From the NCBI RefSeq assembly GCF_009914755.1, contig NC_060935.1: a stretch of DNA of 64,000 bases; one strand, 5' to 3'. The notes under the pieces were generated by a model. It ran no database searches and was not told where the DNA came from. It worked only from the letters and a program-made list of their open reading frames with translations. Made by a program: the position numbers and the translations under genes. Position 1 is the first letter of the stretch, and each line of letters starts with the position of its first letter. This DNA is from the human T2T-CHM13v2.0 reference genome, Homo sapiens. Below are positions 1-64,000 of this stretch, piece after piece.

Positions 1-2363
1 ATCTATAAAGTAGGAAAACCAAGGGTACTCTGTTTATTCAAGTGACTTGGTATGTTGTAAATGTCTTTGTAAAATGGAAATTAATTTAGACTTTGATGAA
101 CTTTGGGTAATTAAAAGATTAGCCAAATGTTTTAGAAAAATATATTTACACCTACAAAGAAAGAGATATCTGGATAAAAATATAAAAATGACAGAGCTTT
201 TTAGAATAGAAACATGCCAAATATTAAAGTGAAATATCTACTTGGTGCTTTAAGCCACAAACAGAAAGCATTTTGAATTTCAAGTTACTAAATTTTGGAA
301 TATACTTCTCTGTACTCCTGCATTTTCACTGTGGTAAGCAAGGGCCAAACCCCAAGAGGTCAAAATACATCTATGTTCAGTTGCTTCTATTTTTATTTGC
401 TTTCTGGTCAGTTAAAAAATAATTTAAATCTTATAGTGCCTCAATTATTTTGTCTACAATGTGACTTTATTAATTGTAGTCCTAATCACATGCAACAGGA
501 TCAGTCTCTCTGACACCTGTCAATATTACTCTGTGAAAACAGGAAATTATAAATTTGAATGATAGCGACCCAACCTAAACACAGTAGCTATTGAGTATCC
601 TGGAATTGCCTTGATTACTATTATTTTCTTGGTCATTTATTTCCTTCTTCTGACTTAATTTTTGGTACCACATACTTGTAGCATAAGCTGGAATGGTCCA
701 GTCAAATCTTGGAATTAGTAAATCATTTTATGTTCCCAAAGAGCTTATTGTCTGTATTATTCTGGAAACATAATTTATTGCGTTTGCATTTTATTCCAAA
801 TTTATTTGCCCTAAGCATCAAAGAGCCAAACTTTCACTAACAACATGAGAATAGTATTGCTGATAATGCTAGTGACTTATTAAGTCATTTAAATATTAGG
901 GAAAAAAACCAACATTTTACTACAAAATATTCATTTTACTATGTAAAGCACAAATTTAATAAGATTCCAAATACAGTGCCATGTGACTGTGGCTCTTTCC
1001 TTCCATGACCTCCACACCCATTAAGAACTAAGGATAAAGCATTTCACATATATGATGAAAATTTCCTATGAGCTGATTTTAGTGCTATAAAAGCCCATTT
1101 AATTTTAAAAGATGCGCCAATGAGTGGTTTATGGTGGTCACATAAAATGGTAGTGCATGGATTAGTAAAATTCTACTAGAAAGAACATAGTCCTTTATGT
1201 CTTTTTGATCAAAAATATTTCATCTTGAGTCCTGCATTCACCTATTTTTAACTTTGCTAGTTTTTTTAAAGAGCCAGTTGGAAATGGTTATTTTAGCTCA
1301 TTTGGTAGAAAGCTTTATTTTATACATACACAAACTATTTCTGAACATGCAAATAAAAAGCAGTTAACTAAAGACAGCATTTAGAATATGATTTATTATA
1401 AATAATACAGTTGGGAAACTATATTACTGGGACTCAACTTCTAAATGGATACATGAAACAAGAATAAATGTTGTTATCGTAGGATTTGCTGTGAATAGGC
1501 CATCTTGAAAGTTTTGGCAAAATAATGTGAAAGCTTGAGCAATGCTGTATTTACACATTAGCAACTAGGCTGATGGTAAGAGAGGAGGCACAGATGGATT
1601 TATTGATCTACCATATGGAACATAATCTTACTAGACTGAGAGCATACTTTTATCCCTAACTGTGCCAGTTGTTAACAGAGGAACCTCTTGTCATTTCCCA
1701 ATGTTCAATGAAAATTTCATGAGTTAACTCAGTAATTTAAAGCAGATAAAATTATAATGGCATCATCTTGTGGTGTACCATTGAATCCCTTTTGTTCCCA
1801 ATGTTCTGATTATATTTTACATTCCATTCCTTAATATGCAATGCAGCCTCCTTGGGGGCATGACTATATATATTCAACAGCACATAAATATTTTAATAAT
1901 CCAATTTTGTTAAAGAAAGTGAATTAGAATGAAGTAATAAATCAACATCACTCAATTTAACACACAACCTCCAGACAATAATATTCCTAACACATTTCAG
2001 GAGGAAAAAAAGATTAATCCTGTATTGGAAATCCTTGAATGAGATTCTATAATCTTAATTTCATTGATAGCAAGTTACATCTTACTCACAGTTACTAATA
2101 CTTACTTTATTTCTTCATCTTCTTGAATAAATGACACTAAATAAATACAATGAGCAATTGAATACTATTTATCCTTTCTGCTTCAATTTAAGTCCAGTAC
2201 ATCTTGTTTTGTCCTCTGAGGAATACAGATTAGCAGGCACTATATTCATTAATGATACAGGTGCTTAGAAAGCATACTGCCGTTCTTTTGATTCAATAAA
2301 AAATAATTATTAGGATTTTTAATGATTAGTCATCTGTATTTAAGTGACTTTGAAATATGTATC

Positions 2364-2661
<298 letters not shown>

Positions 2662-2984
2662 CTACCTAGAGAGGATCCTCTAGAATCTCAGGTATATGAA
2701 CATACTTGGTAGCATGTTATTTAACTCTGGTACTCAAAAACTGAGTATTAAGTTATTGTGATTTGAAATTGTGGATCTTCAGTCTTTAGCTATTTGACAT
2801 ATCTGCAGCTTTTGTACATTGCTTCCATTCAGTTACACAAATGTCCACTTGTCCATTTAGAAACTAAAGACCTTCAGTATCACATAAAACTGATCATCAG
2901 TTGTTCTTTGGATATAACACATTAGACTTGCTGTGGTCTACTCAAATGGAGAGTTCCCAGTAATAAAGGCTGCCAGAAACTTAC

Positions 2985-3085
2985 CCATGCTTCAAGCTAA
3001 TTCCTCCTCCAGTCCCAGTGACCCAGCCTAAATGGTAAAACTGTTTGCAAAGTTCTGGGATCAGGTATCTTGGATGCTCCTTGTC
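2985..3085 (-). CDS. APIP: APIP exon 2 (methylthioribulose-1-phosphate dehydratase / Apaf-1 interacting protein)
   Basis: Reverse strand translates [33 protein letters not shown](G); AG acceptor at 3087-3086, GTAAGT donor from 2984; 101 nt, in phase with exon 1. Later exons lie left of the window. Confidence 0.97.
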
Positions 3086-4029
3086 CTTAAAAAGAAGGTA
3101 ATGATTTTTAAAACAGACATCATTTTATCAAGTAACTATTCCAGCTGGTGTTTCTAATAAGAAGCCAATTTAAGAAAGTTTAAGAAAACATACTATAGAA
3201 AGAGTACAGTGAAGGAAAAAACTATTACAAACATATTTTGTTTTTAATGTTTAGAAAGTGGATCTACTACATTATTTGGCAACCTGGGAGTATTCGGTAT
3301 AGGGCCATATAGTCCAACACTAAGGAACAGGCTGCAAAAACAAGGTGGGGAAATGCCTAGTATACATTACAAAGCATCAACTGAAATGGCTGAAAGAAAA
3401 TAGAATCTCATGCTGAAGGAACAGTCTCTCCAGAAGATTTATTTACACAAAACACCTTATTTAACTAGGTTTGATGATATATACATGAGATATTATGATA
3501 GTTACATGTTCAACACATACTCTGTGTGTTGGTTCAATTGTATTTTTATTCCAAAAAAGTCCTTTTTCCCACAATGATTTTAGTTTCTCTTATTGAAAAA
3601 GCAATATATACTCATTATAGAAAATAAAGTGAAGCAAATTACAAAAAACACTAAGAAACAACCTCAATTAATACTTGCTTAACCCATTTTATGAAGATAC
3701 GTGTTTATGAGTGTATGTGTGTGTATACAGACAGATAAATATCAAGTGTTATTTTTATAAGTCCAATGATTACTTCTTTAGAAAAAAGAGCCCACACCAT
3801 TTTCTCCTGCTTTTTTGTGGTTTAAATTAATGAAAACAAAAATAAATAAATAAATAAATAAATGAAGAAGAAATACAATGAATTCCATTTTGGGCAGTAT
3901 AATATACAATCCTTATCTTAAAAATAAGTACAAATGCTGAATAAATTATTTTTTAAAATATTTCAAAATAAGTTGTTGAGCTGGCAAGAAAGTAAAGTTT
4001 CACAGGGGCCATAAAAAATGAGAATGAGA

Positions 4030-4720
4030 CTCTCACACCAGTTGGAATGGCGATCATTAAAAAGTCAGGAAACAATAGATGCTGGAGAGGATGTGGAGAA
4101 ATAGGAATGCTTTTACACTGTTGGTGGGAGTGTAAATTAGTTCAACCATTGTGGAAGACAGTGTGGCGATTCCTCAAGGATCTAGAACCAGAAATACCAT
4201 TTGACCTAGCAATCCCATTACTGGGATTCTACTATAAAGACACATACGTATGTTTACTGCAGCACTATTTACAATAGCAAAGACTTGGAACCAACCCAAA
4301 TACCCATCAATGATAGAATGGATAAAGAAAATGTGACACATATACACAATGGAATACTATGCAGCCATAAAAAAGGATGAGCTCACGTCCTTTGCAGGGA
4401 CATGGATGAAGCTGGAAACCATCATTCTCAGCAAACTAACACAGGAGCAGAAAACCAAACACTGCATGTTCTCACTCATAAATGGGATTTGAACAATGAG
4501 AACACATGGACACAGGGAGGGGAAAATCACACACCAGGGCCTGTCAGCAGATGGGGGGCTAGAGAAGGGATAGCATTAGGAGAAATACCTAACATAGATG
4601 ATGAGTTGAGGGGTGCAGCAAACCACCATGGCACGTGTATACCTAAGTAACAAACCTGTAAGTTCTGCACACGTATCCCAGAACTTAAAAGCATAATAAA
4701 GCAACAACAACAACAACAAA
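4030..4720 (+). mobile_element. L1PA 3' fragment (ORF2 C-terminus + 3'UTR)
   Basis: ORF 4047-4277 [34 protein letters not shown] is the L1 ORF2 Cys-rich end; L1 3'UTR; (CAA)n-rich tail at about 4700-4720. Confidence 0.93.
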
Positions 4721-5451
4721 GGAAAATGAGACTACCTGGGAGAGAAGTGAGCGCCAAAGCCAGAATGTTCCTGAAGGTATTGCAAAACTCTGGTGACCTT
4801 GAGCTTCAATTTTGATAGCCATGTAAGCCACTAGAAGCATGAGACAAAACCCAGGGCCTGATCAATTCCAGGAAACCTAATGAAAAATCCCCACATAAAC
4901 TGGAGACCCCACTGAGGTCTACCTTCAAGGTAACAGTGAACAAAATGAGATTCACTGTGGAGAAAATCACAACAAGGAAGCATGCCTTTACAGATCTGGT
5001 CACTGGGTAAAGGGGGAAAAACATCTTTGAGTTCAAAAAGCGATCATTATTTAACAGGCTGAATTCTCAGCTACTTAGCTGAATACTTGAAATTGTGGTG
5101 TTTTTCCCCAGATTTAGTGCTAATGTTCTACTTACTCATTTTAAGTATTACAAATGATGACTGATGGAGTAAACTTCAAAATATAAAATTAAAAACTTGA
5201 GAATCTAGAAATTTCTAAAAGTTCTGATTCAACTTAGACTTGGAGTTAGCTGACTTAAAAGTCTAATCCACATTACTGGATTTATTGCCTACATGACTTT
5301 GGGTGTCAGTTTACTTATCCACACAATGAAAATGCTGTGAGGATTAAAATGAGATACAATGGACATAATGCAGTCAGCATGAAATCTGACACAATGTCAG
5401 TTTCCTTTTCATTTTAAAGAGCTGAAAATTCTTGAATTAAAATAGCAAAAC

Positions 5452-6088
5452 TATTATAGGAGTTATTAAGAAATTATTTTAGAGAGGGTAAGGTTGGTAA
5501 GGTTTTGTTTCCTTTTAATAATGCAGCTTAGTAAGGTTTTTTTTTTTTTCTTTTAATAATGCAGCTCCAAAAACATTTCTTTTCTAGCAGAAAAGCAGCT
5601 TAAAGGGCCAGGCTAGCAAGCTTTGATGTGCAAATGCCAGCCATTAGAAACCGGGTCCATCCAATATGGTGATTCCCACCCTCTTCTTGTCACCATGTGT
5701 GTCAAGCATCATGGCCACCCCAGATATCTTCACGTGTGCAGAACATCATGGTGGCCTGTATTTGAATATTAAAAGGCTAGGGTGGGAGGGCTAGTTTTTT
5801 TCGTGGGCTACCTGAGTGACATACCTGGTCAAACCAATCCCCTGGGCCCTATGAAAATCAGACACCACCTCCTCCAGCCTCCTAATAGAACCGACTGTTT
5901 TCCCGCTCCACTTGGGGTTTTCTCTCTCTGCTTGGAGCCACCCTCCATCTCTGTACAGGGGAGCTTCTTTCTTCTTTCTTATTAAACTCTCCATTCCTTA
6001 AAACCACTCCACGTGTGTCCATGTTATTTATCTAAATTGGTGCGAGACAAAGGGCCCTGGTGTTCCTTCAGTTATCAGAGCCATATCA
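5452..6088 (+). repeat. 5' LTR of the provirus
   Basis: Starts TATTATAGGAGTTATTAAG (repeated at 15084 after the PPT); TATA-like TATTAAAA ~5767; ATTAAA polyA signal 5981-5986; ends ...ATATCA before the PBS. Confidence 0.85.
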
Positions 6089-6091
6089 TTT

Positions 6092-6109
6092 TGGTGTGTT
6101 GGCCAAGAA
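6092..6109 (+). promoter_or_regulatory. Primer-binding site, tRNA-Gly-like
   Basis: TGGTGTGTTGGCCAAGAA versus the recalled complement of the tRNA-Gly(TCC) 3' end, TGGTGCGTTGGCCGGGAA: 15/18, two differences at CpGs. Confidence 0.7.
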
Positions 6110-6241
6110 TCCGAGGTACAACATTCATCGGATGGTGAGTATAGGAGCAAGCTTAAAATCTGTTCTATCATTCTGAGGGGCTCTTGGCCTCTATTTTAAA
6201 ATCAAATCAAATCAATCAACAGGCATCCTTCAGCTGGTTAA

Positions 6242-7135
<894 letters not shown>

Positions 7136-7882
7136 TCGAGCAAATAGTATTTCTAAACCAACAGTGCCACCTAGTGGAAACAGAAATCTTCATGAGGCAC
7201 ATTTTTTTTTCTTTTATGGTAACACTGCAGCTTCCTTTTGCACCACTAGAAATCGGGCTCTAAGCCTCTTCTGTGAACAGGAAAATTCTGCTTTCAACAG
7301 ATAGGAGTTAAATGTCTTCTGTGGCCAAATTTTAGTCTCAATATTGTCCCATCAGCAGGAAAATGGCCATTTGGTTCCTACGTTCCTTTAAGGCACCTAT
7401 TCTGTCTCTGATTAAGGTAGTACTGAGCTAGTAAGGGGATTTTAAGTCCAGAAGTTAACCGGAACCATTTTTCTAAGGGTAAATGCTTTAGCATGGGCCA
7501 TAATAGCAGGATATAGAGTTCAATCTAGCATACCCCCTCCATTAAAGGGGCCTTGCCCAATTACGTAGTTTTTCTTGAGATCTGTTTTTTTTAGGGAGGT
7601 ACACAGGTCGCAGAAGTCTAGGAGGTTGAAGGGAAATATAAGCAGAGGACTAGAGCTGCTTGGGGAAGTGCGACTAGGCCCAAAAGTCTAGTTCCTCTGG
7701 TGCCATGGCTTGGAGGGTCACACCTACAGTCATGGGCAGCACATTTAACAGGGAGGTGGGACCTAGGAACTAGCGAGGGAAAATAGTTGGGGGACGCCCC
7801 CACTGTTTTCTTCTCCACTCTGGGTCATATACAGAAAGGAAGGAGACTAAAAGGACACTTTTATTCTCACTTCTCTTTCTAA

Positions 7883-9359
7883 ACGGGTAACAGATCATCT
7901 TTAGCATGTGGTCCCCTGGAGTGGATTTTAAAACACTGGGACTGCTTCAACCCTGAGACTTTGAAGAAAAAATGCCTCATAGTCTATTGCACAAGGGCAT
8001 GGCCTTCTTATCATCTTGGAGATGGACAAACCTGGCCTGCTTGGTGGAGCCTTGATTTTAATGTCATCCAACAGTTAGATCTTTTCTATAGACAGAAGGG
8101 CAAATGGACTGAGGTCCCCTATGTATAGACTTTCTTTGCCCTGTGAAACCCAGACCTTTACAAGTCCTGGACAACTGACCCAGTTCTTTTACCAGCCATG
8201 GCAGGCAAGCCCATAGGCCTTTCCCAGAGCTAAAGTAGGTTCCAAAGGAGCAATCTGAGACAGCTATTGAATGTCCCAATGCTTCCAGTCCCCCTCCAAT
8301 TGTACCATCAGCTCCTCTAGCTCCACCATTTCCAGTATATCCTACTCTCCCCATTTCACTCTTACTGCTGCAGGAAGTGCTTGATGGGAATGGTGCCATG
8401 AGGGTTCAAGTTCCCTTTCATTACAGAACCTTAAGCAAATAAAGGGAGACTTAGGCCGATTTTCTGACAACCCAGGTAGGTATATAGAAATTTTCCAAAA
8501 TTTAACTCAGGTATTTGACCTCACATAGAGGGATGTTACGTTGCTGCTACGTCAGACCCTCACTGAAGCTGAAAAGCAGAAAGTTCTGCAGGCAGCAGAA
8601 AAATATGGAGATGAGCAACATGCCTCCTGTAGCAAACCGAGGAGACAAAGAGGAGATAGGGAAGGTGAGGAAGAAGTGGAAACTCCATTCCTACTAGGAA
8701 AGGAAGCAGTTCTGGTAGACAACCCTGACTGGAACACCAGTAACTCAGGAAATGAATGGAAAAGGAAGCACTTTTAAGGTGTGTATTAGAGGGCCCATGG
8801 AAAACCAGGGCCAAACCTCTCAATTACTCTAAACTGTCCATGATAGACCAAAGACCAGACGAGAATCCCACAGCCTTTATGGAAAGGCTGAGAGAGGCAC
8901 TAATAAAACATACCTATTTATCCCGATTCAATCAAGGGACAGCTCATTCTCAAGGACAAGTTTATTATTACACAGGTAGCTCCCAATATTAAAAGGAAAC
9001 TATAAAAGCAAGCTATAGGGCCAGATAGTACCCTAGAAAACCTCCTAAGAAAGCCACTTCGGTCTTTTACAATAGGGATCAGGAGGAAGCCCAATAAAAG
9101 GAAAGGAAAATACAGGAAAACAACAGAGGCTCTAGTAGCAGTGGTGCAAGCTTGCAAAGTCCAGAATCCCCAAGGTGCATCCACTAGCTGTTATCGATGT
9201 GGCAAATCAGGGCATTTTAAGAAAGAATGTCCAGGTAGCAAGACAAAGCCACCTCGACCCTGTCCAGCCTGTGGCGGAGACCACTGGAGACAGATCTGCC
9301 CCCAGAGACGGAGGTCACTGGGTTCAGAACCAGTCTCACAGATGGTCCAGCAAGACTGA
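7883..9359 (+). pseudogene. gag: ERV gag (disrupted)
   Basis: Start codon reads ACG followed by GNRSSLACGPLEWILKHWD; MHR-like IDQRPDENPTAFMERLREAL; CYRCGKSGHFKKEC and CPACGGDHWRQIC knuckles; multiple stops and frameshifts. Confidence 0.9.
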
Positions 9360-12300
9360 TGGGTCCCGGGGGCTCAAACCCCTAGCTCCAGCGACTCAGA
9401 CTGCCATTACAGCACAGGAACCTTGGGTGATTCTGGAAATCAAAGGAAGGAAGGAAGGTAGATCTCCTTCTGGATACTGGAGCCAGTCTCTCTCTTCTCC
9501 TCTAATCCAGGCCTCCCCTCTTCCCATAGTATGACTATAAGGGGCGTCTCAGGAAAAATTCTAACCTGATATTTTTCTCAACCTCTTACCTGCAGATGGC
9601 GGGACCTACTATTTACACATGCTTTTAAAATCATGGCTGAAAGTCCTGCTCCTTTATTAGGAAGAGATAGTCTAGCTTGCATGGGGGCCAGCATCCATAC
9701 AGCCCCAGGACAAACTCTTTGTCTCCCCCGATGGAAGCTAACATTAAACTACAAGTGTGGGCAACTCAAGGAAGGATAGGTCGAGCTATAACCACTAGGC
9801 CAGTCCAGATCTATCTTAAGGATCTCACTTCTTTTCCTAACCAGAGACAGTATCCCCTGAGCCCAGAGGCTAGGAAAGGGCTAGAAGCCGTTATTAATAA
9901 CCTAAAGATGCAGGGCCTCCTCAAACCCTTTAATAGCCCCTGCAACACCCCAATATTAGGAGTGCAGAAGCCCAGTGGGGAATAGAGACTAGTTCAGGAC
10001 CTTTGCCTCATTAATGAAGCTGTAGTTCCAATGCATCCAGTGGTACCTAATCCCTATACCCTGTTAACTCAAATACCTGAGGGAACTAAATGGTTTACAG
10101 TCCTAGATTTAAAGGATGCCTTTTTCTGCATACCATTACATCCTGATTCTCAACACCTGTTTGCCTTTGAGGATTTCCTTCCGTCCAGACTGCCCAGTTA
10201 ACATGGACGGTGCTGCCTCAGGGATTTTGAGATAGTCCTCATCTGTTTGGACAGGCACTGTCACAAGACATTTCTGAGTTCTCTCATCCTCATGTTAGGG
10301 TCTTGCATTAGTTGATGATATTCTGCTCTGTGCCCCAACTGAGGAAGCTTCTCAGGAAGGCACCGAAGCTCTTCTCAACTTCTCAGCTAACAGAGGATAT
10401 AAGGTTTCAAAACCCAAGGCCCAGCTCTGCAAAACCTCAGTGAAGTATCTAGGATTAGTACTGTCCAAGGGGACCAGAGTATTAGGGGAAGAGAGGATTA
10501 AGCCTATTTCCTCCTTCCCTCACCCCCAAACCCTCAAGCAACTAAGAGGATTTTGGGGCATTACAGGATTTTGTAGACTATGGATACCTGGGTATGGTGA
10601 AATAGCCCGTCCATTATATAACCTCATAAAAGAAACTCAGGGAGCTAAAACTCATCTTTTAACCTGGGAACCTGAAGCTCAAAAGGCCTTCAACCAGCTA
10701 AAGCAAGCCTTGCTCAAGGCGCCAGCCCTCAGCCTTCCTGTAGGGAAGGCCTTCAATCTGTATGTGTCAGAAAAGAAGGGAATGGCCCTGGGAGTTTTAA
10801 CACAGGCCCGAGGACCAGCTCAACAGTCAATGGGTTACCTAAGTAAGGAACATGATTTGGTGGCTAAAGGATGGCCAGCATGTCTCCAAGCCATTGCCTC
10901 AGTGGCTCTACTGGTCCCAGAAGCCTCCAAACTAATCCTGGGAAATGATTTAACTGTTTACACCCCACATAACATGGCAGGACTACTGCACTCTACAGGG
11001 GAGCCTTTGGGCTAACAGCCGACTCCTTACATATCAGGCCCTGCTGTTAGAAGGTTCCAACATTCAATTAAAGACTTGTTCTCATCTAAATCCAGCCACC
11101 TTCTTCCCCAAGGAAACTGGGGAAACTGTGCATGATTATGAACAAGTCATAGTACAGACCTATGCAGCAAGGGAAGATACTGGGGAAACTTCCCTAGAGA
11201 ACTCAGACTGGACCCTCTCCACAGATGGGAGCTCTTTTGTAGAACAAGGAGTATGCATACGCAATGGTCACTCTAAATGACGTCATCAAAAGTGCATCTC
11301 TCCCTCCAGGCACAAGTGCTCAATTAGCTGAGCTAATAGCTCTTACAAAAGCAATCACATTAAGCAAAGGAAAGAGAGCTAACATTTACACTGACTCCAA
11401 GTATGCTTTTCTGGTTCTCCATGCTCATGCTGCCATTTGGAAGGAAAGGCATTTCCTTACCACCAATGGACCGCCTGTAAAATATCACCAGGAAATTAAC
11501 AGGTTATTATCCTCAGTTTTTCTTACACAATAAATAGCAGTGATGCATTGCAAGGGACATCAAAAGGGAACAGATGAGGTAGCCGAAGGATACAGATTAG
11601 CTGATCAGGCAGCTAAATCAGTGGCAAGGAAGCCTCAAGACATCAACACACTTCACACCCCTCTAATCTGGGAAGGCTCCATAAGAGAAATTAAACCTCA
11701 GTACTCCCCTACAGAAATAGAATGGACCACTTTGTCTCGAGGGTATACCTTTTAGTCCTCAGGATGGCTACAGTCAGAGGATGGCAAACACCACTTGCCA
11801 GCCTCCAGCCAATGGAAAATCCTTAAAATCCTTCACCAAGGTTTTCACTTGGGAAAGGATAAAACTTATCAACGTGCCCAGAGATTGTTTTCAGGAGAGA
11901 ACTTACCAAAAACAGTCAAGCAAGTTACTAATACCTGTGAAGTCTGTCTTAAAAATAATCCCCTGAAAATGTGACTCCTTCCTCCTCAAACCCAAAGAAC
12001 AGGAAGTTATCCAGGGGAAGACTGGCAAATAGACTTCACCCACATGTCAAAGACAAAGGGCATTCAATACCTGCTGGTATGGGTAGACACCTTCACTAAC
12101 TGGGTAGAAGCATTTCCATGCCATCCACAAAGAGCCTCTGAGGTAATAAAAATGTTAGTTAATGAAATAACTCCCTGCTTTGGTCTACCGAAGTACCTTC
12201 AAAGTGACAATGGGCCCTTGTTTAAGGCAGCTGTCACACAAGGGGTCTCAAAAGCACTAGGCATAGAATATCATCTCCATTGTGCTTGGAGACCCCAATT

Positions 12301-12854
12301 CTCAGGAAAGGTGGAGAAAACTAATGATATTATCAAGAGACACCTCTGAAAATTATCCCAAGAAACTCACCTTCCTTGGGTCACTCTTCTTCCCATGGCC
12401 TTAACGAATAAGAAATACCCCTTCAAAATTAGGTCTTAGCCCTTTTGAGATGCTGTACAGATGGCCTTTTCTTACCAATGATTTTCTATTAGATTGGGAA
12501 ACCTCTGAGCTAGTTAAGCATGTAACCTCTCTGGCTCAGTTCCAACAGGAAGCGACTAGCAAAAGCCCAACCCCAGGAAACTGGACCACCTCTGTTTAAC
12601 CCAGGAGATTTGGTACTTGTAAAGGCTCTCCCTTCTCTCTCTCCCTCCCTAAGCCCAGGCTGGGAAGGACCTTACACTGTTCTTCTTTCAAGCCCCTAGG
12701 CAATAAAAGTTACAGGAATCGACTCCTGGATACATTATATTGGAGTCAAAGCCTGGAGACCTGAGGGAGCAACCCCTGACAACCCAGAGGAATGCCTTGA
12801 ATATCAATATAAAGAAAGAGGAGATCTTAAGCTGAAAATCACAAAAGTAACTGA
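9360..12854 (+). pseudogene. pol: ERV pro-pol (protease, RT, RNase H, integrase; disrupted)
   Basis: LLDTGA ~9465; LDLKDAFF; LPQG; frameshifted YVDD ~10307; LRGFWGITGFCRLWIPGY; TDGSS/SAQLAELIAL/IYTDSKYA; WQIDFTHM, LQSDNGP, GKVEKTN; WEGPYTVLL. Confidence 0.93.
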
Positions 12855-12958
12855 ATGAAAACTACTTATCTTAGTCTCACCCCTACCTCACCAAATACTT
12901 CTTGCCATTTCCACCTCTCCTTTTGAGATTCGCTGCCAAATATTAGAACTTCTTTTTG

Positions 12959-13138
12959 ATGGAAATTATTTACTACGCCACCCTTGCAGGAATTGTTTTA
13001 CTCACTCTACTATTTGCAGTAGGACTATATGCTGTAGCACCCTCAGGGTGGAATATCAGACAGATAATCTCAATTACTGTAGCATTCTGCTTAATTATTA
13101 TCCTCATAGCAGGAATAACAGTTATGAAAAGGAAGTAA
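12959..13138 (+). CDS. Putative small proviral accessory protein, 59 aa, two predicted TM helices
   Basis: Intact ATG..TAA ORF MEIIYYATLAGIVLLTLLFAVGLYAVAPSGWNIRQIISITVAFCLIIILIAGITVMKRK between the pol end and the env ATG; coding status inferred only. Confidence 0.4.
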   Translation: MEIIYYATLAGIVLLTLLFAVGLYAVAPSGWNIRQIISITVAFCLIIILIAGITVMKRK

Positions 13139-13140
13139 AC

Positions 13141-14980
13141 ATGAGCGTTTTACTATCACTCAGTCTATTAGGACTTTTTATCGGACTTAGTAATACATCA
13201 CACCCTTTAGCTCCTGCAATATCTGCCATGGTCCATTTGTACAACAAGACTAATTGTTGGGTCTGTCCTAAGTGGTTTGCTCAGTTCAGTGACGCTAAGG
13301 AAACTTACAATGACCCAGAATTCACTGTTTTAGGATTCCCTTTATTGGCTTTACCTTTACCCTTAAAGACCTAGCAGGCATAAATTGGACATGGTATGGG
13401 AGCAACACTCTGCTCCCAGTGCCGGAGAACACTCTGCCTGAAGATAAGCTTCACATCCTCAGGCTGGGACAAGACTGAGTAACAGCAAATGCCTCTCTCT
13501 GCTTTAAAAGCAGCGAGGAAGGACCATGCTTGGGAGATCTCAAATATTGTAACATCATACTTGTAATTGATGTTAGTTCAAATATTTAGGGAGGAGAGTG
13601 CAACAAGGGTGATCTAAAAGGATTAGAAGCCCTAGTTGGGGGGCTTTCAGAATCTAGCCTCTCATTCTGGTTGGAAGCCCCGATGGGAGTGGCATGCTCT
13701 AAGTAACCACCTTGACTATATTGTAAAGAATAACAGATGGGCCTTTCCAAACATGCCCCCTCATGGAATTCCAGACCGTTGTATCATGTTTGCTAATAGT
13801 AGCGGCTTACAGATCTGTGGGCAAACTGGAGGCATCCGGACTGACAGCCCTTGCCACAGGATCATCTGAGATACTGGCCAGGGCATATTATGTCTCTAAT
13901 TTTTCGAAACTCCATTTGTCAGGTGGACGCTTCTCACTTGACATGTCAAATTCCAAATGGCATCGTAAATATTGTAAATATGGATATCCTTATCCCAAGG
14001 ATGCCCCTATTATATGTAAAGAAGGGAAACTTCTAAGATATCAGAAAAATCTGCCGGTGTCTCTCACAAGCCACAATTTAGAACTGTCTCTTCAAGGAAC
14101 AGGGCTACTTTTTTTGTGTGTGGCTCCTGGATACATTTAATCCTCCCAAGGCATTGGAAGGGAACTTGTACTATAGTAGCACTAGTTCCTGACTTATTAT
14201 TTTTAAATTCTACCAAGATGGCAGCATCATCTGGAGTCATCCCTAATTGAGGCTCTTTTCTAGAGACTACACTATCTTGAATACACCAGAGAAAGAGATC
14301 TATCATTTCTATGCCCTCATAGGGAGATTTAACTGAAAGAGCAGACTGGGGAGGGCATGCACATGACAATCCCATCTTAGAAAAACCATGAATGGGAAAT
14401 TCTATAGCCAGAGGTCTAGTCTGGATTACGGGCTTCCCTCTCCTTGAAAGATCAGTACTTACTATTTCTATTATGATGCAACAAGGGTGGAAGGCAACTG
14501 TAGGTGCCATAGAGGCACGACAGCAATCTACAGACTCTTTCACCACGGTAGTAGCACAGAATAGACGGGGCTTAGACGTCCTCACAGCTGAAGTAGGAGG
14601 TACCTGTGCACTTATAAATGAAACATGCTGCTTCTGGATTAACACCTCTAGTAAAGCAGAGGAAAATCTACAGCTACCTAAAGATCAAATCAAAATCATT
14701 AAGAGGCTACAAGAACACGCAGGCTTCAGCCCCGGGTGGCTACAATTCCTCTTTAATGAATTCTAGTCTTCTTTATGGAATTGGTTAGCTCCTTTATTAA
14801 GTCCACTCCTACTTATATGTCTTGTATTAATATTTGGACCTTGCATACTCAATACTATAACTCAAATCATTTCCTCTTGCCTAGAAGCAATCAATCCAAA
14901 TGGTGCTGCAAACCGAACCACACATGGACGTGCCATTCTTCCGAGGACCCTTAGATCAACCCCAGGAGGAGCCCTAGCTG
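13141..14980 (+). pseudogene. env: ERV env (gamma-type, disrupted)
   Basis: Signal peptide MSVLLSLSLLGLFIGLS, CWVC motif, QRKR cleavage-like site ~14287, ISD QNRRGLDVLTAEVGGTC, CALINETCC, TM LLSPLLLICLVLIFGPC; several stops. Confidence 0.92.
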
Positions 14981-15073
14981 TTGTTCCCCACTTGATGTCC
15001 CTTTTCGGCAGGAAGTAGCCACAAAGAGTTCTTGCCCAAAACCCCCTAACAGCAGTTAGGGTGACATCTCCTC

Positions 15074-15102
15074 AGGAAGGGAATATTACAGGAGTTATTA
15101 AG
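15074..15102 (+). repeat. Polypurine tract plus 19-nt stub of the 3' LTR
   Basis: AGGAAGGGAA then TATTACAGGAGTTATTAAG (18/19 identical to 5452-5470), after which similarity stops. Confidence 0.85.
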
Positions 15103-16499
15103 GAAAAACTATGTTGGTATTTCTTATATCCGTCCTTAAGAAATCTAGCCCAAATTACCTATGCCTGTATAATTTGCTACTTCCTTATTTAGGGATATAA
15201 GTGATATTTTAACTACATTTTAAAGTACAGCTAATGGGAAGACTCCTGCAGTCTTCCAACCCTTAAAACCATCAATTTGCACAGCAAATAGCACACATTA
15301 CAGAAAATGGTCTTTTATTACAGGTCTCCCCTTTCTCTTTTGTCTTTTCCAGTGCTGCGATATTACAGCAATTAGCCAGCTTCAAGCTAAAGCAATAACA
15401 ATGACAAGGCAGCTGCTGTTAATACATTTTCAATCCTTGAGACCCATAAAATTAAAATTTCAAAGAGATTATCACTTAGCAGGCACCAACAGAGATATAC
15501 TTGGTGAAAATGAAGTCATTTAAACTGTCCAGAAGAAAGTAACTACCAGAACATAAATTTTAACAAGAATTGACAAGAAGGAAAGGTTCAATTGGTATCT
15601 AGTTCTCTCCTGAATGTCAATATTACTTTCCTATTATTGTTAGATCTGGTTTTCAGTTATAATAATAATTTTGAAATGTGTATCTAAAGATTGATTACAA
15701 TCAACTATTTATAGTAGAGGTTCTACAGTGAGGAGGAAACACATTTAACAGCATTTTGTATATATCAAAATCATTAATGTCTAACAAGTTTTGATTTGGT
15801 ATTAATTTTTCCAATTTTTCAATCTAGTTATTTTAAGGAAATCAGCCTGGCTTGTCTCCGAGATACTACTCACAGCCAACAATGGCTCTAATCCCCTCCC
15901 CCATCTTTTCTTTCAACTTAAGCAAATATAGGCATATATTCCTCAGATACAGGTTTTCCTGGAAGACTCTCATACAAGTATAAAATAACATGCATGAGAT
16001 TAGTAACTCATCAATAAATGGGGAAACTAGTAAGATGTTACAACTGATTCAAAAGGAGAATTCAAAACATACATAATATAAGTAACGAGGAATCCTGACT
16101 TAGCAAAACTGGATACTGTCCACAGGTTAACAATAAAATGAATCTCCATTGAACACAACTTGCATTTCCATGAACAACAATCACCTGCGTTAACTGCCAG
16201 GATTCCACAACTGAGAGTTGTAAAATAGCATAATAATAACTCCAAGATACCCAGTGAATACTCTTTTTGTTTGTTTCAAAGTCTTTCACTTATTTTCCTG
16301 ACACTGGCCTCAGGAAGGGACTGAATGCAGGCACAGTAAAGATGAGTCATACTTTCTCTCTGTCCTTGGTCTTCGTTTCATTCTGCACACTTGTTGCACT
16401 TGTCTCTCTATGCATCTTGGTTTTCTTTACTTGAATGCCCCAGCTCTCTCTTCTACCTTCACCACACTTAAAAACCCTCCTCCTCCTCATCAGTCAAGT

Positions 16500-18820
16500 G
16501 TTGACTAGAAATCAGAAGACATGGAGCCTGTTTTTAGCTTGGACCCCACTAGCTGTGTGCCCTAAGGCAAGTCAGTGATATTTTCTGGGCATCAGTCTCC
16601 TTCTATTAATAATCTGGATCAGTGATCTCCAGACTTCTGAATTAACACCAGTAGTCTGTTCTATGTTGGTATTTCTTATATCTGTCTTAATGAAGGACGG
16701 TGGGAGTATATGCTGGGTAGGTGAAGAGGAGAAAGGGCATTTCAGTCAGAAAGAATGCTTAGTAGCTGGAAGTGGTTATAAATTAGGTTCTGCAGGATGG
16801 AGGTAAAAGGGAGGCTGAGTCTAAAGGGTCTTCTATGCTATGCACAGGGCTTTGACCTATATTTCATGGATGATTGAAAACCACCAAAGAGTTTGAAACG
16901 TTAAGATATGTGATAAGAGTCTGTTTTTGAAACATTTGCACAGTGTCAGTAAACGAAAGAGGCTGAAAGGCAGTGGTCAAGAAAGCAAAAGCCCAGAAGA
17001 GCAGGGAGGCTGCTGAAAGAGTTTAAAAAGGAAGCTGGAAGGAAGGGACTGTGAAGATGCATTTGGAAGATGAAGGACTTGGGGTGAGAAAACTGAAGGA
17101 GAGAAACGAAGGCTTCAAAGACTCCCAAGTGTGTGGTCAGCTGAGTAGCTGAGTGGATGATATCGTTCCCTGGGATGTGGGTCAGAAACATTACCATGTG
17201 CTGAACACTCTTCTAGGCCCTGGGAATTCAGCTATAAACTGGACCTGAATTCCCAGGGCCTGACCTAAAAGAATTCACACTCTGGGGAGGAGTTTTTAAA
17301 AAGTAAACAGAATACATAAATAAACTGTAAAAAGTGCCAAGCAGGAAAGAAACATGGGACTTGGAGAAAAACGGCAGGGATCAACTTTGATTAACGCAGT
17401 CAAGGAAGGCCTCTCTGAGCAGGTGGCATTTAATCTAGGACCTAAAAGACATGAACTAAGCCAGTGTGTGATGAATGAGTACGTGTGTGTGTGCAAGGTT
17501 TTGTGTTGAGAGAGGCAAGTACTCCAGGCAGAGGAAACAGCAGGTGTGAAGGCTCTGAAGTGAGCAAGTACTTCACAGGCAGAAGATCAGTTGGCTAGAG
17601 CAGAGTGAGGAAGTGCTGAGGGTGGCGGAAGATAAATTTGTAGGGGCAAGATGTGGAAGGGCTTGAAAGCTGATGACAACAGTCTTACCAGAAAGGAAAA
17701 GATTCCTAATAGGAGACACGGGGAGAAGGAGAGAAATAATTATAGAAGGTGAGAGGGCTTGGAGATCCTGAGCTCTAGTGGAGGAACTGGGCTTCTTCCC
17801 TTTCATGAAATGAGAGAAGCTGGGTTCACATTCCAGCAGATTGGTAGGTTTTGTGGTAGGAAGGTGAGGAAGTTCATTACCTAATGACTTCTATTGTCTT
17901 CAGTATAAACAAAGTCATCAGCTGAGTATGGCAACAGGGTATGAGAGGCTTGACAAGAGAATAAAAGGTATAAAACAGTCATCTTGGGGAGTGGAACACC
18001 GAACTACTAGAGAAACAAAGATGGGCTGTTGGGCAGCAGTAAGTGACGATTTGAGGTTGAAATCATGAAGCAAGGCCAGACAACAAAGTTGTGCAATATT
18101 CTCCAGCAATGTTCAGCTGCTCAATGCCAGCCCAAAGAAATGGGTGGCAGGGTTCATCCTGGCTAAAGGTTTGGCTAGGCCAACTCCATATGTAAATTAG
18201 GTCAACCACGACCTTAAGTAACAACTGTTTCAATAGACTGGGTGTGGAAGCAAGATCGCAGTGAGCTTCACTCACTTTCATTTAGAAGTAAATGAAACTT
18301 GGAGGCATGGAGTTCTAATGACTCTTTCAATAGTGTTGCTATAAAGAAGGGCTAGACAGGGAAAAAGAAGGGAAAAACTGGTTAATTAAGACAGTTTTCT
18401 GTTACATGCTAACGGGTAACATTAGGAGACTGGGAAAGATTAAACATACAGGAAAGCAGAGGTCTAAGAGGTCAGCCTTTGTCGAGATAGAGAAGCTGGC
18501 ATTAGAAAAACAGGAATGGGAGGAAAGGTAAAGATGCAGGTAAGTATGTAATAATATTAACAATGTAATATTAAATATGTAATAATACCACTGATAATAA
18601 GAATTGCTAACATTTCTTTATAGAGTGCTTATTTTGTGCCAGGCATTTTTCTAAAGCCTTTATATGGAATACTTTACTTTATCCTTATAACAACCCTATT
18701 GTACTAAGAGAGATTAAGTAACTTGTCCAAGGCCACCAAGATAGCAAGAGGCAGAGCCAGAATTTGAACCCAGGCAGTCTGATTCTAGATCCTGGTCCTT
18801 AACCTTTACATTATACTGCA
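16500..18820. mobile_element. Cluster of ancient MIR and L2 fragments
   Basis: MIR core-like (CTAGCTGTGTG..GGCAAGTCA; AAGTAACTTGTCCAAGGCCAC..GAGCCAGAATTTGAACCCAGG) and L2-like purine-rich segments (GGAAGGCCTCTCTGAG..CCAGGCAGAGGAAACAGCA); boundaries approximate. Confidence 0.6.
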
Positions 18821-20395
18821 TGTGGAAAGAGGAAGACATTAAGAAGTTCACACCTAATAGCTTTCAGTTTCTTTGTGATTTTGGAGGCAAGGTCACCTTT
18901 GAAACAGGTGTGGGGTAAAGGATGAGGTGAAATGATGAGGTTCTGGAACAGCTACTTAGGGGAATGTAAAAGGAAACTCCCCAGAGGACTGTCACATGCT
19001 ACTCAGAGGCCAGCTGCAGTAAGACACCAGAATACTTGTAGACACACTAATTCATATAGTTGAATATACCCAAAAAAGTGTATGGTAAAAGGGTAGGGGT
19101 TGGGCAGAGAAGGATATGACCATGGGAATGGGATGTTAGAGTGAGGGGGCGGTAAAGATGAACAGCAGTGATGAGGTCAAGGAAAAAAAAAGGGCAAGGT
19201 ACTGGATGTACTTGTGCTGCAGAAATATCAAAGAAAAAATATTTGTTCAGTGTCAACATATATAGGACACTGTGATAGTTAAGGTAAAATTAAAAAAATA
19301 GAAGTAGTCCCTACCTGGTTTTTCTCTGCAACTAAGCAGAGAATGGGCTCTTGGTATAGCTATACCTACCACAGTGCTTTGCTCAATAAACGTTGGTTGC
19401 ATTAACATCATATCTCTTACATTAAAAAAAGTCCTGTATCAGAGGTTATGGTATTTTGTGGACTGCTTCAGGCTCACAGGAAGTTGTTTATTTGGTCTAC
19501 GCAATGCTTAGAAAGAGTCTGAGCCTAAATTTTAAAATCAAGAGATTTCATATAAAATCTGAGTTTCCAGTTTCCCTTAAAAAAGCAAAACTAAACAATG
19601 GGCCCATAATACTCCCATATAGCAAAAACGATCAGTGTTGTGTAGTGCTACCTCTTAAAACAGGGCATATGCTGGCCCTAGTATCTTCTTTTTGGTTTCC
19701 ATCTGGCCAATCTAAAATGCCATATTCTCCATGAAGTCTTCCATGAGTCACTGTATGAAATGACCTTCCCCTCCCTCTATACTTGCAAAATACTTTGTCA
19801 TCCCCTAATGGAACTTCATCCTTTCCCCCCATGCCCCACTGCCCATTACTGGTATATATTAATTATAAATATGCATTTGCAACTGCCCAAGTTTCTGAAA
19901 AATAGGAACAACTTACTCATGTTTGCATTTTTCAGCCTGGACTTCAATATACGGTTTCTGAGTAAATGCTTTCTTTTTTAGGGAAACACTCCTTGACTTT
20001 TGCTGATGTTAGAAAAAATCAGTTCAAGGGCCAGTCAGTAGGGATTTAATTTCAGAGCTGTAAAACCAGGTTAGAGATTATTGTCATAAGCTGAGTCTGA
20101 CCCGAAAATAATACACTTGATGCCTGAAGAATCTTTAGAATACAAGAAGAAAGTACATGAAACATAAGTCACTTGGGGATGTTACTGCAAATGATAATAA
20201 AAATTATTGAATGGGCTACAGAGTGTTCAGAAAAGATATATAATATCTTTTATAATATGTGTTCAGAAAAGAGTGTCTATCAAAGACAGAATAATAAAAA
20301 TACACAGGTCTTGAGAGGGAAGGTTTTGGTGAGCAAGTCTTCCAAATCTTTATCTCCAATCCAGTTCTCTCTCCGAGCTTGAAAGCAATACCCAG

Positions 20396-20828
20396 TGTGA
20401 TGGTTAATACTGAGTGTCAACTTGACTGGATTGAAGGATACAAAGTATTGATCCTAGGTGTGTCTATGAGGGTGCTGCCAAAGGAGAATTAACATTTTGA
20501 GTCAGTGGGCTGGGAAAGGCAGGCCCACCCTTAATCTGGATGAGCACAATCTAATCAGCTGCCAGCATGGCTAGAATACAAGCAGGCAGAAAAATGTGAA
20601 AAGGGAGACTGGCCTAGCCTACATCTTTCTCCCATGCTGGATGCTTCCCGACTTGAACATTGGACTCCAAGTTCTTCAGTTTTGGAACTCAGACTGGCTC
20701 TCCTCGCTCCTCAGCCTGCAAACGGCCTATTGCGGGATCTTGGGTTCACGTGAGTTAATGCTTAATAAACTTCCCTTTATATATATATTCCATTAGTTCT
20801 GTCCCTCTAGAGAACCCTGCTAAATACA
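20396..20828 (+). mobile_element. Solo MLT2A (HERV-L) LTR, probably MLT2A2
   Basis: TGTGATGGTTAATACTGAGTGTCAACTTGA...GTCCCTCTAGAGAACCCTG..ATACA; 5-bp TSD CCCAG/CTCAG; AATAAA ~20765. Confidence 0.9.
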
Positions 20829-21224
20829 CTCAGTGTATAGTACCACATGCTGAGGCTGTACCTCAAACTCAACATGTCCACAACACACCCATCATAAACT
20901 GTTTCTTCCTCCTGTATTCTCTTTCTGGTGGACCACCAGGCCCCAATCACTAGATCAGAAGCCTAAAAGTCATTCTTGATTTCTTTTCTCACTACACACA
21001 TCTAATCAATAACCAAGACCTCCTGATTTTACTCCCTCACTCAGACCTCCAGCATCTCTTGCTTGGATGCCTGCCACGGCTTCCTAGTCTGTCTCCATGC
21101 CTCTGGTCTTTTTAACTCTAGCCAGCAATCCCCAGGCTTTCTTCAATCATCTTGCTGATTATCTCATTGCCCTTAGTTTAAAAATCTAAGATTTGCTTAA
21201 CAGGCCCTTTAGGTCTGGTCCTAG

Positions 21225-21849
21225 TTTGTCCAGAATTGGTTCCTTCCCGTGGGTTCTTGGTCTCACTGACTTCAAGAATGAAGCCGCGGACCCTTGTGGT
21301 GAGTGTTACAGTTCTTAAAGATGGTGTGTACGGAGTTTGTTCCTTCAGATGTTCAGAGTTTCTTCCTTCTGGTGGGTTCGTGGTCTTGCTGACTTCAGGA
21401 GTGAAGCTGCAGACTTTCACAGTGAGTGTTACAGCTCTTAAAGGTGGCACGCAGGTTGTTCGTTCCTCCCGGTGGGTTCATGGTCTCACTGACTTCAGGA
21501 ATGAAGCTGCAGACCTTCGCAGGGAGTGTTACAGCTCATAAAGGTAGTGCGGACCCATAGAGTGAGCAGCAGCAAGATTTATTGTGAAGAGCGAAAAAAC
21601 AAAGCTTCCACAGCCTGGAAGGTGACCGAGGGGGGTTGCCGCTGCTGGCTCTGGTGGCCAGCTTTTATTCCCTTATTTGGCCCCACCCACATCCTGCTGA
21701 TTGGTCCATTTTACAAAGAGCTGATTGGTGGGTTTACAAACCTTTAGCTAGACACAGAGCGCCGAGTGGTGCATTTACAATCCTTTAGCTAGACAGAAAA
21801 GTTCTCCAAGTCCCCATACGACCCAGAAGCCCAGCGGCTTTACCTCTCA
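21225..21849 (-). mobile_element. Solo LTR12-family (ERV9) LTR, short LTR12/LTR12F-like form
   Basis: Minus strand starts TGAGAGGTAAAGCC, CCAATCAGC/CTAGCTAAAGG repeats, AATAAAAGC TATA, U5 repeats CTGAAGTCAG..GACCA; CTAG TSD at 21221-21224 and 21850-21853. Confidence 0.9.
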
Positions 21850-22665
21850 CTAGCTTTTCTCTTTAGCTTCATCTCAAGTCTCTGGCCCCTAATTTACGTT
21901 CCAGAACACCAAACTTAATATGGGAACACACCATGTCTGTAATCAAGGACAGCCCTGAGATTGTGTACATGCTACTTCCCCTACTTGGAATATCCTTACT
22001 TTCATTGCATGTGGTTATGTCTTCCTGATCCTTTAGGCCTCAGTAGATACTTTCACTTTTTCCTGAGGTATTCTCTAACCCATTCAAGTGTATACTCCTA
22101 AACTACCTTGAACTTTCCCATCTAAGTCATATCGTCATGTGTCAAACTATGTCATGTTGTCATACCATCTTTGTCTCTTTGCTAATTTGTCTCTTCCACT
22201 GTACAGCATGTTCTAGGGGAGAAGGAACCAGACACAGCTTGCACTTATAAATCCACAATGCCTGGCACATAGTAGGCGCTCACTAAATATTCGTTGAATT
22301 AATCACTTACAGTTGAACATTCCCCTTCCTTAAGGCCAAAGAGACTGTCTCTTTCCATTGCCCATGACCCCCTAAAACTACAATGAAATTTTATGACTTC
22401 TTAAAACTTTTCTTATTGCTGTTTTTATGTATTTGTACAAAACCAGACAAATACAAATATCTAGAGGGGCTCATGTATTTAACTAGATATGCAAATCCAG
22501 TGTGAGTAGTGGAAGCTGTGGTAACCTGGCCAGCACCCTCTGTAAAGGTGGTGTTCACTAGTAACCGCAATCCAGATCCCATGAAAAAATAAGGGCCCAA
22601 TGTCACCATGTGTTCTGAGGTTTTAAAAGAAGCTGAAATGATTCTGGATTTTGAAATGTTGGCTT

Positions 22666-22968
<303 letters not shown>

Positions 22969-24162
22969 TCAAATTTTTCATGAACATTGAGTGCAGCAAA
23001 AAAAAACATGCCTGTCCACCAAGCTGTCTGTGGGCCATGTTTGGTTTGAGAATCCTAGTTTATTCTCGGGTCCCTTCAGGCTCTCTTTGATGCTCATTCT
23101 GATGACATTACACTAAGATTTACTGATTGAGGGTACGGACACTTCTCCATACACACTTGCCCAGGAACGATCTCCAGTTACCTGTCCTGTCTCCAAGATC
23201 TTCTCTCTCTCATCCAATCTTGCCTATGCAGCATTCTATTTTCAGAGTCGTCTTTGCTAATTTGGGGAAGTCACTTATTCAAACAAGAAAGTGGTTGACA
23301 AATGTTTAGCAATGAAATCTCCCGCGAGTTACTACTTTTTAATTAGGATTTTCAACCCTAAGAAAGATATAGATAGGAGGAATAAGATAGGGGGAATAAG
23401 GAAACTAATTTTGAGGGGTTTCCCTGCCTCTTAGGTGGGGTTTATCATATTGTGCTGAAACTACTTATTCGTCTAGTTCTCCAGACCCTGGGCCATTTAT
23501 CTTACGTATCCCTATCTCTGAGCGCGTAGAAGGCGCTCCATAAAACTGTTGGTTTGTGTAAATGACCGAAAACTACATGCAGCGTGAGGGTGGATTTCCC
23601 TTTGACTTCGGCTTAAGGAAGAATCGTTCCCATGATCATCCCACAATTCATCTAAACGGAGATAGGCAAGGAGCAAACTGCTCAAAGGCAAAGCGCTGGC
23701 AGCTGAGGCACAGCTCCTGTTCGGCAAACGTCTCCCGAGTGCCAAACGTCTCCCCAAACGCCTAACTGGTCGTCAGGGCGCAGAAAAGAAGCTTGGGGGG
23801 CGCAGTCTTCGCCCCAGCTCCACTTCGGTGCTTCACGATTCCTTCTCTGGCCTGCCTTCCTGATAAATACCCGCTGAGGTCACCTAAACGCTCTCCTCTC
23901 TCAGTTATTTGCTTCTTTCCAACGTTTGGCGCCCAGCTCCCGCCATCGGAGCGCCCCGCCCGAGACCACTGATCTCCTGGGGCCTCGCAGCCTTGCTTCC
24001 GAACGCCAAGGTCGCGGTGCGCCGGGGTAGCGAACGGCCAGGCCCGAAACCCCGCCCCGCAGCTAAACGCCCGGCCCGCTACCCCACGCCCAGCTCCAGC
24101 CGCCGGGTCCCGCCTGGGCCTCTCCTCCTGGGAATACCGGGCACCGGTGGCCCCGCCCCTAC

Positions 24163-24219
24163 CTGCGCGCCGCATCTCCGGGAACAACAGTCTCCCTCCC
24201 GAGCATCACAGCCAGACAT
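24163..24219 (-). CDS. APIP: APIP exon 1 coding part
   Basis: ATG at 24219 in GCCATGT context, MSGCDAREGDCCSRRCGAQ (57 nt), donor CAG|GTAGGG. Confidence 0.97.
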
Positions 24220-24306
24220 GGCCCAGACCAGGGACCCGCGCGGCCTCCAATCTCCGCACGGCTTTGCGCGCGGCGCTTAGCCTGGGATGCGGCAGCGAGG
24301 CCGCAA

Positions 24307-24788
<482 letters not shown>

Positions 24789-26096
24789 TGATGGGCCTGG
24801 GACAGGGGCAGTTATGATTGAGGGCCTGCTTTTGGGTGTGGAGGTGCGCGGGCTCCTTATTCCCTTTCCTCTTTCTCCGGTTGGGGTCCGCCGACTTGGC
24901 CTAATGCATGCTGTGAAGGGCTTTCTTGGCAGCTGGGAGAACTCGACTCTGCCCTAGGCCCCCTGGTTTGTATGGCTTTGTGACCTTGCCTTGGAATTTG
25001 GGTTATTTGTGAGGCGCAGAGAGGGTTCCCAAACTCTCCTCCCTCAGCCCCCTTTCCAATCAAGGCTCAGGTTTCTTTAGGGTTGTCAAACGTCTCGGAC
25101 GAGAAAAAGCTGCCCAAGGTTGCCGAGATTGAAAAGCCACTGTTGGGAGTTCTTACTTATTCTCTAGGCCTCTCTCTGTTAGGAGGTGTTTTCATTGAGG
25201 CCAGTCGAGTTTTACCCCACGCCACGACTCGTGGAAGACTTAAATTTGTAAATTCCTACGGCATCACGATAGACAAAGGTCCAGGAGAATGTTTCAAGCA
25301 AATATTCGCTTGAAAGAGCGAACATTTAGGAGAGAAATCATACCAAAAATTTATTATAGAAAATTGTTGTTTAGTAATGATATTGATGCAGTTAACACAA
25401 TTCTTGCAGTATTTAACAGTATGCAAAATGGCAGGCCGGGTATTATTTTTCCTTATTTTGGGAGAAGGTTGGAGGGAGGCGGGGATGGAGAATAGGACTG
25501 ACGTTTTTTAGTGTGACGTATTACCTGCCAATCATCGTTCCTGGCACTCTACAGAATGAATTTTAATTTAAATAGGTCTAGTAGACGTTGCCTTCATATT
25601 CTGAGCTACCTTAGGCTCAGAAAAAAAAAATCACACAAAGTCATATGGTAAGATGAGTGTATTGGGGTTCCTAAAGATTCCTTAATGGGAACAATTTATT
25701 TCATTTTTGGTGTAATGTTTCATAACATATTCCTTGGAGCAGAGGTGCTTTAACAGTGTGTGCAGAATTCCTTCTCTTCCCTCCTCCAAGTTTGTTGAAA
25801 TTAAACTTTTTTCCAGCTCCTAGAGATTCGGTCTGGTCTGGTGTGGGGCTCAGGAATCTGCATTTTACAAATGTTGGATGAGTTTTGATGTTTTATTTTG
25901 ACATTTAATGGAATGAGCTTTGAGACTCACTGCCTTAGAAAATCATGGAATATTAAAAGTTTAGTATTGGATATAATCTAGGAAGAGTGCTCTTAATCTT
26001 GTTTATCAAGCAGATTCTTTTGAGAATCTTTGAAAATGTTACAGACTCTCTGTACAGAGGAAGTACCATAAATGGTCACACACAAAAATGTGCACG

Positions 26097-26386
26097 TAGT
26101 GGCTCACGCCTGTAATCCCAGCACTTTGGGAGGCGAAGCTGGAAGATTGCTAGAGCCCAGGAGTTGGAGACCAGCCCGGGCAACAAAGTGAGACCCCCGT
26201 CTCTACTTAAAAAAAAAAAAAGAAAGAAAAAAAGCCAGGCGTGCTGGCATCCCAGCTACTCCAGGGGCTGAGGCAGGAGGATCCGTTGAACCCAGGAGTT
26301 AGACGTTTCATTGAGCTATGATCCTGCCGCTGCACTTTAGCCTGGGTGACAGAGTGAGACCCTGTCTCAGGAGAAAAAAAAAAAAG
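26097..26386 (+). mobile_element. AluJ
   Basis: GTGGCTCACGCCTGTAATCCCAGC...GAGCCCAGGAGTT.GAGACCAGCC, A tail. Confidence 0.9.
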
Positions 26387-26567
26387 TATACATAGGCCCA
26401 GTTTAATGCCTTTAGAAACTCAGTTAGGCAAGCAATCCTTATCTGCATCCTCATGATGCTTTTTTACCTATTCCCTATCCCCTAGACATATACCATGAAC
26501 AACTTGTCTACCCCAGTTTGAATACCATCTGTCAGGAAGAAGGCATGGCATCTCAAGGAAAGCCAAA

Positions 26568-27040
26568 TTAGTTTTCTAGTGCTGCTGCAACAAATTACCA
26601 GAAATTAGTGGCTTAAAACAACACAAATTCACATCTCATAGTTCTAGAGGTCCGAAGTCCAAAATGGATCTAACTAGGCTAAAATCAAGCTATTGGTAGG
26701 AGCTGCATTCTTTTCTGGAGGCTCGAGACCCCATTGCCTTAAGTTTTCCAGATTCTAGAGGTTTCTAAGATTCTTTGACTCATGGGCTTCAAAGTCAGCA
26801 ATGGCTGGTTCAGTCTTTATCACATTACATCACTCTTAATACTCCCCTCTGCCTTCTGCCACTTACAAGGACCCTTGTGATTACATTGGGCTCATCTGGA
26901 TGATCCTGAATATTTTCCCCATCTCAAGGTTGAGTAGAAACCTTAATTCCATCTTTAACCTTAATTCCCTCTTGCCATGTAACAGCATATTCATAGGTTC
27001 TGGGTATTAGGACGTGAACCTTTTGAGGCATGGCATTCTG
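26568..27040 (+). mobile_element. MLT1 (MaLR) LTR
   Basis: TTAGTTTTCTA..GCTGC..CAACAAATTACCA..TAGTGGCTTAAAACAACACAAATT; GACCCTTGTGATTACATTGGG; GGTTCTGGG.ATTAGGAC. Confidence 0.75.
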
Positions 27041-30000
27041 CATGTGAAGCTGTGGAAAGTATTTGGAAATACTAAGTATTTGGAAGTGTTGGACTTTTTT
27101 CCTAATACCGAGCCAAAATGTATCCGCTTCTGACTTTCACCTACATACAGATTTTTGTTTTGCCATGCCGAAAACACGTGGCAATCCTTGAACTATTTGT
27201 TTTACAAACTGTGAATTTACGGTGGTATTTTTTCTCTGAGCTTGGTAGAAACTGTAGTTTTATAAAACTAAACAACTATTTGGATTACTGTAAACTATAT
27301 AAATTAAGTACATTTATTGAACTGTTTCGTCTTTCACACAAATATCTTTAAAAATTTGTCAGTCGGAACTACCTTTGGAGTTTTAATTTCCTTAAGAGGT
27401 GCTGGCAGCATTTTTATGAGCTATGACATAGGCCATTTTCTTAGCACTTTCTAGAATTTCTCATTCACTTCTCACATAACCTAGTAAAGTTGGCATCATC
27501 TGCATTTAGTTGGACAAAAACACCAAGGCTTAGAGAAATTGAGTCTCCTAAAGACATGTAACTGTGTTGATGAACTGAAGTGCATGTATATATTTATATA
27601 CATATATTAATTTGTTTAACAAATCTTTAATTTGTATCATTCTCTCAACAGATTTATTGAGAATGCAGAGACTATCTTTTTTACCACTTACATTATTGAA
27701 GAATGAGTGAAGAAATTAGCATCTATTAGGTGCCAGGCACGTGGTAGCCTGCTTGGGAAGTAGTGGCCAGCTGAATCAAACAGATTCTCAGTATTTGCCA
27801 CATGGCACATTTAATCATACTTAGCTCCTGGACATGCAATCCAAAATTCTATATAGGGCTGATCCTTAAGGTATTTATAGTCTCTTTGGGGACATAAACA
27901 ATAAAGGTATGATTTCAATAGTGTATACAGTAAGCTCAGAGGGGGTAAGTTTGAAATGATCAGGAAATAATATATAAGGAAGCTTCTTAGAGGAAGAGGT
28001 GACAGCCCTTACAGGCTGAAGGAACAGCAGAAACAAAGACCCAGAGACCAGAGTGATCATTATATAATTGACACAGCATCTGTAAACAGTTTTTCAACCT
28101 ACTCTAGACAGTTAACTTCAGAGAGTTTAAATTGTGGTCCTTTCAGAGTAGGTAGCATGATTTGGAATATAATTGGTAAGATGTTAATTAATAGTATTGG
28201 TTTTAAGTTGTCTCTGAAGAATAACATGTTGAATTTAAAATAACCTGTGAATAGAAAAATAACTGAGGTTCAATCTTGGTGGCGATTTGCCTAGTATATA
28301 ATTATAGGCAATACATATTATAGATGTTCAATAAACATATCTAAGGAAGCTGGTAATCTAGGAAGTTATAAAAGAACACTAGAGCCTACAGTAGGATTCC
28401 AAGTTGGCAGCCAGGGAACTGACCCACATTGTTTTAGCAGAAAAACTTATGGCAAAATTTTAAAATCAGGAGACTTTACAGAGAAATCTAGATTTTTGTT
28501 CTCTCTTTAAAATTGATAGTTAAATCCTATGTGGTGACAATTATCTAACACTGAGTAATGATTGTTCTTTTTAGGTAGGAAATTGCTTCCTACTTTGTCA
28601 CTATGCCGCCTACTCTGTATTACATCTTAGCAAGGCTGAATGTCCCTTGGTATTTGCATCACCTCTAGTTGTCATTTTTTTTTCTTGTACTCTTATCTCT
28701 ACGGAAGGCAGAAGACAAAAGACCAAGAAAAATGGGAGAAAGCAGATATTGTGTATATGTGTAAAGGAGGAAAATGCTTATCCATTTAATATGAAAATAA
28801 AGGATGTCAGAATCTAAAGAAAAAACCTGAAGATGCTAGTCCTCTTCTCTCACCTGCCTGTTTTTTGTAGGCATCTGAGTTTTTGACAGCAGTGCTATAA
28901 CAAGGAGAGAGGGAACTTCTTTGATAGAGTTAATGGTATGGTATTTCTGCCAAAACACGGATACTCTTTTAGGCCTGGTTCTTATTAAGTGCTTATACAC
29001 TGATAAGATTGATATTCTCCTTTGAATTCTCATTTAACTGTGGAAACAGAAACATGTAGAATAGCTCTAGTAAAAGTAGGATTTATTAAAAGGATAGAAC
29101 ATCACTTATAAAATGCTGCAGGGCCATGGGGAAACCATAATTATTCCATCTATTTCTTCTAGGGCTCATATTATTTGTCTTCTTTCTCTTATTTACTTTG
29201 TTTTCCTGTACAGACTTGGAATTATCAATCTGTTTACTCCTGGCTTTTCTTTCTCAGTGTCAGCTTGCCTTGCCTCAGTGGTGATTCAGGCCTTTATGCA
29301 CGATGCGCTGTCAGTTTTGTTTAAGTGCTCACCATCATTTCTGTAATCTCCTTTCAAATTCCTTGAATAGAGAAACTGACGGACCCAAAGTAGACCAGTT
29401 GTGCTACAGGGCATGCAAGGCTGATTCTTTCGAAGGCTACGATTTGGACATTTTCTTTAAGAAAGTAGTTGAGAATCAATGATTGACATTTCTGTTGCTA
29501 TGACCATCTGACTAAAATAGGCCAGTAATGCAGTATTTTATTTTATTTTATTTATTTTAATTGTTTCTGCGCTAAGTAATGACCAAGCAAAGTGTATCAT
29601 CTAAGCAAAGCACTTCTAGGCTACTCAGCTGAGATGTTTGCCCATCCAAAGAAAATAGGACAGGGGTAAATGAGATCTTACTACAGGCAGCAACAGGAGG
29701 GACTAAGAAGATTTAGATGATCAGGAAATACTTTGTATATGTTTACCTTGTTTTAAAGGATTTTATTCTGTCTATGAAAGCAGGGTATTAGAAGTAGCCA
29801 TCACATACTGAGCTCTCACTATATTTGCATTACTTCTAACCATCATAAAAACCCTGCAAAGGTTTGCCAGGTTTCACAGGAGAAGAAATAGACTCAGAGA
29901 GGTTTTAGCATTTTACCCAAGGTTAGTGGATAAGTGGATGACCACTTTGGAACTGTGCACGTGATGACATCCAGAGGAAGAAGAGAGGACCTTTCTTCTT

Positions 30001-30797
30001 GGATGTCTTTTTTGCAGAACAAGAAACATCTTCTGTTACCACAGCAGAATTTTCTTATATTGTATTGACCAGAATTGGGTCGTATGCCCTTTCTTAAGTT
30101 AGGCACTGGCTTGACTTCACTGTGTGAAAAATGGATAGACTTTGGCTAATCAAGGGGATGGGTGTGGAATCACTAACTCTGAGTACATATGCACAAGAAA
30201 AGTATATTGCTGAACAAAGTTGAGCTACCAGCAAGAAAGAAATTTGGGGATAGGTTTGGGAATAATAAGTAGCATTTGTTGAGAGCTTACTATATACTAT
30301 GCACCCTTGTAAGCACTTTACATGAATCAGCTCATTTAATGCTCACAACTAATACTATACTCTGGTAGATAGTTCAGGTTTCAACCCAGATCTGACACCA
30401 ATGCCTGTTTCCTTAACCATAGTCTACCTCAGTATCAAGTGATAGCTTGATTATAGATTTCAGCAGAACAGTGTCAGCATGCTGACGTTTTAAAGTTCAC
30501 CGTGTGTACATCCTAAATGAACATTTTTGCTTTTTTTAAAAAAATGAAATCAGACATAGTAATAACCGCATTGTAGACTAGCATTTCTGTGACAGCCTGT
30601 CATTTTAGAACAATTAAGGACACCAAAATTCTTGACTACGTGTAAGGGTGGCAGGACTATTTAAGAGAGTTAGAGTATATATTGACTTCTCCTATCTGTA
30701 AATTTCTAAGGTGATGTACTCTTAAATATACCTTCTTGTTGTTGTCTTGAGCTTAATTTGCCTTTTACGACAAAATGTGTAAATTCCCAAAGTATCG

Positions 30798-30798
<1 letters not shown>

Positions 30799-30842
<44 letters not shown>
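30799..30842. repeat. (TG)22 microsatellite
   Basis: Uninterrupted TG run; shorter runs at ~39759 and ~47410. Confidence 0.95.
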
Positions 30843-30847
<5 letters not shown>

Positions 30848-32179
30848 ATTCTTTTGCTAGGCTGTAAATGGAATGGTAATTTCTTTTGGCTCTTCTCCCA
30901 AGATGGCAAAGTAAAGTGAAATTCATGTAGAATTTTAATTTTATAGTTTAATACCAAGAAGGCCAGTATTCCAAGCTGAAATCTCTTCTAAAATGTTTGG
31001 TTTATTTCATTCAAAGGAAATGCATTCTACACCATATGCTATCTAAAAATTCTGGCTAACCTCTTTTCTAATGTGCCATTGGATACTAAGTAGAAGTATA
31101 ATAATATAGAATCAGCAGATTCTATGAACAAGATGGGGTATATGGTGATTCATTTTTTTGGTAGGCAGTACATTTACTATAGCTAGTGATCTGCTTGATA
31201 TCTTTCTGTTACTGTATAAATCAAGGACTTTATTATATGAAACATTCCTAGGGAAAAATTAGGATCAGCAAATGTATAATTCAGGAGAGATTTCTTGGGA
31301 ATATATTAGCCCTGGTTTTTGGAGGGGAACAAATCTGTTAAACTATAAAAGCTATACCACTAACTTCTTCAGGAAAGTGCATACATACACAATTTTATAT
31401 ATAATTCTGAGTCCAGAGGACTCAGATCTCCCTGTAATTTGTCTGTAAATACCACCTAGTCTAGAGACTATTTCCATAAACATTTTGGTCATTTCCTAGC
31501 TTTTTTTTGGATAATAGCCATCCTAATAGATATTAAGTAATACTAGTACAGATTTTTTTGTTGTTGTTTTCCAGTGTTCATCAGGTAGAATCTCAGCTCT
31601 CATAATTCTTTGATGGTCTAATGGCATTTTTATCTACTACTGTCTAGTACTTGTGTATTTATCTTCTCATCTAAATTTTAATCCTTTTGAGGTCGAGAAT
31701 CTGGTTTGGTCTAGGGCTAGGATAACAAGTGTTCAGTAGGCATTTGTTGAATGCCTGATTTGGCTTTTAGCTTTGGAAGTGAATAGTATGAGCACTGAAG
31801 GTAAAACATTTGCCAGTGATTTTAATGAGAGGTTGGTTTTCAAATATGAAATGTAGTTAGAATAGAGATCAAGAATTAGTGTACTTTAGTCATGAGAACA
31901 CTGCTGAATAAGGTAAAGGAGAGAGTAAAAAGGGAACCTTCAAGTTTAGGCTGGGAAGGTGAAAGGAACCTGTGAATGCATCTCTCATTACTCCAAGAAG
32001 GAACTGTGATATTCTACAATATTGTGACATCTTACAATGTAATAGGATATTGTGATACATCTAGCCAGCTATCTGGATGCCTCCAGAATATACCCTCTTA
32101 ATTGTTTCTATGCTGCCCATCAAAAATAAATAACTAACATTTTTGAGACTTATTCTTTGCCAAGTCCCATGTGTTACCT

Positions 32180-32462
32180 TCTTTCTTTCTTTCTATTTTT
32201 TTAGATGGAGCCTTACTCTGTTGCCCAGACTGGAGTGCAGTGGGGCGGTCTCGGCTCACTGCAACCTCTGCCTCCCGGTTTCAGGCCTCCCAAGTAGCTG
32301 GGACTATAGGCATGTGCCACCAAGCCTAATTTTTGTATTTTTAGTAAAGACGGGCTTTCACCATGTTGTCCTGGCTGGTCTTGAACTTCTGACCTAATGT
32401 GATCCACCCGCCTCAGCCTCCCAAAGTGCTGGGATTACAGGCATGAGCCACTGCTCCCGGCC
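32180..32462 (-). mobile_element. AluS with small internal deletions
   Basis: T-rich tail then ACTCTGTTGCCCAGACTGGAGTGCAGTGG...CCCAAAGTGCTGGGATTACAGGC. Confidence 0.9.
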
Positions 32463-33682
32463 TACCTTATTTCTTTACAAAAATCTATTTATGGCACCAT
32501 TTTAGAGAAGAGGAAACAGACATAGATAGAATAAATAACTTGTAGGTGGTGGATCTGAAATTTGAGCCTAGGCAGTTTGATTCCAGTACCTATTCTCTAA
32601 ATCACTGTGGTATTCTGCTTCTCCTTGAGTTTTTTTAAATTAAATATTTAAATAATAAAATATTTCATTTAGCACAATAGTACATGCATATAGTTTAGAT
32701 AATACTGAAAGGCTTGTAACAGTACAGTGGATCTCTGCCCCATCTCACCCAACTTTCCCAGTCTTCCTTAGAAGTAACTAGTTTTGTCTCTTAACTTTCT
32801 TCTGGCATTTGCCCATCTCTCTGTTTCTATTTTAGCCGTTTTCTGTGGATGACTGCCGGTCAGTGCCGCCCTCTGTTTTCCCTCCCCAGTGAAATTATTT
32901 TGTAATTCTTGGTCAAATATTCAGTGTTTACATTAAACAAATATTATGCACAATTGAGGATTGTCCCATATTTTGTTTGTTAGCTTTCTTTTTGCTGCAG
33001 TTATTGCTGCCCTTTAAATTTTTAGTTAGTTTTTTCTGTGATAATTTCTAATTTATCTCACGGTATGTAATAGCTTCTCCACACAGTTTTCTGTAATGTC
33101 AGCCACATCAGATACTTTCTCACTTAACTTATTTTTGCAGTTTTTATATATCCTCAGCTATGTAGATTGAACTTCAAGCTCTTCTTTTTGCCCTCTGCAG
33201 AGAAAACAAGCTTCAGTCTTCTGTTGAATGAGGGTAGGGTTGTTACCTACCACTGGATTAAGAGAGGGGATCCAGGTATCTAGCTACTTTTCAAACAGCA
33301 GCCACCCAAATCCTCCCTGGCTTAGGATACAGCTTTCTAGGGTCTCTTTAATTGATTATTACGTATCTATTTACTTTTCTGCTTCCAAAATTGTATGCTG
33401 TTATTCCTTTTCTCTGTGTCCTTGTGGGTTTCTGTTTAAAATTAACAAAAACAAACAGCACATTTTTAAACTTAGTGTTAGTTAAGTTTGAAAGAGGAAG
33501 TAAGATTGGATAAATTTATTGTAGACATGTATGAAAATGTAGGTTATCAGAAATAAAAGAAATAAAAAGCCCTTATAGTAATATCACTAGCTAGAATGAC
33601 TACTATTGTCATTTTGGAGTATTTCATTTCAATCTTTGTATGTGTACAAGCTGGGCAGGTAGTAATTGGATGATGCCATATA

Positions 33683-33918
33683 CAGGTTTGAGCATCTCTA
33701 ATCTGAAAATCTGACATCCAAAGCTTTTTGAGCACTGACATGATGCTCAGAGGTGATGCTCAAAGGAATGTTCATTGTAGCATTTGGGATTTTGGACTTT
33801 GAGATTAGGGATGCTCAACCAGTAAGAATAATGAATGCAAATATTCCAAAATCTGAAAAAATCTGAAATTAAGAACTCTTATAGTCCCAAGCATTTCTGA
33901 TAAGGCATACTCAACCTA
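33683..33918. mobile_element. Tigger4a-like DNA transposon (MITE)
   Basis: TA-flanked terminal inverted repeats CAGGTTTGAGCATC / ATACTCAACCT and internal TCTGAAAATCTGA repeats. Confidence 0.75.
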
Positions 33919-36900
33919 TATATTGCTTATGGGTTATCTTTTTTATGTTTGTTAGCATGCCAAGACCTGTAAATGCTGTTTTCACACAAACTGTTGTGCA
34001 TTCATTTTCTGTTGTGGTCCATTGACATTTTCAGTCTATTTTTACTCCAGTACCACACCAAAATAACTATTTGAACAAAGAAGACTTATATGACAAACGA
34101 TCCTTTAAAACAAAAAATACTATAACTGCCTTTATTCCAAGTGTTAATATTACTCTGTGCCTAGTGCTGATTTTTAAATTACTTTTACTTTATTCTGCCT
34201 TATTTCATCCAGCCTGCAGATGGCAGAATTGTTTCATTTGAACAGCAATTTTGAAGGCTCCGTTTTATTTAGTGTGTTCTGACATTGGAATGAGAAGTGA
34301 TTAAATGAACAGTCTCTCTCCCTATTAGAGAAGAAGCAAATTAATGTTAGAGACAGGGAGCCACACTAAGAAAGTACTGGATAATTTACTTTTTCATTTG
34401 GTCTATCTTCATTTCATGATTTTTGCATGCTTGGATTATAAATGAACTAGAGCCTATAAATGAACTAGAGCATGATGTTTAAGCTGTACCATATGTAAAC
34501 TGCTGAATTCCCTTAATTACTTTAGTCAGAGTAATGGAGCTTAAATCTGCTTCATATTAACCATAAAGCAGTTTGTTCTGCATTTGTATTTTAAGAGTTT
34601 GCTTGTATTAAATTTTTTTTTAATCTAGAGACCTTTTAGCATTCATGAATCAATCATCAATTTAAAGCTTTGATATAATTGAGTTTGCTGAAGTATGAGC
34701 ATTTTGTTCTTAGGATAAAAGAAATACTTTAGGGAAGAAGAAACTAGAATTAGATTAGTGTACCATATTTGAAATTGAAGTCAGAATTATGCTGTAGAAA
34801 AATTGGAAGAGCCCATTTGAGGAAATACAGGAATTGCTTAGAGGGATTACTGTAAAATTCAGTGATTGGTAAATTGCTCATGTAGCAGAAATGGCAGGGA
34901 AAACAGCAATAAGCTAAGCAAAAAATTTTAATGTATTGTGTCATTCTGTTGATGTAAAAAAAAGAGTAAAATAGTTATGAGTCATGAGACTTTACTTTTA
35001 AAATCAGCAAGTTTAAATATAAAGTACTGGACCACATACATTACAATAGTCATTTAAAAATTTTTAAAAATGTTTTGTAACTGCTGTGGAAGGGTAGACT
35101 TCACAAGCCAATTAGATATAATTTGCTAGCTTTATAAGAAGGAGCAGAACACTGAAGTGACTACAAAAGCGTTAAATTTTAACTAAATTTTGAGAACTTT
35201 GTGAATACTAATTGAAAAACTTCTGTAATGAGTGCAGCAAACTACTTACCTGTAGTTGTGGGAAACTAATAGTAGGAAACGTAATTGGTGCATATCTTAA
35301 GGCCTTCTTAATTTGACAAGAGAATGGTAGAATGTACAGCTTACTGGAATAAGGAGGGAGTCTGCATATAAGTTCAAATGCAAATTAATTAATATTAGGT
35401 AAAGGATAAAATTCCATTCCAAGGAGTCTAGAAAAGTCTACACTATCTTAGTAGAGTTGACAGCAGCCATAAAGGGCAGATATTAATTATGTGCAGGCCT
35501 GTCACTTCAAGCTTATCTTACGATTGTGTAATTACTTTCCCATCAGAAAAATACGTCTGGAAAAGATACCATATAGTGTTCTAATCAAAAGAGGGTATGC
35601 TAGAATGAAATATGTACTTTTATTAACACATTAATGCTTATGAAATGATTTTTCTAGCATGAAAGCCTGAGGATAGATTAGTTAGAATAACTACAAAATA
35701 TATTGCACATTTAACTCTCCGTAATAAGCGAGTGTAATCTATCAAGAGATAGTATTGAATAATGGAGATGTCCAAAATATCTTTCTTTGGTTTTTGTCAC
35801 CTTCATTTCAGAGTAAAGATAATGATCTACTACAGAATTTTTGTATTATCATAATTCAGATAAGCAATTTCAATTCATTTCATGAAGGGTGACTAAGGAA
35901 CGATTATGTTCTTTTTATTTTTAAAATATGAAAATTTTTGAGGTTCTTGATGTGGTAACTTGAAAGATAATAATAAATGCAGAGGTTTCATAATATAGTC
36001 CTTAATGTCAAGAGTAATGGAAATGTGAAGGTCTCTTAGGTGAGAGATTATAGCAGGAGATAGAATCATAAAATAAATGTGAATTGTGTCGTGACAACTG
36101 GAACCAAAGCATACAAATATTGGAGAGAGACTTTAAGAGAATTAAGTTAGTATTTGTCGTAAATTGGAATCTGGCTATAGAAGCATTGAGGTCCATTTAG
36201 TTGCTTCTTTGAAATGGAACTCTTTGATATATAAATGTAATATGTATATATTTATGAAATATTCTGTTCATAATGCCTGGCTTGAACTTTTTGATAGAAA
36301 GAACACATTGGGACTTTTTTTTTTTTTAAGCCTTTGTTTTCGAAAAGAGGCTGGCCTCTTACCGTGGTGCTATTTAAAAGATAAGAGGTTTTTTTTGCCC
36401 ACCCCCCTCCTTTTTTTTTTTTTTCCCCAGAACAAGTGAGTTTGTTATTCTGAGCTTAACAAAATAAATGCTGAGGCTCAGGCTGACAGTACATTCTTTA
36501 AGCAACTGTTTTTGATTTTTTCATCAAGCCATGTAAAAAAGAAAAAGGCAGTAGACACACCACATAGTGTAGAGGATTAGAAAGCTCATTCTGTTATCTC
36601 CAAATGCATTCAGTGTGTTAAGCTTTATGCACGTTTTAAGAATTCTTGCAATTAAGTGTAGGATTGTTATGGTTTGGATTTGGAGATGCATCACTAATGT
36701 TATAAGTTTTCCTGTGTGTAAGAGAGTATGTGTGTATGTGTGTTTTCCAAGTGCACTTCCCTAATTTTAGTTCACTCAAGAATTTAGTTCTCCAGCATTT
36801 TATAGACAAAACATTATGGTTGTATTTAGTAGTTTGCATTATTTTTTACCTATTTAATATTTTAATCACAAGGACTTATTTTACTAAGTAAAAAATGCAA

Positions 36901-37179
36901 AGATTTTGAAAGCTATCTTCTAGTTATAATTTAGCATTTCAACTAGAGGTAGCTTGGGAATTCAGTGAAACTGTTTCAGCTACAGTTATTGAGAGTCATG
37001 GTGGACTGGAGTTGGATGGCTTTGTTCTTCAGTGTCTTCCAAAATAACGGTGTTTCGTAATTAGGAGTTAGGAAACTCATTGTGGCTATTTTTCCTCCTG
37101 TTTTTCAATATATAATGCACTTAGAGATAACCTGTTCTCTTACGCATTTGAAATATTCATTGTCAGTAGTAAAAGTGGT

Positions 37180-37425
37180 ATTTTTGTTTTGTTTTTCTCA
37201 GGCAGAGTCTTGGTCTGTTGCCCATGCTGGAGTGCAGTGATCTTGGCTCACTGCAACCGTCTCCTCCCAGATTCGAGTGATTCTCATGCCTCAGCCCCCC
37301 AGATAGCTGGGATTACAGGCGTGTGCCATCACGCCTGGCTAATTTTTAAATTTTAATAGAGTGGGGTTTCGCCATGTTGGCCAGGCTGGTCTCAAACTCC
37401 TGGCCTCAAATCTGCCCACCTCGGC
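37180..37425 (-). mobile_element. Alu (5'-truncated)
   Basis: Alu right arm and part of left arm; AAAAGTGGT direct repeat on both sides. Confidence 0.88.
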
Positions 37426-39302
37426 AAAAGTGGTGTTTTAATACAAGAATTCTGCATGTTCAAGGTGGGGAAAAGGCTTATAAGGATATTTGATTAGACA
37501 TATGAAGAATGCTCACATGGATCTGATATGTCTGGTTTGCTATATTTGGATTTCTGAGTGAATATAAGCTATCAATAACCATTAATTAATTGATGATCCA
37601 TATTTGTAAGGAACATTGAGATGTAAAGTTAGCACAGCTTTGAGAGTTTAGCATGAAGATTCGCATCCTGTAATCAGTCTGGATTGTGGTTTTCTCATTG
37701 ATGAAATGGGCGTGTTTGACTTGGACTTTGGTTTGGGCTGTGTCATTTTTGGGGCATTAGGAGTGATAATTCTACTTTTCCAGCCTTCTTAGAATTTGGT
37801 GCCAGTTGAGAGAGAGAAAGGGTAAGACAGATAGAGATCAAATGCTGATAGTTACATTGGATTGGAGAATGTGACTTAGATCTGTGGCCTTCTAAGACTG
37901 GGCTTCTTAGTACAACCCCACTTTAGACTTCGAACTTTCTGTTTTAGAGGGAGACTGTGTGTGTACAAAGCAAACACGCATATCCGAATTGCTGCCTCAT
38001 ACCCGGTGGGCCCTGATGGCAAGAACACAGAGAGGTGGGGCCTGTGGAGCTGCTTTTGAAAGGCAGCGCCGTGTGTGTCTAGCACGTGGATGGAGGAGCT
38101 GATAGGAAACTGCAGGTTGTCTATGATCAGGAAGTTCTTAAAATAAGGAAGAGAGTGAGGCAGGTATGCATGCTTGCATTCTTTCTCCAGACCTTCAGAG
38201 TGAAGGAAAAGTGGAGAGGTACAGAAACTTTCTCTTAAATACTTCAAAGAGGTGGAAGCGCCTTTATCACGAAGCCATAGGAAATCTCCATTTGAAAATG
38301 CAGTACAAGTTATTCAGCTTCCCAAGAGAAATATTTATTCTCGTTTAACATTAGTGCTCAATTTCCTTGCTTTTAACCCTAAAACATCAGTGGAGACAAA
38401 AGAAGCCCTGTTCTTCCACATTTGAAATATGTTAGCTATGCTACAGTGTTTTGCTTGTTTGGGTCTGGAAAGTTGAGTAATCTGAAGAGAGAATAGGGTC
38501 TATGGAAAGCTACAGGGGATGGACGTATTTGTTACCATGGTATTTTATTAGTAAATTGTAATCTAAAAGCCATGTTGCTCTTGAATGTAACCCTGGACGG
38601 TGGATTGGGAAGTGCAGCCGGACAAATACATAGTGTTTCCTTTTTCGATACCTAAGGAAAATGTAGTTATGTTTCATTGGGAGATCATTCTGGTTTGAGG
38701 TCTACTTCTCTGGATCCCCAGTTGAATTGTGGTATGCAACAAAATGTGAGGTTAATTTAACCATTTAAATTCTGATCATCCTTGACAAGGCAAACGTTTC
38801 CTTTCACACTTATTAGTAGGAACCTTTGAATCTTGAATACTATAATATTAGATGAAAATAAAAACAGCCAGTTTCTTAAAGTCTGATCTTGATTATTCTG
38901 TTGTCGATCATCAGAACCGTGTTTTTGTTGTTGTTGCTGTTTTGTTGTTGTTGTTTTATTTGCCTTTTTCTTTGGTCATTTTACCTGTAAATCTATTTTG
39001 CAGAAACAAAAGGGAAAGGAGGAGGTGAAACCTAAATCAATCCTAAATCAATTTTTCTCCTTTTTTTTTGACTTATAAGCACCTGGCTTGAGAAGATGCA
39101 TAGAACACTGGGGAATTATGAAAACAGAGTTTAAAATATCCCAAAAAACACTTTTGTGGTTATAAAAAATTGAATTTTATGTTTCCATACAATTTACTGG
39201 AGACTTAGTTTACCAGTTGGGAATCTTTTAGACTTTGGAATACCTTCTTTTTCAAATTGAATTTGACGTTAATTTACTTGAACTTATATTGATGCCTCAT
39301 GA

Positions 39303-39446
<144 letters not shown>

Positions 39447-39789
39447 TAATGTACTGTGTGCTTTGTTATTTGGTTATTTTGTTTTTTTTTTTTTTTTTCC
39501 TAATCTGTCCTGTTATACAGTATGTGATATAAATTAAATAAATTGTGTTCCTTTGGTAGTTAATGTAAGTTTGGTTGAATAAAATTTTCCCATGATAAAG
39601 CAGCAAAGGTTTTCTGGGTTCAGCATATATCCTTACACAAGCACAGAATGGTAAAAAATATTTTAAGGCTTTTTCCCCAACTTTTAGTCCTTATGCCTAG
39701 CTTTTAGTTTCAACATCATAGTTTTGACATTCTCCTTAATTTATAACTTTATCATGATTGTGTGTGTGTGTGTGTGTGTGTGTGTTCTG

Positions 39790-42700
39790 GGAGGTAGGCA
39801 AGTTCATCATAAATTTTATTGAAAAGAACAAATAAGTAGAATATAAGGAAAACCCTCAAAAGCAGATCAGCGGAGGAGGGTTGTAGCCCTGCTAATTATT
39901 GAAATATAGTGTTAAACATTTCTAATTAAAACTCTGGGATTGGTGCTTAAAAGACAGACCAGTGCAGCTGAGTAGAGAATAAAGAAATAGATGCAGTTGC
40001 ACATGGAATTTAAGTATATAATAAAGGAAGACAATATTAGATTTATTCTTTATGTTATGTGAAGGATAAATTACAAATGAATTATACACTTAATGTATAA
40101 AAATGAAACTATGCAAGTCTTGAATTCCTCTGAACCCGGAAGTGGAATAAACACCCTAACTATAACTCAAAATCCAGATTATAATATGGGAAATAAAATT
40201 TGATGGTAAAAGTACTAACTTTTATATGGCTAAAAATACAAGTTAAGTAAAAAAAGAAGTGACAAATTGGACAAGAGTATTTGCGATTTCTATCACAAAG
40301 GGTTAATATCCCTAAAAAATCGATAAGACTGTCAACTCAACAAGAAAGTGGGCGATACATGAACAGATGGTTTACAGAAAAATAATTGCAAATGACTCTT
40401 ACACGTAGAAAAAGACGCCTAACCTTTCAACTGGTAAGAAATACGCAGACACTTTACTGAAATGTCATTTCTTACTGATTATATTGACAGTACTTAAAAA
40501 GTTCGACAAGCTGTTCTCTTGATGATGCTGTGGAGGGAAGGGAAGAAGCAGGACTCTCAGACATTGCTGGAGGAAATGCTAAATGGTGTAAATACTAGGG
40601 AAGAGAATTTGGCACTATTTAGAAAAATTACATTTATGTTTACCCTTTGGCCCAGCAGCTCTACTTCGAGGGATTTGTCTCAGTGTTACACCAGCAAAAA
40701 TAAGAATAGACACAAACACACACTAGGCTGTTTATCACAGCACTGTTTGAAATAGCAAAAGGTAGAAACAATCCAAATGTTGGTTAGTACAGGATTTGTT
40801 GAATAACTTTTACTGTATCTACACCTGTAAAAAGGAATGAGGAATATCTCTTTATACTGCTATGGAGTGATCTTCATTGAAAAAAAGCAAGGTACAGACA
40901 AGTGAGTATAGTATATATCATTTATAAAAGAAAGAGGTGGCAGTGCTAATATTTAAGAAATTAGAAAGGATAAAATAAAACTTTAAAAACAACAATAGTT
41001 GGTTATCTACAGAGTAATGGAGGGAACCGTGTGGGGGAGAAACTGGAAGCTGGACTTCTGAATATATCTTGTTTTGTCTCTTTGACTTTGGGACAATATA
41101 CGTATCTTGCACAATTTTAAAACAAAATTAAAGTGTAAAAGAGCCCTAAAGATTGAAACGAGACAGGTGATTCTAATTCATTTTTTTCTCTCTCTTTTTC
41201 TCTCTCTCAATTTGCTTACATAACCATACAGAGAGGCACTATTTCAAATGTCAGATGTTTGATTATATGGCCCTAATAGGTTATAACTGAAGGATAAAGC
41301 GTCTCCAAAAGTATAATCCTCAACTGTTAGAGTAATCGTATTATGCTTGTTATGTTGGTATTGTTATTCTAAGGCTTTTGTGTGTATTTTATGGGATAAA
41401 GCAAATGACTGGTTAAGATAATATCATTGGAAACTTGGACTTTTAGTGTAGTTTAAAGGAGAAACAGGTAAAAGTTTCTAAGGTTAGGAACGACCCTGTG
41501 ATGGTAAATTTTCTAGCTCTTTCCCCTGGCAATGCCTGGAAACAAGGACCAATCCAGTCGCAGTAAGCACCCCTAGAACCCAGACTGTCTCTAAATATCA
41601 GTTCCCACTAAAGTAAATGAAGGCTCCTTGGAGAGTAGCTACTTGCAGGCCTAGGGCAGGAGATGTGCAGATGAGCTTTTAATATCTTGTCAGTTCAGAA
41701 AGCAAGGAAGCTGTCAGAAACTCCTGAGGGCATCTTAAAGGACTCAGGAGCCAGAGATGAGATAGTTTGAGGATCACTAAGGATAATAAGGATGATATAT
41801 TTAATATATTTCAATACATTAAATATATTTGAATCCTAAGTTCACAGTAATACTAAAGAAAAAAAATTAATAATAATTGGTTAGCTTTAGAGGGTGCTAA
41901 GAAATTAACTCATTTTGAAAACGTAATAAATGGAAAGACTCAAGCATTTTTCTCTACCTCTTCTGCTATATGAACCGTAGCTCTGAGTAACCAAGTAATT
42001 GATGAGAAGTTTCTCATTATTAGCATATCACAGTTGTTAAAAGATAGAAGAATCATAGAATATCACTGTATTGCCATTTTGCAATCTCTGGTAAAATAGT
42101 ATAGCCAGTGATCATTAATAGCTGCTAACATCACAAAAAGAGAGATAACCAGATATTACATGTTTCCCACTGTGAAGTAGTCTTGCCAGAAAATTGAACC
42201 AAATATGTTCAAGCCTGTAGCTCTATCATTTTCCAGGAAATACAGGGGAAAATATAACGTGTTCAATGACACCATGAGAAGTATATCAGCAAAAGCTAGA
42301 CTGAGGAATTCTGTATGCCAGTTTCTTCAACCAATAAATTTCAGGGTGGTAGGGAAGAGCCCGGGGGAGGAAGGTGGGGGAACCTATAGCATACAAGAGA
42401 TTTGAGACCAGTGCCAATGTATGGACCTAATTTTAATTATGATTCAAGCAAACAAAACACATGCGGACATTTGAAAACTGGCTGGATATTTAATGATATT
42501 ATGGATTTTTTTTTTTTTTTTTTTTTTTTTGAGACATGGTCTCACTCTGTTGCCCAGCCTGGAGTATAATGGCGCGATCTCTGCTCACTACAGCCTCAGC
42601 CTCCTGGGCTCAGGGTGATTCTCCCACCTAAGCCTCTTGAGTAGCTGGGACCACAGGCATGCGCCACCATGCCTGGTTAGTTTTTTGTATTTTTTTAGAG

Positions 42701-43100
42701 ACAGGGTCTCCCTGTGTTGCCCACGCTGGTTTTGAACTCCTGGGCTCAAGTGATTCTCCTGCTTCGACCTCCCAAAGTGCTAGGATTACAGGCATAAGCC
42801 ACCGCACCCAGCATAGGAATTATTAATTTTAAAGGTTTAATAATATTTTGGTTATATTTTGATTATTTAAAAAAAAAATCTCACCTGTAAGAGATGTGAG
42901 ATGAAATACTTACGAATAAAATGACAGTATCTCTGGGATTAGCTTCAGAATAACCCTGGTTGAGGTTGAGAGGGTAGGGAGGGGTATAACTGAAACAAGA
43001 TCAGTCATGAATCACTTGGCAGTTGTATAAGTGAGGTAAAAGGTATATGTGGCTTCATTGCCTTTCCTTACCACTTTTGTATAATTCAAAATTTATTTTT
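39790..43100 (+). mobile_element. Old L1M (L1MC/ME-like) fragments
   Basis: Degenerate ORF2 3' and 3'UTR-like motifs (CATGAACAGATGGTTTACAGAAA; CACAGCACTGTTTGAAATAGCAAAA; TCTCTGGGATTAGCTTCAGAATAA); boundaries approximate. Confidence 0.6.
42507..42813 (-). mobile_element. AluJ
   Basis: Poly-T, GTCTCACTCTGTTGCCCAG..CTCCTGGGCTCAAGTGAT. Confidence 0.9.
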
Positions 43101-44616
43101 TATATATAAATTTTTTTAATATATTTTTTAAAGGTTGTGCATAGTGCTTTCAGGATATAATTTGAGATGAGAAACTAGTACCAGATGAATTGGAATGTTG
43201 ATATTATTAAGAGAATATTTGATACAATACCATCTATAAAGCTGTATTATGTCACTGTTTCTGGCAACCATTTTGCCAGATTTTAAGTACCTAATATGGT
43301 GCTTAGAAAATAAAGACTATGAATAAAAGAGGTGAGTATGTTACAGTGCTTGTACAGAAGGATAGAGGAACAGTTAATGTGAAGGAAGCTGGGCTTTTTG
43401 TTTTTCTGGCAGCTACTTTCTTTTCCTTTTCTTTTCCCCTTTTTCCTTTGCCATGTGTGGTGGTAGAGTCTCCCCTCCAGGTATTGGCCACTGGATAACC
43501 TCTTTTAGCACCCTATGTAGCTGTCTTTCTCTGTGCTTGATTCATTCTGTATCAGGTTAAACTATTGTGGAGGAAAGAGGATGAGTCTACAGTACCTGTT
43601 AGGGATTGTTAGACAGAAAAATAGAGAAATTAGAGGTGACTGAATGAGTCCCCCACAGCTATTATTATGCTTCATCTGGAGCAATGGTGAATCAAGTGTT
43701 AAAAAGGGAAAGAAAGAAGGGAAGTGCAAGTAGAGAACGAATAACATGGTCTGGGGAGGACTTGTCTAATTCCAGAGACTAGCCCTGGCAAGGACTTCCA
43801 GGGTATCCTAATGTGATTTAGTAGGCACAGATGTCACTCATACAAATGTTGGTATTGAGTGGTCCAGTCTAGTGCTTGTAAAATAGTATCAAAAGAGTTT
43901 AGGCAGTGGGCAGGACACCAGAGTCTGGAAGAGCTGTGTTGTGATTCTAGAAGGTCTAGCCTTTCATAGCATCACTTTTGCCACTAATGACAGATGTGGG
44001 GATCAGGAAGAGGGCTAACAAGTATTTACTTGAGAACACTAGCCAAATGAGCTGGGGAGTTTGGGACAAGCAAGGCCTCACTTCTTTGAGGGAGTCTGGG
44101 GTGTAAGGAAAGGCAAGAAAAATTGCTGTGGGTTGAGCCACTATGGAGGTTAGGAGGTATGGTGCAGTGAGGTTATCCAAATGAACATTACTGGTCCTTG
44201 ATGGACCCCACCAAGTCTGATTGGACATATTACTTAATTCTGTTCCTCAGTGGGGAATATGTCTGAGTTTGTTCATGTTTGTGCTTCCCATAATGAGTAA
44301 CATCGTAATTGGAATAGAACTGCGGTGCTGTAAGTGGTCAGTTAGTAAAGGTAATGGCAGAGGGGAAAGTAAGCCAAAAGCAGGGTACATGACAAGGATC
44401 CAAGAAGGCTTTGCAGATGAGGTAGTATTTGAACTGGTCCTTGTAGAATAAATGGGCTTTTTAAAAATAATGAGAAGGACATTCCAGCTAGAAAAACATG
44501 GGTAAACTCTTGGAAGAAAGATGTCACTGAGACATACTTTTGCAACAGCAGGTAGGTCTGGCTGCATTGGGGACATAATGGCTGTAAGATCAGATAGATT
44601 ATTGGAAGGATCTTGA

Positions 44617-45021
<405 letters not shown>

Positions 45022-47407
45022 AGGAAGTGGTTTCTACATACTTTTCTGAGCCCTATTAGTAGCATTGCGTTGAAAGGAACAGACCCTAAGAGTAACCTGG
45101 TATGAGGAGATAACTGTAGGCAATTTAAAGTAGCCTCCTTTTCCTGCTCTCATTTGAAAAGCCAACACTGAGAACTCCTAATCAATGTGATAATCTAAAC
45201 AGATGGGGTAAAGCATCTGCTCTCTATCGGATATAATATTATAAGTAAATCTTTTCAATGTTAAGTGGTGCTGGAATGCAGAGAAAGGAAATCACCAAGT
45301 GTCCCCACATCTGGAGTGGTGAATGGGAGTTGAGGCCATGTGCACCACTAGGGCTGAGCTGGAAGGCTGGAGTTGCTGACTTTTTTTTTTTTTTTTTTGG
45401 TGGCGGGGTGGGTGGAAGGAGCAAGGAAGGGAAATCAAGAATCAGATTAAGATTTGAATATGGTAAGATTTGAAATGCATATGAGGCATTCAAGGGAAGG
45501 TGTTCAATAGATAACTGATTATAGGAGTTGAAGTTCAGGAGTGAAGTCTGACTTGGAGACAGAAATTTGAGAGTCATCAGCATGTGGATGGAATTTAATG
45601 CCATGTGATAACAGGCAAAATGATTTCGAATCTATATGGAATAAGAATGCCTACTCCCCTAAAGAGTCCTCCTGAGGGTCAAATTTATAGAACTTGCATT
45701 TTCTGGGAACCCACAGATAGAAGTGAAGTTGTCCTGGGCTGATCGCCTCCCTGGGTTACCTGGTAGAAGCCATTATTCTGGAAGAATACAGCTTCTAATC
45801 CAAACCATACAGAATTTGCAGATAAAGTCTCACCAAAAGTCACAATCCCACATTTAATAACGTATGTGGAAGAAGTCTTTTAGGAGTGAAGTCAGTAGGC
45901 ATAACAAGCAGCAGGACTGGATCCCAAGAACTTCAGTTAATTGGAATTACAAAAGTCCAGGCAGATTTGAAAAGGATAAACAGAACTTCTAGTAATGAAA
46001 AATATAGTCTCTCAAATTAAAACCCCCCAAACCTCAAGGGTGGGCTGAAGTGTGATTAGACAGGACTGAATGAAGAATTTGTGAACAGAAGGACGACTAG
46101 AGGAAGTTAGGTTGCATGTAGCACATAGAGACAGCACTGGAAAATATGAAAGAGAAGTTGACATATGAAGGGTAAAATGAAAATTATTCAATAACCCAAT
46201 AGGAATTTCAGAAGAAGAAAAAAAGAGGGAAATGGGAAGAGGTAATTTTCAAAGAAAAACATGGCAGAGAATTTTCTAGAATTTAAGAAAGATATGTGTA
46301 ATGTAAATGAAAGAGCCAGTACCCCATTGGAAAGCATTTAGAGCAATTGGCTCTGCATGGCTGCTGCTATCTTTTAAAATAATTGTCAGTATCTAAGAAA
46401 GTTTTACCTTTATAAATAATGTAATCAGTTGGAATGTGTTTTTAGGTTTCTTTTCTCTGATGAATTACAGAGCTTTGGCTATTTCCATATTCGATATGAC
46501 AGGGTGTTGGTGTCATTAAATAATGATTCAGACACAGAACAGTCTTTTAGGGATTATTTTAAAAAGACTAACTTTCTTCACACTTTGAGAATTTATAGGT
46601 AAGCAGATGAGGGGATTCTTGGGCCACATTTATCTTTCAGACTTCCAGCTCACTGGCAATCTAATAAGTTATTCACACCCGTTAGAATATGAGCAGTAAG
46701 ATAAAGAGCCAGCAGACATATGGTCTCATTATTCTGTCCTTTTTTCCTTTTGATTACAATATGCTATTTTCATGTAGGACAGGCCAGGATGTATTTTAAG
46801 TCCCTGGAGCACGTTTCCCTGAAGGTTGCTCTTAAAATTCTGTGTTCTGCCAACTGAAGGGAAATTTGTTTTTGCCAAAACACAGTAAATAATTGAGAGC
46901 AATCTTAATCCTTGGTTCTTAGTGGTTCACTGGCTTCTTTTTGAAGCTCATCACCTTTGTGATTTGTGATCTTTTGAGTATAATTGGCTGCTTTTCATTA
47001 ACACTTATTTACTGTATACATGGGTGTCAATATATGTTTAAGTATGCCTGGTTCTTGGTACATTTATGATAACTTGCTCCATTCATTTTATATTAAAAAC
47101 AAATTTATATTCTGACACCATACTTTTCATATATTTTTTCTCTTATTAACTGTTTTTTGTTTGTTTGATTTTTGAGATCTTTTTAAATGTATGGTCACCA
47201 TAAAACAATGAGTTTAAACCTTTATGCATTAAGAAAATTGATATTTTTCATGAAAAATGATAGTGTTGCATCGAATTATGAATCTAGTTTACTTCTAAGC
47301 AAAGACTAGATAAGTATTTGAGAACATTCAATGGACAGCAGTTCAGTCTTAAAAACCATTAAGTTTTTTCAAAGATCTGAGACTGATTCACAGCTTCTTT
47401 TACTAAT

Positions 47408-47442
<35 letters not shown>

Positions 47443-49721
47443 ACTTGCATGCACGCAGCGTTTTACACCAAGGAGGTAAGGGTGCAAAGAAAAAACTCTG
47501 GCCCAGGAATCATGGTTTTTCCTTTGGGGTTCCTCCTCTGCCATGAGCTGCCTGGGAGTGAGTTGAACTAGCTGAAATCTAAGGTACGGAATATCCTGGA
47601 TTTATAATTCTATGATAACTCATTTTTATTTTCTTTTTTTAAGTAACTGAAATATGCAGTATTATAGCATATAAATTATTTCCGTCTTTGTTGAACTCAT
47701 GATTCTAAGAAAATAAGTTTTATAATGACTATTAGAGTACTTCATTTCAGTCTGAGGATTGACTAAAACCTTATATATCATAAAATTAGTACAGAAAACG
47801 CTCTGAAAGTGCTAGGTAACACCCACAATTTCAAAATCTTTTGAAAGGTCAATTGAGCTATCATTTGGCATTTTTATTACAAGTTTTTTATTTGGAGGGG
47901 GCATGTGCTTCAGATATTTTCAGTTTAAACTGCACCTAGTTTATTTTTTCATCAATTGAACTGTCAAATCTGTTAAAATAACAGAAAGGAAAAAAAATTA
48001 TTGTTCTCCTTTTGTAAGAGAATATTTGAGGTTATGAAAAACCTTGTTTTTTTTCCTCAGAATATTTGAGATTTTTCTGCTCTGCCGTGAAGCACTATGG
48101 AACAAAACCAGGCTAAGATAATTCCATCAAGCACTTAGCCACACACACAGTGCCTAGAATGTACGTAGTAAGCATGCTTAACAGTGGTGCTTGTTGCTGC
48201 GGTATTCCTTATGTCATGAGACAAGGGATTTTTTTGTATTTCAAATAGTTTTTGTCTAATATACTGTTACTGTATAAAATTCAGAAATAAAACCATTTTG
48301 AAGAAAGCCTTATCCTATATCACTAGATGCCACTAGAGAGTTATATGGGTCTCTGGATTCTACTATAGAAGACACTTTGGTTCCGTTATTTCTGGCAATA
48401 TGTATATGTTTGTGGTGCTAAAATGGAAAATTTTGAAAAGTCCATTTCACAAATAGCTTCCTTTTTTTGGTGTACTATGGTTTTCACAGCTTTATTGAGG
48501 TATAATTTGCATACCATAACATTTACCTATTTTAAGTATTCAGTGATTTTTAATAAATATATGGAGTTGTGCAGCCATCACCACAATCCAGTTTTAGAAC
48601 ACATTTCTGTCACCCCAAAAAAGATCCCTGCTGCCTGATTGCAGTCATTTTTTTCCTCCCATCTCTATCCCTAGACAATCCGGATCTGTTTTTTGTCTCT
48701 AAAGTTTTGCCTTTTGTCTATATTTCATATAAATAGAAGCATGTAATGTTTGGTCTTTTGTGACTAGATTTTTTCAGATTTAGCATGATTAAGGTTCATC
48801 CATGTTGTAGCATTTATCAGCTGTTCATTCCTTTTGTTACTAAATTATATTCCATCATTATGCGTTTTTACATTTATTGCTAAATCTTTGTATTATATCA
48901 GAATTTTTAAATTAGTGAATGGAATTATAGATTATAGTTTTATTCAATAGAAGTTTCTGTGGTGATGGAAATGTTCTGTGTTAAACTGTCGAATACAGTA
49001 GCTACTAGACTTAATTTAAGAAGCCAGAGGGATGTGTGGGTGGTTGACCTTGTCTAACTGGGCCCTTCTCAAACTCTCCTACTCATGCCTTCACCCCATA
49101 GGGCAGGACCTCAACTGGCCTAGCAACCAGGTTGCCTCAGGTCTTTGGCCATGCAAATATTATCCTTCTTTGTGTGTGTGTGAAGTGAAAAGGGATGACA
49201 AACACTGACTAGGGGTCCCTCCTCTACATTCCCATTCTGCTGTAGGTACTAATTGGATGGGATTGTCATTGCCTGCTTGTTGTACTGTTCTTCAATCAGA
49301 TTAGGAACTTCTTGAAGCAGGTCTGTCTTATTTTATTACTATTTTTATCATAGTGTCGCACACAGTGTCATTCACATGGGCAGCTAGTAAATACTTGTAG
49401 AGTCAACAATTGAATTATTTTTGTTTCTGATTATTGTTGTCATTATGGTTCAACATAGCACTAAGAAGAGGAATTTTTCTTTAATGTTCATGTTGATCTG
49501 ATAACTTGGTCTTACAGATAAAAACTAGCTCTCTTCCACCACCACCACCACACACATCTTTTACGTAAAGACTTTTATTCTTAATTTTTGGCAGAACAAA
49601 ATTATTTTGTGAAAGCCTCAGGACTTATTCTATTAATAAAATAAACATCACCATTAACTGTGTTTGACCAAGGCTATGCTTAATATCTAGAATTTAAAAA
49701 GAGAAAGGGAAGCCTCCGTAT

Positions 49722-50010
49722 ACTTCAGTCCTCAGCTCTGGCAGCTGCCCATCGGACAAAGGAACAGGACGATGATGCTGGCGTCGGTGCTGGGGAGCGG
49801 CCCCCGGGCGGGCCTCTGCTCTGGCCCCTCCTGGGGCCCGCACTCTCGCTCCGGGCCCGCTCCTCTTCCGCCACTGCCATGGACCACGAGAAGATGGTGC
49901 AGGAACACTCCAGGGCTGCCATCTCTTTCTTCAATCAGTCAGCTATGAACCTGACAGCTGAGAAGCCATCTGTCATCTCACGCTGTCCAGGACCCTCTAT
50001 CCTAGCTGCT
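49722..50010 (+). pseudogene. Processed pseudogene fragment of BCKDK (5'UTR + N-terminal ~70-80 codons)
   Basis: ATG at 49772: MMLASVLGSGPR-(frameshift)-PLLWPLLGPALSLRARSSSATAMDHEKMVQEHSRAAISFFNQSAMNLTAEKPSV, versus recalled BCKDK [68 protein letters not shown]. Confidence 0.85.
49777..49860 (+). ncRNA. MIR1343: miR-1343 precursor hairpin (5p 49791-49812, 3p 49828-49849)
   Basis: CTCCTGGGGCCCGCACTCTCGC matches recalled miR-1343-3p; 5p arm TGGGGAGCGGCCCCCGGGCGGG pairs with it (GGCCCC/GGGGCC, GGGAG/CTCTC); intronic, sense to PDHX. Confidence 0.9.
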
Positions 50011-50126
50011 GAGTCTTTTCCACTCTTCTCCACTTTAAACTCTTTGTGGACAGAACCTTCTCTTTTTGTTGTTTTCATACCCAGTGCTTAGTACAGTGCC
50101 TTATACATTAATGTTTGTTGAATGAT

Positions 50127-50251
50127 CTGGTAGAAATGACAGAATATGGAATAAATGTGTCCTGATTCTGGTAGAAATGACAGAATATGGAAAAAAACCG
50201 TATCTTGATTCAGGTAGACATGACAGAATATGGAATAAATGTGTCTTGATT
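50127..50251. repeat. Minisatellite, 3 copies of 41-43 bp
   Basis: Unit C(T/A)GGTAGA(A/C)ATGACAGAATATGGAA...TGATT at 50127, 50168 and 50211. Confidence 0.9.
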
Positions 50252-52065
50252 CTAAATGGTTGTATAGCTAACATTTTATTTTTACCTAGAGATGTTGTAA
50301 AGTGTTACATAAAGATGTATGTGAAGCATTAACACTTCCAGCCCCATGACTTAAAAAATATATATCTATACATTTAAAATTTTCCTGAGAGTCAGAGAGA
50401 TTAAGTAACTTGGTCAAGATCACTAGTAACTGTCAGAGCTTGGAATCAAACTCATATTTGAATTAGGAGAGGTTCCTTGTAACTACTCTGCCAAGGAGTC
50501 TTTCTAAGTTATAGCACTAAATTTTTGATCACAGCTGAAACTCAGTAGATTTGAAATATTCATGGCTCATTATTTGCTCTCAGAGTTTTCTTTTGGCATT
50601 TACATGATGTTTGATTATTGAAAGATAGAACTTTGGTTTTGTGATGAGTTAGGGGTAATGCTTCCATACGTAATATTACTATGTTTTTAAAACTTCCCTG
50701 TGATTTATTGGTAAAGTTTTCTGTGTTTCTTTTCCCCACCTCCCTCTCTTTTGTCCTCTCCTTTTTTCCTTCTCTCTCCTCCTGCTTTTCTCTTCTACCC
50801 TCTCCCTTGGCATTCTCATCTAGCTAACATATATGTCTGTGTTATGTGAATAGATATAGTTTTTTAAAAAAGAAAAAAAGGCTATCTTTTTAAATATCAG
50901 AAGCATGCTACAAATCAAATGTTAGAAGCAAAAGAAATGTAAAGGATAATTTGATGTATACCTTATGAGGAAATAAGGATTCGTGAAGTTATCATGTTTT
51001 TTTCTAAAGCATTTTAATCTAAAATTCATTGGGTATGGTGCATTGGCCATGAAACCTGAGGAATGGGGATGGGAATATAAAACATTTAAGTGTCCTGTCC
51101 GTATTGTGAAGAAGCTCATAGTCTAGTAAATAGAGGAAATCACAATTTAAAAAAGTAATTAGCAGTAATATAACATTTTATATGCAATTTGTGATTTTTA
51201 AATAAATTAGACCTACTATAGGAATCTGGAATATGAACAAAATTATGTAGGTCAAGTTACTCAGAGAAAGTTATATAGCTGAAGTCGAATCTGTAGTTCT
51301 TAAAGTGTGGTTGGAATTTGAATACTGATGAACACAAATGATGATATAGCATCATTTTGTTTTTCTGTGGCTAGAGTCTGTTTTCTAGGCATCTAAGAGG
51401 TATTTAATTGCTGGGTTTACTAGTTCTATAGTTTTTCCCGTGATTATAGCAGAAATCTTTGAGGGTGTGCTTTTTTTCCCTTTTGAAGTGCAATCTGTTT
51501 TAACCACTAAAACATTTAAAGAAGTATGTAAGATGATATAATCTGACACTGTAGCTTTCTCTATGACATACAAAGGTCATTTTTGGTCTCTTCCTGCATA
51601 TCTTACCAGCCTAATCTCTCGTCACTTCTCTCGCATACTATTTGCCAGTTTCTCTGAAGTTTCCTGTTCTCTCTGCCTCCAGGGCTATAAGTGTATTACC
51701 TTCTACCTGGATCACTGCCTGTTTACAGATTGTCTCCTCCTCACCTCTTCAGGCTCAGAATAGGTGGTCATTGTATTCTAGGAAGCCTTTTCTCACCTTA
51801 CAAAAACTGAATTAGATGCCCCTCCTGAACATTCCCAAAGCATCCTGACCTCACCTTATCCTGCTGTATTTTCCAGTTTACTTGTCAATGGATATTAAGC
51901 AAGCTTCTTGAGGTCAGGAATCTTAAATCTTTGCTGTTATTACTGTCCACTGCTGTATCCTCAGTGCCTACATATGTATATATATTTTATATGTAATATA
52001 TAAATATATAATACAAATACGTGTGTGTGTGTGTGTATATATATATAAAATATATTTATATAATT

Positions 52066-52361
52066 ATTATTATTTTTTAGACAGAGTTTTTGCTCTTGTT
52101 GCCCAGGCTGGAGTGAAATGGCATGATCTTGACTCACTGCAACCCCCTTCTCCCAGGTTCAAGTGATTCTTCTGCCTCAACCTCCCGAGTAGCTGGGACC
52201 ACAGGTGCCTGCCACCTCTCCTGGCTAATTTTTGTATTTTTAGTAGGGACGGGGTTTCACAATGTTGGCCAGGCTGGTCTTGAACCCCTGGCCTCAGGTG
52301 ATCCACCCACCTCGGCCTCCCAAAGTGATGGGATTACAGGTGTGAGCCTACACGCCTGGCC
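52066..52361 (-). mobile_element. AluS
   Basis: GCTCTTGTTGCCCAGGCTGG...CCTCAGGTGATCCACCCACCTCGGCC; AT/GT low-complexity tail region. Confidence 0.9.
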
Positions 52362-52559
52362 ACCCCAATACATTTTTAATAAATGTTTGTTGACTAGGGA
52401 CATCTCTTTGGAGTTAGACAAAGGACCTTTTAGGTGGTAAATAAATATCATCTAACATATCAATTTATTTTTAAAAATAACTTATATTAGTGTCTCTGAA
52501 CTATTTAACCTGAAGATATAACTATCAATTTGATCATCTTGGTACACAATGAAGTACTT

Positions 52560-54450
52560 TCTGTACTGTGAACGTTCAGAGCATATTTGTTAATTTAGTG
52601 TTTTAGATTTTCTTTCATATTCTCTTATGATGCTTGCCTGTTAATATTGCTATTCCAGCTATTTTTGGTGTGTGAGGAGGTGTATTTATATGTTACATAT
52701 TTTTTATCCCCTTGTTTTTTATTCTGTTTTTGTGTTAGGGCTATCTCTTGTAAGCTACATTTACCTAGATTTTATTTTCATATCCATTTTGATAATCTCT
52801 ACTTTTAATGGGTGATTTTAATCCATTTATATTTATTGTGATTACGGATACATGGGGACTTATTTCTACCATTTTTTGTGCATTTTCGTTTTTATCCTTT
52901 GCCTTTTCTTTCCATGTGCCTGCCCTCAGTTAGATAATCACCTTCTTATTTTTCCTCTGTTTTTCTAATGCTGTAGATTATATTTCTGTTTTTAAATTTT
53001 AAATTAAATTTTGCCAATAAAGTTTAGTATTATTCAGTATTTTTCTCCTATTATAAGTTGATGCAAAAGTAATTGGGGTTTTTGAAAGTAAGGTGGTAAA
53101 AATAAAATTACTTTTGCACCAGCTGAATATATCAAAGTTGTTAGCATGCCTTACCATCTAAACATTTCCTTACCTATCTTATTATTTTTTAGAGTTTGAG
53201 TTTTACACTTTTTAAACCCTCAAACATTACTTTAAAAATACTAGTAGTTAACATTTTAGTAATTTTCACAATAACTTGTTTCTTATAGCCCATGGGTTCC
53301 ATCTGCTTCCACTTTTCTTCTTGATGAACTGCATCTTGTAAGAGCTTTTTAAAGAGATCTTTAATAGGTGGTAAAATTTCCTAGCCTTTATATATCTAAA
53401 GAATACTTCTCTTTCATTCTCAAATGATGGTTTGGCAGCATACAAAATTCTAGACAGTTATTTTTCCTCAGTTTTTTGAAGATATTACTTCATTGTTTTC
53501 TGACCTCTGTTGCAGCTGCTGAGAAGTGTACTCTCAGTCTTTCCATTGAGGTAATCTGTTTTTTTTCCCCTTTGATAGATTTTTAAAAGATTATGTTTTT
53601 ATCGTTGATAGAATGCGGTTTCTTTACATTGTATCTAATATGGATTCATGTTTATATAGTCTAATACTCTTTTTTCTGTTTAATTTTTTATCAAGGTATA
53701 ACTTGCATAAACTTTAGGCTCAGTTAAATTTTGTATACATGTATACCCATGTTACCACCACCTAGATCAAGATTTAGAACATTCTTAGCAAGCTACACAG
53801 ATCCGTATGCCCCCTGCTAGTCAGTACACCTATCCTAAATTCATTCAAAACTCTTTGATGATGAGAGTATACATCTCCAGTTCTGGGAAATTCTCAGCCA
53901 CTAATTCTTCAGGTATTGCTTCTCCACCAGTGCCTCCAGTGTCTTCCCTCAGAACTCCATTAGCAAACATTGCAGCCTCAGTCTTTGTCACTTAACTGCT
54001 CTTTTCTGTTTTTTCGTTTTGTTTTGTTTTTTGTTTTTAATGTTTGTATCTTTTTGTCTGCCTGTATGAAATTCTGCGTAGTTCATTAGTGCTACCTTTC
54101 AATTTACTAATTCATACCTTCACTATTCCCTGTCTAGAATATATTCTGTTGTTTCTTTTTATTTCAATTACTTAATTTTTCATTTTTAAGATTTCTAATT
54201 CGTTTTTTTATTTCTACCTGATACCATTTTTTTTTAATTTCTTGTTCTTGTGATGGCTCTTTTACTTTCATTTATGTTTTTGGATGTCCTCAAGTACTTA
54301 TTTTACAATCTTTGACAGATTGCACTAAATAAATTGCTTCTGAAAAGAATTTTTGTTACAATTACTGATTTTGTGGCTTGCTTTCTTAGCTTTTGATTTC
54401 TTCGTGTGTCTCAGAACTTTCTTGTGCAATTTACTTTTAAGTGGAAAGTT
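52560..54450 (-). mobile_element. Old L1M fragments
   Basis: T-rich degenerate L1 motifs (TTTAATCCATTTATATTTATTGTGATTAC; TTCTGGGAAATTCTCAGCCA); approximate. Confidence 0.55.
53053..53128. mobile_element. MADE1 (Hsmar1-derived MITE), diverged
   Basis: Inverted repeats GTTGATGCAAAAGTAATT / AATTACTTTTGCACCAGC in a ~80-bp element. Confidence 0.8.
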
Positions 54451-55416
54451 TATGTTTTAATGTCTTCCCTCCTACGCAGTCCCCCCTCGATCCTTGCCAC
54501 CATCCAAGGAATTTTGCAATTGATATTGGGGATATTGGCAGATACAGCCCCGGAGCCAGAGGGTGGCTTGACTTTGTTCCTGGTACTGAGGCAGTATTCT
54601 GGTCCCCACCTTCCTAGACCCATGGTTGCTGATTAAAATCATAGTCTCAGTCAACAGGTTTTGATTGTGCATTTTATCAGCCTCACATTATGAGTAGAAG
54701 AACCCTGACTTAGCCCTAGCTTCAAATAGTGAATCTGATTTGAGTCCCCTATATCCAACAGACTACTTTTAGTTCCCTTTAATCCCCAAAGGAAACTGTT
54801 GTACCTCTTTTCCCCTGTTTGCTCCAAACCTGCTCCTAAATCCAGAAGCTAGTAAGCCTGGAACTTCAGGTCTTCCTCCATATTTTTGAGTTTCCAGATA
54901 TTTTCTGTTGCAGAGAAGTGATCTGTATTTGACTTCAGTTGTGTCTTTGATTTTCTCTTTTTATGCTTTATATGCTTTATTCATTTATACTGTGTGCTGC
55001 CAACAGGTTTTTTGAACTTGCCCTAAGATGTGAACCCAGAAGTACTGTTAATTGTAAAACTTTTCTTCAGGGAATATAGTCAAAATGTTTGAAAAAGTAA
55101 GGGGGATATGGAGTCTGGAATTGATTTGTTCAGAGGTGGATACACATTTGTTGCTGATGTCTTTAAGGTTGATTTCATTTTTACATGCTCAGTAATCTTT
55201 GTAATAGCTTTTTTATTATCACAAGTATAATTTATGTCCATTATAGAGCTTTTGGAAATTACAGCAAAGCATACACATACACACACACACACAAACACCC
55301 ACACATAATGAGAATTACTTGTATTTCCACAACCCAGAAATAGCTACGGAATATTTTGGTATTTATTTATGTTTTATTCATACGTACATATATACATAGT
55401 AATATTTATATTTTAA

Positions 55417-55677
<261 letters not shown>

Positions 55678-57163
55678 TAGTTCAAGTGTTTAAAATGTTT
55701 TAGAGTTAAGGTCTAATAGCCTATTTTTCTGTATTTTCTAAATTTTCTGTAATGTGCGTTATTTTTATAATGGAATATTAGAGCTTATGTGAAAAGTAAG
55801 TGAAATAAAATGCGTAGAGCTACATATGGTAGAAACATGACTATTTAGCATTGTGTGGTATATTCCCTGATTGAGCCAACCAGCGTGTTTGTTTCTTAAC
55901 TTCCAGAACCTTTACTAGGTAGTATGGTGGAGCATCTAAGACTGTGGACTCTGGAATCACCCCGCTGACTGATTCATGTTATATCTAAAAAGTTCTGCCA
56001 GTTATTAGTTACGTAATGATTAGCAAATTCTTCAACCCCTGTGCCTTTTTCTTCATGTTAAAGTAGAGATGATAATAATACCTACTTCATAGGACAGTAG
56101 GGAAGATTGAGAGAGTGCATATATGCTCATCTCAAGACCTGTTACCCAATTGCTCAATAAATGTTACTTTTCCCATTATTAGAACTGTTTCCTCAGCTCT
56201 TGGTGACCATTAGTCCCCAAGTCAGTCTGTATGTTTGCCTAATAATTTGTATTGGTTGGTTGCAACTGGATAATAAGTATCCATTTGTGCCTCTGGAGTT
56301 CAATTTGTACAGATGAGCTGCATGTCTATTAGCAGTCCCTTGTGGATGTGTTTTTATTTCTGAGCCACCAGCTTACCTCTGCTTTGAGCATAGATGTAAC
56401 ACCTTCCTTTGTATATTCTATTCAAAGACTACACTTCAGAATGCTATACTCTAACTAGGTGCAAATCTAGAGACAATTTTTTATTTGTTTTTCTTTCTAG
56501 AAAATCCTCTTTTCCTTTTTTTTTTTTTTAGCCACTTATGTTGTATTTTTAACTTCGAATATGTCAAACTCCTTTACTTGTCATCTCTCATATTAGATAC
56601 TAGATATAACATTCCAGGTTGAAACATGTTGATAATACAGTTAACTTCCTTGTAGGAATATGAATCAAAGCCTAAAATTTCTGTACATTTGTAACTAGGA
56701 AAATATAAATATTCATACCAAAAATAGTTTTCTTGACTAATTTATGCAGCATATTGAAACAGATTGCTTGAATTACCATGTAATAAACCCAGCTACATTT
56801 TATTATGTGTGCTTTTGGCAAACTGTGTTCTTGGCCCCAATTCTGGATTGTTTGGCTGTGGAAATCTTCCAGAATTGATAGCATTTTTCCACTTAGCTGC
56901 TTAGTAATACATTTCAAATTGCTAACCATGTCAGTGGGTCAGCAGTGCCAATTCATCTGGCCCCTATGCTCTGAAAAAGGTTGGGAGTGGGAGTGCATAT
57001 AGTTGATAGTGGCTTTGGTGGCACAGCTATTTTCTTGCCAAAGAAAAGACTGTATATTTTAGGCCTTTGTGGCTTTATTATTATTCCACATGCTTTTTGG
57101 ATAATATTTGGGAGTCTCTTCACAACAAGATGTTGCAATTTTATCAGGGACAAACTAGTAAAT

Positions 57164-57509
57164 CTTTTTTTCTTCTGTTTTTTGTTTTTGTTTTTCTTTT
57201 TGTTTGAGACGGAGTTTTGCTCTTGTTGCCCAGGCTGGACACGATCTTGGCTCATCACAACCTCCGCCTCCTGGGTTGAAATGATTTTCCTGCCTCCGCC
57301 TCCTGGGTTGAAATGATTTTCCTGCCTCAGCCTCCCAAGTAGCTGAGATTACAGGCATGTGCCACCACACTCAGCTAATTTTGTATTTTTAGTAGAGACG
57401 GGTTTCTCCAATTTGGTCAGGCTGGTTTTGAACTCCTGACTCAAGTAATCTGCCCACCTTGGCCTCCCAAAGTGCTAGGATTACAGGCGTGAACCACCAT
57501 GCCCTGTCA
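57164..57509 (-). mobile_element. AluS (Sq/Sp-like) with 32-bp internal tandem duplication
   Basis: TSD AAACTAGTAAAT at ~57152 and ~57510; duplicated unit 57261-57292 / 57293-57324. Confidence 0.92.
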
Positions 57510-58943
57510 AAACTAGTAAATTTTGATACAAAAATACTTCAGTTATTATACATTTAAAGATCAGTTCATCAGCTTATTCTTAAAGTTAGTATTTAGCAAA
57601 TTGAACAGCAGCTGTTTTAAATGATAAATTAATAAAGTAGAATCTTAGGATGACATATTTGGAGGGTTTATTAGAGGTTCTCTAATTTGGCTTCCAGTGT
57701 ATTTGGGGTTGCTATATAATTTGGCACACCAATTAGGATATTTGTGAGGATGAAAAGGGTATAAGATGTCAAAATTATTTACATTTATGTAACGTTTGCA
57801 ATGTATTTATTGACTAGCAATATATTTATTGATAGATTTTTATTGATAGACCATTATTCAAAACAATTTTCAAAAGTAGAATTTTTTCTAAAAAATAGCA
57901 TCCATGGATATTAAAACAAATTTTTTTTAAAAAAATGGTTTTTTAATTGATCATCTGAATACTAAAAATAGCAGAATAATTATTCTCGGTACTATTCACC
58001 TTCTTCAGTTGGTTTCTTCACTTTATCTCACTCAAATACTGTCATTGGTATTTTTCTAAAGAATACATTTTTAAATATTACTGTATTCGTTAGATACCCC
58101 TTCCCCACCCTTATTTTTTCATTAAGTTGCCCACAATCCCATTCAAAGTTGCCTTTTAATGGTTTGAAAGTTTATGGTTGAAATTTGAAGTTGTAGAGGC
58201 TTCAAATGATTCTTCTGTCTAGACCGTGATATTTTTAATTGAGAAAATAGCCTCTCAGAGCTCAGAGCAGTTCTATTAAATGGAAGATATTCTCAACTCT
58301 AATTTTTTCTTTTTTTAATGTTTGTTTATTTATTTATTTATTTTATTATTATTATTATTATTATACTTTAAGTTTTATGGTACATGTGCACAATGTGCAG
58401 GTTAGTTACATATGTATACATGTGCCATGCTGGTGTGCTGCACCCATTAACTCGTCATTTAGCATTAGGTATATCTCCTAATGCTATCCCTCCCCCTTCC
58501 CCCCACCCCACAACAGTCCCCAGAGTGTGATGTTCCCTTTCCTGTGTCCATGTGTTCTCATTGTTCAATTCCCATCTATGAGTGAGAACATTCGGTGTTT
58601 GGTTTTTTGTCCTTGTGATAGTTTACTGAGAATGATGATTTCCAGTTTCATCCATGTCCCTACAAAGGACATGAACTCATCATTTTTTATGGCTGCATAG
58701 TATTCCATGGTGTATATGTGCCACATTTTCTTAATCCAGTCTATCATTGTTGGACATTTGGGTTGGTTCCAAGTCTTTGCTATTGTGAATAGTGCCGCAG
58801 TAAACATACATGTGCATGTGTCTTTATAGCAGCATGATTTATAGTCCTTTGGGTATATACCCAGTAATGGGATGGCTGGGTCAAATGGTATTTCTAGTTC
58901 CAGATCCCTGAGGAATCGCCACACTGACTTCCACAATGGTTGA

Positions 58944-59933
<990 letters not shown>

Positions 59934-59979
59934 CTATTGCTTGTTTTTCTCAGGTTTGTCAAAGATCAGATAGTTGTAG

Positions 59980-61461
<1,482 letters not shown>

Positions 61462-64000
61462 TAATTTTTTCATATTGAAATAGTTATGACACATTGTGAG
61501 GAAAGATAGTTTATATTCCCCATGAATCAAAAGCTAAATTGTTACATCCACTTTATACCTTTTAAACTTGTTTTTTTAAAATACAGACACCATCTTGAGG
61601 TGCTGCATGATAATTTTGATCAGTTGGATATAATTTACAGATTTGATAAATTATTGATTTGGTAGCGATTATATTGGATACCATCTCTGATGTTAGACTA
61701 CATTTAAATCCTGCCTCTGCTACATACTTGTCTTGTGATCTTGAGCAAGTTACATAACCTCTTCGTGCCTTAATTTTCTCATCTATAAATGGGAATAATG
61801 ATAGTATTTACCTCAGAAGGTTGTTAGGATTAAATGAGTTAATGCTGTGCTGGAACAGTGCTTGGCACTTGAAAGCCAGACAACTGTTATTCAAGGGCTT
61901 AATGAATGTTTCTTCTTCCCCTCTGTATTTTAGCTTATCATTGGTTTGTTCTCATTTTCAGTATTTCTTATGTACTTCCTTATAAACCAAAGTTCATTGT
62001 TCATATAAGATAAACAGTATACATTGAAGAATCAAAACAGTTCAAAATTGTATAATGATTCACACCATGATGGAAAATCATAGTGATGAACCAGATAAGT
62101 CAGTCACGTGACTCAGGTCATCTCCACTCACTGCTGCACATGCTCTGTCAGTAGTCACTAGGTAGCTTTCAAACTGCTCTATTTTAAAGAATAAAAGTAC
62201 TTAAATAATTACTTAATATATTGATTTTAATATCAGAATTAAAACAGACAATATTTACTTGTGCCTTTAATGGAATGAGCCCTCTCAATTTCTCTGTTGG
62301 ACATACTGCTGTAAATGTTTTGCATCTCATATCCCTGTGTACACAGATGAGATTAGGTGAGCTGTTTGTAGCACATTTGCAGGTGATTGATTGGTTAAGA
62401 TGTGAGAATGTCTCTGGTACAGAAGCCTCACACTAGTGACCTGGGCTTGAGGGATAGAATTCAGCCTCTGTCTGAGAATTATGAAGAAATAGTTTGTCAC
62501 AGACCTTACTACCCATTATCGTATATGTTGATGTTTGCCCTTTAGTGCTGCCAGCCACATGCTAAGCCTTTAAGCATGAATTTCTAACCCATACCAAGGG
62601 GTCAGTCCCCTGTAGTCTAATCTTGATCCATGTTGAATGTATTGTTTTAAAAAATCCATAATTTGAAGGAAAACACCACAGCAATAACAACAGCAATAAT
62701 AATGCCTTTAACAATGAAAATGAAAACAAGTTACTAGCTATAGACACTATTCTAAGGGCCTTACATATAACTCATTTATTCCTCATAACAACAATGTGAA
62801 GTAGCTACTGTTATTTGCATCTTACAGCTCAGAAAACAAGCATGGTGAGATAAGGAAACTTCACTAAGGTCACATAACTAGTAAGTGGTGGAGCCAGCGT
62901 TGAAACTCAGGAAGTCTGTACACAACTGGGAGGGAAGGCTAATATTTGAAATGATAGACTCAACATTCAATATTTCAGTATCGATGAGCTCTAAGTTGAT
63001 AGAGCTATGTGTAAAAACCCTGCATTTAATATTAAGAAATCATTGGCAGAAGAGTAAGAGAGGGCTTTGGTCAAGTAAGCTGAGTGCATAAGAAAACTCT
63101 GGCATTTGAGGTGTCCTTAGCTCCAGATGCTTTGGTAGGGCAGAGTGTATCCATGGAGGTACCATGAGCTACCATGGAGGTAGCTCAGAGAGGAAAGGGA
63201 ACAGTAACAGAGGCCTGCTTGGTTTTTAAACAGTTTTGCAAAGAGTATTATTTACGTATTTATACTAAGTCTACACCAGTTTTGAGTATTTGCCTGCTAC
63301 AGTGTAAGCAAATGCTTACAGGAAATTAGCACACCTCTGAAAGATCTCTGCACCAAAGGAATAGAAAAGGTTGAAGAAATTATCTTAAATTCATATAGAG
63401 ATTTTAATGACTTTAAATGGAATTATAATCAACTGTATTTTATCTTCTGTTATATATTCAAGTTGTATGGTTGTATATCACTTGTCCTTGTCCATTGTAT
63501 TTGGGTTTCATGCTTCATGGTGTCACTTTTTTAAATAGAAAAAAATGTGAATAGTTAAAAATAAATTTTATTTGATATTTAGATAATGGTAAAAATTGAA
63601 ATGATGATAAATGCTGTTTATTGCCTACTTGTGAAGGTGTCAATGTTACGTTGGTAGAGTATATATGGAATCATTTATATGATTTACAGTAAATGAAACA
63701 GAAGGTGAGGTACCACTTTCAGATGTAGTACAGTTGTCTGACTCAGATTTTAGAAATCTATTGATATTTTTAAAGCAAAACTTTTTTTAATGCTTTACAT
63801 TTGAATGATGTTCTTTGTACTTGGATATTGATCCTATTTCTGATTCAGTTTTGAAAGGAATTAACATCAAGTGGACTTCATGTCACTTAACAGTGCTTTT
63901 TTGTATACATTTTTAAAGAAAATTAGTCATTTTACTTTGATTTTTGAGTTAGCAATTCACAAGCAGGTAATTAAACACTTTTAGAAGAAAAATATTGGTC

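What the first reader, a model, noticed from the sequence alone, without database searches (positions are those of the whole stretch)
49722..50010. miR-1343 appears to be carved out of a BCKDK retrocopy lying inside PDHX intron 2
Seen: a GC/CpG-rich ~290-bp patch in an AT-rich intron translates, with one frameshift, to a clear homologue of the BCKDK N-terminus, including upstream AAAGGAACAGGACG-ATG resembling the recalled BCKDK 5'UTR. Seen: the miR-1343 hairpin (49777-49860) coincides with the codons for the mitochondrial transit peptide. Recalled: AEK|PSV is a BCKDK exon junction; here it is read through without an intron, implying an RNA-derived copy. Inference: a miRNA was exapted from coding sequence of the kinase of the branched-chain 2-oxoacid dehydrogenase, hosted in a subunit gene of the sister pyruvate dehydrogenase complex. 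I do not recall this origin being described, but cannot check the literature.
Basis: partly seen in the sequence, partly recalled or inferred. Interest (0 to 1): 0.85.

Follow-up and report, generated by a model that had tools for sequence, protein, structure and literature searches.

The report
miR-1343 born from BCKDK retrocopy
The human microRNA miR-1343, which sits in an intron of PDHX, lies inside an old reverse-transcribed fragment of the BCKDK messenger RNA, and its hairpin is the stretch that once coded for BCKDK's mitochondrial targeting peptide.

Summary
The observation and the interpretation both hold.

**What is there**
- Window 49729-50010 (+) is a GC-rich island in an AT-rich intron (PDHX intron 2).
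- It is homologous to the 5' end of BCKDK mRNA and to nothing else in the human genome.
- The homology covers the 5'UTR, all of coding exon 2 and 45 nt of exon 3.

**Why it is a processed copy**
- The 92-nt BCKDK intron between ...GAGAAG and exon 3 is missing to the base.
- An alignment anchored at the junction was equalled by 1 of 5,000 shuffles, 1 of 9,800 BCKDK-locus starts and 1 of 20,000 window starts.

**The hairpin**
- Rfam places pre-mir-1343 at 49778-49859 (94.8 bits). This equals transit-peptide codons 3-30.
- Human BCKDK exon 2 itself also passes the Rfam mir-1343 threshold (73.6 bits against 51).
- The hairpin is 89% identical to the parent; the rest of the copy is 65-69% identical and has lost its CpGs.
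- Published cow and pig precursors are 77/78 and 76/78 identical and share the copy's frameshift. The copy is therefore at least boreoeutherian in age and constrained.

**Status in the literature**
- No paper found links miR-1343 with BCKDK.
- A 2023 survey of 17 "retro-miRs", which it describes as primate-specific, does not name it in its main text; its supplements were closed.

**Verdict:** a new and unusually old member of a known kind. How the copy came to be truncated, and its relation to a neighbouring SINE fragment, remain unresolved.

The parts
49729..49771 (+). Part derived from the BCKDK 5'UTR. It is solid from about 49754; the first ~25 nt are weak and could belong to the flank.
   Evidence: blastn against the BCKDK locus, L003 2643-2684; 30 matches in 44 alignment columns
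49772..49860 (+). Codons 1-30 of BCKDK (the mitochondrial transit peptide), with a 1-nt deletion that shifts the frame near 49806-49811
49778..49859 (+). pre-mir-1343 hairpin
   Evidence: Rfam RF03525 94.8 bits; fold -58.4 kcal/mol, z -3.1; 74 of 83 columns identical to human BCKDK
49791..49812 (+). miR-1343-5p arm (mature ends recalled from miRBase, not checked)
   Evidence: 5' arm of the fold; boundaries recalled
49828..49849 (+). miR-1343-3p. It corresponds to codons for ...PLLGPALSL of the transit peptide and differs from human BCKDK at 2 of 22 positions.
   Evidence: The mimic sequence in Table I of PMC11484188 equals this stretch; alignment
49861..49965 (+). Decayed remainder of BCKDK exon 2 (codons 31-65, the mature N-terminus, ending AEK)
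   Evidence: 73 of 106 identical for window 49860-49965, the span measured, which starts one base earlier than this part; 2 CpG against 13 in the parent
49965..49966 (+). Exon 2 / exon 3 junction of BCKDK with the 92-nt intron absent
   Evidence: Anchored alignment score 13; equalled by 1 of 5000 shuffles, 1 of 9800 L003 starts (position 2972 itself) and 1 of 20000 window starts (49966 itself); score 0 against the intron start
49966..50010 (+). Part derived from BCKDK exon 3 (PSV... then out of frame); end of detectable homology
   Evidence: 30 identical in 46 columns against L003 2972-3017
50036..50128 (+). Fragment of an old dispersed SINE-like repeat, same orientation as the copy, just downstream. 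By recall it is the 3' part of a MIR element.
   Evidence: A 20-mer from 50082-50101 has 834 genomic near-matches against 2 for the reversed control; copies L009 and L008 align to 50036-50109 and 50076-50128; a profile built from 28 core-anchored copies hits 50076-50109, E 0.0064 in an 801-nt search

Best explanation
A spliced BCKDK transcript was reverse-transcribed and inserted, in the sense orientation, into intron 2 of PDHX. This happened in a eutherian ancestor, before the human/cow-pig split.

Only the first ~280 nt survive: 5'UTR, exon 2 and the start of exon 3.

The GC-rich codons for the mitochondrial transit peptide already formed an imperfect hairpin in the parent mRNA. In the copy they were freed from coding constraint. 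A 1-nt deletion tidied the stem, and the hairpin became a substrate for the ordinary intronic miRNA pathway: transcription as part of the PDHX pre-mRNA, Drosha/DGCR8 cropping, Dicer cleavage, then miR-1343-5p and -3p.

Since then the hairpin has been held almost unchanged, while the rest of the copy decayed like a pseudogene.

Shown here: the homology, the missing intron, the coincidence of hairpin and transit peptide, the parent's own hairpin, and the uneven conservation.

Inferred: reverse transcription as the route, co-transcription with PDHX, Drosha/Dicer processing, and selection as the cause of the conservation.
For: Homology
- Unique genomic homologue: BCKDK exon 2, 78% over 208 nt, E 3.7e-40. 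A sensitive alignment gives 182/239.
- Protein level: E 1.3e-14 to rat BCKDK including its transit peptide.

Missing intron
- Intron 2 is absent to the base (1/5000 shuffles, 1/9800 and 1/20000 alternative starts; score 0 against the intron).

Direction parent to copy
- BCKDK has the intron.
- Its N-terminus is shared with platypus, opossum, turtle, chicken, frog, coelacanth and lungfish.

Hairpin
- The Rfam whole-genome search finds two loci over the cut-off: this one (94.8 bits) and BCKDK exon 2 (73.6 bits).
- The BCKDK alignment shows 2 non-standard pairs and indels relative to the model. The copy shows none.

Constraint
- Hairpin 74/83 identical to the parent, against 73/106 for the rest of exon 2, 30/44 for the 5'UTR and 30/46 for exon 3. 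Fisher p 8e-4.
- Parent CpG sites kept: 8/12 in the hairpin against 2/16 outside, p 0.005.
- bta- and ssc-mir-1343 precursors printed in PMC3280305 Table 2 are, by eye, 77/78 and 76/78 identical to window 49780-49857.
- They carry the same frameshifting deletion and the copy-specific CTG and TGG codons. Cow-lineage and pig BCKDK proteins (GPRGGPPLRPLL) could not encode this.

Age
- The copy's conceptual peptide has the eutherian-type transit peptide and not the shorter marsupial or monotreme one.
- It lacks the human or ape-derived states R8, G12, L15 and A26.
- MIR-1343 is treated as a MirGeneDB family scored across afrotherians (PMC10435380, passage).

Mature product
- The published miR-1343-3p equals window 49828-49849 and differs from human BCKDK at 2 positions.
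Against: - Only one exon junction is spanned.
- The exon 1 / exon 2 junction could not be placed because no annotation of the BCKDK 5' exons was available. The first ~25 nt of the alignment are weak.
- No poly(A) tract was found. No target-site duplication was found (1943 of 2000 shuffles score as high).
- The 3' ~85% of the mRNA is absent. Full-length BCKDK protein hits only 49772-49974 in the whole 64-kb window at E below 1.
- The tree of N-termini is weak. Copy plus eutherians has support 79/86. AU tests do not reject the copy grouping with catarrhines (p 0.136) or lying outside eutherians (p 0.20).
- The cow/pig comparison was made by eye from a printed table, and their genomic loci were not seen.
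- Processing and expression were not tested here.
Confidence: 0.88

Rival explanations
1. Chimeric retrocopy. A LINE reverse transcriptase started on a SINE (MIR-like) RNA, copied its last ~90 nt, then switched template to a BCKDK mRNA about 290 nt from its 5' end and ran to the cap. One event would give 5'-BCKDK fragment then SINE 3' part.
For: - A SINE-like fragment lies 26 nt downstream of the last BCKDK-homologous base, in the same orientation, and is the 3' part of its family.
- The BCKDK piece includes the mRNA's 5' end and lacks its 3' end and any poly(A). An ordinary 5'-truncated retrocopy looks the opposite way.
Against: - SINE copies of this family are dense here: 12 profile hits in the 64-kb window, including one on the other strand at 50385-50466. 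Adjacency may be chance.
- The upstream flank 49652-49688 weakly resembles the core of the same family (31 of 2000 shuffles reach the score). That would fit insertion into an existing SINE instead.
- The family name and the SINE's 3' end position rest on recall.
Confidence: 0.12
2. DNA-level duplication of the 5' part of the BCKDK gene into PDHX, followed by exact loss of intron 2.
For: The alignment may run a little upstream of the likely exon 2 acceptor. No poly(A) or target-site duplication was found.
Against: - The intron is missing to the base, with exon 3 following directly.
- Nothing in the window matches the BCKDK intron or promoter.
- Exact genomic intron loss is itself thought to go through cDNA.
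Confidence: 0.03
3. The hairpin is not a working miRNA. Its conservation reflects something else, such as an unmethylated GC-rich regulatory patch in PDHX intron 2, and the reported small RNAs are by-products.
For: - It is very GC-rich (0.82).
- The listing includes several serum/plasma biomarker and competing-endogenous-RNA ('sponge') studies, and some of the listed papers are marked retracted.
- CpG retention could also come from lack of methylation.
Against: - Near-identity of the whole hairpin between human, cow and pig, against decay of the adjoining 230 nt of the same GC-rich insert.
- All consensus pairs are standard.
- The family is used as a curated MirGeneDB family.
- Stem-loop qPCR detection in pig.
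Confidence: 0.06

Closest known systems
Retro-miRs (Mercuri et al. 2023, Mob DNA, PMC10486083; abstract and passages seen), for example miR-492, miR-622, miR-572, miR-4788
   Same: A miRNA precursor lying inside a reverse-transcribed copy of a protein-coding mRNA. This one fits their 'novel' class in differing from the parent within the mature sequence, though that class is described as lacking any stem-loop in the parental gene.
   Different: - Their abstract and results passages describe the 17 as primate-specific; this one is shared with cow and pig and is scored in afrotherians.
- The copy here is a 280-nt 5' fragment inside a host intron, probably too short and old for retrocopy catalogues.
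- Here the parent already folds well enough to pass the Rfam model, whereas they report no stem-loop in the parental genes of their 'novel' class.
- miR-1343, BCKDK and PDHX have 0 occurrences in their main text. Their supplementary tables could not be opened.
miR-220 and miR-492 in processed pseudogenes (Devor 2006; recalled, not seen)
   Same: First reported cases of miRNAs inside processed pseudogenes.
   Different: They are primate-restricted and lie in pseudogenes of other genes.
RB1 intron 2 CpG island from a PPP1R26 retrocopy (PMC4122923; abstract and passages seen)
   Same: A CpG-rich piece of a retrocopy inside a host gene's intron 2 that gained a new function.
   Different: There the function is an imprinted CpG island or promoter, and the copy is absent from mouse. 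Here the product is a miRNA hairpin and the patch is not a full CpG island (observed/expected 0.51). PDHX and BCKDK have 0 occurrences in that paper's main text.
Mirtrons and SINE-derived miRNAs
   Same: Intronic origin; a SINE is next door.
   Different: The hairpin is about 10.3 kb and 5.6 kb from the flanking PDHX exons (hub table), so it is not a mirtron. It does not overlap the SINE fragment (50036-50128).

Membership tests
mir-1343 (Rfam RF03525 / MirGeneDB MIR-1343) | Covariance-model score above the curated threshold over the full model | tested here: met
   94.8 bits against 51, model positions 1-82. Note that BCKDK exon 2 also passes at 73.6 bits.
mir-1343 (Rfam RF03525 / MirGeneDB MIR-1343) | Mature sequence identical to the published miR-1343-3p | tested here: met
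   Window 49828-49849 equals the mimic sequence in PMC11484188 Table I
mir-1343 (Rfam RF03525 / MirGeneDB MIR-1343) | Drosha/Dicer-type processing shown by read ends | not testable with these tools
   No small-RNA data are held
Processed (retro)copy of BCKDK | Significant, specific homology to the parent mRNA at another locus | tested here: met
   contig C11 against C16
Processed (retro)copy of BCKDK | Parental intron missing exactly at the exon junction | tested here: met
   Intron 2 (92 nt) absent; statistics. The intron 1 junction could not be placed.
Processed (retro)copy of BCKDK | 3' end of the mRNA with a poly(A) tract | tested here: not met
   Homology ends at about 50010, with no A-run. 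BCKDK residues after about 80 are absent from the whole window.
Processed (retro)copy of BCKDK | Target-site duplication | tested here: inconclusive
   No flank repeat above chance. At this age decay is expected.
Retro-miR (miRNA inside a retrocopy) | Precursor lies within retrocopied sequence | tested here: met
   49778-49859 lies within 49729-50010
Mirtron | Hairpin ends coincide with the splice sites of a short intron | tested here: not met
   PDHX exons at 39349-39429 and 55448-55548 (hub table); the hairpin is kilobases from both

The most novel reading that the evidence does not exclude
The transit-peptide-coding hairpin in BCKDK mRNA is itself a functional structure: a cryptic second mir-1343 locus or a Drosha substrate that tunes BCKDK. 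Retroposition then simply released a ready-made pre-miRNA. That would make miR-1343 the oldest known retrocopy-born miRNA, with a parent-copy pair that still share a seed.
Probability: 0.1. Interest if true: 0.7.

Novelty: new member of a known kind. Interest (0 to 1): 0.45.

Why it matters
- It gives a concrete origin for a miRNA family conserved across placental mammals. Protein-coding sequence, here a mitochondrial targeting peptide, supplied a near-ready hairpin that retroposition set free.
- It extends retrocopy-born miRNAs well beyond primates. A catalogue-based survey that reported only primate-specific cases does not name this one in its main text, probably because the fragment is short and old.
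- It carries a practical warning. BCKDK exon 2 passes the Rfam mir-1343 threshold, so model-based miRNA annotation can call the coding exon as mir-1343 and blur presence/absence calls across species.

Tried and rejected
- **Does miR-1343 target its parent?** Duplex energies of the 5p and 3p arms with BCKDK exon 2 are -36.0 and -30.2 kcal/mol. These are matched by 136 and 96 of 500 shuffled miRNAs. There is no 5p 7mer-m8 site in the 9.9-kb BCKDK locus, and three 3p sites at L003 626, 1813 and 5527. No support.
- **Target-site duplication.** None above chance.
- **Is the copy inserted into a SINE?**
  - The upstream flank against the nearby minus-strand copy is only weakly similar (31 of 2000 shuffles).
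  - A profile from 28 genomic copies gives no upstream hit.
  - A first profile was dominated by Alu sequence and was discarded.
- **Other searches with the downstream flank.** A whole-genome DNA search found only the flank itself. A within-window blastn found nothing.
- **More BCKDK sequence in the window.** tblastx and tblastn found none beyond 49745-50006. All other tblastx hits paired the same window stretches with many places in the BCKDK locus; I read them as shared Alu repeats, without a separate check.
- **Protein tree and AU tests for dating.** Inconclusive. Before the tree, the parts after AEK of the pig, dolphin and naked mole-rat rows were blanked because their gene models are mis-spliced there.

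Full report
**What is there.**
- Window 49700-49999 is 63-67% GC in an intron that is otherwise about 27-49% GC.
- Rfam places mir-1343 at 49778-49859 on the + strand: 94.8 bits, gathering score 51, E 1.4e-17, no non-standard pairs.
- The 98-nt stretch around it folds at -58.4 kcal/mol, z -3.1.
- By the hub's gene table the site lies in PDHX intron 2, between exons at 39349-39429 and 55448-55548, on the PDHX strand.

**Homology to BCKDK.**
- The frame from 49775 reads MLASVLGSGPR....
- The frame from 49774 reads ...PLLGPALSLRARSSSAT...SFFNQSAMNLTAEKPSV....
- That second frame matches PDB BCKDK chains. The best is rat 3tz0_A, E 1.3e-14, residues 8-68. Four further BCKDK sequences match, and the only other row is a non-significant one at E 0.56.
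- A DNA search of the whole human assembly with 49700-50050 finds two places: the query itself and C16:31496671-31496879 at 78% identity, E 3.7e-40.
- That second place is BCKDK exon 2. Its translation is the human BCKDK N-terminus and retrieves 223 BCKDK-family proteins.
- A sensitive alignment gives window 49729-49965 against L003 2643-2879, 182 of 239 columns identical. It includes the sequence just upstream of the ATG.

**A spliced template.**
- In the BCKDK locus the exon ends ...GAGAAG, followed by gt. A 92-nt intron ending in ag follows, and the next exon starts at L003 2972.
- In the window the base after GAGAAG (49966) aligns with L003 2972 and onward for 45 nt.
- An alignment anchored at both starts scores 13.
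- That score is reached by 1 of 5,000 shuffles, by 1 of 9,800 start positions in the BCKDK locus (2972 itself) and by 1 of 20,000 window starts (49966 itself).
- The same window stretch scores 0 against the start of the intron.
- The direction is parent to copy. BCKDK carries the intron, and its N-terminus is shared across tetrapods, coelacanth and lungfish.

**Extent.**
- Homology is solid from about 49754 and fades by 49729.
- It ends at about 50010, 46 nt into the 69-nt exon 3.
- A full-length BCKDK protein (P0016) hits only 49772-49974 in the whole 64-kb window at E below 1.
- tblastx finds nothing further.
- There is no A-run, and no flank duplication above chance.
- This is therefore a 5' fragment of about 280 nt, an unusual shape for a retrocopy.
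- One inference: a sense-oriented insert with a polyadenylation signal inside an essential gene's intron would be harmful, so loss of the 3' part may have been favoured.

**The hairpin is the transit peptide.**
- Codons 1-30 span 49772-49860, and the hairpin covers codons 3-30.
- Mature-form PDB chains begin at the residue aligned with query residue 30.
- Published miR-1343-3p equals 49828-49849 (PMC11484188 Table I).
- The parent already has the hairpin. Human BCKDK exon 2 scores 73.6 bits on the Rfam mir-1343 model, above the threshold, but with two non-standard pairs and indels.
- The parent hairpin folds at -54.7 kcal/mol, z only -1.4.
- The genome-wide family search returns exactly these two loci over the cut-off. 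Only 60 of about 591,000 first-look candidates were scored.
- The copy's frameshifting 1-nt deletion falls where the BCKDK sequence carries indels relative to the model.

**Constraint.**
- Against human BCKDK, the hairpin is 74/83 identical. The rest of exon 2 is 73/106, the 5'UTR 30/44 and exon 3 30/46. Fisher p is 8e-4.
- Parent CpG sites survive at 8 of 12 positions in the hairpin against 2 of 16 outside, p 0.005.
- At least four of the hairpin differences are changes on the human BCKDK side. Other eutherians have the copy's residue at positions 8, 12, 15 and 26.
- The bta- and ssc-mir-1343 precursors printed in PMC3280305 Table 2 are, by eye, 77/78 and 76/78 identical to window 49780-49857.
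- They contain the same deletion and the copy-specific CTG and TGG codons. Buffalo and pig BCKDK proteins read GPRGGPPLRPLL, so these precursors are orthologues of the copy and not of BCKDK.
- Neutral human-cow divergence is roughly 30% (recalled), so such identity implies purifying selection.

**Age.**
- The copy's conceptual peptide has the eutherian-type transit peptide (...PLLGPALSLRARS). Opossum and platypus have a shorter version.
- Together with cow and pig, this brackets the event between the marsupial split and the boreoeutherian ancestor.
- The MirMachine paper treats MIR-1343 as a MirGeneDB family scored across afrotherians and reports its loss in two elephantids (PMC10435380, one passage). 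This would push the event before the eutherian crown.
- The protein tree is too weak to add anything: support 79/86, AU p 0.136 and 0.20.
- None of the 15 papers listed uses mmu-, oan- or eca-miR-1343.

**Flanks.**
- Window 50036-50128 is a fragment of an old dispersed repeat in the same orientation as the copy. By recall it is the 3' part of a MIR SINE.
- A minus-strand copy of the same family lies at 50385-50466.
- Whether the BCKDK piece was inserted into a SINE, was joined to it by template switching, or merely sits beside it is open.

**Mechanism.**
- The most likely route is canonical intronic miRNA biogenesis from the PDHX pre-mRNA. This is inferred from position and strand.
- No evidence was found that miR-1343 specifically targets BCKDK.
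- The PDHX/BCKDK kinship looks coincidental.

**Literature.**
- 0 papers hold miR-1343 together with BCKDK.
- 1 paper holds miR-1343 together with PDHX, and only in a host-gene table.
- 0 papers hold any BCKDK pseudogene or retrocopy term.
- The retro-miR survey names 17 cases, described in its abstract and results passages as primate-specific. It has 0 occurrences of 1343, BCKDK or PDHX in its main text.
- About 1.7 million PMC articles are not searchable, so 'not in print' is provisional.

Noticed in passing
L003 2691-2773 (G000:C16:31496691-31496773): The coding exon 2 of human BCKDK passes the Rfam mir-1343 gathering score (73.6 against 51). Model-based annotation could therefore call it a second mir-1343 locus.
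   Followed up: yes
window 50126-50253: A tandem array of a 41-43-nt unit, about 3 copies, 84-87% matches, directly after the SINE fragment. Origin unknown.
   Followed up: partly
window 50385-50466 (- strand): A copy of a dispersed SINE-like repeat (E 7e-14 against a profile built from 28 genomic copies). The same profile hits 11 other places in the window.
   Followed up: partly
window 49757-49777 compared with protein P0074: Read by eye, the copy's 5'UTR just before the ATG translates to QRNRT-M. This equals the end of the N-terminal extension in a vole BCKDK model (...QQRNRTM). Here the copy seems closer to the rodent sequence than to human BCKDK.
   Followed up: no
proteins P0025, P0043, P0079, P0027: Several database BCKDK models are mis-built at or before the exon 2/3 junction. 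Pig, dolphin and naked mole-rat read through or skip after AEK. Dog has a long upstream extension.
   Followed up: no
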